Below are positions 1 to 64,000 of a DNA stretch of 64,000 bases, one piece after another (within the stretch, counting starts at the first letter, position 1; each line of letters starts with the position of its first letter). The translations under genes were made by a program, and so were the position numbers. Below the pieces are notes generated by a model that worked only from the letters and a program-made list of their open reading frames with translations, had not been told where the DNA came from and ran no database searches. The stretch is from assembly GCA_010909165.1 (NCBI GenBank), contig MU008189.1, forward strand, positions 124,001 through 188,000. The letters run 5' to 3'. The stretch comes from Anthoceros angustus (taxonomy: Eukaryota > Plantae > Anthocerotophyta).

Positions 1-1291
1 CTACTTGGAGCAGCACTATCTGCTGAACGCGCAGCCTGTGAGACAATGTCAAGAGTTTCTGAACAGCGGAGCAATGAGATTCGGACAACCTCAAGCAGTG
101 TGGGTGTGGTTAAGGTGAGTGGTAGGGCGAACATTGAGGGAACCCTAAGGCCTTCTGTATCAGGGGCTTGTCCAGAAGATGCTTTACTTGAGAAGGAGGC
201 CAGCGCGGTGGCCGTTAGAAAGATTGATCGGTGCCCCAAGAGGGTAACCAGGGTGCTACTTATCATTGGGTGCCTGCTTGTCGGCTACCTACATCTGCGA
301 GTAAGGGGGTACTTCCACATCTCCTTTGTCAGATGCAAACATTGGATACTTCTAACCCTTTTGTTCTTGTGTGCAGTGGTGTGCTCGAATGGTATCATCA
401 TATGGGCCTTTGGCAGCTCTTGTTTCCCCTGGCATGGCGTGGTCTGTCCCAGTGTTGTTGATAATAGCAGTTTGTGAGACATCAGCCTTGAGGATTTAGG
501 TGTCAGTGGTGGTATTCAGAGGACCACCAGGCTTTCCTTGCAGCTCGCCTTGAGCTGCAGGGGAGGGTGGAACTGAATGTTGAAGGATAAGGCCTCTTTC
601 CCACGAGGTAGTACCTACCTCAATCTCTGGGTATGGTTTTCCCGTAAGCTGGTGATCATCTCACTTCCATTTCGTGTCTTTTGATATGCTTGCAGACACA
701 CACAGGGCGCTGGGGACAAGAGTCAAGCTCCAAGGATATGTACTTAGTGGTTGTCATGCTCCTTAAGGTAGCCAGGGCATGGTGAACAACGAATTCGATT
801 TGCACACTTGAATCTAGACTGCTGGAAGAATTATAGAGTTGAGCAAGCGGATACATGCGCATATGAAGCCCGCAAGTTGGGGTTTTGGATATTATTGTAG
901 GTGTCAGGATGAACGAAGGAAGATTCAGTTGGAAGATTGGTTTCCTAAGCAGTGTCTGCTCAGATTTCTTACTCCTGAAAAGGTTCATACACGGCTACTC
1001 CCTCTCTATGTTGAGAATAAGGGCTGATACGCATGGGCCAACGGCCAAACTATTGACAATTTCTCGAAACGAGAGAACGTTGTGCGGGGCATTTTATGTT
1101 GCTTTAAAAGGTATTGTGTTAGCTTTCACGCAACTTTATGCAAGAATCAGCTTTGATGTAAGCATCACTGTGCGCTATGCAAACCACATGCACGAGGAAA
1201 GTAGGTCAGCTGCTGCTTCTCCAAGACAGAGAATACCCCATTAAACTATGTTACTGCTGCTTGTCCAAGACATAGAATAACCCATTAAACT

Positions 1292-1969
1292 ATGTCAAAG
1301 TCTGTTCCAACCTTCTCAACTTGGATCAAGATGGCCAAGGCTGTTATCTTATTTGCGATGTGGATGTTGGTGGGCTTGCAAGCAGCAATTGCACAAGAGA
1401 GTTCCTCCTGTTACGACGGCACTTCTCGGCTCAGGTTCACGAAATTTTGGATTGCTAGGGAAGGATTATCCGATGTGACGTATGACGGCAGACCCATTAA
1501 CCTCGTAGGCCCGAAAACTAAATTGATTATTGATGCTAACGGGTTAGCGATTGCGAGTGTGGACGTGAACACCTATGAAAAGTGTGTAGAGGAAGGCACA
1601 TGTATGTTGTCGAATGGGAAGCTCATTGCATACGATTCATATCGTGAATTCTTTTTCGTTGTGGATCAAACGAAGTATCCCTATGGAATTGGGTCCACCA
1701 ACAATCCGTTGCACCCTTTTGTGAGCGTAGCCATTGGCGACCTACCCTTCGGAACAAAGCTATCAATTCCAGCGTTGAAGAACGTGAAGCTCCCAAACGG
1801 AGAAGCACATAATGGGTGCGTCCAGGTAGAGGATAGTGGTGGGCACGGTCCTTGTTACATCGATTTCTTTGTGGTCTCGTACTCAAACTACGTGGCATTA
1901 GATTCGAACTTACCGGAATACACTACAGCTGAAATAGACCCGAATTGTGTGATTCTCAATTACGTTTAA
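1292..1969 (+). CDS. Intronless secreted protein with a 3D (MltA-like, double-psi beta-barrel) domain
   Basis: 225-aa ORF with a hydrophobic signal peptide (AVILFAMWMLVGLQAAIAQ). C-terminal PFVSVAIGDLPFGT...HNGCVQVEDSGG...IDFFV matches the 3D-domain pattern VAxD..P.GT...DxG...ID.F. The FTKFWIAREG and YEKCVEEGTC segments recall fungal and bacterial 3D proteins (from memory). Confidence 0.7.
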   Translation: MSKSVPTFSTWIKMAKAVILFAMWMLVGLQAAIAQESSSCYDGTSRLRFTKFWIAREGLSDVTYDGRPINLVGPKTKLIIDANGLAIASVDVNTYEKCVEEGTCMLSNGKLIAYDSYREFFFVVDQTKYPYGIGSTNNPLHPFVSVAIGDLPFGTKLSIPALKNVKLPNGEAHNGCVQVEDSGGHGPCYIDFFVVSYSNYVALDSNLPEYTTAEIDPNCVILNYV

Positions 1970-2814
1970 TCAAACAATTCTATTCCTCTTAGTTTTTGCG
2001 GACAGCTCCTTGTATCAGCTAAAATTATTGATGAATCACGTCCTCTTTATGAATAAATTTTTTATTTGATTTTATCAAATTTTTATTAATTTATTAGGTG
2101 TATACTGTATATTTTATCAATTTTTATTCCTCTTGATTAAAATATTTGAATATTTTATTGAATAGTAATCATCATATAAATCAAGTAAAGAAATGGAGAG
2201 ACTTTATGCAGAAAGAAAACAGATGGAAAAAATACCATCTACACCAAAAAAAAAACAAAAAGGGGTCCACCCAACAAAGGGCACAGGGTCAAGTTAAAGT
2301 GGGTCTTAAGTTTTCACAAAAATTAGTTCCCGCATTGGTTTCTTGATAGTATTACCTCCACAGAAATAGATTTTAAATTAGTCTTTAGGAAATATCTTAT
2401 GAACTTAAGACTCTTGTCAAAATCATATCAAATGGCATGTTTTGGTCTATAATTATTTGAGAACCACATAGGATCATGCACTAATTCTTCCGTACAAAAA
2501 AGAACAAATCTTTTCAGCGTGCTCGTTTGGACTTGTGGAAATGGATGGCATAATATGAATTAAATAATTATTGTGGATATTGTAGCATGAATGTAATGAA
2601 TGCAATATTGAATGCAATGATATATATTAAAACCTATGTGGTGAAAGATGTTGGGCAGGAAAAACACAACACATTCCTAAACACCAAAAATGTGCTAATG
2701 TAATGGAATGATACAAAACTGATGTTTGATTATTAATTATGTAATAAAATATTGATACTCTAACTAGTAAACAAAAGGTATAGGTTGGACGTTTATTATA
2801 AACTAATTGGAGAG

Positions 2815-2925
2815 GCTATATGTAGAAAGAAAAGAGATGAAAAAAACACCATGTACGCCGAAAATAAAGAGACAACCAAACAAAGGGCACCAGGCCAAGG
2901 GGACTAACTCCCGCCATAGTAGGAG
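2815..2925 (-). mobile_element. 3'-UTR-only remnant of the CRE-like retrotransposon family
   Basis: Minus strand ccccttggcctggtgccctttgtttggttgtc...ttttcatctc resembles the 3' UTRs at about 8560-8670 (+) and 62945-63070 (-). Confidence 0.45.
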
Positions 2926-3070
2926 ATATTCTTCATTAGTGGATACATGTATTGTTGACTCCCGCAATCGCAGGAGACATTCTTCATTAGTTGATACATG
3001 TATTGTTATTCTCCCCCATATCAACAATATAAACAATACCTGTATCAACACATTTTTCATTAGTTGATAC
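2910..3070. repeat. Short tandem duplication, about 51-bp unit, 2 copies plus a partial third
   Basis: aggaga(t/c)attcttcattagt(g/t)gatacatgtattgtt occurs twice, and ttcattagttgataca occurs again near 3056. Confidence 0.8.
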
Positions 3071-4532
3071 AAGTATAAATTGGAAGTTCTTGTTAATAGA
3101 ACTTGGTACTTGAGATATCATATATTACTTTCGTATCTTTAAGATATAACTTCTGAATATGAAGTTGGTGATGAGAATTTAAAATTAAGGTAATACTTGG
3201 AAATTGAGACTTGAGATCAAGAGTTTGCAATTGATTTTTAGAATATATAATTGATAATTGGAAGTTGTAGTTGAAAGTTTCATTTTCTTACTTCGGATTG
3301 AAAGTTGGCATTAATCCATGAAAGTTGATTGTTTACACTTGGGAGTTGGTTAATGTAGTTGGCAATGAGTGCTCATAGTTTGGATTTGATGTTTTGAGTT
3401 GAGAGTAAGTATTCAAAGTTGGGCATTGATGTTTACAATTGACAAATAGTACTCGTAAGCGGAGGGTGGTGTATGTATTTGAAAATTTCTCGGTCGACTA
3501 ATGAGATAATGGTTGGGAGTTGCAAAGGACACAAGTGTACTTGGAAGTTGAGAATGTGCTTCGAGATTCGAGAATTCACACTTGAGAGTTGGGAGTTTGC
3601 GCTTAGGAGTAACAATTATACAGTTTGTTGTTGGGAGTTGTAGTTGCAGGTTGAATGTTTATATTTAGTACTAGGGATTTTGCATTGGTATTTGGATGCT
3701 CAAAGTTGGAAGTTAGATGTTCAAATTCAAAGTTGGAAGCTAGATGTTGGAAGTTGGTGTTCATAGTTCACAGTTGGGAGTAGGAAAGTTAAAAGCAGGA
3801 GGTTCACGATTCTTAAATTGTGATTTTTAAACTTAACTTCAACTTAAATTGTGATTTTTAAATTCATTGGAAAAATATTTTAAGTAAAGAGTAACCTCTT
3901 CGAGGAGATTGAGAATTGGGGATAGTACAATGAAGTTCCTAATGTGTTTGCAAATGTTGGGAAGTTTGTTTCTTCAATATCAATGAATTTCAAGGATATT
4001 CATTCATAACTTTGACACTTTGTGGAACTAACCAACGATAACAAAATATTCCAAACTATCTTATATATTTCTGAATTATATATAGTTGGATACCAATGAT
4101 AACCTAATTTTCAGAATATAACTTATTTTTGGGAAATATATTCCTTATGTTCACGGCACTACCTTATGTGAAAACCATAGTCAATAATGATGAAAGTTTC
4201 ATTATTTTCGTATGAAAGCTACCATAGTTTAACTCAAAAGTGTTATTTATGAAATAAATTATGTGAAAAAATGACTAACGATGTATAGTTTTATAGCTTT
4301 ATCTGAATGGGGAGCGGCGCGGGAGCGAGCGGTGCAGGAGCGGGCGGTGTGGGAGAGGGAGCGGGTGGCGCGGGCGGGCGGTGGGACCGGAGCGATGGGC
4401 GGTCCGGATCGCAGACGCCGACGCCGGGACCGACGCGTGGAGGTGACCGGCGGTGCGGGAGGTGACCAGCGCTGGAGGTGACCGGCACGCGGAGCAAAGG
4501 CGGCGGAGCGACGGCAGGATCGAGCAGAGCGG

Positions 4533-5012
4533 TGCGGGCGCGCGGTGTGCCGCAGTGGCATGGGAGCGGCGTCAGGCGCATGATCGGGACCGGAGCGGGC
4601 TCGGACACGGCGCTGGAGGTGGCGCGGCGGCGCAGGAGCGCGTCAGGCGCCGGAGTGGGTGCGAGTGGGCGCGGTGCGGTGCGGTACGGCCGGGGCGTGG
4701 TACGGCGGGCGGGCACGGCGGGCGTGGTTTGTGGTGTGCAACGAGCATGGCGTGCTAGGGGACGAGGTGCGAGGCGGGCGGGCGCGGTGTGCCGCAGTGG
4801 CATGGGAGCGGCGTCAGGCGCATGATCGGGACCGGAGCGGGCTGACACGGCGGCGCTGGAGGTGGCGTGCGCAGGAGCAGCCGGGGCGCCGGAGTGGGTG
4901 CGAGTGGGCGCGGTGCGGTGCGGTGCGGCCGGGGCGTGGTACGGAAGGGCGGGCACGGCAGTGCGTGGTTTGTGGTGTGCAACGAGCATGGCGTTAGGGG
5001 ACGAGGTGCGAG
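4533..5012. repeat. Very GC-rich tandem duplication, about 241-bp unit x2, inside a GC block spanning 4309-5280
   Basis: cgcggtgtgccgcagtggcatgggagcggcgtcaggcgcatgatcgggaccggagcgggct at 4541 and 4783; caacgagcatggcgt at 4739 and 4980. Confidence 0.9.
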
Positions 5013-5559
5013 GTGGGTCAAGCGCTTGGGGCGGGAGGCGGGCTCGGGGCAGTCCCGGCCGCTGGCCGGGTCATCCCCGGGACGGCGGGCTCGGCTTCTA
5101 CGAAGGTAGGATGTGCGGAGGTAGGGTGGGCAGGGTGGCCAGAGTCGGGCAGACGGTGCAGGGGCCCCGGTTGCCTACGACTCCAGAGGCGGGGCTCGGC
5201 TATGGGCTGCGGCCTTGCCGGGGTGCACGCCACTGGTGTGCCATCGGGGTTGCGTCCGGTGCGTGTTTTGCTGCGGTGGCGGTAGGAATTTATTTTTCCA
5301 TGATTTTATTGAGTTTCTTTTCGGTAGCTGGTGGATTTCCTACCCCTAGCTTTTGGTTGCGAGTTGCAGGTGCGGGTGCTAGTTTGGTGGGTCGGCAGTG
5401 GTTTTGTGGGTTGCAGTCCCTCTAGGCAATTCTCTTTGGCCGGCCTTTTGGGGTTCGCCATACGGAGCTCACACTCTGTATGTCTTGTAAAGGCTGGGGT
5501 CATTTTGTCCCCGGTCCGCGGTACCTCCTCGGCCCTATCACCCTCCGACTGGCGTTTGC

Positions 5560-8500
5560 AGGCTCTTGTAGTACCTTACCCAATGGGGCGGTCTAAACCT
5601 TCTGTGACTGTCAAGGACACTCCAAGTCCTGTCTGTGCTCAACTTTGCTGAGGTGTCAAGGGGGTGAAAACCCACATTGGGCACATGCATAAAGATTTCG
5701 ACCAGACTACTTGGGCTGCCCAAGTGCACATTGCGACCTCCTCCGTTCCAGTCACGAGCTCGGCGTCGATATCGTCCTCCAGGTGCCTCTCTCTTCACAG
5801 GAATGGTTGCGGTCGGTGGATCACATACTTGGGATGTTTGAAACCCGCATGCCCGCACATCTTCCGCAGGCTTCCCCACCACCTTCATGATGATGCCCGT
5901 TTGGCGTTCCGTCTTCCTTGATCGCCTTGCGCCAATCCCGTGACGAGTTAGCTTGGTGCCTTCTCCGCTTCTCCTTGGTGCCTTCTGTACTAGGGTGGGC
6001 TTGGGCATCGGAAGTTGCAGCCGCCTTTGACGCCGGACCGGGTGATCGGGCATCCTCCGTGAGGAGGCTTTGCGTGCCGCCAAGGCTCGGGCGCAATCCG
6101 CATGCCAGCTTGAATCGGTCCGTAATGCAACAAACCCGCTGCAAGTTGCTTGGCCGTGTGGATATGTCATACGCCAAGGCTCTTCGACCCCTCCTCCTAG
6201 CCCTCGCTTCTGAAGAGACCATTATTGCCCTCCGTGCCCTCCATCCAACACCCAAGGATGCCATCCCCCCGGACATATCCGACTATGTCCCGGAGGATCC
6301 GTTCTCCCTGGATCGGGCAGCTTTTGCTCTGGCACTCTCTACAACCCCACGTCATTCATCTTCCGGGTTGTCAGGAATAGTGTTTGAACACCTCAAGGAC
6401 CTTTTTCTCCCCGAAGATCCATCTAGTGGCTTCCGAGAGCTCTTTTCTCTGGCCGCTGCGGTGGCTCGGGGTGAGACGCCTCACCGGATTTCCCATGTTC
6501 TTGCAGCTAGCAGGCTTGTCGCTATGGACAAGCTCGCCCTGTGCTCCCAAGGTGGCCCACTTGGCGGGGGAAGCCTTCATGCGGCTACTCAACCGCACTA
6601 TTGCCCTTCAGTGCCGCTCCTTTCTCTAGCAGCACCTCAACCCCCTTCAATTTGGCATTGCCACTTCGGGGGGCTGTGAATATGTGCTGCTTTGAGTGAA
6701 GGCATGCCTCGATACCCACCCGGAGTGGGAGTCTTACAGGTTGATGTCGAGAACGCCTTCAATACCATCTCTAGGAGCGTCATCTTCGAGAAGCTTAGTG
6801 ATGCTGGCGGCGTCCTGGGGAGCCTTATACTTTTTGTCCGGTGCTTCTACGAGAGGTCCTCCAGCCTCTACTACCAGCACATACAAGAACTTCTCTTCAG
6901 GATTTGCTGTCTCTATCTTGGAATCGGCCATAGGTACCTGGCAAGGCGACCCCCTGGGCGGTGCTCTCTTCGCCATTGCTCACTATAGGGCTCTATCTAG
7001 GGCCGCCGCCTGATGTGTCTCCCTTCGCCATGCATTCTCACATCCTCGGGCCTGGGGACAAAGTCAAGGAGGCCTTTGAGCTCTTCTCTCATGAGCTTTC
7101 TTTGGTGGGCTTGAAGGTCAAGCTGTCCAAGTGCCGTGTCTCCGACGAGGATTCTACCTACTTTGCAGCTTCCTGCTGGGGAGATTGCTCCGGCTTTGGG
7201 ACTGTGGATTCTAGTGGTCCCTCTGCCTCGACTTCACCTGGAGCTTCTGACTAGCTGCAGAGACCTCTCCCATGTCGAGGACCTCCCTTTGCTGGAGGAT
7301 ACATAGAAGGCCTATGGTATTCTTTCCTCATGTTTTGCTAGGCGCCCCGGTTACCTCATCCGTACGCTGCCTCCGTCCCCGACCCTTTTGTCCCGGCTGC
7401 GGCGGTTTGATAGGAAGATTATGGATACTCTTGGAGACATCCTGGGCTCAGGGGGTTTTGAGTGCCCTGTGGGCGATCTAGCCCGCTGGCAAGCATCCCT
7501 ACCTGTGCAATTTGGAGGCACAGGTCTGCTCTCGCTGGAGGTCTCTTCCCGGCTTTCCTGGGTAGTTGGGCCCTCTCTGCCCCTGCTTTGGCTTCTCGCT
7601 TCATCCTCCATGACACGCCCTTTCTAGAGGATCTCGTATCTGGAGTGGAGGAGGGAACCTTCTCTTTCCAAACGCCCTGAGGCAAGCTAGGGACATGTTA
7701 TCAATGGATGCCTAAGGACTTCCTCCTTTCTCGACACGACATCGATGGTTTCGTGGGTGCATCCTTGCTCGAGAAGCCGCCAGCTTCACCGACCTCCAGA
7801 TCCCTCCATCCCAGTCCACAAGAGCGCAGCCCGTTTTGCTCGGAAGGGCGAGGTGCTTGGCCACCGCCCGCCCGCATGCATACGGGGTTTTCACATCGCA
7901 CCAACCACCTTCACTATCGCGATGCGATTCCATCTTGGCTCGCCCACCGTGGCTTCTTCGCCTTACTTGTGAGTGCGGCTCGCCTCGATGATTCTGGGCA
8001 CACCTTGCTCGGCCGTCCCACGGGTCATCGTGATTGCCACCACGATGCCATCCGTGATGTCATGTTCGCCATCGCTATAAAGCTACCACATGGCTCGGAG
8101 GAGCGCGATACTCCGTGCAGGTTGTTTAATCATGGTCAACCTGACTTTGTCCATGGCGACTGTGTTTCGTGGCGTGTATGTGATGGTTACCGATCCTACA
8201 CGAGACACCATCTCCGCCAGTCATCACTAACTGGCCCAGTTGCTATCACGGAGCAGGCTCAAGGTCCGCAAATATAGCGGGATGCAAGCGGGCCACCTCT
8301 TTATTCCGCTTGCACTAGAAACGATGGGGCAATGGTGAGGACTTTGACAAATTTGTCAAGTCTTGTGCCAAAGCTACCATGCGACAACCTGTGACGGTTG
8401 TCCCTCTCAGATTCATAGCATACTTTCAACAACCGATTTCAATTGCCCTTCAACGGGCGGTCTCAACGGCGATCATAGGTGACGCATCTTCCTCTACCTC

Positions 8501-8670
8501 CGTGGTTTGCAGGCCGTTTATTCTTCCTGCATATGACATTGTCGGTGCAGTAGGTGACTTTAGGTAGGGAGCTTAGTTGCTCCTTTCCACCTCGACCCCT
8601 GGTCCCCTTTGGTTGACCCCTTCTGGATGGACTTTTCCCATCGGTTTTTCATCTCGATAAAAACCTTCTT
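5560..8670 (+). mobile_element. Degenerate CRE-clade non-LTR retrotransposon (C2H2 zinc finger, reverse transcriptase, restriction-like endonuclease)
   Basis: Across frameshifts: PVC...GVKTHIGHMH zinc finger; SSSGLSG; GEAFMRLLNRTI; LQFG...GGCE; LQVDVENAFNTISR; GTWQGDPLGGALFA; GLKVKLSKC; QASLPVQFGGTGL; LDDSGH..L...HDAIRD; KY...FIPLALET; QQPISIALQRAVS. Many stops and frameshifts. Confidence 0.85.
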
Positions 8671-8789
8671 TCTGAATTATATCTCATCATGAACTTCCTT
8701 ATAAAATACTTCAATTATCATAAACTATGGAGTAAAATATATGAACTACTATGACAAAGCGTCGTACAAAAGGTATTCCATAGGGTCGC

Positions 8790-9002
8790 TCCTTGTCCTA
8801 GTCTCCCAAGAATGGTAATCCATACGGTTGTATCTTGTCCTAGTCTCCCAAGAATTCACCGACAAAGAAACTACACATTACGACACGACAGCCTCTCGAG
8901 CATAGAGTATTCGCGCACCAAAAAAAACAACGCCACAGTTCGGCTCGTCTCGGGCATAGGGTATCCGCGCACCAGAAAAAAACATGGCTATAGTTCGGCT
9001 CC
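8790..9002. repeat. Two adjacent short tandem dimers (about 42-bp and 57-bp periods)
   Basis: cttgtcctagtctcccaagaat x2; gcatag(a/g)gtat(t/c)cgcgcacca..aaaaaca...agttcggctc x2. Confidence 0.75.
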
Positions 9003-9261
9003 GACAGTTGGAAGCGAAGGAAGGGTTATTCCCTCCAGCAGGGCATAATCAAAAAAGACCATTTGAATCCTGTCCGTTTGTAAAGCTCAGCTTTTGCAGA
9101 TTTTGCCACAAGCAAGAAAACCCTCTAGAGGCTGTAACTCCATCAGCGTCTCCGTGTAAGGTCCGAGGTGGATCACAAAAGTGTCTGTATCGGTGTAGTA
9201 CCTAGGTGCCATACTCCAAAGAGTGTAACTATACAAACTGACTGGAACAATTGCAGAAGCT

Positions 9262-11571
9262 TCATACCCAAGGTAGTGATGCCTTCAAGTTCCTAGATAT
9301 CCTATCATGAATAGGCTCCTGTACAGCAAGGGGTAGGTTACGACCAAGACCTAGACAACAAGCAACAAGCTAAGACCATGTAACTTTTGATAAATCAATG
9401 CTTCAAACAACTATTACCTCGACGTTTGGAAGTTGTATCTCCCTTCCAGTGATGGTCTCAAACAAAAGAATGTACCTGCAGGATTGCTGTTTTCTTAGGA
9501 TGGGTCTAAACCGAATTAAGCCATGGATACAGCCCAGGAAGACACCACTTCTCACCGCCAGGCAAGTTCAGTAACAAGTTCCGGTGGAGCAGGTGGTAAA
9601 ATCTGACAAGGGATGGTGACACGTTAGAAGCTTCCTTTGATGGAGAGAAAATGTATACAGAAAGTTGAGTCGCTTCAATATGTAGTTGTGCAGAAACACA
9701 GCCTCACCTTGTCTTTGTAGGGATCACTGTTGTTCTTAAACCACAACCGAAGGAATTCCTGCCACCATTGCCTCAAACAATGTTTACAATGTGCAACCTA
9801 TGTTGCAAAAGAGAGAAAAGGAAAGAGGAGCCTGACAAGCACCAAGTACCTTATCAATGTTCTCAGGCTCCAACCCATTTCTGTGACGTTCCTCGTAGGA
9901 GGAGGCCATCCAATATCTACTAGAGTCAGGGGTGTGCACCTGAAAGTATCGAGACTCTCAGATAGCGTGCACTAATTCAACCCAGTGACCCGACAGACTA
10001 CATGAGGGATTCCAGAATACCTCATCTATGAGAAGAATAGACCCATCTGCGGCCTTCCCAAACTCGTACTTGGTATCAACTAGAAGCAGACCATGCTCCC
10101 TTGCCACTTTCTGATATTCGGACCATCAGTGCATCCAGTCATGATACAAGGCATACAACTGCACAAACCCACATTTTCATCGGGGACTATCAGCAGTTGC
10201 AAGAAAGACTTATTACCTGACCGTATGCAAAAAGAGCAAGAGCTTTGCTCGAGACTTCATCATACTCTGCCTGAGACATAAGCGCCTGGGCAACAATCTG
10301 CAACCAAACGAAGGACATCACGCTCAAATCTCTTTGTGCATCACGATCATCAAGAAAAAAGTTAGCAATTGAGAGCAAGTGTACCTCTTTCCCTGAAATG
10401 GGAGCATCGTGGTCTTCTGCCTTAGTTGTTGGAGTGAGAATGTTTGCATCAAGACGCTGATTCTTTACGAGACCTGACTCGAGCGACCAAGGCATTCAGG
10501 GAACTGAGATGATGATCTGAAGTTTCTCTTCTCCGGTTCTGAAGCAACATTACATCTACCCCACTACTTACCTTCTGGAAGAACGTTGCCACAATAATTG
10601 CGAACCCCGTTGTTGTAGACGGTCCACAAAGATGTGCTTGTGGTTCCAGTCACGTAACCTCTTACTGAAAACCCAATGATTCACCATCAGACGGGGAAAA
10701 TCCAGAACTAAAAAGGGACTTCCTACATCTACGGCCAGATGAAACACCAGGACCAGTGTGGTATGCTTGTACCTACAAACTCGACAGGAAACACCTTGCA
10801 CTTTCTGGCAATGGTCACATTCGGATCCGAAGAAGCAATGAAAGCGTTCTGCGTGATGTGCTTGGAATTGTTGAACCACCACACACTTGCCTCATTCAAC
10901 ACCTGATACCACACAAATATGCTTAGGGCTTAGGAGGGCTTTCGCCTCAAAGCAACAATGCAGGACTGTGTCCCAAAACCATTACCTGACCCTTGAATGG
11001 AACAGATGCCAGCACCCTGTCGAATGCACTCTGCCTGTCCGTGGTCACGATCACCAAAGAATCGCCTGCATCATATATGTCCCGCACCTGTCAAGCATGA
11101 ATCGCACTCAGGCTGGCACCACAACCGCTCTGCGCAGTCACAGCGTAGTCGGAAGGAAGAAAACACCTTGCCGCGGATCCTGGGTCCCAATCCCGGCACA
11201 GTCTCATCCAGGTGGGTCTCCGTGAGGCAATTCGAGAGGGCCTGCTGGATAGCACGAATTGTGTCGGGCCGCCGATTCTCCAAGCTCAACCTGTTCACAT
11301 TGCCTGTGGTCTGAGACGCCATACAAACAACATGCCCAGCTCGCCTCTGATGAGTCGGCCCCCCCAGCCTTGGATCCTCCCGCGTCCAAGAGCTCGCCAG
11401 CCGCTGCTGAGGACCCAACACAGCACAGTCGCAGAAGCCCAAGCCCAACCGGCTCGACAAGGCGCTGCTACGAGCATAGCACACCACACCTGATAAGCTT
11501 GCTGCTGATGAGTCGTAGTTGCCAGAGGATGCTGAAGAGATGCTCCTTGATGGCACCACCAAAGAAGCCAT
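9262..11571 (-). CDS. PUR7: SAICAR synthetase (phosphoribosylaminoimidazole-succinocarboxamide synthase), plastid-targeted, multi-exon
   Basis: Exons encode [94 protein letters not shown] and [11 protein letters not shown]. The N-terminus is a Ser-rich transit peptide. Confidence 0.93.
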
Positions 11572-11704
11572 GTCTACGCACCCAACAAGAGGCCCTATCC
11601 TGGGAGGAGATGGCTTCTCCCTGTTTAAACTCTTGCAGCAAAATTCAAAGCACACACTGCAGATGCATGTTGATAGCTAGTGTACTATCATTTTGTGGGC
11701 GGCA

Positions 11705-13241
11705 ATGAGGGCTGACTGGCCAGCCTTGGCCCTGCATCTGCCATGCTCTTGCAACACGCCAACAGGGCGGTTGATCAAGGAGCATGCTTCCTCAGGAAGC
11801 AGAAGGAAAGCCGAAGCGGGTTCTGGCTCCAGGACGTTCGAGGAACTGTTGCTGTTCGAGAGGAAGGGCCATGTATGCCTCAGGGGCTTCCTACCTCCTG
11901 ACAGAGTCCAGGCTTTGGAACCCGTGCTTCTGCAAAGAGCTCAGGTGAACATGCTGCAAGCCTTCAGGCACCGGATATCGGTGCTATGTCCAGGGGTCGA
12001 TCCTTTCAGTGCCAAGACGGTGACGGAGGCGGAAAACATCATCCGACTCAAGGTGCTTTCTTTCGCATTCAGCCCTGTGGCAGCTGATCCGGTCTGGGTC
12101 TGGTCACCCCAGCCATGTGGACTTCCTAATACTTTGCAGTGTGCAGGGAAGGGATGAGCTCGGCTTCCTGCAAATGTTCAATCTTCACCGAGAGAGCGAA
12201 CTTCTGCTGCAGTTTGCGCTGGACCATGCTCTGTGCAGAACAGTGGCCGAGCTGCTGGGTGTGAAACGAGTATGTGCTGCTCGCAACGAGCCATCACAAC
12301 ATCATCATCTGCTTCCTTCAAGTCCCATAAGCTAATTCTTGCATGCGTTCACTACAAGCGATCTGCCAGGTCCGCCTCTACCAAGATTGTCTCTTCCTCA
12401 AGCTACCTGGCTTTGGAGTCACAAACTGGCACTCTGATCTGAACATGGTTCCTCTGGATACCAACTCCTTTCTGACTGTCTGGATTCCCTTGCGAACATT
12501 ATCCAGCTCAGACTCCAGTCTGCATTTTGCCTCTGGTAATAACCTTGATACTTTCCTTCAAGACATGGCCTGGTGTTGTTCCAAATTTTCTTTCTCACAG
12601 TGTCAGTTCTCAGGATCCCATCGAGATTTCGCATTGCCGTACTGGCAGTCCAATGAAGGAATGGCGCGGCTAGAAGGCAGGGGTTATCCCATTCAAAGCT
12701 ACAACAATCTTGCCCTGGGTGACATGTGAGTGCACAAGCCTGTGGAATCCTGGTTTTCAGACTCGACATACGTGCTTACTGATCCGTGCTCATCTGGTTG
12801 GTTGGTTGGTCGGGCTTGGATCTCTTTTGGAACAGCACCATCCACCATGGCTGGACTCTTCATTGGGCTCCACCGCAGCCAGCCGGGCCTCTGTCTCGAC
12901 CTGCATGGACAATTAGCTACTTTGCTGATGGAGCCCGAGTTCTATCCACCAAGCATTTACGGTGCTTCTGTCCAGCTTTGTCTTTGTGCTTGGCTTGGAC
13001 CTTCTCTTCGTCTTTTTTTTTTTCCTTTTGTTCTGGATGATTGCTTGGAGGGCAGCCCTTTTTGATCTGAGGGCTTTTTTTTTCCCTCTATTCATTTATT
13101 CCCTTGAGCAGGAGAAAGCTGCAAGATGAGGACAACTGGAGTTTCCAAATTTGGAGAAAGCAAGTGAAGGAGGGACAGAAGGCACAACACCCTTTGCTTC
13201 CTTTGGTATACAGTGAGAAAGGAGGATCAAGGTTACAATGA
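11705..13241 (+). CDS. Phytanoyl-CoA dioxygenase (PhyH) family Fe(II)/2-oxoglutarate oxygenase, multi-exon
   Basis: FERKGHVCLRG, VRLYQDCLFLK, TNWHSDL (HxD motif), FLTVWIPL, HHGWTLH (distal His), R.AWTISYFADGARV. Confidence 0.8.
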
Positions 13242-13355
13242 GGCAAGTCCTTGCGGGACATCATACTGAACGTATGAGCCAAATTGAATGTAACAAAAAT
13301 CACAACTGGAATGATTCACTAACTTCTACTTTCAAATTCTGCAATTTCTGTTTAT

Positions 13356-14271
13356 TCAGCAGATGGTGACGGTGGAGGGAACGCAGCCAGTATTGCAGCA
13401 CTTGCTGCGATCTGCAGGGCAATCCGAATCTTGTTCGCACTCGCCCTGGCACATGCCACTACTGCAGTAAGAGGGAGATTCTGGGTGCAGAGTTCGGCAG
13501 ACATGGCCACATCCGCCACAGTTGTTGACATCCAGCAACAGGTTCAGACATGTTTTGCCGTCACAGCAGGCTGAGTGCACGTCACTGCATTCGGAGCTGG
13601 AGTTACAGGACTCCACACAAGCAGAGTTGATGCAGGAACTGTTGGCTGGGCAGACGTTCCCACAGAAGTTGCAGTTTGCTGAATCAGAGCTGGTGTCTGA
13701 ACAGAGATTGGAGCAGCACCACTGGTTTGGACGGCACTCCCGGTCTTCATGGCAGGAAGCTGTACCAGGAGGAGGACGGCGGACGGGTGGAGGAGGCGAA
13801 GGAGGAGGTAATGGAGGAGGGAGTCTGCGTACACACTTGCCTTTAGAACAGGTGAATTTATACCCACAGGAGTTGGTGCAGGAGCCACAGTAGCCTGGGC
13901 TTGAGGTCAGATCCACACACGCATGTGTCTTGGACACTACGATGTCCAGAATCGAGTGTATCACTCCTGGTCGTCTGGTGCAACATGTTCTTGGCAGAAG
14001 AGCTCCTCTTACGTTCACAACTTGGAATTTCTCGCACGCACGAACCTGCAGCATTTACCAGCATACCATCAGGATGGACTGAACAGATATTTTAGTAGAC
14101 CATGTTGATTGCAAAATGAGAAGGACGGACTTTGCTAAGTGGGCAATTGCTGGATGACTGCGGCGAAGAAGCCTGAGCTAGCCCAGCTCCAGTTCCTCCT
14201 GACTTGGAGCACAGAGGCGTCAGACAAGTTAGCACTAGCAAACTGAGCTTTAGCATTGCAAAGTACATCAT
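13356..14271 (-). CDS. Secreted Cys-rich protein with three STIG1-like repeats and a Pro-rich linker; one intron of about 85 nt
   Basis: Signal peptide MMYFAMLKLSLLVLTCL; a GT..AG intron joins PLSK|VRACEK in frame. Repeats: CVDLTSSPGYCGSC, CCSNLCSDTSSDSANCNFCGNVC, CCDGKTCLNLLLDVNNCGGCGHVC. Confidence 0.75.
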
Positions 14272-15503
14272 TGTTCCGCTACAGGACATGCACAAGAAGC
14301 CTGAAGACGAGAAACTCTCCGGTTGCAGCAACAGTACCTCTTCTTATATCTCACGCCCGCTTGCAACCAGGACCACTATCAAGAATCTGCCCCATCAACA
14401 AGCCGGCTGTACGAAAGCATTTGTGGACAGCGGTCACTCCTTGAAACTTTTAGGGAAACGATTGTCATGGAACGCGAAAAATGACAAAGTGATACTAACG
14501 TTGTTGGACCCCAAAAATCCAAACTATGTGGAGATTGTCCTTCTTAGGCCCAGCTTTTCATCATGTGTCATCCCCAGAAGGGCACATATGTGTAGTCACA
14601 GAGAAAGCTGTGCAGATCCACAGATTGGCATTGGCTTTGCCACAATCACCAGCTTTGGCCTCCAGGGAAGACTCACAACGCACAAACATATAGACATCGT
14701 AGTCAGGCGCAAAACATCTTAAAACCTACTTGAGATCATCGGCACCAAAAAAATCCTAATCCTTCCCGCTGACGTGGTTGTTAGCTAGATAGCCTTTTAC
14801 AGTGCACTTCACCATTAGCTTTAGTTACGGGTAAGAATTATCGAACTTCCTCATTCAGAAATTGCCAAAGTCCAGCCGGTCCACCGCGGACCCTCCCGGA
14901 ATTCGGGCTCAACTCTGGCCAATTTCTGCATGTCTCTTGTCATAGTCCCGCGGGGAATTTAGGGTCTGGACGGGTTCGGCCACGTCGCCGTCCTGCCCGC
15001 CGCTTGGTCGACAGCACATTTTGTTGCGTTTCCCATAAACCTTTTCACTCTTCTATGTTCAATCTCAAACCTTCCACCTGTTAGAAGCTTGGATAGCTAG
15101 GATAGCTAGGATAGCTTCGAGAGCACATTTTTGAACAAGTCCCATTTTTGGTGCATTTACCTCTGAATTCTTCTTGGTGCTTCATTGTTGTCAGGCTACA
15201 GTTCTGCTCTCCATTTTGGTGCTTGGTTCTTGCTCGTCTTAGGTGAGGATTTTGATCCATAAACTGACTCCCAATGATTTAAAAAACATGGTAGACACGA
15301 TCAACAGGGACTGAATAAATACATATATCTCAGGCTGATGGGAACAACACTAGGGAGTACTCACAGCGGTAGATGTGCTTTTACGTCGGCTGCCGAAAGC
15401 TGTGGACGATGTTAGCAGCACATGATGGTTCATTTTGACCCTGGGGCTTGACAATAACGCATAGAGGGAGCCGGAGGCTCATTGCCTCTGGAACTGGAAA
15501 TGG

Positions 15504-17468
15504 CTATAGACAACCTTGAAGGAGTTCTTGAACAAACTTCGTGTGACTTTTTTCTCCCTGAAGTTTCTCCAACTGACAACATTTTCACTGTCAGACAAGG
15601 AGGAGGAGAGTTTGGGAATAATCAGCTGTCACAAGGAAGACCCAAGAAAGCACAAGGAATGTCACTCTTCAAAAGCGTAGATACCTCGTGGTATGGGACA
15701 GACACAACTCTCCAACCTGCAGCTGTCAGATGCCTCGTCTTGAGAAGAGTATGGCCCAGTGGTGAACCTACAGTAACGTGGCAAGGCATAAGAAGGTACG
15801 GATGGCGTTCAAACCACCATGGAGATATTCGCACGCTCGAATGTGACCAGCGAAGTACCAAGTCAGAAAGGGAACATAAAAGAAGATTTTTGCCAACCAA
15901 CCTGTGTTCCGGGCAAAGTGTGAAGGACCGTCGATTTCCACAGCAATGCTCCGATGCACAAGAGCCAGATCTACGGAGTAATGAGCTGCAGTGTACTCCG
16001 CCTGAAACTGAAGCCCGGCACCCATGAGCAGATATCGAATTTCCTTCTGCAAAGCAGACGTGAGCAACGACCCCCTCTTTTCCTTGCTCCACGCTGCCGA
16101 AGCTGCCTCTTCCAAACAGCTTGCCAGCCGCAAGTGCACATCGGGGTACTCCAATTCAAGAGTAAGCTTCACCTGATACAACTGGGACAGGGACCTGTTC
16201 GTCAAGGCAACATCTCCGCATGCCTGTGACTGATGGTCCACACAGGAAACTTTCGCCCAGATTCTTGCGAATGACGGTCTGCGTAACTCGTTCAGGACAG
16301 AATAGGCCCATGAAATGACAGCCAAATGATCCAAGTTAAAACTATCGAACATTCCAGATCCTTGCCTTACAATGTCAGGCTTCAGATGAGCCGGTCTAGA
16401 AACAGGATTCCGCGTGCCCTCAGACTGAGCAACATTTCCACCTACACAGTCTTCGGAGATCAAGTCTAGAGCATCCAGCAAGGGAGATGCAGAGTGACAT
16501 AATGAAGCGAAAGCCCAAAGCAACTGTGCCAGCTCTTGAGGCTGAAATCTACCAGCAACTAAACCGGCTCGCTGGGCCAATCCTTGAAACAGCGAATGAT
16601 TAGCAAGCCTCATAGCAGCATACGCTCCAGCAACATTCGCAATATGCTGAGGCTGCAACTCACAAAGCCGGTCCAACGCTGCAACTCCAACCACCTCCAT
16701 TTCATCAGCGTACAACAAGCTCCCTCCCACCTTGGAGAGAGCCCAGGCAATGTTGGAAACTCCACGAGCGGAACAACTCCTCACGACACTCACTGCTCCT
16801 CGCACCAACTGGACCATCTCCTGCCTCCGCGCAAAGCCAAGTCTGTCGCTTCTGGACATACACACTCTCTCCATGTGCCTCGCAATCCTGTGAAGAGCAG
16901 TCGCAGCATTGACAGGAGTAAGCAGTTGCAACCCCTCATTCCGTGCACGTGCCAGTGCATCTCCAACAAGAACAAGTATCGCCTCACAATCACCGGCCTG
17001 AACAAGCCCTTCATGGAGCCTGCGTTCACCATCCTCTCGTGCCAAAGTAGTAACCCCCTCGTCCACCACCACAACCTCACTCTCTCCCGGTGGCCAGCAA
17101 ATATTGCTAACACCCCTCCCACCCACAAAGCTATCCTCCCCCCTAGCAACCCCCTTCTTCCTCCGCCCTCTCCTCCCCGTTCTCCTCAGACTATCCAAAG
17201 ACACGAAACTGGGATCCCGCAACCTCAGTGCTTGCAACGCCTTCTCCCTAGCTCTGTTTGCCCAATCAACATCACTCCTCCCAGACAACGCCCCTTCCCG
17301 TTCCCCCTTCCCATTCCACCTCCCGGCATCACTTCCTCCCCAACACTCCTCCTCACATTCATCCCCTCCCCTACCTAAAACCCTACCTACACCCCCACAC
17401 CTCACCCAACCCCCCCACCTCGGAACTACCAAACACGACGAAGCAACAACAGCACAACAGGCCGCCAT
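15504..17468 (-). CDS. RAP: Plastid RAP-domain / OPR-like RNA-binding protein (homolog of Arabidopsis RAP)
   Basis: PVNAATALHRIA, SNIAWALSK, QPQELAQLLWAFA, YSVDLAL...IAVEIDGPSHFARNTG, then PLGHTLLKTRHLTAAGWRVVSVPYHE. Confidence 0.88.
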
Positions 17469-17485
17469 TGCGCCACCCCGCCGTC

Positions 17486-18028
17486 CTAACACCTCCCGTC
17501 CGTCAAACTAAAGGGCCGCATCGGGTCATCCAAGTTCCTCCTCGCAGCTTCCGGCTCAAACCTCCCCTTCCGCTCCCTAGCCTTCATCTCCCGCCTCATA
17601 TGCTTCTCCAGCTCCCGATCGAACTCCGCGTCCGCCTGCCTCTCCATCTCCTTCATGATATCCCTGTCCAGGCTCCGCTGCAGCTCCTTGAACACCTCCC
17701 GGTTCCAAGCCGCATCCGCCTGCCGGGCCAGCTCCTTCTCATTCTCCCGGAACAGCTGCCGGAATATCTGCCTGTCCAGCTGCCGCTCTATCTCTCGATG
17801 CACCTGCCCGTCGATGGCCCTGCGTACATGCGCGTCGATGAGCCGCTCCGCTTCCTCATCCGAGATAGAGTCCCCTTCCTCGGAAGCTTCTCGACCCCCA
17901 CCGCCGCCTCCACCGTTGGCAGCAGGAGCAGCTTCGGACTCGGCAGCCTTGCTCAGCTGCTTGTCAATGAGATTGTACACCTTCCTCTCCAGCTCCTTCA
18001 GAGCCTCCTCACCGGCGCCTGCTTCCAT
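17486..18028 (-). CDS. Orphan 180-aa charged helical/coiled-coil protein
   Basis: Intact ATG-to-TAG ORF with coding-like composition, rich in E/R/K, and internal RQLDRQIF / RSLDRDIM / RQADA repeats. No family recognised. Confidence 0.55.
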   Translation of the reverse strand: MEAGAGEEALKELERKVYNLIDKQLSKAAESEAAPAANGGGGGGGREASEEGDSISDEEAERLIDAHVRRAIDGQVHREIERQLDRQIFRQLFRENEKELARQADAAWNREVFKELQRSLDRDIMKEMERQADAEFDRELEKHMRREMKARERKGRFEPEAARRNLDDPMRPFSLTDGRC

Positions 18029-18179
18029 TCCTGGCCTCGGTCCGCTCTTTCTGCCACACAGCCCGCTCTTCCTCCGCCGCAGCGCCCACTAAATCCCACC
18101 CGCCAGCATCTCTAGATCTTTCCTTCCGTCCTTCTGATATTTCTGACCCTGCCTCCAATCGGGACACACACACATTATC

Positions 18180-18275
18180 TACTCATTCATCAGCCATTCA
18201 TCAGTCTTTCATCCATTCATCAGCCATTCATGCATTCATCAGGCATTCATCCATTGATCGGCCATTCATGTATTC
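18180..18275. repeat. Degenerate CATTCAT(CAGC) minisatellite
   Basis: About 8 imperfect cattcat units in a row. Confidence 0.75.
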
Positions 18276-18542
18276 GTAATAAACAACGCAAGCAGAATAA
18301 CACTTACGCAAGTGTGAAAGTAGATAAATACAATACGAGCTATGCCCCACCAGTGAGGGTGGCTAGGGATTCGATGCTCGTGGAGGATGGATCACTGCTT
18401 CTGTTGGCGGAGGAAGGTAGCCTTGTTGAATCGGACCGGGATGAGAGTTGCCGGAATCCCTCCGCCTGCAAGACTCAGAAAACTTAAGGCCGAGCTGATT
18501 GCTGGAGACAGCGATGATCTGAGATCTGAAATCTTTCCATTG

Positions 18543-19687
18543 CGGGTCTCAATCTGTTCGTGCTGGTGCACGGGGCCTGGTGCTGGGACAGGATTGTGCA
18601 TCTGCTGCAACTGGCCACAAAGTGTCAGCACTGGATCTTGCAAGCGCTGGGAAGGACAGGGCGGATCGTAACACACTGGAAACTCTACACCAGCTGGCTG
18701 CTCCTCTCATCTCCTTCCTCCCGGCTCTTCCGGACTCCGAGAAGGTACCCGGAGCTGTGCAAAAGATGCCATCCCTTTGGTCTGTGTATGCCTTATACAA
18801 ATTCTGGAGTCGACAGCCTCAGCCATGACCTAGATGCATCGACTTATCACGCATAGATTGCATGTCCTGCTGGAGGTGGTCTTGGTGGTTCACAGGATGG
18901 GGGGATTGAGTGGCACGCTTGCCATGGAGCTCCTCCCCGACAAGATCGCAGTCACCGTCTTCCCGGCTGTTTTGATGCTTCCCAATCCTGACCACCAAGA
19001 CGCTGGCGATCTCCTCAAGGTTCATAGCTCTGATATCACATCTTGTTCTTGTCTGATTTCTCTCTGAAACTGAATTCCATGCGGGTTCTTGATTCTCCGC
19101 CTGCTGTAGACTCATCCCTTCCATCCCTGGCCTTGTTACTTGCCACCAGACCATCGCAACCGTCTTCGCGAAAGGGGCGCGCAACTCGCGCAACTCGCGC
19201 AACTCTCTACCTTGACTTTCGGGAACGGGCCCGAGAAGCCACCTATCTCAATGCGGTGGCGCCTGGGGGCTGTGAAGGACATCTTTATACCAGTTATCTC
19301 CATCGCAGGTTTGCTCGATCGGAACTCTTTCAAATGATTCAGCAGAGCTGCAACGTGAATCTTTGGAACGCACCCGATCCGTCCCAAACTCTTACTGATT
19401 TGTCACACCTTACTGATGAACTTTTTCAGGATGTCGCTTTAGCGCAGCTGTGCCTCAAGGCGTTTCCTCCATTGAAGCTGACGGACTTCCTTATCTCAAC
19501 CACTCGAAAGAGATGCGGGAGCGTGCCCAACATCGAATGTGATGTCGGCAGGAGCGGCGTTCTAGAGCTTGCGGATCTCATGTGCCAGGCGATTCCACCA
19601 AAGCAACGCATTGCAGTGCATGCGGATCACAGGCCCTTCTTCTCAGCTCCTGCCGACCTTGTCGCTCACCTTTCCCTCATTGCTTAA
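18543..19687 (+). pseudogene. Methylesterase (MES/SABP2-like alpha/beta hydrolase) pseudogene
   Basis: FVLVHGAWCW, GHKVSALDLASAG, LAMELLPDKIAV, FGNGPEKPPIS, DVALAQLCL, GSVP and ADHRPFFSAP are spread over different frames. The nucleophile motif GHSLGG reads VHRMGG. Confidence 0.8.
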
Positions 19688-20148
19688 ACTTACGGCAGCA
19701 CTGTACTTCGTCACCATTCAATTGCCCGCCTGTAAGAGGAGTTCGAGGCTTCCGACCTTGTGTTTGTGTGCTCGGAACCTGCGATTTCGCAAGAACACTT
19801 CAGATGAAAGGAACAAACTTAGCTGAACGTTTTGTCAATAAGGTTCGGAATGCACATTCCGTACTCGTCACGGAATGTACATACATGGTGACGAGCAAGT
19901 AGCAACGCAGTTAACTAGCAGCTCAGTTAACTAACCTTGAACTTCCACGTTTAGGGTTACAGCCACATTCTTGTAATGAGATAACATCTTCTAGATGATT
20001 CCACCGGCAGGGGAAAGAGAGGGTGCTGTTTGGATGTTTCCATTAGGGCTCCATTTCGAACGGCGGTAGTGTAGTGTGTGCTGTGCAGGACTGCAGCGAT
20101 CGGGTGGCCTCGTCTCGTGTACGCGAGCTAGGGGGTGTCAGTCTGCCC

Positions 20149-21404
20149 ATGGCCACTAAGCTCAGTCGTTGCTTCGCAGCCTTGGCGGTCGGTGGCGGTA
20201 CCTTCCGGGTGCCATTGAGGCAGACGCAGGCTCGGACTTTGTTTCTGCGGCGGCCAGTGGCGAAGCCATTCTTCACGGGTCTCGGTGTTCGCGTCTCCAT
20301 TGCCGTGCCACCAATGTGCTTGCTGAGTGAAACAATTTTTGTTGTAGTGACGGGGAAATGCGGTGATGTGTTGGTGCAGGACGGAGAAGCTGCGGGCCTG
20401 CAGTAGCGGTGTGTCGAGTCTGGCCTGCCGGCGGTAGAGGAAGGAGTAGGTGTTACGTTGCGCAGGCGCAGGGTGATGTGCCTGTCGCTGCAAAGCTCGC
20501 GGAAGAGGTCTCGAGTCAGTCTGCTCCGGTCCAAGAAGCTGAAAATGTTGTCGTTCCGGAAATTCGAGATCAGGAGATAGATGCTGGCAGGTTCGGAGGG
20601 GAATTCTCTGAGGTTCAAGAGGCTGAGTTTGAGGATGTGGAAGGGGATTCTGATGTCAGGGCTGAAGGAGCTGATGATGGTGAAGAAGATGCGGAAGGCG
20701 GCGAGAAGAAGTCGGAGGAGTCCGGGAAGGTTTCAATCAAGCTTCCGCATATCCCGATTCCGGAAGCTCGAGATGCTTTCATGGCATTGATCAATGCAAA
20801 GTGGACGGATATGGATCTGGAGACGAAGTCCAAAGTGATGTCTGCTCTGGGGACGAGAAACGGTACGCTGCTGGACTGCTGGGATGCTTACCACGACGTG
20901 CTTAAGTATTATGAGAGCTTCCAGAAGCTGACCAAAGCATTGGACGAGGCCCGTGTGGTGCGAAGACCTACCTACCTGCTTGTGTGTCACTCTGTTATTG
21001 GCTCGCTTGCTAAGCTCCAGCTCTGATCGTCACATTGTATCTTGCTTTGTCTGCAGTCCAACACGTTGCCTCCGGAGCTGTTGAACGACGTTGTTACGGC
21101 TTTCATGAAGTATAACAAGCTTCTGAGTGACTATGAAGAGGATGGCCAAGAGTACCTCAGGCAGAAAACTGCCGGGGAGCTGGGAGCGTCTATGAAGACG
21201 CTGCAGGAAGCGATGGACAATTTCACCAAGGCTTCAAGGAAGTCGTCCAAGAAGGGGGACTCGAGTGACCCATACGGCTACAACATGAACGACATGTTTG
21301 ACGAGTATTATGACAATTACTACAAGGAGAACTACATGAACAGCTACAAGAACAACAACACATCTCCCAAGACCAGCCCCAGGAGGAAGAAGAAGAGTGG
21401 GTGA
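20149..21404 (+). CDS. Mitochondrial-targeted SDH5-like protein (plant succinate dehydrogenase accessory subunit), divergent
   Basis: Basic presequence MATKLSRCFAAL; two introns. KLPHIPIPEARDAFMALINAKW and LPPELLNDVVTAFMKYNKLL...YLRQKTAGELGASMKTL resemble the SDH5 motifs KLPEI.DPE...AFK.L.A.W and LP......L.T.Y.RY..YL...YL.KKVE.ELG.KM..L (from memory). Confidence 0.55.
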
Positions 21405-22209
21405 TGAATGCCGGCCAGAACGGGGCTTATGTGGAGGAGAGTAGGTGTAGCTCTCAACCATGCAGTATTTTTTTCATCAGGAGCTGAAGTGGTCCAGTTT
21501 TGATTTGGCCCGCTGACAACAGCGTTTGTCCATCGCTTTTCCACTACCTCGTGTACAATTGAGGCTTACTTCTCGTTGTAAACTTGCTGAAATGATAAAC
21601 GCTTTTTGGATTATGCTACGTCACTTCGTACCAGAAGAGTCCCTGGAGCGAGAAATCTCCGAGGCTTCTGCCCTGGAGCGGAAGGTTCATTAAGTTTGGA
21701 GCTGTTAGGAAATTTGCAAACTCCTGGTCGGCCCTTTACATCGTGCGCTGTGTGCCGGGGAACAGTCCGGGAGGAGTAGAACTGGCTTCCGATAAATGCC
21801 CTTTCCGGGAAATTGAATGCAAAGCTCCAGGAAATGAGGGAGCTGAGGTTCATCCTACCTAATTAGTTGGTTAGTGCGCCGAACAAATCCATATACAATG
21901 TTCGGCATCTACTCAGGCTAGCATCCGTTTATGTTCATGATGCCAGCAGATTGTGCTGGCATCTCTCCTGCCGTCTTCCATCCCTGTACCCACCGCGCTC
22001 TGCTGCAGTCGAAGCCCCTCGTTTTGTTCCTTTGCCTGTGCTGCGGTTCCAGCAGATCTTACTCGCCAGTCACATGTGTACAGTTGCAGGAATTGAGTGG
22101 CAGCTCATACCTTCACCTCCACATCTGTTGTCTTGCTGAAGGGGACTTCCTTACCACAGACAAGAACCTTCCTAAGAGCACATGCTCTGACAGCGCCACA
22201 ACCAGCTCC

Positions 22210-24991
22210 TTATGTCTTCGGATGGCGCTTGGTTCCCTTCTTCTTTGTATTTCGTAAGGAAGGGGTCCGTGGTTTCGGAGGAGGGCTATACACTGGAAAG
22301 GGAGGACTTTCAAATAAATCAGCAGAAGCACTTAGCATACCAGCCACCGTGGCGTTTTGGGCAGTTTGTAAGGCCAATTTCTGTTCCAATAACTCCCTGT
22401 GATAGCCCTGCACAAGATGCAGCTCAACTGAGATTTTATAGCCTGAACATTTATATGGGGCCCCAATAAGACCAGAAACAGTAAAACTCAAAAAATGACC
22501 GTTGCATACCTACCACCCCCACAAACAAAACAGAATACAAGGCAAGCAACGACAGATGAGACAAACCCGCCTGTAAACAATACATAGGCATCCGTACCTG
22601 CACAACGAAATTCCTTCGCTCACAATCCAGAAACATGTTGACCCTCCAAGGAGCTTTGGCCATTATTTTATCCCTCACTATACCAAAACTTAATTGATCT
22701 CTGGAAGTAAAACGATCCACTTCGTTGAACCAGAGGCATGAAAACAGATTAGCTAGAGGTGTATGTGCACGAATAATAACGCAACCCTCTGGTACATCTG
22801 CATACAAATCAACCTCGTCTTAGTACTCCTTCAAACTCATAAAAGCTGAACAACTTCACGCTTCAAATATATTACTTACCACTCACAATGGGAAGCTTTG
22901 CATCAGTGTATGGGGTCAACCCTTCCTGACGATAGAACTCCACTTGCTCATCAATTGACACATTTCTATACTTCCCAGCAGCTTTATTTGCTTCGGCCTC
23001 CTCGAACACATCAAACCGTTTGTAGTGCTTTGAAATTGCGAATACATCCCTACTTCTCCAGAGGAATCTGATTGGTCACCAGAAATTCATGAAGTTCAAT
23101 TGAGCTCAGTAGACAGTGTCAAGATATAGACTTTGAATCTCTGATATATTCACTTCAATCAGCCAGAGTGTATTCTGGCACCATGTTGGTGTACTCAGCA
23201 ACCACAGAAAGACGATACTTCAATCTTCAGAAAAAACAAGCAGAGGAGTTCAGTTACCTCTCAAGAATTTGGTACGGATCAACCACAAGCTCAAGCTTGC
23301 CGTCCAGCCACAGGGAGTATTGTGCATTGGGGAAAAGCCGGTGGATCAATAACTTAGGTATCTGGCCAAGCATGTGCACGTAGCAGTGTAGAACTTAGTA
23401 CAAAGGGGATTAGATGAACACCAGACTCATGGAGCAGAAACATAAATGTCAACAGCTTTTGATTATGATAGAAACGTACCTTACCATTACGTCGTGCATC
23501 CCTGTACGGCAACTTGTGCACCACAACCACCCTCCACAGGCCAACCTTCTTTGGGACTTCTACTGTGCCATCTTCCGAAATGGCAGACCCAGTTTCCTCA
23601 TCTACAAACATGAAAAAGCAAACGTTCTTCCTAGCTTGCTCGCTAATATTTTTTGGCTGTTGCATCTGATCATAATTACCTGCATGTGGGCACGCAACTA
23701 GCTTAATGCGGTTGACACCAGACAGAAAGACTTGCAGCTCAACCACCCCACACAGGGTCCTGCCGAATACAGAGGAAAGATCAGCTGCTGCAAGCTTACC
23801 AAATATAGCAGAGGCGACAACAATCCCTCTGCATGACATCATATCATCTAAATCTTCCGAGCTTATATCAAAACCTGTTCCAACTCCTGGATATCTACCC
23901 TTAACAAATCTGCGGGACAAGACCTTGTCAAAACCATCAAGAATCGACACCATCGATGATATGAGAACCCAGCAACGAGAACGTGCAGCCACCAAACATA
24001 CCCGCAGTGCACATGCATTGACTCTCTGATGTCAAACGACATCTCTCTGTCCTGCAGAGTTCGATAACCCCCGAATTTTGAGCCAGCAGCCCCTTTCCCT
24101 TTGGGGACTACCTGAGTGTTCACATCCGTCACATAAGACAGCTGCTTCAGAACTCCAGGATCAACCCGTGGAGCTCTGTTCATTTCCTCCATTGCCTGCT
24201 CCACGGGCAGGTAGCACACCGGACATGCTGCATCATCAGAAGCAGGGCCATAAGCACAACAGGTCGGTAGAGGGCACAATCCTTCCAGACAGACTCCAGC
24301 AAATCCAAATAGCTGCACACTTACGACGAGGTCCTGTGCGCTTCTTATCAGCTGGAGGTGGCGGCAGAGTGAAATCTTGACATGGATGGCCTGGAGGCAG
24401 CGACTGATCCCAGAAGAATAAATAAGGAGGCGGAGGTACACGATGCGCCGCCCGGAAAAATGACAGATTAGTTTCGAACGAAGGCTCCCCTTCGTGAATG
24501 CTGGTCGCCACCTCTCGATCTGAAATTGCGTTCACCAGACAGTGAGTGAACCACCGACAAGATTACTAAAACCACAGAACCCTAGCTTCTTTCTCCCACA
24601 GCAGCTGGACGGATCCGTCCATCCCCGCCCCGGGGATCCTCCCTGTTCCCGCACCAAACCAGACCTTGGCATTCCCAAACCGAGCAGCGAAAGCGCGCGC
24701 ACCTTGCGGATGCCCGCCGGAGACGACCATCGTGTAGGTGACGAACATCACTCCCGACGCAAAGGCGAGCAACAAGGCCAGCAGGCGTCGGGAGCTGAGC
24801 ATCCGAAACAGCTTGGGACTCCACCGCAACTGCTGCAACAGGCCCCAGGGCCCCCTGCTCTGCCTTGAAAAAAGCCTGGCGTGGTGCGCAGGGAGGCCGG
24901 GCGCGGCAGCAGGCTGCTGGTGCCATGAATTGCTGCCGACGTTGCGCGCGGAATGGGGCCGGTTTACCGAACCCCCGATCATGTCAGCCAC
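22210..24991 (-). CDS. DUF616 (TOD1/MUCI70 family) type II membrane glycosyltransferase-like protein, multi-exon
   Basis: N-terminal TM segment LLALLLAFASGVMFV; CPVCYLPVEQA; SKFGGY; HVHCG; IVVASAIFG; NVCFFMFVDEET; LWRVVVVHKLPY.DARRNGK; EVDRFTSRDQLSF; FLDCERRNFVVQ. Confidence 0.9.
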
Positions 24992-25989
24992 AATCCTAAA
25001 GCCCCGCCTTGGCTGCCAGCGTCCATGGCCTGCCTCTCATCGCCGCTGCTGCAGCCGCATCTGTCGCCTTGCCTGCTCCTCCGCCTGCACGGCTGGCATC
25101 CGCAGCCTCTGCCAATTCCGCCAAGAACGTGCGCGAGGCGCGTCTCCTGCGAACGAGACGCGATTCCTCTCTCCGGCCCGATCCGGACCGCCAAGATCCG
25201 GTGTGTCTGGGCAGACAGATCCCGGCCCCGCCCACGGGCTCCCTGCTCCTCCTCCCGCCTCGCTGCCTCCTGATTGAGCTGCCCGCGCTACTGAGAGCGA
25301 TGCGCTACCGCTGCTGCTTCACCGGCCGACCGGCGTCACCCACTCCTTCCGGTTGCCTGCACTGTCCACCAGTTCGTCTTGCAGTCAACCCTTCTCGCCT
25401 CTATATTTAGATACTCGCGGCACACCGGTCGTTTCAGTCACGAGGACGGAGACGGAGAAAGAAATAACGAAATAGGTACCTAGTAGGAGAACGAAATATG
25501 TACCTACTATGTGTCTGCAGACGCGTCGAGCCCCGTGTTTCCACTGATTGCATCATTCCATTTCCTTGCTTCTTAACACCAAGAAAGCAGTTGCCTACCC
25601 CATATTTTTTCATAATTATATTTGATATGGATTAGGTGTCGTGTCATGGTCAGGATAAAAAGATACCCTTTTCACTTACATCATTGCTATATTCAATAAC
25701 TAATTTTTGTCCGTACTTTTACCTCTCTCAATAAGTGTGAGTTCCATAATTAAGTATAAGGATGAATACAAATATAGCGTTTGCAAAGCTTCTAATTATT
25801 AGGCAATCTCTTTAATAACAAGAGGAAGATCTCTTTAATAGCAATGAATAAAATTAGATCTTATTTATCGTCGTCCTTGTTCCCGAGGGAAAAGCTACAT
25901 ACCTACTGAAGTATATTTAGAAGGAAAGAATTATCAATTTTCTTCCGTTTCTTTTGTGTTCATCGTGACCTCATCAAATTCATCTCCAC

Positions 25990-27205
25990 TTCCATACATA
26001 TGTTGCCTCTTGCAAACTCTTCCCGGGCAACAAGTCCCTTCGTGAGTTTTTAGTTTACACCTAATCCTTTTCCATCTCATCCCCTTCCTGAGCTTTCATC
26101 GCGTCTCTCATTCGTTTCGTGGGCTTGGGGTTTCCTTGGTCTTCTCGAGACTTGTATCCTTTCCTGCAAGTCCTTTACTTGGTGGCTGTTTCTGCTTCAC
26201 ACTTTCATCCTTCTCCAATGCTTTTGGTAGTAGCATTTTTCAGCTGCTGCTTCTCCCGAGCCTTATCCCTGCAATGAGCAGTACCTTGTCCTAAATAGGA
26301 AGGAAACCACAACAAAGTTCTAAAGAGGAGGAGAGGGAAAAAAGGCGCCTATTTGTATGGTACGGTTGCCAGATCCACATTCTCTCGCACAAAATTCGTA
26401 GACGACAGCACTCCCCTCTTTAGCTCAGGCATCGATGTAAGCAAAAGCAATCCATAACTCATGCCAAAATTCCCGAGCTCCAATACTTTCCACCTGAACA
26501 TGACCTCGGCAGCAGAATCAAGAACAAGATCAACAACACAGAGACCATCTATGAGCTACCTTCTTGCCTTGTGGGTACCTGAAGATAAGTTGCATTGATG
26601 CTCTTTATATGCACACACGTAGGATAAGAATGCCTTCAACTCTTTCTGTCACATCCTGATCAGAATTTGCTCATAAGCGAAAAATGAATCAGAACTCGTG
26701 TAGTGCACAATCCTGTAGATGGATTGCTTTGTGGCTTTGTGACCCCTGAAGTGAAAAGATGTGATATGGAAGTGCAAAAGTCACGCAAGGTACCTTTGGG
26801 ACCACATCATGAATACTCTCATACGTTGGCCTCTCTTCGATAGGTATCCTTTGGAATCTTTCAAGATGGTCACCACACATACCTCTAAGTGTGAAATGTG
26901 GTGCCACCGCCGGTCACCTGACTAGGAGAAAGACACGACACCTTCAGAAGGAGGAAGTAAAAGGCATTTTCTGAGCGTCCCAGTCGTGCAGCACGACCGA
27001 CTCTGTGCGAAAAGACATTTGGAACGTGAGGAGGATCATACTGCAAACTCAATCCAAATGTTCAGAAAAATTATTCAACGTGACGAGAAAAAGCAAAAAC
27101 ACCAGGCCATTCCTTCACAGAAAATGAGCAACCCGTTAGGTTGTTCACTCTTACCTTTGTTCACCAAAAGGTATGTCGAGCCCTCGGCTAGCCACATCTG
27201 TGCAG
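25990..27205 (-). pseudogene. 3'-half pseudogene of DEAD-box helicase RH18/DDX55/SPB4 that retains introns
   Basis: Exon remnants: [34 protein letters not shown] (motif VI), KAFLSYVCAYKEHQC, WKVLELGNFGMSYGLLLLTSMPELK, DKAREKQQ, KGLVAREEFA. Frameshifts and stops present; no DEAD-containing N-terminal half found upstream. Confidence 0.8.
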
Positions 27206-27916
27206 CACAACATGCTAGAGCTTTCTCCCGCATGCATCGCAAGAGACTACCTCAGGGTCCGTCTCGCGCCTCGCCCACGCACCGGTCGAAGGCCTCGGCC
27301 TCCGACCGAGGCCTCACCGGCCTCGGCCCCGCCGCGGCGTCGCGGGCCGCGGGGCTCAAGTTCACGTGCGGCGGCGGCGTCGCGGGCCTCATCACGCATG
27401 CGGCCTCACCGGATAGAACACCTAGTCCCAGAGCCTCACAGTCTGGTCGCTAGAGCCCGACGCAAGAGCGGCCCCATCTAGACTCCCATCCACGGACAGG
27501 ACGAAACTCGCATGCCCTGACATAGCACCGGTAATCTTCTGGTTCTCTGCATCGTACATGCTCACTAGGTTACTAGTCACAGTGACATCATATTGGATAG
27601 CAAGCGCATTTATGTCTGAGTGGAGCTAGCTACTTTCTCTTCTCAAAATGCTGAAACACCCATATTCGGACATACTTGCACCGAGCACACAAACAACCAT
27701 GCTTTCGTTCCGCATGGCACGGTACGGGCTAAAGGCTTCTTGGCCCGTGGCCCCTGCTGAGCACACCCTGAGCTATTATGGTACTCCAAGTCACAACGTG
27801 AAAAGACAAATACCATTCTGGCATCCCTCAGGCTCTAGCACTTCGCATAAATGTTCACCAGGCTTTCAAAGAAGAGTCATGTAAATTTCTAAGTTTGTTA
27901 CCACGACCTGCATTTC

Positions 27917-29335
27917 TTAAGTAGTCTTCTCAACTAGGTGACATTTACAACGACCATCAAACCTACTCAAACATGATATTAATCGCACGACTTCAAAACT
28001 ATCCTTTGCTTTGTAATCAAGGCCCCAACAATCTATGCTAAAAGGACCATTCACTTTGCTGCTGAAACTAGGATCTTGAAGTATCCCACCACCTTCACCA
28101 TATCTAAGTGTACCACATCCACCAATTAGCATTAGTAACTCATCTGTTAACAACTCATATATATCGATACTAAGAAAAAGGCCTTTAGGTTTTGTGGCCA
28201 TGAACTGGCAACCTCTTCTACCATCGGGACCATCCATACAGCAGAAAACGTAAGAATATGAGGCAGATGAAAAGCAAGAAACCTGAGGAATACCCCCTTT
28301 CTCTCCTTATCCTTTTCCCAGAAGGAACTCCCGGGAAGTGGTAAGGTCGGAAGAAGTTGATGGTAGTAAAATAACCCAAATTCTGCATACTCACAACTGA
28401 TAACCAAGTTATAAGATGGCCTTTGAAAATTATCAGCGCTCCTCTCCCCTGGACCAAAATGCACTCCGACAAAGCATCCTGCAGTGACAACTGCGAATGT
28501 GACTGGTGCCCCTGATGACCCATTAAATGTAGAAGCCAAGTGAGCTATTAAGCTCCCGTTGGAGTTGAGGATCCGCTCTGTACTTGCCACAAGATCTCCA
28601 TCGTGAATTCCCTCAGTGAGTTCCAACAGCTTACCACATATCTGATCAATCCACCTGTCAATCAAAAGTTTTGCACTTGCATTCTGTTTGCTGAACTGTG
28701 ACCACGTCATCTGCTCTCCCTTTAAATCTGTGTTCACTTCCTCACGCAGCATCCCAATATTCCTGAAAAATAACGCCCCTCTCTCTTCCCTTGAGTTACT
28801 CTTATTTTGTGCTACCGTAACATCTTTCCTCACTCTACTCACCATGGGGTAGTTGAAAAGGTGGTATGCCGAAAGAAGATCAACATCCACGTCTTCAACA
28901 CTGAGGCACATGGGTACTAAAAACTCCGAAAATCTTCGGATTGGCTTGCCTTTCTTGTACAAAAATGACTCAACCAAACCTATAGCAGCCACATTCAGCC
29001 CTAAGCTTGAGACCACATTCGAGATAATTGGATCCTTGAAATTCACAGCAGAATCCTGGAAGTGTTCAGCAAGAGGGCAAAGAAAAAACATAGGCCTGTC
29101 CGCACGAACAAAATTAAACTCTCTAGCTGGCTGATGCAAGCCCAATAGGTGGCTGACATAGTTCCCCTCAACGTTGCTCAGAACATGCCGGGCGATTAGG
29201 GCGACAGTTGAGGAAACAAACTGGTTCCATATTGCACTACCTCACTCGTGTGGTAGTGCAAACCCTGAATCCTGAAGGTGGTCGACACAAACCTGACATG
29301 GGCTGCTCTCCAAGTGTCTTCTAATAGTCTCACCT
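27917..29335 (-). CDS. Trypsin-fold (PA clan, Trypsin_2/FAM111-like) serine protease; frameshifted near its start, with possible extra 5' exons up to about 30600
   Basis: VRFVSTTFRI...YGT, then a one-base shift to FVSSTVALIARHVL (His about 29186), EDVDVDLL (candidate Asp about 28885) and HLASTFNGSSGAPV...FVGVHFG (Ser about 28514). Confidence 0.6.
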
Positions 29336-30905
29336 GTGAAACTGAAGAATAATCCACTCCACCTAGCCTGTTCCGGTCAATATATCACTCGCCATCCATC
29401 AAAATTCTAACTTCATTATTGGGGAAAGTCGGTGATTTTGAGGATCATCAGAATCTCTCACTCCAACCTACAACTGTGGTGAGAGAGGACCATCTCCATC
29501 CAGGCCATCCAATAGACTATCTACTAAGACCTGTGAGCATGAAATACCACAAGTCTTGAAGGTGGGAGACATATCTGAAAAGTGGGAAGCACATCACAGC
29601 CTATAGCAAAACGCAGATGAAAAAACAAACAATTAGACAAAGTTATCTCCACTTACCTCTTCTTCAATTGTATTGCAAAGATAAGAATCATCTTCCAATG
29701 GGCATGGTGAATCAAAGAACGGAGCCCATTGAGCAAAGGAGGCAACATAGCTTGCCACAAAACCGGGCTTAGGATCATAGCGCCAGAAGACTTCTTCCTC
29801 CTTCCTCATGACTGCAACAATAACACTATGATTGGAATACAATACTTAACAGCCAGAACATAAAGCTACACTGTCCACTTTCCTATTTTCAGTAGAATAA
29901 TTCCACACTGGCAGCAACTATAAAGAAGCTCTAACTATCACCTTTACCATCACTAGCCCCGCTGCTCGGCTCGGCTTTGCTTGCGTCCATTTTGAAAGAT
30001 ATCGAGGTCACACCTGCCAACCACCAGATTCCGTCAAAATCTGCAAACAATCCAATCAGTCTTGTTGTCCGGTATATCCCAGAGATGGCAGCAGGGTTCG
30101 AAGCTCAAAGGTAGCAGACTAACCAAACCAACTCGCAGCCCCACAACTCGTCAAGGCACCTGCAATCCCGTACTGTTTCTTCCAAGAAACACCCTATGAT
30201 TATAACCACCGTTGCACCCGCAATTGCCTCTCACCTCTGTCCTTCTATCTCCAAGTGCTCACACAAACTTTCCGACAATACGCCTACCAAGCCATAGTAT
30301 TTGATGCGTAGGTCAGCCTACTACCTACTGCTCGTAAATAGAATGAGAGCTCGCTGTCTACATTATGCAACCAAGACAAGATGGTAGCTCGAAATGTGCA
30401 TTAGCTGGGTTGGATACACAGAGGACATCCTTCAAAAGCCCTGATGGGCGTGGGATGCCATTTCCTGCATCATGAACGACGTGAAATCTTGGTTAAGGCG
30501 GTTAGCTCTGCAAACCAGCAGTCCACGTTCGAACCGCCGGAGCAACCAACAGCGTCCCGAGTAGGAATGTGCTTCCTGCATGACATCCATCCCGATGGAT
30601 CATGTACGAAGCAATAGGTTGTCCTTGGGAATTAGCTTAGAGTTAGAATCTGCATAAAATCATAACAAGTCTGTTCGCGTGTGTGTGCATATGACCTTAT
30701 CTGCGACCAGTGTGTTTGTAAAACTATAATCTGGTTAGCGAGAAGAGAGCCAATGAAGGAACGCTACGATAGAGTGACGACGTAAGCGGGAGGAAGGTAA
30801 TTCCACGAAAAGGCAGATGGGAATGTGAGGAGGAGAATCAGGAGAGGAGCAGCAAAGCAACGAAGGGAAGGAAGAAAAGAATCCGGTGGAGGTTGAGTGG
30901 AGACG

Positions 30906-33900
30906 ATGGCGAGCGCGCTGTCGTCGGCGGCGATGGCTGCCCGGCCTGCCGGCCCGGCTGTCACAGTCTGCTCCGCCTCGCCCCTGGGTACGTCTGTACT
31001 GCGGAATGCAGTGGATTGGAATGAATGCATTTTTGCACCACCCGCTCACCCTCCTCGTCTCGCTTGCTGTGCCAGTGTCGCAGCAGCAGGCGGGCTCCAG
31101 CAAGCCGGCGCTTCCCAAGCCTGTGCCTCCTTCCCCTTACGCTCCCGCGCCTGCTCCTCCCATTGCGGTTCCGCCTGCCCGCCCGGCTTTCCAGCAGCAG
31201 CAGCAGCCGCAGCAACAGCAACAGCAGCAGCAGCAGCCGCAGCCGCTGCAATATGGCAGGGATGTGGCTGCCGCAAAGCAGGCGATGGAGCAGGGCCGGG
31301 CCCCTCCCGTGACGCGCCTGGTGCTGAACAAGGCGGCCAAGGACCCGCCCCCGACGTCTCTCCGGCTGGCGGGGAGGATTCGCACGTCTGAGGCGGATGC
31401 TGCGTCTGTACAGTCGCTGGACCAGATTCTGGACCATGTTGAGAAGGGGTTCCAGTCCGAGCTCCTCAGCCGACAGCAGCAAGCTGGTACTGTTTTGATG
31501 TGTATGTTAGGGTTTCGCATTGCAGGTGCTGGTGCTGGTGCTGTTGGTGCTGGTAGGATTGGATTGTGTTGTGTTCGGTGGAATTTTCCTTATTGTGGTT
31601 GCTGAATTGAGTTGCCTGCCCGGCCCAGGCTTCTGCTGCAGAGCCGTGAATCGTCTCTGCTTCGTTGTGGACCTGATTGAGCCTGGAGCTCGGTTGTGGA
31701 CATTGCAGGCCCTTCTTCCAGTTCAGGTACCTCGGCAGGAGCTCCAGCAGGGACCTCGTCAGCAGCTCCAGGAGGGAGCTATTCAGTGTCTCCAGCAGGG
31801 ACGTATTCAGGGTCTCCAGCAGGGTCCTCCTATTCAGGTCCTCCAGCAGGGTCCTCCTATTCAGGGCCTCCAGCAGGGTCTTCGTATTCAGGGCCTCCAG
31901 CAGGGACATCTTCGGGAGCTCCAGCAGGGTCTTCGTATTCAGGGCCTCCAGCAGGGACATCTTCAGGAGCTCCAGCCGGTCGGGACTTCAGGGCCTCCTC
32001 AGGAGCTCCACCTGGGCGAGACTTCAGAAATAGGCCGTCTGCTGCCCCTGGAGCTCCTTGGAGGGTAAGGGTGGACGAGCCCAGAGTGAACCGGGAACCG
32101 ACATTGGGGGCAGCGCCGCCTACGGTGGGGCCAGTGCCACCCCCGGTGGCTGATCTGAATCTGAATGGTATTCAAACTGACCAAGGTTTCAGGCCAGAGC
32201 CTAGGAGGACAGCTATAGTGAAGCCGGTGCTGCCCCGAAGGCCTGCACCGGAGGGGCCTTATGCACCACCACCGAGACCCGGTGGTGTTCTGCAAAGGCC
32301 CGCTCCCCCTCCTAGGCCGGCCAAGCCTGGTGGGCCTATTTTGAGAGATATAGGTGCTGCACCGCAGCCACCAGCCAGACCTCCTCCTAGTGGTGCTTCC
32401 AGTGGCCCCATTTTGAGAGATGTTGGTGCTGCTCCAAGGCCTAAAGCCGTGGACCCAGTGCTAGCAACGGCTGCTGTGGCCGTACCACCCAAGTTCACCA
32501 AAGCAGCTCCTGCCAAAGGCAAAGAGGACTGGCGGAAGAAAGCCAGTGCCAATGCGGCAGTTGACGGTGCTAACAAGCGGAAAACAGCTGCAGTGCGAGA
32601 TAAGAATACAGATGTTGGGACTGGTGACATCGACATTCCTGGGGTTGGCCTTGGTCGCGGTAGGAAGTTCACCAAGGCTACCCGCAAGGCTGCCCGGAAT
32701 GAAGCTGCTAGGGCAGCTGCACCTGTGAAGGTAGACATTCTTGAAGTAGGGAAACAGGGGCTATCGGTTGCAGAGCTGGCCTCAAAACTGGCTGTCAATG
32801 AAGGGGAGGTGGTGAAGGCTCTATTTTTGAAGGGCATCCCAATCACTGTGAACCAGATTCTTGACGAGGATACTGTAAAACTTGTTTGTAACGAGTTTGA
32901 CGTTGAGGTTATAGAAGCAGGTGTTGTGGAAATCAAGGATTTGGCTAAGAAAAATGTCGAGTTTGTGAATGAAGACGACTTGGACTCTCTCCAAGTTAGA
33001 CCACCAGTTGTCACGATCATGGGCCATGTGGATCACGGCAAGGTAAATGCTTTGTGGGAGTACTAGGGCTGAAGTTTGGATTGTTCGTTTTGTTTTTCAA
33101 TATCCACTACAGCAGTTTCCGCAAGATGAGGGGATTCTTTGCTGATCAAGATGCCTTGTCTGTTGTATCTATCTGCAGACATCCTTGCTGGACTACATCA
33201 GGAGAGCGAAAGTATGTGCTCAGTTCAGTCGTATCAGGAGTATTTTTTTCGTTATATAAGACTCCCCTGAGATGCGCATTTCTGACCCAATGGTTCACTT
33301 TCAGGTCGCTGCTTCTGAAGCAGGCGGTATTACTCAAGGTATAGGAGCGTATCGGGTGCCTGTTGAATATGGAGGTGGAGAGCAGTCATGTGTGTTCATT
33401 GACACCCCAGGGCATGAGGTGCAGCATTCTCGGGCCTTTTCGAGCTCTTAGCGCATCCGCTAGACACATTGGACTCATTGGGTGAATGACCTGTGACAGG
33501 CTTTCAGTGCAATGCGAGCTAGGGGCGCTCGAGTCACAGATATTGCAATTATTGTAGTTGCTGCAGACGATGGCGTGCGACCTCAAACGTTGGAAGCAAT
33601 TGCACATGCCAAAGCTGCAAAAGTGCCGATGGTGTTTGCATTGAACAAGGTTTCTTGACTGACCCATGTCCTGAAGTACATGCTCCTATATCTCTTGGGC
33701 TTGCCATGTCCTCACGTTGTTGAGCTCTATGCTGTCCGGATCAGCAAGTCTCTAAGCTTCTTAGGAAGTGACTGGAAGGTGAGTTGCTGAAGGTTGCCTG
33801 TTTGAACCTGCAGTGCGACAAGGATGGGGCAAATCCTGAGCGTGTTAAGCAGGAGCTCGCTAATAAAGGTATCCTTCCCGAGGAGTGGGGGGGTGATACT

Positions 33901-35918
33901 CCAATGGTTCAGGTAATCATGCGCAGTGGTTCACAAGTGTGGTGACTATCCTTTGGCTCCTTCATGATTGTTACGGGTCAGCTGAAGTATTGCTGATGTG
34001 CACATGCATTCTCCCTCTTTGTTGCAGGTTAGTGCTTTGACTGGAGATAATATTGATTCGTTGCTGGAGAATGTAATGCTTGTAGCCGAGGTGAGTTTCA
34101 GCAGCTTTACTTGTCATGTTGTCAAATGTACACTCAACACTTCTGTAGGAAGAGGAGCTAATAATATCTGGTCCCTTGTTGTTGCAGTTTCAAGAATTGA
34201 AGGCCAACCCTGCGTCTCATGCCAAAGGAACTGTACTTGAGTCCAGTCTGGATAAGTCAAGAGGAGTTCTTTCTACTCTATTAGTCCAGAATGGCACGCT
34301 CAGACAGGGTGATGTTGTTCTTTCAGGAGAGTCTTATGGAAAGGTTTGCTTCCTGCTCCGTCACTCAAGTCACTCCGTGCACACTTCTACGCTTGTTTCA
34401 GTTTTGAAATTGGGTTGTCAGTGCTAGTGATGCTTGCGTTTTTGCTGGAAACTGCTGATGGCATTGTTACGACGGGCAGTCATTTTCTATTGTTGGGTTT
34501 GCAGGTTCGAGCTCTGTTGGATGACACAGGTGCAAGAGTTGATGAGGCTGGGCCATCCACTGCTGTACAGGTATGGAGTCCGAGTGGAATTTGATCTTCT
34601 GTTCTGCGTGATAACTTTGGTTGTAGTCGTGCCAAGGTACAAGTTCTAGCTTGCATGTGTGAAGATCCTAAGCTCTCGCAGCCTCTGACTTCGTTAAATG
34701 GAGCTGCGTTTCAGGTGATAGGGTTGAGTAGGGTTCCATTGGCGGGAGATTCATTCGAGGTCCTGACGTCCCTGGATGAGGCCCGAGAAAGAGCAGACGA
34801 ACAAGCGGAGTTAGTGCGAGTAGCCCGCCTGGCTGCTCAGGCTGGGGAAGGAAAAGTGACACTCACGTCTGGAGCCACCAACCAAGCAACTGGCCTAGAA
34901 AAGCATCAGCTCAATGTGATCTTGAAGGTCGATGCGCAGGTACTTCAACTTCAGCCCACATCAGTTTGATTGCTGCATCATCACTATTGCCTGTTGCGTT
35001 GTGAAATGTCCACCTGGGGCCTGCCTCTTTACGAGTCTCCTTGGTGAAAGTGCGATATTGTTTGCCCTGCAGGGTTCAATTGAGCCCATCAGAGAAGCTC
35101 TGCAGGCTTTGCCGCAAAACACAGTGTCACTCCGTTTCCTGACACAAGAGCCAGGCGACATCTCCACCAGTGAAATCGATCTCGCTGTTGCGAGTGATGC
35201 CCTTGTGCTGGGCTTCAACGTCGGACTCCAGCCCGGTGTCCAGACTCAGGCTGATACGGAGGGCGTCTCTGTCTGTGTCTACCGTGTCATCTACGATCTT
35301 GTGGACGAGGTCCGGAAGCGCATGGAAGGCCTGCTCAACGTTGTCCAGGTACGCATTTCACGCCAGGGTTGTGGGAGACGGCTTCCTCTGCTTCTTCACA
35401 TCATCATCGTAACACCAATCTGTCTCCGTTCCGTTCCCTCTTGCAGGAGCAAGTATCCCTGGGCAAAGCCGAGGTACGAGCTGTGTTTGGCAGTGGGAGC
35501 TCGAAGGTGGCTGGCTGCATTGTGACAGAAGGGAAGCTCGTCAAGGGCTGCAGTCTATCTGTCTCCCGAGGTGGCGACATCGTTCACACCGGCACTCTCG
35601 ACTCACTCCGACGAGTGAAGGAGAGCGCAAAGGAGGTGCTGTGAATTTCTTCCTTCCTTCCTCCCTTCCTCCCTTCCCTTTTCGGCCATGGCAAGCCCAC
35701 AACCTTTTCTGACTAGTTGACACTCTCCTGTGCATGTGCAGGTTGTTGCCGGCCTAGAATGCGGGGTGGGAGTGGATGATTTCCTGGAATGGAAAGAGGG
35801 AGACTTGATCGACGCCTACAATCTGGTGGAGAAGAAGAGGAGCCTGGAGGAGGCTGCAGTGACAACAGCCGCCCTGGTCGCCGGCAACAGCCAAATATCG
35901 GCCGCCTCCGCCGGGTAA
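30906..35918 (+). CDS. cpIF2: Chloroplast translation initiation factor IF-2, multi-exon
   Basis: [130 protein letters not shown]. Confidence 0.95.
31735..32010 (+). repeat. In-frame coding minisatellite (24-27-bp units; SSYSGPPAG / TSSGAPAG) in the IF2 N-terminal region
   Basis: tc(c/g)tattcagg(g/t)cctccagcaggg repeated about 4 times, interleaved with acatcttc(g/a)ggagctccagc units. A CAG polyGln tract also lies at about 31190-31250. Confidence 0.9.
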
Positions 35919-37347
35919 GGTAGAAGTAAGGTAAAATAGTAATAGATGTCCGGTCAGGCGGACACGGCCCGCCAAATTTGAAGGCGGGCGGCACCCGCCG
36001 GTAGGTGTAGTGGACTGTAGGCTGTCGAGTGTCGGGCCCCGAGCGGGACGGCAAATTTGTAATCTGTGCTATATGGTTGTGAAGTGAAAGGAAAAACTGG
36101 GAAATTGAATTTAGGTGCAAAGAGATCCATGTATAGGATGCATGTATAGGTGCTTTGGAACGAAGAGATTCCCGGCGGCTGATGGGACAGGAGTTCGGGA
36201 AACCGGGTCTCGGTCCGGTCTCCGGCAACATAACAGGGACAGACAGAGGATGCCGCGAGGGTTAAATGTTGGGAAGGCCAAGGATCACGACTCAAGCCAC
36301 GATTCGGGGATTGGGATTCGCGATTCACGCGGCCTGGAGCGGGCCGGCCAGACTCCCTGCCAGTCCACGACGGTGGTGTCAGACTGTCTTCCTTCCTGCG
36401 CCTGCCTTCCTCGTGGCCGAGCTTCCTCGTGGGGAGTGAACTCGCGGCCTCTCACGACCCGACCCCTCGCTCGCTCCTTTCCTCGTCCCTTCCCAAGCCC
36501 CTTCGCCTCCGCTCAGCCCTGCCTTGCTCTGTCCCTGGCCCTGCCCCGCCCTGCCCTGCTCTGATCTGCGGCTGGCGTTTGGAGTCCTTCCTTCGCTCCT
36601 GCATCTTGCCGCCTGGTGCACGTTCTTGGAGCGGGAGCGGCGTCGGAGCCGTGCTGCTTCTTGATCGAGCCGACTTGAGCAATTCTGGAGCTTTCTGCAT
36701 TGCGGGGCTCTCAATTGCGCGGGAAGTGGAGGCGGAAGGGATGCGAGGCTCGGGCGCAGGGTAGAAGGCCGCAGAGCGCTTCTTCTGGAGGTGTTTGGTG
36801 CAGTCTTTGACCTGCTGAGGCTTCCGGGGAAGCTTGTCTTGATTTAGGCCTGACTTGCGCAAGGGTGCGGCGTGGTTCAAATTCGAAGCTGCCTTGCATT
36901 GCGAGTTGGAAAGCGTTTGAACTGGTTGCTGGAAGGGGGAGGGGTGGAGGATGCGGTTGCGGAGCTTGTTCTGAGAGGAGATTTGATGCGGAGGGAGGAG
37001 GAAAGAGGAAAGAGGGAGGAGCAGTGGTGGTGAGAGTGTTGGGAGTCGGGAAGTCAGGCCCGTTGCAGCGTCTTAGAGGCCAGGGGAAGGAAGGTATGGG
37101 AGTCGCACGTGAGGGGCACGAATCTCGAGGCGGCGAGAAGTGTATGACGACAGCAAGTCTTTTTGTGCGGAGATGGAAGGTTTGTGGAGGAGGGAGGGAC
37201 GCTGTGACTGTGAGTGTTTTATCCAGGTAGTAACCTGCAGGGGAGGAGTCTCTGGATATGTGCGCGTTGTTTGCATCTAGGTGGATGGATGCGCTTTAGG
37301 TTGTGACGTTTGCATCGGCGGTTAAGCCATCAGCGTCTTGGACGATG

Positions 37348-37503
37348 GGGGTCGATTCTTCCGAGAAAGGCATGGCTGATGTGTTGGAGGACCAGCGGGG
37401 GAAGAGCTTCAAGGATAAAGCGGGGTCGATTCTTCCGAGAAAGGCATGGCTGATGTGTTGGAGGACCAGCGGGGGAAGAGCTTCAAGGATAAAGCGGGGT
37501 CGA
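37348..37503 (+). repeat. Exact 74-bp tandem duplication spanning a remorin start codon
   Basis: ggggtcga microhomology at 37348, 37422 and 37496, with identical sequence between. Confidence 0.95.
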
Positions 37504-39444
37504 GGAAGGCAGGTGCCGCAGGAACGTTGCAGAGAACCGGGTCCGGGCCCGGGCTTGCGGGGGAGGATGAGCAGGACGTGATGCCGAGTGTTAGAGGCCC
37601 CGGCGGGGGCAAGGATGGGAGTGGTTTGAACAAGCAGAAGGCGGGAGGCAACGTGCGGCTGAATTTCCAGAGTGGGAGTGTGTTGACAGGTGCGCCTGGT
37701 GCCTTCAGCTTCAATGCGACTCATTTGATACGGGGGCCCGATTCCGATGCCCTCGACTGCGAGAGCAACTATGACACTGCCAGTGTCGCGAGCCTGGAGT
37801 TGAAGGGCAGAGGGATGCACCGCTCGGGATTGCTAGGCCCGCTCTCGAAGCCGACTCCGTCTAAGTGGGATGACGCCGAGCCGTGGCTGGTGAGCTTGTC
37901 TGTTGCCGACACCCCTGCCAGGCCTAAGGCGAAGAGCGGGCCTCTTCAGGGCCATCTCATCGTAGGGCAGCATCCGGCGCCGGTGCAGAAGAGGCCGACG
38001 TTTGGGAGCCATGGGGGGCGGCAGGGTGCTGCTGGCGGTGGCCAAAAGCTGGCTCCCTTGTCCAGTGCCTCCCATTCTGTGACCAGTGCCAGCAGTGATG
38101 CGCAGTCTTCGGGGGATGATCTCACCACTACAGGGGAGGATTCTGGGCAGTCGAGTGACCAACCGCCTCGCCCCTCCTTCGAGCGAACCAAGAAGGTGGA
38201 TACTCGGTACAGCTCGAGCCAAGGAGATGGTGGAGCCAAATTTACTTTCATGCCTGTCGCAGGCTCGATTGCGGCAGAGAACAAGACAGTGGATCGCTAC
38301 CCTTTGAACGACGTGCCAGGGAGGGGTCATGTTAGTAAGGCACAACAAGCAAGCCTGTCCTCGGATGACAACTCCAAGCCCACTCTCAGGACGGAGAAGC
38401 CAACATCAGACAACGTTTTAGAAGGTACTACCTCTTGGTTCTTTGCCCAGGCTTTCTGAACAGCAAAATGATGTGTATCTCCTTAACGTCTCCGTGTTGT
38501 GGCAGTCGATGTTCAAGCGGAAAACTGTGGGTATGATTCGTCCACGGTCACCGTCCGCTCTGTTTGTATGAGGGACATGGGAACAGAGATGACTCCCATA
38601 GCTAGCAAGACGGCAACGCCTCTGGCAGCTACTACGCCTACTTTAGGCAGCCCCTCATCGTCCCGTCCGTCGACTCCCAAGAGGCATGCGGCGAGATCGA
38701 CAACCGCAGTTCAAGGTTCTTTGGCCGGCCAGGCCATTGCAGAGACTGAAACCAAAGTCAGTGACCTGTCAGACAAACAAGTGAAGACAAGGCAGGAGAT
38801 TTTGGCGTTGGGAGCACAGCTCGGCAAGGCGAATATCGCTGCTTGGGCAACCAAGGAGTCTGAAGAAAATCAAGGCGCCAAGACCCTCACACTGCACAGC
38901 CTTCAGGAGGTGAAGAAGGATATCCTCGAGTCTCGTGCAACAGTGTGGGAAGAGGCGGAACGATCCAAATACTTGGCAAGGTATTGCAGCGCATCACAAA
39001 CCCATCGCGGTTCATTGTTCGTGAGGGTCGCCTTGTCCTTGAGACCCTTTATCCATGCTGATGTGTACGTCTGCGAGCAGATACACGCGTGAGGAGGCCA
39101 GGATACTGGCTTGGGAAAATCATCAGAAGGCCAAGGCTGAGGCTGAACTAAGAAGAATCGAGGTGTGCGGACCTCGTGGGTGAATCTCTTGCATAAAAAT
39201 TGCGAGCTTTCTTGGTTGCGATCTGACTGTTTGGATGGTGCAGGTGAAGATCGAGAGGGTGCGGTCACACGCTAATGAGAAGCTCATGTACAAGCTTGCA
39301 GCAGCACGGCGGCAGGCACAAGATATGCGAGCGTCGGCAGAGGCCCGTCGCGCTGAGCAGGCAGCTAGAACTCACGAGCGAGCCGATCGCATTAGGCGAA
39401 CTGGTAAATTTCCTGGCACCATTTTATGTGGCCTGTGCTCGTAG
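37446..39444 (+). CDS. Remorin with a long N-terminus (group 6-like), multi-exon
   Basis: PTPSKWDDAEPW, RSVCMRDMGTEMTPIAS, EILALGAQLGKANIAAWATKE, RATVWEEAERSKYLAR, ILAWENHQKAKAEAE, KIERVRSHANEKLMYKLA...IRRTGK. Confidence 0.9.
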
Positions 39445-39781
39445 TAGGCCTAATAAGCCTGCACTTTAGATAGGTAGCGAACTGTTTTGACTAGGTAGAT
39501 GGCCTGTACTATGTACTTGAGCAGTTTAATCATTGAGAAAAATCAGTATCCCGTCCATCGACCCTTTACAATCTGGTATGCGCCAAATGAACTTCGCAAG
39601 CAAGCGCATCTGGTTTCAGGGTTTATTCATCTTGTTTGAGGGTATGTCAGGGGCGGAGATAGGAAGATTGTATACGTGTCTTGTGTGCAACATCTGGCGG
39701 TACACGACGAAGAATGCAAAACCTAAATGAAAAACAAAAAATTGCCACAGACGGTTCGTCTAGGACATTTCCACGCTGCTC

Positions 39782-41986
39782 TCAGGGTCCTACAGGACTC
39801 ACATCCATGGGATAGCTTCCTAATACTCTGAGAAAAGTTGCGAACTCCTGCACAACATTACCGTTACATCAGAAGCCGCACATGGAGACGTCCAACCACG
39901 AACTGTCCAACGAAAGTTAACGTACCTGTAGATTACCCAGCGCATTCTGCGCCCTTGGATCAGCCATTGAGGCTTCAAAGTCGACATAAAACAGGTAGTC
40001 GAAGTACCTGCCAAAAAATTGCGTGACTTAAGGGCAAGTGTATGTTTTACACCAAGCAACACGGCACGGAATATAGCTGGGAAGAGTGGGTTACTTCGCA
40101 GAGCCATTGTTGCTGTCGTCCACAACACGTAGAGGACGCTTCCGTTGTGGCCTACTTTCAATCTGAAGAGTGGTCCCCAAAAACCAGAGAAGCAAAAAGT
40201 CATAACCCCTAGCGATGAATTTTCAAATGCCGTTTGCCATGTCCCGAAGTGGAACAAAATCAGGAGTGCAGGAATTGAAGACTCACCTTTGTGAGGTTCA
40301 CATTTCTGAGAGAAAAAGCCGCCAAAGCCTTAAAGAGAACACCTGGTCCTTCTTCAAGGGTGAACACGATGCTTGTCTGTACCAATAGAGAGACAACTGT
40401 CAGTCATGAGGCAGGCAGAGAGTTCCTAGCCACAAAGGAGGTGGAGACTTCTCAGTCACAAAGGCAGTCCAAGATGATGAGCAATATCAACGGGGAAGAG
40501 AAACGAGCCTTAAATGGCCTGTCGGTTCTTGGGATGATAGGCTCTCTCGCCAACATCAAGAAGCGCGTTACATTGTCAGAGTCGTCCTGCAGATGGAAAC
40601 AAGACCATCGAGTCAGACCAACAATGTTCTTATGCCTCAAAGACACTTCGCGAGCAGCCATCTGTCTCTAGCCAGCAGGACATCATTAGCACTGAAGGTA
40701 AAGAGAGCACCTGAATGCCATCAGCAAGAATATCTAGGCCGTAGATGACTGAAGCCCGGGAGCTTGCAACAGCACCTGTGTCCCGAAGATTATGAGCAGC
40801 AACGAACTGCGAGACAAAAGCGATTTGCAAATCAGCTGCCAGGAGCCGGGGGCATGCGGGCCTTACGTTGGCTGTGGTTCCACACAAGACATCTGTTTGA
40901 CATATGCTAGATTAGGCGAATGCACAGGTTTCTGCAAGGCATGGACCTGGGCTGCTCCTGCTGTGTCATCAACTGCCTCTCTTGTCACCCCCAACTTCGA
41001 GAGGGTCTGCTCACACTGCGCAAGCGCCTGCCACCCAAGCCACCAGCTCAGGGTACTAGGCACGAAAAAGATCTAGAAAACCAAGGCAAGAAACAAGATG
41101 AAACCAAAGGCCCAACCTGCGGATGACTGATGACACGACGCAACTCCTCTTTCTTTACACCGGGCATGCCAAGCAGACAATGGTGTACAGCAATCTGAAC
41201 TTCTCCCACAATGTGCAAGCGATGCCGCAGCAGCAGGTCGTAATTACGGTGGATGCTTCCGCCTAACGAGTTCTCAATAGGCAGCACGGCTCTGTCGACC
41301 AACCACAGCTCCACAGCCTGCGACCGCACAACGCTCACGGACATCAAGCACCGTAACAAACAGTGAAACCAGCCAGCCGACAGCAGACATCACCAAATAC
41401 CTGGAAGGCAGCCTCGAACTGCTCACAAGGAACCGCTTCGCACTGCGGGTAGGCCTTAGCAGCTGCAGCCTCACTGTAGGCGCCCGGAACTCCCTGCATG
41501 CACAACCTCCAATTCTCAACACAAATCATCCAGCACCGAGGGATCCATCACAGCCATGGTGAAATCTCATCACAAGTCGCACCTGGTAAGCCACTCTCAG
41601 CTGCGAGCCGTGCCGGGGAGGCAAGGCCAAATCCATCACCGACAGGGGCCCTGGCAAAGCACAGCATGGTGAGACGCATGCACAAGCACATCCACATGAC
41701 AACCTCTGTCCTAGGCCAAGGCTCGCCTCGCGCACTTACGAGGCAGAGTGACCAGATCCTTGGACGCAGGCTCCGGCAAGTCGTCTCCGCTGTCGGCGCC
41801 GAGATCCTCATCCGTCGGCTGCTCCACCTGATCCAGCTGCATCGCCGCAGTGCAATGCGGCAGCAGGACGGTGCATCGGCCCGGCCACGCAACCCGCCGA
41901 CAGGGCACAATCGCTGGCGCGGGCAGGCGCTCGGGCGTGAGGACTCGCGGAGTGGCCATGGCGCCGGCGCACAGGCGCAGCGCCAT
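39782..41986 (-). CDS. ADT: Arogenate/prephenate dehydratase, plastid, intron-rich ADT1/2-like
   Basis: [104 protein letters not shown]. Confidence 0.95.
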
Positions 41987-42517
41987 GGCAGAATGCCTGC
42001 CTGAGACGTCTCGACACCTCCTTCAGGCCTTGGCTAGCCACTCCACCATGTGTCCGGGCAGAGGCTGTCTTTGACAGCCTTCAAAGACAGCCTTGCTAGG
42101 ACAAAGGCTGTCGTATCGTTGCCAGCCTTCTTCAGTATGTTCCACAGCCGGTGAAACTCCCAACCCCGTCCCTTCCTCCCAGCTTCCAGTTTCGCTTCAT
42201 TGCTATCTACCTACCAACTCTTATGACGTTTTCTTTATGTGTTTGCCTTTGGTCTGATTTCTACATAGACTATATTGCTTTGTAGAACTCAATTTGTGAA
42301 TTACTTGAACCCAGGCTGTCAAGGGACCCCGAGACGGTGGATCCCACCACCTCGAGACGAAGATCAAAGCGCAATTACTCTGCAGTGAGACTTGTCCTCT
42401 GCGACCTCTATGCATATGTACACGGAGGCTGTAATGTGAAGCGTGGGTCAGGAGCAAATTAGCCAACGAGATTGAATTCAGACTGGTGTTAGCTGGGGCG
42501 AGTCTCCAAGAGCAGCA

Positions 42518-43712
42518 ATGGCTTTTAGGGGCGGTCGGGGCGGAGGCAGAGGCAGGGGCCGGTTTGGTGCTCGAGGGATTGGTCTTCCCGTGGCAAGAGA
42601 TGAATCCGGGAGCGTCATGGTTGCAGAGAAATTGGAAGGACCGCCTCCACTTTTTCCGGTAAGTTGGATGATTTGGGGTTTCAGGTTTCAGTGGCAGTTG
42701 CCCTGATGATGGTATTGTTTTTTTGTGTTGAGAATTAGGGTTTTGGTGGTCGGTGTAGCCGCAGAAATTGCCGGAGATTCCTGACTCCAAAAAATTGAGT
42801 GAGAGGGAGACGTACATCATAGTGAAAAAGAGGGCTTTGGAGGCTGCGTGGAATGCATCCCCTTACTACATCGAGGAGCCGAAGGACAATGTGGTGGCTG
42901 ATATTCTGCGCTACTCTGATCGATACAAGCCTGAGCTTAAACAGAAACGGGCACCTCTTAGTACCTTCTTGAAGCTAGTTCCTGCCTTCTTCCCGGCTGA
43001 GCTTTTAGGGCAAGGTTGGTGGCTTTTGTTGGCACTTGGCTTTTGTGGTTGCCGAGGTTTGTTGATTGGCTACTGTGTCTGTGTGCGGTGTGATTCTCTA
43101 ACTGATTGGCTTGCAGATCGTAGACGAACGCAAAGCACGAAGGCCGCTGCAACTTCTCAGTGGCTTTTGGACCCTGGGCTGCAAAGTGGCAAGAACGGTG
43201 AGATGATAACTGTGTAGTGGCAGCTTGGGCATTTTATCTGAGGGGACCTTGTGCAGCTCTTTATTATGCTTGTTGGTGAATGTAGATCGATTTGATCAGC
43301 TTCTATCACTGGAGGAGAAAGCCAAAACGCAAGATGATGTGAGTTGCCTTCCTCAACTTGCTTGCAGCATGGTTGACAAATTTCTTGTGTGGGCACGGAT
43401 GGTGCAGAATAGGTGGGCAGGTGCTGATTGTTTGTGTTGGACAGGGAGGCAAGGAACCTGGAGAGAAGCAGAAAAAGGAAGGAGAAGAAGAAGGTGAAGG
43501 GGATGATGAAGAAGCTGTAGATGAGGAAGACGATTTTGAAGATGATGACTATGCACAGGTACATCTTCATCTTTGACATTGTTGGAACATGTGAAACGAT
43601 TTGCATTGCATGCAATATGCTGATGCAGCTTTTCCGGCTATTGCAGATACATGGGTTTGATGATGATGATGACTATAATGTGGACATTGATGAGGGCGGA
43701 GATGATGGTTAG
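42518..43712 (+). CDS. RPC7: RNA polymerase III subunit RPC7/RPC31, multi-exon; last exon uncertain
   Basis: MAFRGGRGGGRG, PPPLFP, WNASPYYIE, ILRYSDRY, FFPAEL, followed by a highly acidic D/E tail. Confidence 0.8.
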
Positions 43713-46700
43713 CGTCCACTTCTCTCTTTGTTCTTCATCTCCAGTTTCATTTACTGTAACGGAGCAAGTGAACTTGATATTTCCTGTTCCCTGTGTCAGA
43801 GGGAGCAATATACTAGGCCTCATTCTACAGTCCTGCTGGGAACTTCTTCGAGGCCCTTGCTACAGTGAGATCAAGTCTGCATCCATATCAGACCTGCCAA
43901 TTTTTTGGGTCTCTGAGTGCAGGTGAATTCGTCCAGCTATACTCACAGGGCAACTAACTACCTGTATCAGTTTCTCTCTAAGCTCTCAAACTCTGGAACA
44001 ACAGATGTAGTTCATTTGAAGTTACTCAGCTGGGATTTACGAGTATTGCCCTGTCGTGAGGTTACCCAGCATCATCGAACCTGGCTCTTGGGTCTGCATA
44101 CCGAAGGCTTTGTGTGCTCATATGTTCCATCTTGTTGCAGGTATGGGCCACAGATCGATATGATTCAACTGAGTCCGGGAAAAGGAAGCAAAATAAGATG
44201 GCAAGGACTACGACAGCCCCCAGAAGTTTAAGGCTACTCCACAAAAGTGTGAGACAGCCAGCTACCAGGGAGGCTGGGAAACCTCGATAAGCAAAGTAGT
44301 CGAGGAAGTCAGTGCAGTGTTGGAGCCATCGGCCGCAGTCAGGAAGGGGTCCTTCAATCTCGAATTGAAAGTGAAATAGGGAGTGCAAGGATCCCTCATA
44401 TCTCGAGTTGAGAGTGAAAAGAGGAAGTCTAAGCTTCAGGTGTGGCGTCCTCACCTCTCCTAAGAGTTCTGTCTCCGTGTTGAAGCAAAGAGCACCTTTG
44501 AATCTGACTTCTTCTTTCATTACCTTGCCCTGCAGCATGCGAAAGCACAAAATGTACCCATCGTAGGGAGCTACAAATCACAAAGTGGAATCGATGCCAG
44601 CGACGGATGGAGACTTGACGAAGTAACCTCCTGGGATTGTGAGAAGAAATGACGCTGCCAGCAATATTTCTGCCGTGAACAGATTGTGCCAATAGCATGC
44701 CTTGATTTAGACGTGGATTAGCTTGCCCTGTGGATTAGTGGTTGTGTTATCCTCACCGGGATACCTACATTTTCTTTTTTCGCTCAATCTGTGCATGCAG
44801 TAGGTTGCCTTGCTGCTGTGCCATATCATGACGAACTTGTCAGATCCCCAGGTGAGCCCGGCTCCGAATCCTAGCCTGCTGTGGACACCATGTGCCCAGG
44901 CTTGAGGCGCCCGCTCCTCACAGCCTCGTCCAGACCGGCCAGAGGGATGGATGCATCAGCGTTGTCGTTGCCATATTTGCCCAGATTGGACCCTTTGGTG
45001 AGTGGTGCCCTGCATCCATTTGGATTGACATTGATGAGGGATCGGATTGTGATTCAATCTTCCGTCTTGCAATCAGCAGTCATTCAGTCATGTATCTTGC
45101 AGTCCTGTGTGGAGCCCTGCTCAGCATATCCTTTGATTATTGAGTTCCAAGCCACGAATCTTTGCTTGGCATCCTGTCGTAAATCGTGCAGGCCTCCCTC
45201 CTTGTCCAGCAAGCTCACCTCACATACGCGTACATATCTCAATCAGAAAGACGCTTCTGCTCCCCAAATGGTACACAATGTACGTATGTATTACACATCT
45301 TGTCAAGGTTCTACACTGACTTGTACATATTGTCGTGGAATCCTTGCAAGCACGTGCTCCCAGCCACAACGTTGCTCCTCAGCACCTTCCAAGTTCCTTC
45401 CCATGTGCACCGGCATACTGCACACTTTGAGAGCCAAGTGCTGTTACGTAGGCGTGCTGAAATAAAAATCTCGTGGATGATTGGAAGTTGCTGGCTGGTG
45501 ATGTCACCTAGAGTGTCACTCCCAATCCTTCATGACAAAGCAAGTCATAAGAGTGTTCCTTAGAACAGAATTGATATCCAAGATTGATACCCAAGTTGAT
45601 GTGGCAATCCTAGCAAGTTATAAATTGAAATCCAAGATTGGTTTCCGAGTTGCTGTGGTAATCCGGAGACTGGCATGAGGAGATACTTTGGGGAACTTTT
45701 GGCCTTGCAGAATCCACTACTTCCAATGGCGGCTAATATGAGCTTCATCAGACGTGCTTTGATTTCGGACACCCTCGCCCGGTACATCATAGGTAGCCAT
45801 ATTCAGTCTTCCTGGAGTAGACGAAGATGTGCTTTCTTGCAGGTGATTCGCTTAGGAGCAGGGTTATAGCCGAAGCAGGAGGCCTGTCCCGTAACAGAGG
45901 GGTAGGAGATGCCCAAGAAAGAGCTGGGTTGGGATAGGAACCTCATGAATAGAGACCCCCTTACTGAAAGTGCTCGAGGTGGTGAGATGGAGTTATTGTT
46001 ATGTCAAGGATGGGCTGCAGTCGAGCTTTTCCTGTTCCTAAGACGATGCTCCCATTCGACTCTGATCCCCGTTTTCTGAGTGATGGTTAACGTTCAAGCA
46101 CCGCCTGGCTGTCTGTCTGTGCAGCTAGCAACCCACAGATACTTACTGGTTCTATTTCTGGATGGGGCATTCTTCCGTTCTCCAGTTCTCCGCTGTCTGT
46201 CTAGTCGACATGTGGATGTGGAGATCATCAACGTCAGTACTGTTACCAACTTGTTTTCAATTACTGCTTGGGGCGTCAACATCTTCTTGATGCAGGTGCA
46301 AATGCTGGACATATTTTTGGTGGATGAACCTCTTCCAGGTCTCGTAGGTACGTGGCTTGGAGCAAAGCCCTTCTATTACTTTTGAGTAAGACTCGCTTTA
46401 AACTAAAGGCTCATTGCCCTGGATTCATGGGAGTAAGCATCTTTGAAGCACCTCCCTCCCAGATACCATATCCTCTCCACTGTAAGAAGCAGCTTAGACT
46501 TGTTCTGTGGATTAGTACTCACACAAGCCAGTTAAGGCTATGCATCCAGCAAGGGGTGTGTCACCTTCCGTACAAATAACACAAGACCAGTGCGGTCTTC
46601 TTCAAGCCCAGAAAATCTTTTGGGATATCAGGACTGTGAGAAGGGCTTGTCGAATTGCATAGTTCGATTTGTTGCTATCGAAGCAAGAACGTTGGGCCTG

Positions 46701-46870
46701 GCTATGGCGGGAAGCGTGGCTCGGGGGTTCAGGCGTCCTGTCCAGCCTGTTGATGGGTGTGGAAGCTTTAGGGTTTAGTGCTGGGTTTAGGTGTGAAGAG
46801 GTGATGAGCTTGATGATCAGGGAAGAGTGTTTTCCTTCAAGGGTTTGAAGGATAATCCCGGGCACTGGCT

Positions 46871-47845
46871 ATGGCGGGAAGCAGCGTGGCAGCTGAGTTG
46901 CCGCCGGGTGCTGTGCAGGCGTCGTGGAATCAGAGCGGCGAGAGGTTGGCTGTGGCATTTGACAGCGGCAGGATTCAGGTTTGGGATCAAGAGCAGGGTG
47001 GATTAGTGTGCAGCGGAGAGTGGCAGGCCCATGAAGCCAGCATTGTGAAGGTGGTGTGGGCTCCTCCCACTTGCGGGAACGTGGTAGCCTCCTGCTGCAC
47101 AGCCGGCAGCATCCGTGTGTGGGAGGAAACCAGCGAGGGGGACGATGGGGACGCCTGGACGCCATGCGCTTGCGTGCAGGAGGGATTTGCGGCGGTTCTG
47201 GACCTGCAGTTCGGGAATTGCCTGTCGGGGCTCAAGCTGGTTGCAGCCGGAGGGGACGGCCATGTCAAGGTGTACGAGACCACGGATGCGCTGTGCCTGA
47301 AGCAGTGGGAGCTGCAGGCGGATTTTCCCAACGTGCGCAGCGCCACGGAGGGGCTGGATAAGCTCAACTGCTCCGCGGCGTCCATTTCCTGGCGGCCTTC
47401 TTCTGGCCTGGCCCAGCAGCCTGTGTTTGTGGTCGGGTATGAGACTGACAACCTCGCCTACTGTGCGGCCAAGGTGTGGGAGTTCCTGGAGGTGCAGCAG
47501 CGGTGGCATCCCATCGCCGAGCTGGTGGAAGCAGACGAAGCCCCGGAAGCCGTTACCTGTGTGTCATGGGCCCCCAACATGGGCCGGCCTTACGACCTTG
47601 TGGCCGTGGCCAGCAGGTCTACCGTGGCCATCTGGCAGCTCTCCTTCCCGCAACAGCATGGTGGCAGGCCGTCAGTTCAGAGAGTGGCTCAGCTGTGTGA
47701 ACACGATGGCGAGGTCTGGGAGGCGGCCTGGGACATGGCTGGCATGACTCTTGCTACGTCTGGAGCGGATGGCCGTGTTAAGCTCTGGCAGTGCGGCTTT
47801 GATGGCTCTTGGCAGGCCAAGGGTATTGTTCAGGGCAGCCCGTAG
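46871..47845 (+). CDS. SEH1: WD40 nucleoporin SEH1, single exon
   Basis: WNQSGERLA, WQAHEASIVKVVWAPP, LKLVAAGGDGHVKVYE, VSWAPNMGRPYDLVAVA, HDGEVW..AWDMAGMTLATSGADGRVKLW. Confidence 0.88.
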   Translation: MAGSSVAAELPPGAVQASWNQSGERLAVAFDSGRIQVWDQEQGGLVCSGEWQAHEASIVKVVWAPPTCGNVVASCCTAGSIRVWEETSEGDDGDAWTPCACVQEGFAAVLDLQFGNCLSGLKLVAAGGDGHVKVYETTDALCLKQWELQADFPNVRSATEGLDKLNCSAASISWRPSSGLAQQPVFVVGYETDNLAYCAAKVWEFLEVQQRWHPIAELVEADEAPEAVTCVSWAPNMGRPYDLVAVASRSTVAIWQLSFPQQHGGRPSVQRVAQLCEHDGEVWEAAWDMAGMTLATSGADGRVKLWQCGFDGSWQAKGIVQGSP

Positions 47846-48562
47846 TTGCCCATCCCGCAAGACCTGCCTGGGCTCGACAGTGAGGGGGAAGGTATCCTGC
47901 CCCGCTGGTGAGCACTTTGTTGGAGCTCCAGTTCAACAAGATCATCACCTTAATTTCCGGATTGGGGAACCCGAGTGTCACTTGAAACCGCAGAAATTAG
48001 TGAGAAATTTGATGACATGAACACTCCCTGTAACGGTTGCTTTAGAGAACTCCGAAGTATGGAGCAGCCATTGGATCCCTTCAGCTGATCCTGGAGCAAT
48101 AGCCAAGGCTGAGCCACCTTTTAGTCTCGCAGCAGCAAAGCCCTCTCGAGCAGTTTCAGCCGAAGGTGCGGAGCCCATCTGCACAAATGTTGCAACTACT
48201 CCAGTACAAGGCTGCGTCTTTGTTTCGCTTGATACGGTTCCCCCGAGCTCCTTGAATCAACTCTCCCGGAGAAGACTTGTCGACAAACTGCCAAAGGAAA
48301 TTATCTGCAAAGGTCGTGTCTTCTGATCACCGAATGCAGCAACTTGTGACGCCCAAGTCCACACTTGTTGTGCAGTGGCCGTTGCACGAAGCGCAAGATA
48401 CACATCTACGTTACTCCATGGAATCTGCACACAAGACAGCGTCGTCTCCGAGTGGGATTCATGGTGCTCCAGGAGGCTACACCCACGAACGCTGAGGGCT
48501 GGTATCGATGATGACATGGAGGTGGGTGATCGAAGAGGACCATCACACTGGGTTGTAACCTA

Positions 48563-51500
48563 ATGCAATGTGATGCCGCGGGCACCACTGCAGGAAACGT
48601 CGGCTCCCTCTCAGCCATGGCTGTGTGGAGTCCTACAATTGAGCCGCACACCAGGCAACAAGACCCGTTGTGGGCGCATTTTCGGAGGACCCAGCAAATT
48701 GGCTTCTTCACGGGTATTTTAGCAAGCGCTCCCGCTTCTGATCGCCTGACCTCATGGAAGCGAGCTTGGGCAAACAAAGGATCTGTAAGATGCAAAAGCT
48801 TTGCAGGAAGGGTAGCTGGAGCTGGAGACGGAGACGGATTTTCCAGTCAGGGACTCCTGTGGCGACAATTCAAGGGTGAATCCCAGGGGATGTTGCCGGA
48901 TGCTGCTGAAGCTGGCAGGCCTGCAGGCCACGAAATGGAAAGGGTTGTCACGGCTGACACCGTGAACAGTCTTTGTCATCAAGGCCATCTGGCTGAGGCT
49001 GTTGAGGCTCTGGGAGTTTTGGTGCAGGCAGAATGTGGTGTTGCCAGATCTCTCTTTTACACGGTCCTGAAGAAATGTGTGTTGAAGAAGGATCTTGTTT
49101 GGGGTCGCCGCGTACATGCTTTCATGGTGAAAGGAGTGTATGACTCGGACACGTTCCTGTGCAACCACATCCTGCGGATGTATGCTTCTCACGGCAGGTT
49201 GCAGGACGCGATGGATGTGTTCACCGTGGTTGCCGAACCTGATGCTTTCATGTGGTCATCCATAATTTCTGCGCATGTTAAGCACGGGCAAGATAAGCAG
49301 GCCGTGCAACTGTATCATCGCATGCGCAGGTCGAGTGTGAAGCCAGATGGGCATGTGTTTGTGGCAGCCCTTCAGGCTTGTGCCAAGGCAGGGGATTTGA
49401 AAGCTGCCCAGGAGCTGCATGCTGATGTGTTGGCCAGTGGGGTTGCGCCTGATTTGTTTGTGTGGAATTGCTTGGTGGACATGTATGCCAAGTGTGGGAG
49501 CTTGGAAGATGCTCGGAGAGTGTTTGACGGACTGGTAGAGAAGGACGTGGTGACCTGGACTTCTCTGGTTGCAGGGTATGCTCAGCAGGGCATGGGGCAG
49601 GAAGCCATTTGTCTCTACAGGGCTATGCGAGAAGAGGGCATCGCTGTACCCGATTCTGTGACTTTTGTGTGCCTCCTGCAGGCATGTGCAAGTGTGGGTG
49701 CCTCAGCTTTGGACACGGGGAAGCAGCTTCATACACAAATTAGAGAACGAGGATATGAAGCTGATGTGTTTGTAGCCAACAGTTTGGTGAACATGTATGC
49801 AAAGTGTGGCAGCTTGGAAGAGGCTCAAACAGTGTTTGAGGGACTTGCTCATAAAGACGTGGTGACATGGACTGCCATGATAGCAGGGTTTTCTCGGCAG
49901 GGCATGGGCCAGGAAGCACTTCTTCTTTCCGGTGCTATGGAAGGTGAAGGCATTGCTGTGTCCAATCCCATGACGTTTGTGTGCCTGCTGCAGGCATGTG
50001 CAAGTGTGGGAATCCCAGCGTTGGAGAAGGGGAAGCAGCTACATGCACAAATTAGACAACAAGGACAGCAAGCTGATGTGTATGTAGCCAACAGTTTAGT
50101 TAACATGTATGCCAAGTGTGGCAGCTTAGAAGACGCTCAAAGAGTGTTTGACGGACTTGGTCACAAGGATGTGGTAACGTGGACTGCACTAATTGCGGGA
50201 TACTCCCAGCAGGACATGGGCCACCAAGCCCTTCACCTTTACAGTACTATGCAAGAGGAAGGGATGGTTGCACCAGACTGTGTGACATTTGTGTGCCTCC
50301 TTCAGGCATGTGCCAGCGTGGGCACCCCAGCTTTGGAGAAGGGAAAGGAGCTTCATGCAGAAATCAAAGAGAGAGGACATCAAGCAGATGTCTTCGTAGC
50401 CAACAGCTTGGTCAACATGTATACAAAGTGCGGCAGCCTAGAGGATGCTCGGAGAGTGTTTAACGCACTTGCTCAGAAAGATGTGGTGACCTGGAATGCC
50501 ATGATGGCAGGGTATTCCCAGCAGGACAGGGGCCAGGAAGCTCTTCAAGTCTACAGGGCCATGCAAGAAGAAGGCACTGCTCTACCTGATTCCGTGACAT
50601 TTGTGTGCCTCCTGCAGGCATGTGCAAGTGTGGGCACCCCAGCCTTAGAGATGGGAAAGCGACTTCACACACAAATTAGAGACCAAGGATACCAATCTGA
50701 TGTGTTGGTAGCCAACAGTTTGGTGAACATGTATGCAAAGTGTGGCAGCTTGGACGATGCTCAAACACTGTTTGACGGACTTGTTCAAAAAGATGTGGTG
50801 ACATGGACTGCCATGATAGCAGGGTTCTCCCAGCAAGGCATGGATGAGGAAGCCCTTCATCTCTACAGGGCTATGGAAGCTGAAGGCATTGCTGTACCCA
50901 ATGCCGTGACATTTGCGTGCCTCCTGCAGGCATGTGCAAATGTGGCAGCTTTGCATCTGGGAAGAGAGCTACATGCACAGATCGTAGAACAAGGGCTTCA
51001 GGCTGATATATTTGTAGCCGGGAGTCTGATAAACATGTACGGGAAGTCTGGGAGCATGATTGATGCACGTCAAGTGTTTGAAGCCTTGCCTGAAAGGGAT
51101 GTTGTGGCCTGGAATGCGTTGATTGCAGGATACAGCCACCAAGGAGACAGTGCAGAGGTGTTTGAAATGGTGATCAGAATGCGGGAGGATGGTATACAGC
51201 CAGATGGGATTACGTTCCTTGGTGTATTAACGGTCTGCAGTCATACAGGTCTGGTGAGCAAGGGGCAAGAGTTCTTTGAGGCTATGAGCAGACACTATGG
51301 CATCAGCCCCACAGTGCAGCACTATGCGTGCATGGTGGATCTCCTGGGCCGGGCAGGCCAACTGGACGAGGCCGTGACTTTGGTAAGCACAATGCCTGCA
51401 CTGCCTGATGCTGCCATAGTATGGCATACTCTGCTGGGTGCTTGTCAAAACTGGAGCAATGTGGAGGTCGGACGGTTTGCTTTTGACCAAGCACTGAAGC

Positions 51501-51754
51501 TGCAAGAGAAGGATGCTGCAGCACATGTGTTGATGTCCAATATTTACACGGGCGCTGAGATGTGGGAGGAGGCACAGGAGTTGCAGGCAAAGAGAATAAG
51601 CATCGGGGCATGGAAGCAGCCGGGTCAGAGCTGGTGGACAGACACGGACGGCATGGTGCATAGGTTTCTGGTTGGGGACAAGAAGCTTCCCCGTATTCAA
51701 GCACGGCCGAAACAGGTTGGGGCACTGGTTAGGGAAGAAATCAGACTCACTTAA
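48563..51754 (+). CDS. PLS-class PPR protein with E1/E2 and a truncated DYW:WW-type domain
   Basis: Intact 1063-aa ORF with P-L-S triplets (five near-identical, about 104 aa each). It ends WKQPGQSWWTDTDGMVHRFLVGD...stop, with no HxE/CxxC deaminase core. Confidence 0.93.
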   Translation: MQCDAAGTTAGNVGSLSAMAVWSPTIEPHTRQQDPLWAHFRRTQQIGFFTGILASAPASDRLTSWKRAWANKGSVRCKSFAGRVAGAGDGDGFSSQGLLWRQFKGESQGMLPDAAEAGRPAGHEMERVVTADTVNSLCHQGHLAEAVEALGVLVQAECGVARSLFYTVLKKCVLKKDLVWGRRVHAFMVKGVYDSDTFLCNHILRMYASHGRLQDAMDVFTVVAEPDAFMWSSIISAHVKHGQDKQAVQLYHRMRRSSVKPDGHVFVAALQACAKAGDLKAAQELHADVLASGVAPDLFVWNCLVDMYAKCGSLEDARRVFDGLVEKDVVTWTSLVAGYAQQGMGQEAICLYRAMREEGIAVPDSVTFVCLLQACASVGASALDTGKQLHTQIRERGYEADVFVANSLVNMYAKCGSLEEAQTVFEGLAHKDVVTWTAMIAGFSRQGMGQEALLLSGAMEGEGIAVSNPMTFVCLLQACASVGIPALEKGKQLHAQIRQQGQQADVYVANSLVNMYAKCGSLEDAQRVFDGLGHKDVVTWTALIAGYSQQDMGHQALHLYSTMQEEGMVAPDCVTFVCLLQACASVGTPALEKGKELHAEIKERGHQADVFVANSLVNMYTKCGSLEDARRVFNALAQKDVVTWNAMMAGYSQQDRGQEALQVYRAMQEEGTALPDSVTFVCLLQACASVGTPALEMGKRLHTQIRDQGYQSDVLVANSLVNMYAKCGSLDDAQTLFDGLVQKDVVTWTAMIAGFSQQGMDEEALHLYRAMEAEGIAVPNAVTFACLLQACANVAALHLGRELHAQIVEQGLQADIFVAGSLINMYGKSGSMIDARQVFEALPERDVVAWNALIAGYSHQGDSAEVFEMVIRMREDGIQPDGITFLGVLTVCSHTGLVSKGQEFFEAMSRHYGISPTVQHYACMVDLLGRAGQLDEAVTLVSTMPALPDAAIVWHTLLGACQNWSNVEVGRFAFDQALKLQEKDAAAHVLMSNIYTGAEMWEEAQELQAKRISIGAWKQPGQSWWTDTDGMVHRFLVGDKKLPRIQARPKQVGALVREEIRLT

Positions 51755-52407
51755 CGACTCAAGATGACGAACTGCAGGCTCCTGAAGGAGCCTGCATACA
51801 TACTAGTAGACAGCATGAGCAAGAGACAAAAAAACAAAGCGAAGGCCAAGAAGATGCGCTGCTTTGGGAAAAGGCCTGTATATTCAGCGAATGAGACATT
51901 TCTTTTAGGTCCACGAACTCGCAAGGGTAGTCCTTCTAAAAAATGACAACGTGGAACGCCAAGGGAACGGGAACGACAGCACGGAGTGCTTCCTGGTTGA
52001 GTGCAGCAGGGTTGGATAAGGGGATAAAAAAACTAAGCGCCCTCAAAGCTTGTCCAAGTGCCTGGCACCTGGAGGTAAAACTCGACGAAACCACGTTCAA
52101 TCATCACAGCTTGACGGCAAGGTTACTAGGAAAGGACCAGAGATAATGACCCTTGTTCGAGATGTTTCATCTCCAAGAACGTTAAAAAGAAGAGATGGAA
52201 ACGGAGACTTTATTAAAAAGAAGAGATGGAAAAACTCATTTACCCGGAACCGAGGGGACAATATAGCAAAGGGTCGAAGCGTCAGGGGGGCTAGTCCCTC
52301 GAATGCCAACCCCGAAGCTACTTATTGCCTCGATTATGCTATGGTTCGAGATGAGGAAAGGCCTGTTTACTTCTAGTGTATATGATGCCACGTCTCTTGC
52401 ACTCGTT

Positions 52408-52590
52408 GCGTCCTATAAATAGCGTTGACCATCGCCCTGCAAATGCGTCCTGTATTAGTGATGGCCATCGCCCTGCAAATGCGTCCTGTAAATAGTGTTG
52501 GCCATCGCCCTCTGTAGGGCGATGGATGTCGGAGTTGTAAATAGTGTTGGCCATCGCCCTCTGCAGGGCGATGGATATCCACTCCGACGA
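52408..52590. repeat. Four-unit tandem repeat containing two perfect hairpins
   Basis: ccatcgccct occurs four times; two copies form ccatcgccct-ctg(t/c)-agggcgatgg stems. Confidence 0.85.
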
Positions 52591-52899
52591 TTGTGATAGG
52601 CTTTAGTACAATGCTTATTGAGCCAGGAAAAATCATTGTCGAGGAGAGACACGAGGCTTTAACCTCCCTAGAGTGCGATTTGATAGCTGCTATTCTTTTT
52701 TTCGTTGCATTGTGTGTAGGATAGGAGATAGGGTTAGACAACAAGGCCTCGTGGGGGGGGCCAGATTACCCCTCCGGCGTAACCCCAATGTCCTGGTCCG
52801 GAGGAAGTCCAGAGAAAAGCGCGGAAGCAAACCGGGCAAGACTTGAGAGACCGGCGGAAGGACCAACAAGCAGGGTGTCATTTTGACCGAGTACTATCT

Positions 52900-53365
52900 C
52901 AGTCCCGGGACCACCTAGCCTAGCTACGCTCAGTCCCGGACCGAAGAGGGACCGTGCCTTTTTGCGACCCTTGGTCACTAAATATAATAAATATTAAATA
53001 AATAATTTATAAATAATAATATTAAAAACTGCAGACTGCAGCCCAGCCGGCAGAATGCAAACTGCATCCATGATAAGATGGGTCCATGTGTCCATAATAA
53101 ATATAAATCTTTGGATATAAAATTAAGTAATTTACCGAACCTTTTATGAACCCTCGGTCCCCAAGGGTAATAGGGGACCGAGGGTGGGGACCGGACTCCT
53201 GAAGAACTCCGGTCCCATGTTTTTTTTAACACGTGCCGGTGCCGGGACCGGGACCGAGCTTGGGACCCCGTCCCAAGCTGCCGTCCCGGCTTATAACGGC
53301 TCCTGGTCTGCCTGACATGCAGACGGTCGGAGGACGGGAACCTGCCAGGAGCCGTTATAAGCCGT
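52900..53365. mobile_element. Hairpin-rich, GGGACC-motif-rich block, probably a non-autonomous DNA-transposon remnant
   Basis: Perfect inverted repeats at 53151-53162/53173-53184 (12 bp) and 53287-53306/53345-53364 (20 bp). Many gggacc/ggtccc motifs surround an AT-only core. Confidence 0.4.
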
Positions 53366-53734
53366 TTGTTTGTGGTGGCTGCACAAGTTTCATTTGGGGT
53401 GGCGGACCCAGGGACGGGCATCGGAGTAAAGGGAAGCGTGCGAGCATGAGAAGTAGTACGAGATGCGGACAGGCGACAGTTGCAAGGCGCGAAAGGACAC
53501 CACTTTGCTACCTTGGCTCCCACCCTCTCGAAAAGGGACCGAAAACCTTTTGCCGAAGGCCTTGTCGCTCTCTGTGAACCAAATGCAAGTGGACGTGCTA
53601 GGTAGCGATGATTTGCGGATCAAGCATGACCGTGGAGTTATGGAAGCGTGAACCCAAACCCCAACTCCACCGTATTATCCCTTCCTAAACATTTACCGTG
53701 GCGTACACACTTGAGCAAGGATAGGGCATTTTTC

Positions 53735-56700
53735 TCACGGTCGACCCTTACAACTGCAACAACCAGCTGCGAATCGATGCACACGGTACCCATCCCTCAC
53801 AACAATGTCTCTCTGCTCAAGCCTTGACATGATCTCCGTGGAACTGTGGCAGTCACTGCACATGCGTAGATTCTTCGTCACCACCAGCGGGGTCCCACTA
53901 GGAGCGTTCACGAGACCAAATGCCAGAGCTAGCTTCTCAGCATGCCCACAAAGCGCATCTTCCTTTTCCTTCTCACACAGTGGCTTCAACACCAACTTTG
54001 TGTCAGGCACGTGGCCTCCTTCCTGCTTCAGACGTGCATTCGTGCTCTCTACCTTAAGCACGATATCCTCTCTCCTTTCTCCCACCAGGAATCTATGTAC
54101 CTGCTCATTCACCTCAATGGTCGCCACTGCAGGTTTCTTGTTAGCTCCGGCTACCATTCTCTGTGTTTCTATCCTGTCTACATCGGTCCACCGACCTGCA
54201 TCTGCGTAGGCATTGGCCATGAGCACATAGGCAGACGCCCCTTGGGGGTCCAGCCTCACAATTCTTTCAAAACACCACACAGCCCTCTCTATATCCCCGT
54301 GACTCTTGCAAGCATTCAACAAAGACGTCAAGCCCACAACATTACTTTGCCACTCACATGATAACAGCATGTTCTCTGCCTCATTTAAATGGCCTGCACG
54401 CCCAAGAAGATCAATCATGCAATTGTAATGCTCCATAGTAGGTTTGACGCCGTGCTTTTCAGCCATGGAATCAAAGTGCTTGCGACCCTCGTCGACCAGG
54501 CCCTCATGACTGCATGCTACGAGAAGGCAAGTAAAAGTAGCACCATTAGGCTGAATACCGGCAACTAACATCTCCTCAAAACAAGCGAGTGCTCTGTGAC
54601 CATCATCATTAGCACCATACCCAGATATCAGGGCATTCCATGTCACCACATCCTTTGTTCATGCTGTCAAAAACCTGGCGTGCATCTTCCAGTTCACCAC
54701 ATTTTGCATACATGTCCACCAGGCAGTTGCCCAACACTACGTTATCCAGCAGTCCTCTTTCAACAATCTGTGAGTGCAGCTGCCTGCCCTTCTGTAAGGC
54801 ACCAGTGCTTGCACAGGCCTTCAGAAGGCAAGCAAAAGTAACATGGTCAGCCAAAATCAGGCCTCCTGCTCCATTTGTCCATACACAAGCGCCTCTGGCC
54901 GAGTCCTTGCTGTGCATACCCAGCAATCAGGGCATTCCATGTCACCACATCCTTTGTTCCATGCTGTCAAAAACCTGGCGTGCATCTTCCAGTTCACCAC
55001 ATTTTGCATACATGTCCACCAGGCAGTTGCCCACAACGTCATCCAGCAGTCCTCTTTGACAATCTGTGAGTGCAGCTGCCTGCCCTGTAAGGCACCAGTG
55101 CTTGCACAGGCCTTCAGAAGGCAAGCAAAAGTAACATGGTCAGCCAAAATGAGGCCCTCCTCCATTTGTCCATACACACAAGCGCCTCTTGGCGAGTCCT
55201 TGCTGCATACCCAGCAATCAGGGCATTCCATGTCACCACATCCTTTGTGGCCAAGCTGTCAAAAACCTGGCGTGCATCTTCCAGTTCACCACATTTTGCA
55301 TACATGTCCACCAGGCAGTTGCCCACCACTACGTCATCCAGTCCTCATGACTGCATGCTACTAGAAGGCAAGTAAAAGTAGCATCATCAGGCTGAATACC
55401 GGCAACTAACATCTCCTCAAAACAAGCTAGTGCCTTGTGACCATCATCAAGCACCATACCCAGATATCAGGGCATTCCATGTCACCACATCCTTTGTGGC
55501 CATGCTGTCAAAAACCTGGCGTGCATCTTCCAGTTCACCACATTTTGCATACATGTCCACCAGGCAGTTGCCCAACACTACGTCATCCAGCAGTCCTCTT
55601 TCAACAATCAGAGTGCAGCTGCTGCCCTTCTGTAAGGCACCAGTGCTTGCACAGGCCTTCAGAAGGCAAGCAAAAGTAACATCAGCCAAAATCAGGCCCT
55701 CCTGCTCCATTTGTCCATACACAAGCGCCTCTTCCGAGTCCTTGCTGTGCATACCCAGCAATCAGGGCATTCCATGTCACCACATCCTTTGTGCATGCTG
55801 TCAAAAACCTGGCGTGCATCTTCCAGTTCACCACATTTTGCATACATGTCCACCAGGCAGTTGCCCACCACAACGTCATCCAGCAGTCCTCTTTCAACAA
55901 TCTGTGAGTGCAGCTGCCCTTCTGTAAGGCACCAGTGCTTGCACAGGCCTTCAGAAGGCAAGCAAAAGTAACATGGTCAGCCAAAATGAGGCCCTCCTCC
56001 ATTTGTCCATACAACAAGCGCCTCTTGGCCGAGTCCTTGCTGTGCATACCCAGCAATCAGGGCATTCCATGTCACCACATCCTTTGTGGCCAAGCTGTCA
56101 AAAACCTGGCGTGCATCTTCCAGTTCACCACATTTTGCATACATGTCCACCAGGCAGGTGCCCACCACCATCATCCAGCAGTCCTCTTTCAACAATCTGT
56201 GAGTGCAGCTGCCCTTCTGTAAGGCACCAGTGCTTGCACAGGCCTTCAGAAGGCAAGCAAAAGTAACATGGTCAGCCAAAATGAGGCCCGCCTCCATTTG
56301 TCCATACACAACAAGCGCCTCTTCCGAGTCCTTGCTGTGCATACCCAGCAATCAGGGCATTCCATGTCACCACATCCTTTGTTCATGCTGTCAAAAACCT
56401 GCGTGCATCTTCCAGTTCACCACATTTTGCATACATGTCCACCAGGCAGTTGCCAACAAACAAGTTATCCAGCAGTCCTCTTCAACACATCACAGTGCAC
56501 TTTTCTGCCAGATTCAAGTCAGCAATGCACAGGCCTTGAAGGCAGCTACAAAGACGTGAGCATCCGCCTTCACTCCTGACCTGCATCTCATGGTAGCGCC
56601 TCTTGGCCCATGTCCTTCCTTTTGCATACCCAGCAATCAGCACCGTCCATGTCACCACATCCTTTGTGCCATGCTGTCAAAAACCTGGCGTGCATCTTCC

Positions 56701-58201
56701 AGTTCACCACATTTTGCATACATGTCCACCAGGCAGTTGCCAACAAACAAGTTATCCAGCAGTCCTCTCACAATCACAGTGCACTCCTGCCCTTCTGTAA
56801 GGCTGCGCACAGGCCTGAAGGCAAGCAAAAGTACATCAGCCTCCTGCTCCATTTGTCCATACAAGCGCCTCATGCATCCTGCTGCATACCCAGCAATCAG
56901 GGCATGTCCATGTCACCACATCCTTTTCCATGCTGTCAAAAACCTGGCGTGCATCTTCCAGTTCACCACATTTTGCATACATGTCCACCAGGCAGTGCCC
57001 AACACATCATCCAGCAGTCCTCTTCGACAATCTGTGAGTGCAGCTGCCCTTCTGTAAGGCACCAGTGCTTGCACAGGCCTTCAGAAGGCAAGCAAAAGTA
57101 ACATGGTTAGCCAAAATCAGCCCTCCTGCTCCATTTGTCCATACAGAACAAGCCTCATGTCGAGCCCTTGCTGGCATACCCAGCTATCAGGGCATTCCAT
57201 GTCACCACATCCTTTGTGGCCATGCTGTCAAAAACCTGGCGTGCATCTCATTTTGCATACATGTCCACCAGGCAGTTGCCAACAAACAAGTTAGTAGGAA
57301 TGCCACTGTCCACCACGTCGCGGTGCACCCTTCTGCCAGATTCCAAGTCGGCGGCAAATGCACAAGCCTGAAGGGCAGCTACAAAAACGTGACCATTCGC
57401 CCTTATTCCTGACCTGCGCATCTCATGGTATAGTTGTATGGCCTCATAAGGTTTCCCATGTTTAGCATATGCAAAGATGATAGAACCCCACGTGATAACA
57501 TTTGGTTTGCCCATCCTGCTGAACACATCCATAGCCTCCTGCAGACTACCTCCACATGCATACATGCGCAAGATATGGTTCCCCAAATATGCGTTTGACT
57601 CGTACCCAAGTTTGACAGTGAGATCATGAACTCGTCGCCCCACAACCAAATCCTTCTGAGGTGTACACAGTTTCAGCACAGTGCAAACCAGAGACTGAGA
57701 AATAGCAGAGCCTGTTTGCGCCAGAGATTCCAGGGCTCCCACGGCCTCAGAAAGCTTCCCTTGCTGACATAACGTGCTCACAGTTACAGCCGTAGCGACG
57801 CCCATTCCTGAACCTGCACGCCTGCCAGGTTCAGGCTTATCCGGGGAGTTCGAGTCGGAAGGAGAGGCACTAATACCCATCTGCATATCCAAGGAAACGA
57901 CCTGCTCATCAACCCAAGCTGGCCTAAACATGCTGTTTAAGCACAGGACCCCGCCAGACCCCTTACGCCGGATGACAGGCGAACGGGAGCTCTTCTTCTC
58001 TCGTCTGTTGTGCCACCACAAGTGCTCCTGCTCCTGGCAACGACCAACTGGAGGAGCTGGGCTCCTTATACTGCTGCACCTGGAGGCTTTGCTTGCCAGG
58101 GGTTGACTCCCTAAGATCAGGTGAGCGGGAGCTCCTGGAATCCCTGTACATACACCAATTTGTTGGGTCCAGAACGGGTCCGGCTGCGATACTGTAGCCA
58201 T
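53735..58201 (-). CDS. PLS-PPR protein with DYW:KP domain ending GRP (candidate U-to-C editing factor); central array frameshifted in this assembly
   Basis: C-terminus: KKPAVATIE...HRFLVGE...CGHAEKLALAFGL...KNLRMCSDCH...GCCSCKGRP. Intact 5' ORF at 57248-58201. Ten copies of the S-motif lie between 54666 and 57250, with many indels. Confidence 0.85.
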
Positions 58202-58499
58202 CGTTCAGGACCGCTGTCGGAAGATGAGTCCAACAACAGACTGTGGGGGAATCCCCTCGTACTGTGTGTGACCACACCATTCGGGCATATAGGTAAATTG
58301 GAGGTGCATGGACGAGACAAGGCCTGTCAACACTCGAATCCTCCGCACCTGCCTGCTCTGGTTAGTAGATGTCGTTTAACGACGTTTAAAGAGACAGTCT
58401 GACGTACTCGGATTGCTTACCAGCCGGAAGTCAGGGAAGTGGGCGCTCCTTCTTCGCTGCATGTGCTCAGAGTTTCCTCTAAAACGTGCTGGCTCCTCA

Positions 58500-59330
58500 A
58501 GGGTCCCTGGCTCCCACCCTCTCGGAAAGGTTCTGAAAAGCATTTGCCAGAGGCCTTGTCGCTTCCTGTGAATCAAATGCAAGTGCGACGTACGCTAGGT
58601 AGCGATGATTTGCAGATCAAGCACGACCTGGAGTCGTGTAAGCGTGAATCCCATCTCCACTGCATTCTCCCTTCCCAAGCTTCAATCAGACTCTGAGGCA
58701 GGTAGACTTGTAAGTACAGCAGCAAGGACCGTGACGCTGGATCCTGCAACTCCATAACTAGACCGTGATTCCAATTTGGGATCTCATGGTCACAGTCGGG
58801 TGTAGACTTGAAGGGAGCATAGAATGAAATTTCATCCAAGTGGACTAAGATAGACTTCTTCTTCTGCTCTAGCCCCTTGCTCAGTAGGCCTGCATGTAAA
58901 CTATCCATCAAGGAATGTGATGTCAATGTAGCTGGATACTATCCTTTCTTATGCTGCGACGGAAGAGAAATGTTCTCCAGAGTCTCTATGCGGCTGACGG
59001 TCAAGATGTCACACTTTGCAGACATCCGCACCAAACAGGCAAGAGTGGATGTGGAGGCACAACTACCCATGCGGATTTGATATCCATATCTAAAGCAGCC
59101 AGCTGAGCATCCACCCGAGCCGGCTTGGAGAAGTGGTCCAGAGCCCGACGTTCTCTTTGTCGAGCTGGCCTCATTGCACCTGGCGGCTTGATGGCTTCCA
59201 ACTTTCCAATGAAGTCAGGCAAGTCTAAGCTCTTCCTAGAACCCCTGTCAAGGCACCATTTTGTTGGGTCCATGACGGATCCGGCTAAGCCCTTTGCCTG
59301 GCTCAAATGCAGCTCTCCATACAACGAAGT
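58500..59330 (-). pseudogene. Internally deleted tandem paralog of the GRP-type PPR gene (leader plus 3' flank only)
   Basis: PDPSWTQQ and FSKPARVDAQLAALDMDIKSA match PDPFWTQQ and MFRPAWVDEQVVSLDMQMGISA of the 58201 gene. 58505-58677 duplicates the 3'-flank block at 53511-53685. Confidence 0.65.
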
Positions 59331-59540
59331 CCGGCTCGCGCTCAGGCTGTGGATGCAAGAGGGGCAGAGAGCCAGTGGGGGTATCTCAACTGCCAAGATG
59401 TCTGTCCACCTGAGAGACGTGGCAAGGAAAATGAGCATGCTGTACGACAGCAATGGCAATGGCCCCTACCCCTAGGCCTCTAGCAGTTCCGACTTCACGC
59501 ATTCTTGTCATCCAGCAGCAGCACTGCTTGTTGTGCAGCC

Positions 59541-62213
59541 ATGCTCCTCGGGCCAGGTTCTTCGGTGGATGGAAGGCTTTGGGCTCTGCAGAAAGGTTAT
59601 TCGGTGGATGGAAGCCTTTGGGCTCTTTCTGGAGAGAGCAACAGGGGGAACAAGAAGGCACCCGGGCATCAGGACTTCAGGCACAATGCATCCATGGAGG
59701 GGCTGGGGCTGCGGGCCGACACCCAACTCGAGCACAAACGTGGTTGGGCGGATACCAGAAATATTGTTGCTGAAGGGTTGGAGAAACGCTGTTGTGAGGG
59801 AGAGCTCGGTGAGGCAGTGGAAGCCCTGGACCTCGTGCTGCAGCAGCGAGGACGTTATAGTCATACCAAAAGGAAGGAGATCTTGTATTGTGCCCTCAAA
59901 AAGTGCATGGCAAGTAAGGATCTGGCTCTGGGCAGGCGAGTTCATGCTGCTGCTCTGAGTAGTGGGTTTGAGTCGAATGCATTCTTGGCCACCCATTTCA
60001 TCACTATGTACGCTGCTCATGGGAAGTTGCAGGATGCAGTTCAAGTGTTTGCCAAAGTGGCTGAGCCAGATGCCCATCTCTGGGCCAGCATTATATTGGC
60101 ATATGCTCGGCATGGAGAGGCCGTGGAGGCCTTAAGTCTTTACCGACAGATGCGAGAGTCGTCGTCTGTGAAGCCGGATAGCCACATATTTGTGGCTGTC
60201 CTCAAGGCTTGTGCCAATGCAGGGGATGTGGCTGCAGGCAAAGAAGTCCATGCTGACGTTTTGGAGAGTCCGATGAAGGGCAATTTGTTTGTTGGGAACA
60301 GCCTGGTCAGCATGTATGCAAAGTGTGGGAGCTTAGAAGAGGCTCGCACAGTGTTTGACCATCTGCCAACAAGAGATGTGGTGACATGGACTGCCATGAT
60401 AGCAGGATACATGCAGCAAGGGCGTGGCCAAGATGCCTTGGCTCTGTATGAGAGCATGCAAGAGGAAGGTATGACTCCAGGCAATCGTGTCACATTTGTA
60501 TGCCTGCTTCAAGCGTGTGCTAGTGTGGGGGACCTGCATCAGGGAAGGCGCATTCATGTGCACATTCGCAAAAGAGGCTTTGAAGCTGATCCACAGGTTG
60601 GCAACTGCCTGGTGAGCATGTATGCAAAGTGTGGGAGCTTGAAGGATGCACTGAGTCTGTTCAACAAATTGCAGCCCGTGAGAGATGTGGTCACATGGAA
60701 TGCTATAATGGCAGGATATGCGCAGCAAGGGAGAGGCCGGGAAGCTCTGGTTCTGTACGCGAATATGCAGCAGGAGGGCCTCATTGCAGCGAATCATGGT
60801 ACATTTGTGTGCCTGCTTCAAGTATGTGCCAGTGTGAGAGATCTGGACCAGGGGAAGCAGCTTCATGAGCAGATCAAGCAACGAGGTTGGGAGAGTGATT
60901 TAGTCCTATGTAACTGCCTGGTGGACATGTATGCAAAATGTGGTAGCTTGGAGGACGCTCGTAGTGTGTTTGACAGGTTAGTTGTAAGGGATCTGGTAAC
61001 ATGGACAACTATGCTGTCAGGGTATGCTCACAACGAACGCGCAAAGGAAGCTCTTGCTCTTTATGCCAGTATGCAGTTGGAGGCCATAGCTCCACTGGAT
61101 TCTGTTACCCTCTCGTGCCTCGTACAAGCATGTGCTAGTGTTGGAGCTCTGCACCAGGGAAGGGAGCTTCATTCCCTTATTAAGAAACAAAGCCTGGAAG
61201 CCGATGTGTTTATTGGCAGCTCCTTGGTGGACATGTATGCAAAATGTGGGAGCCTGGAGGATGCTCGTCGAGTATTTGACAGGTTGCTAGTCAGAAGTCC
61301 TGTGTCATGGACCGCCATGATCAAAGGCTATGCTGAACATTGCGATGGTGAAATGGCAATACAGTGTTTCCACGACATGTGTGAGGAAGGTATTGAGCCA
61401 GATGAGACAACCTTCACCTGTCTTCTCGTGGCATGCAGTCATGCAGGCCTGGTGGATGAGGGCTTGAAGTACTACAAAGTAATGGTGGACAAGCACGGCA
61501 TTGTGCCCACCGACTATCACTACAGTTGCATGGTTGATCTTCTCGGGAGGTCAGGCTATCTGGATGAGGCAGAAGATTTCCTACGGAGAGTTCCGTTTGA
61601 GAAGGACTCGGTTGGTTGGACTTCTTTGCTCAGTGCGTGTAAAGGCTATGGTGATGTAGAACGTGGACGGCGATGTTTCAACCGCCTGGTGAGATTGGAA
61701 CCTCAAAATGCAACTGCATATGTTCTCTTGAGCACCATCTACGCCAATGCAGGCAGGTGGAAGGATGCAGATGAAATAGAAAGCTTGAGACGGACTGCAG
61801 GTGCTTGGAAGAAGCCTGCAAAGGCATGTATAGAAGTCGAGAAGAAAGTGCATGAATTCACTGTAGGTGATGAAAGATCTGACATATCATCAAAGGTGAA
61901 GAGTGTGAGCATGAGGTTAAAGGAGGAAGGAGGGCATGTGCCACGAACAGAGTTAGTGCTGAAAACAGTGCCTGAGCAGCAGAAGGAAGATGCCTTGTGT
62001 GGGCATGCAGAGAAACTGGCGTTGGCTTACGGGCTGCTCAACACCCCACATGGCACAACTTTGCTGGTCACCAAGAACCTGCGCATGTGCATTGACTGCC
62101 ATAGTAGCACCAAGATCTTATCACGGCTTGAGAAGCGAGAGATTGTAGTTAGGGATGTTCACCGAGTGCATCGTTTCCTAGATGGTTCTTGTTCATGCGG
62201 TGATCGGCATTGA
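59541..62213 (+). CDS. PLS-PPR protein with DYW:KP domain ending DRH (candidate U-to-C editing factor), intact single exon
   Basis: PLS triplets, P2-L2-S2, E1/E2, then KKPAKACIE...HEFTVGD...CGHAEKLALAYGL...KNLRMCIDCH...GSCSCGDRH. First ATG at 59541. Confidence 0.95.
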   Translation: MLLGPGSSVDGRLWALQKGYSVDGSLWALSGESNRGNKKAPGHQDFRHNASMEGLGLRADTQLEHKRGWADTRNIVAEGLEKRCCEGELGEAVEALDLVLQQRGRYSHTKRKEILYCALKKCMASKDLALGRRVHAAALSSGFESNAFLATHFITMYAAHGKLQDAVQVFAKVAEPDAHLWASIILAYARHGEAVEALSLYRQMRESSSVKPDSHIFVAVLKACANAGDVAAGKEVHADVLESPMKGNLFVGNSLVSMYAKCGSLEEARTVFDHLPTRDVVTWTAMIAGYMQQGRGQDALALYESMQEEGMTPGNRVTFVCLLQACASVGDLHQGRRIHVHIRKRGFEADPQVGNCLVSMYAKCGSLKDALSLFNKLQPVRDVVTWNAIMAGYAQQGRGREALVLYANMQQEGLIAANHGTFVCLLQVCASVRDLDQGKQLHEQIKQRGWESDLVLCNCLVDMYAKCGSLEDARSVFDRLVVRDLVTWTTMLSGYAHNERAKEALALYASMQLEAIAPLDSVTLSCLVQACASVGALHQGRELHSLIKKQSLEADVFIGSSLVDMYAKCGSLEDARRVFDRLLVRSPVSWTAMIKGYAEHCDGEMAIQCFHDMCEEGIEPDETTFTCLLVACSHAGLVDEGLKYYKVMVDKHGIVPTDYHYSCMVDLLGRSGYLDEAEDFLRRVPFEKDSVGWTSLLSACKGYGDVERGRRCFNRLVRLEPQNATAYVLLSTIYANAGRWKDADEIESLRRTAGAWKKPAKACIEVEKKVHEFTVGDERSDISSKVKSVSMRLKEEGGHVPRTELVLKTVPEQQKEDALCGHAEKLALAYGLLNTPHGTTLLVTKNLRMCIDCHSSTKILSRLEKREIVVRDVHRVHRFLDGSCSCGDRH

Positions 62214-62527
62214 TCCAGCTGTACAATGCATCGAACATGACTAACCGTAATTGTGTCTTCGACGTCATGCCTCTTCTCCCCACTTGTTGGTCGACTCGGG
62301 ACAATTTCTTCAAGCTTTCTTCACGTTCCAAGCACTTTACTGGGGAAAGGGCCAACGCTACCCCACGTTGAGTATGTCGGACGGAATAACACAAGGATGG
62401 AGTCGAACGGACAGCAACAGAAGGGCGCGAGTCTCACACAGCCGGCACTGGTGAAGGGCGGAATAATAAAAAAGAAATAAAATAATAAAAAATATATTTA
62501 TAATTGATATCTCACGATATCACAGTT

Positions 62528-62599
62528 GGAGGTATAGCTCAGTGGTAGAGCAATCGGCTGCAGTCCGATAGGTCATCAGTTCAATCCTGGTTGCCTCCT
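62528..62599 (+). tRNA. trnC-GCA: tRNA-Cys(GCA), sequence-divergent but fully foldable
   Basis: Acceptor stem GGAGGTA/TGCCTCC, D stem GCTC/GAGC, anticodon stem ATCGG/CCGAT with loop CT-GCA-GT, T stem ATCAG/CTGGT with loop TTCAATC, discriminator T. Confidence 0.85.
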
Positions 62600-62619
62600 G
62601 TCAACCTTCTGCTCAATGT

Positions 62620-62940
62620 AATGGATTTCCTTTTCTCATTTTATAGCCAAAGTATATATATCCCGTCTTCGAAGAGTTGGACTTCCTTTTCTCATTTTAA
62701 AGCCAAAGTATATATATCCTGTCTTCGAAGAGTTAAATAGGGAGGGAGGTACAGCTCAAAGCCAGAGTGTATATCATGTCTTAGAAGTGTTAAATGGGGA
62801 GGGAGGTATAGCCATGTCTTAGAAGTGTTAAATGGGGAGGAGGGTATAGCTCAAAGCCAGAGTGTATATCATGTCTTAGAAGTGTTAAATAGGGAGGTCA
62901 TCAAAGTGTTAAATAGGAAGGTCTTGGATGTGTTAAATAG
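62620..62940 (+). repeat. Tandem repeats built from the tRNA 5' end plus a spacer
   Basis: GGAGGTA(C/T)AGC(TCA) at 62745, 62802 and about 62839, each after gtgttaaat(a/g)ggg. A 57-bp dimer at 62620-62735 shares the spacer. Confidence 0.8.
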
Positions 62941-62941
62941 G

Positions 62942-63210
62942 AATGAATGTAGAGACTTTATGAAAATAACGAGACAGGGAAATTCCATCTACCCCATGGC
63001 GAAAGGGGACAACCCACGACGGGGCACCAAGCCAGGGGAGCGTGCCCCCGCACTAATCTACCTATAACCCCCAACCGCTCCCAAGATGTCGCGGTCCGAG
63101 ATAGGGAAGGGCCTACATACCACAGGTACCGCCGATGCCTCGTCTCCAGCACTCATGATCGTCTTACACATGGTGGTGGCGAACACCCTTTGCAGGGTGA
63201 TGGAAACCAG
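62942..63210 (-). mobile_element. 5'-truncated 3' fragment of the CRE-like retrotransposon
   Basis: SITLQRVFATT...VVCRPFPISDRDILGAVGGYR matches SIALQRAVST...VVCRPFILPAYDIVGAVGDFR at 8440-8567. It is followed by a similar 3' UTR and a cattcattc tail. Confidence 0.8.
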
Positions 63211-63251
63211 TTGCGTTAAATAGGGAGGTCCTAGAAGTGTTAAATAGGGAG

Positions 63252-63332
63252 GGAGGTACAGCCTAGTGGTGGAGCAATGAGCTGCAATCCGATAGGTCAT
63301 CAATTTGATGTTTTTAGTCCTGATTGCCTCCA
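63252..63332 (+). pseudogene. tRNA-Cys pseudogene
   Basis: GGAGGTACAGCCTAGTGGTGGAGCAATGAGCTGCAATCCGATAGGTCATCA...CCTGATTGCCTCC aligns to the 62528 tRNA, with a broken D/anticodon stem and an insertion in the T loop. Confidence 0.8.
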
Positions 63333-63505
63333 TTTCTTTTATTGCCTCAATTCTTCATTCATTTCTTTTTTATTAATTAATTATTACTTTTCTAGTCTTC
63401 AGCTTAGTGTTTAGTCCTAATTACCTCCTTTTCTTTTATTTCCTCAATTCTTCATCCATTTCTTTTTTGATTAATTAATTACTACTTATCTAGTCTTCCT
63501 CAATC
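63310..63505 (+). repeat. AT-rich tandem dimer of about 100 bp starting at the pseudo-tRNA 3' end
   Basis: tttagtcct(g/a)att(g/a)cctcc...ctcaattcttcat(t/c)catttctttttt..attaattaatta..tctagtcttc x2. Confidence 0.8.
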
Positions 63506-64000
63506 CCATATGCTGTTTTTTATTTTATTAACTTTTACTACCTAATAGTTTAATTTTCTTAATTAGCTACACTGCTGGATAATGAAAGCAAGTCTTGCAC
63601 ATGGCAAACTGGTGTGCCCCTCAACAGGCGGATTCACCCTTTGTGGGGCTTTCTTTTGTGAGACTTAAAGAAAAAGAAGAAGAAGAAGCATTTTATTTAA
63701 GTCCACTAAGGACGGATTTCTGTCATGAGACTTGGTACATAACAACTTGTACCATGGTGTGCCTAAGCTATTTGCACCAAGGGCATCCACTCCCTTTAGG
63801 CACCCCATCTAAGTACTGATCTAAGCCATTTGGACACACATTTATTTAAGCTCATTAGACACTCAGCTAGCACTAAATGAAATTAGAATGAAATTAGGTT
63901 CGCATTATAAGGTCGTTGAGTCAACTCATGAAGATTTTCTTCGTCCATCCGCACTATAATAGCAAAACACTTGAGCTATGCGGCTATCGGTTAAAATGAG

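Follow-up and report, generated by a model that had tools for sequence, protein, structure and literature searches.

The gene described here lies close to the start of a 64-kb stretch of DNA from the hornwort Anthoceros angustus, the whole of which was analysed and is called the window below; it holds no N, and thus no gaps. The window contains only 1.3 kb of sequence on the 5′ side of the gene, which is read in one frame (Table 1). Its product aligns with fungal homologues without internal gaps from Cys40 to the C-terminus, and the coding region is therefore without an intron. The copies of a direct repeat found in front of the gene lie 44 nucleotides apart; the second of them provides the ATG at position 1292, and the first starts a 10-codon upstream open reading frame at position 1248. 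A further methionine, Met14 (position 1331), is an alternative start and could be the true one. By its sequence, the AATAAA hexamer downstream of the stop codon may be the polyadenylation signal. A tblastn search with the protein found no second copy of the gene within the 64-kb window.

Table 1. Features of the gene and of its surroundings, in positions of the window.
Feature	Position	Strand	Basis or description
Complete intronless coding sequence of a secreted MltA-like / 3D-type protein	1292..1969	+	Single frame, 225 residues plus stop (ORF list)
Signal-peptide-like N-terminus, residues 1-34	1292..1393	+	Hydropathy scan, AlphaFold model, fungal leaders
First conserved Cys (C40) and N-terminal beta-strand (FTKFWIA) completing the double-psi beta-barrel	1409..1465	+	Strand at 47-52 in the model
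Small beta domain set into the barrel (residues about 59-140), corresponding to domain B of MltA	1466..1711	+	MltA structural alignment, invariant columns
C-terminal 3D-type barrel part	1712..1966	+	Family profile aligned with YuiC and with MltA of E. coli
42-nt direct repeat, two copies, 93% identical, each ending in ATGT	1210-1251 and 1254-1295	+	Repeat search
AATAAA hexamer	2052..2057	+	83 nt past the stop codon, opening an AT-rich stretch (28-34% GC)
Cys- and Pro-rich ORF of 232 residues, Stig1 family	13356-14054	-	PF04885, 7.5e-10

The N-terminus of the encoded protein has a hydrophobic core at residues 14–34, where the mean Kyte-Doolittle value of the hydropathy scan reaches 2.7, and the AlphaFold model places a lone helix at residues 8–33, apart from the fold. 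Cleavable signal peptides are laid out in this way, with cleavage here presumably after Ala-Ile-Ala34 and before Gln35, and equivalent hydrophobic leaders stand at the N-termini of the fungal homologues in an alignment of 40 rows. The protein has six cysteines (residues 40, 98, 104, 176, 188 and 219) and three aspartate motifs, AIGD (D150), VEDSGG (D181) and YIDFFV (D191). The inserted beta domain holds the C98/C104 pair together with the invariant E101-G102-T103, and the C-terminal barrel part holds D150 (positions 1739–1741), an H173-N-G-C176 motif, D181 (1832–1834) and D191 (1862–1864). An earlier note on this DNA, made from the letters alone, had described an intronless secreted protein with a Cys-containing domain carrying these same three motifs, a description that agrees with what we see. 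It had also remarked on a more AT-rich look than that of neighbouring host genes, which holds for overall composition (45.7% GC in the ORF against about 51% for the window) but not at third codon positions, where a GC content of 0.518 is level with the 0.52–0.53 of neighbouring PPR ORFs and leaves no contrast with the host.

The gene is located among ordinary plant genes of the hornwort genome. Exons of SAICAR synthetase (PUR7) and of a Stig1-like protein were identified by Pfam 8–12 kb from it, and a PPR gene in the window ends in a DYW:KP-type domain (‘KPAKA’ ... ‘GDRH’), a type that to our knowledge is restricted to hornworts, lycophytes and ferns. Two other stretches of the window are peculiar in composition or content. 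Positions 4250–5250, which follow the AT-rich tail of the gene and precede the genes beyond it, are 70–75% GC with a strong GC skew, and carry long overlapping ORFs on both strands with repeated Ala/Arg/Pro/Gly-rich text. Several forward-strand ORFs at 5900–8300 resemble, by eye, the remnants of a reverse-transcriptase-type element, with no Pfam match at E up to 0.01.

Assigning the protein to a family from its own sequence gave nothing directly: Pfam and NCBIfam scans found no family at E up to 1, and neither the curated 3D model (PF06725) nor the MltA-specific one (PF03562) matched it. Among 40 close family members PF06725 touched a single one, at E 0.036. A sequence search of the PDB with the single protein returned chance-level matches only, and the same search with a profile of the close family returned none. 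An exhaustive phmmer search of 1.84 billion protein representatives gave 545 matches with E no higher than 0.001, of which 119 reached 1e-10 and 16 reached 1e-30, and with E-values down to 1.5e-58, the best for the window protein, the likeness is not due to chance. Among the more distant direct matches (98 proteins, E 2e-22 to 3e-9), 46 carry PF06725, with a best E-value for that model of 2e-14, and a profile built from the 98 reaches YuiC of B. subtilis at E 1e-5 and MltA of E. coli at E 0.01.

The profile alignment places D181 on D297 of MltA, and D191, in ‘YIDFF’, on Asp308 in the ‘HFDIY’ of chain 2ae0_X, the position altered in PDB entries that have MltA-D308A in their title. The N-terminal FTKFWIA strand is aligned with the ‘TGYYTP’ strand of E. 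coli MltA in a first stretch that is weak and non-significant. The 3D domain is named for three conserved aspartates, which are D150, D181 and D191 here. None of the three varies in the 40-row alignment, and across 204 rows of the family the second and third hardly vary. The window protein belongs to the 3D / MltA-like double-psi beta-barrel superfamily and is homologous to proteins that bear the 3D domain.

The relatives of the protein are fungal wherever they have a name. A word search with the single protein gave one relative, and a profile of two sequences opened the family, giving 166 proteins of which all the named ones are from Mucoromycota (Mucorales, Umbelopsis, Endogone, Jimgerdemannia), at 38–46% identity. 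In the exhaustive search the best named matches were from Endogone, Jimgerdemannia and Bifiguratus, and more distant relatives come from a second clade of Mucorales and from Hyaloraphidium, Lobulomyces, Dimargaris, Calcarisporiella and Basidiobolus. Identity to any named fungal protein is 46% at most. Named plant proteins were absent from the matches of the word searches and from 30 proteins looked up in clusters, and scans of 185,579 species genomes for signature peptides of the family confirmed no bacterial or archaeal relative. The secreted ‘3D domain-containing’ proteins of Mucoromycota, for instance those of Endogone sp. FLAS-F59071 (P0087, P0107), Jimgerdemannia flammicorona (P0099, P0124), Bifiguratus adelaidae (P0123) and many Mucorales, are equal in length to the window protein, have a signal peptide, share 38–46% identity over the mature protein and match it in invariant residues and in the pattern of cysteines. 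They differ in a C-terminal tail ending in a conserved Trp, which is absent from the plant copies.

The closest protein overall, P0121, is 53% identical to the window protein and comes from the Logan sample SRR33208241; nothing more identical was found. The same sample also yields three paralogues of it (P0110, P0125 and P0126). The contigs that carry these homologues have intron-split genes and E-motif PPR genes, and the PPR tails carry an unusual ‘PGQSWWTD’ motif shared with the PPR genes of the window, so the sample derives from another land plant, probably a hornwort. Comparison of the window with these contigs by tblastx and blastn found no flanking genes in common.

Several assembled sequences from other sources merit description on their own. 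P0294 and P0293 (L006 and L007), on two contigs of about 1 kb, one from the JGI metagenome record 3300032756 and one from the Logan sample SRR21676477, share 50% identity with the window protein, end without the C-terminal tail of the fungi as the plant copies do, and stand beside Endogone P0107 in the tree. The Logan-derived P0073 is the Lichtheimia protein P0030 read through two insertions that resemble retained introns, so that at least some of the fungal homologues would be interrupted by introns, unlike the plant gene. P0127 lies on a 5.1-kb contig (Logan ERR11571141) of bacterial appearance, with tightly packed genes and ZnuA adjoining, and it groups with Jimgerdemannia at 98/98. A gene may have passed here between a fungus of the Endogonales and a bacterium living with it; no family member of the P0127 type was present in the bacterial reference genomes that we scanned.

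An AlphaFold model built with the 40-sequence alignment has a mean pLDDT of 92.5, compared with 41 for an unusable model built without it. When the model was compared to the PDB with Foldseek, the first 14 matches were all MltA, at E about 1e-5. In VIA-align the best superposition was with the MltA of A. baumannii (PDB ID: 7esj; Z 10.7, rmsd 3.6, 162 residues), that of E. coli with chitohexaose gave Z 10.2 over 161 residues, and seven MltA structures gave Z-scores of 9.1–10.7 with 153–164 aligned residues, spanning residues 31–218 of the model. Proteins that consist of the barrel only reached Z 6–8 over about 85–90 residues. The barrel families native to plants (expansin, EG45-like, kiwellin and barwin) gave Z 6–7 over about 87–95 residues, below both MltA and YuiC, and had no sequence match in the Pfam and PDB searches; cerato-platanins and loosenins also gave Z 6–7. 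Since the matches to MltA extend over about 160 residues, against about 85–90 for the barrel-only proteins, the protein is, as modelled, a pared-down whole MltA, in which the N-terminal strand and the C-terminal 3D part form a barrel, and a small second beta domain is inserted into it, a groove separating barrel and insert. The likeness of the inserted domain to MltA is structural only. The earlier note had recognised a 3D/MltA-like protein, and had proposed a structure prediction as a check on the double-psi barrel; the barrel is present in the confident model, and the matches to MltA, the PF06725 hits among distant relatives and the equivalence of D191 with Asp308 all speak for the assignment.

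Bacterial MltA (E. coli; PDB IDs: 2ae0, 2pi8), a lytic murein transglycosylase that we take to be family GH102 of CAZy, thus has the two-domain fold in common with the window protein, and its Asp308 and Asp297 are matched by D191 and D181. The two differ in size, with about 335 mature residues in MltA against about 190 here and both domains smaller in the window protein, and identity is 13–18%. MltA is anchored as a lipoprotein, whereas the window protein carries a signal peptide of eukaryotic type and probably three disulfides, and its activity is a predicted one. A second known system is YuiC of B. subtilis (PDB IDs: 4wjt, 4wli, 4wlk), a stationary-phase survival protein with a stand-alone 3D domain, which has the 3D barrel and the three Asp motifs in common with the window protein and aligns with it at Z 8.1 over 84 residues, but is a barrel alone and lacks the inserted domain that the window protein and MltA share. 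Searching by shape in the ESM Atlas gave a Mucoromycota cluster at TM 0.78, a Myxococcota cluster with PF06725 at 0.72 and a Bacteroidota MltA cluster at 0.58. The Myxococcota PF06725 proteins are the nearest full-length bacterial shape (the TM-score extends over 186 residues, with a feature score of 0.94), though they are longer, at about 250–324 residues.

A secreted enzyme that would cleave glycan strands in the manner of MltA is what the fold suggests, together with the signal peptide and with D181 and D191, which are kept almost throughout the family. After removal of the signal peptide, a disulfide-stabilised protein of roughly 190 residues would be released to the apoplast or the mucilage. 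A glycan strand of the beta-1,4-linked GlcNAc type would then be bound in the groove between the barrel and the inserted domain, and be cleaved, with Asp191 serving as sole acid/base in the way that Asp308 serves MltA. The MltA fold takes a GlcNAc hexamer, as stated in the title of PDB entry 2pi8, and both peptidoglycan and polymers of the chitin type are therefore candidate substrates. Peptidoglycan of bacteria or cyanobionts, whose cell walls the earlier note had proposed as the target, is a possible substrate that we put forward tentatively, and fungal chitin or chitosan would be only slightly less likely. The literature searched held no functional study of the fungal family, nor of a role of PF06725 relevant here, and the family goes without mention in a paper on gene transfer in early-diverging fungi.

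A protein that binds glycans without cleaving them, acting like an expansin or a loosenin to loosen walls or trap effectors, appears unlikely for the window copy, in which both D191 and D181 are kept, as they are in nearly all of the 204 rows, and which resembles two-domain MltA (Z 10.7 over 162 residues) well beyond the barrel-only proteins (Z 6–7 over about 87). The idea draws on the likeness of the barrel to those of expansins, kiwellins, cerato-platanins and loosenins at the latter scores, and on two of the paralogues from SRR33208241. In P0125 (L003:8518-9129, forward strand) an Arg replaces the catalytic Asp (‘CSIRLF’), and in P0126 (L004) it is replaced by Ala, and a use in binding only thus exists in the family. 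Among the 204 rows, full-length proteins without the catalytic Asp are limited to these two paralogues, which take up three rows because P0125 is also present as the longer model P0266, and to two unlabelled rows.

The sequence of the window copy has remained close to what the fungi keep. At 33 positions that are invariant in 38 fungal homologues, 27 are unchanged, including D150, D181, D191, HNGC and EGT, and the changes are Y52F, P55A, K56R, N113A, N149G and R178Q. Compared with the plant paralogues, pN is 0.33–0.44 and pS is 0.81–0.88; synonymous sites are thus saturated, and for this reason we give no value of dN/dS. Such figures indicate an old divergence of the plant copies under what would be long purifying selection. 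They also bear on whether the transferred gene has become a decaying or silent relic, no longer expressed or functional in this plant. The six alterations at positions invariant in fungi, and the duplicated 42-nucleotide segment that makes a short upstream ORF, are what such decay might look like, but the frame of 225 codons is intact, the three aspartates and six cysteines are all kept, and pN is far under the saturated pS against every paralogue, and we regard a relic as improbable.

Trees place the plant sequences among those of Mucoromycota, with moderate support. In a FastTree phylogeny of 202 rows, all plant rows fall together with a support of 84, surrounded by sequences of Endogonales and Bifiguratus. 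IQ-TREE with LG+G4 on 77 rows joins the window protein first to P0121 (99/71), then to P0125 (100/80) and to P0110 (96/88), and sets Mucoromycota and plants together apart from the chytrid and Zoopagomycota rows at 95/89. A mixture-model tree of 41 rows recovers a plant clade of four members at 90/87, adjoined by Endogone P0107, two environmental sequences and P0126 at 93/91. In both of the latter trees the plant copies form a clade of their own with long branches. Monophyly of the plant sequences is not recovered in every tree, and it is not rejected by the AU test (p 0.37). Neither is a constrained tree in which all ingroup fungi group together to the exclusion of plants (p 0.33), and nesting inside Mucoromycota, with a donor from the Endogonales, is therefore suggested and not proven. 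The fungal origin itself has good support, since members of the family occur in several phyla of fungi and the plants make up one small clade of it. The donor was most likely a Mucoromycotina fungus, the nearest sampled sequences being Endogonales-like, and the trees suggest that it may have been an Endogonales-like fungus in particular. We considered the C98/C104 pair as a marker of such a donor and rejected it: the pair is kept in Endogonales, chytrids and the second clade of Mucorales and lost in the main clade of Mucorales and Umbelopsis, and being ancestral it excludes only this last clade as the donor.

The tolerance of the AU test for plants as sister to all Mucoromycota sequences (p 0.33) is also compatible with vertical inheritance, in which an old eukaryotic or plant family was kept in hornworts and lost elsewhere. 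The published analysis of related genes discussed below used unspecified ‘plant homologs’ as its outgroup (PMC7027989), and many of the unnamed matches of our exhaustive search have no organism assigned. Nonetheless we hold this explanation to be very unlikely, as all named relatives in the word searches and the 30 cluster look-ups are fungi with no named plant protein among them, and as a split at 95/89 leaves the sequences of chytrids and Zoopagomycota outside the group that unites Mucoromycota with the plants, so that vertical descent would need many losses across eukaryotes. That the ORF of a fungal associate was joined to plant DNA, through contamination or a chimeric assembly, is scarcely credible: the ORF does lie just 1.3 kb from the start of the window, an AT-rich stretch and one of 70–75% GC do separate it from the first recognisable plant gene, and hornworts do host Mucoromycotina fungi, but the window is gap-free, GC3 equals that of the host PPR genes, no named fungal protein is more than 46% identical, and the proteins closest to it, four paralogues, are encoded on contigs of plant type from a second sample. 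The published A. angustus copies, moreover, are embedded among plant genes (Zhang et al. 2020; PMC7027989). We take the gene to be real, intact, resident in the plant and of fungal origin.

The reading that we prefer, and in which we have good though not complete confidence, is that of a nuclear hornwort gene derived from a fungus and coding for a small secreted enzyme with the two-domain MltA / 3D fold. A plant ancestor would have acquired the gene from a Mucoromycotina fungus, and the family would then have duplicated within plants. The earlier note had suspected horizontal transfer, on the grounds of a likeness to early-diverging fungal proteins and of a family untypical of land plants. Our results support this: every named match is from Mucoromycota or, further out, from Zoopagomycota or chytrids, no named plant protein was found in our searches, and the trees put the gene and its paralogues among Mucoromycota sequences while the gene itself lies in a gap-free window of plant genes.

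Transfer of 3D genes from Mucoromycota to A. angustus is already known, as a supplementary figure only. Zhang et al. (2020, Nat Plants; PMC7027989) reported five fungus-derived families in A. angustus, and their Supplementary Fig. 84 shows that the ‘3D domain proteins’ AANG010888 and AANG004622 cluster with Mucoromycota and lie among plant genes, which they interpreted as fungus-to-hornwort transfer. By this published description, both resemble the window gene in being nuclear hornwort genes with a 3D-type product and Mucoromycota homologues as their neighbours in the tree; the window gene groups with Mucoromycota rather than with plant proteins in all three of our trees (ingroup support 95/89). 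They differ in being said to have introns, where the coding region in the window has none (PMC7027989). That study contains no analysis of the fold, the catalytic residues or the order of the donor (PMC7027989).

One of the contigs from SRR33208241 carries an arrangement that may extend the family in another direction. At L004:130-3180, on the forward strand, the parts of an apparent receptor kinase with an MltA-like outer domain lie in order on one strand: a signal peptide and 3D-like domain (P0126), an exon with a transmembrane helix (within the ORF at 1098–1403), and kinase exons (1469–3180) with GxGxxG, HRDIKASN and DFG motifs. It is conceivable, if improbable, that the fungal MltA-like family became a two-part apoplastic system in hornworts, made up of active secreted enzymes, such as the window protein, that release glycans and of catalytically dead sensors fused to receptor kinases. 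If this were true, fragments released from the walls of the cyanobiont, of other bacteria or of fungi would be sensed by the dead paralogues, and hornworts would have a module for symbiosis or immunity that came from outside, a parallel to the LysM receptors.

Hornworts live with both Mucoromycotina fungi and Nostoc, and the Endogonales are an order known as symbionts of bryophytes. In this lineage with both associations, the gene offers a clean case of transfer from a fungus to a plant. What is added here to the known transfer is that the product looks to be a pared-down whole MltA, beyond a 3D barrel alone; that the catalytic Asp is kept in the window copy and lost in two paralogues of another plant; and that Endogonales are the nearest sampled fungi, with plant copies that appear old and under purifying selection. 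The protein is small and easily expressed, and as a member of a large family of fungi and plants it would inform both the biology of fungal walls and the interaction of hornworts with microbes.
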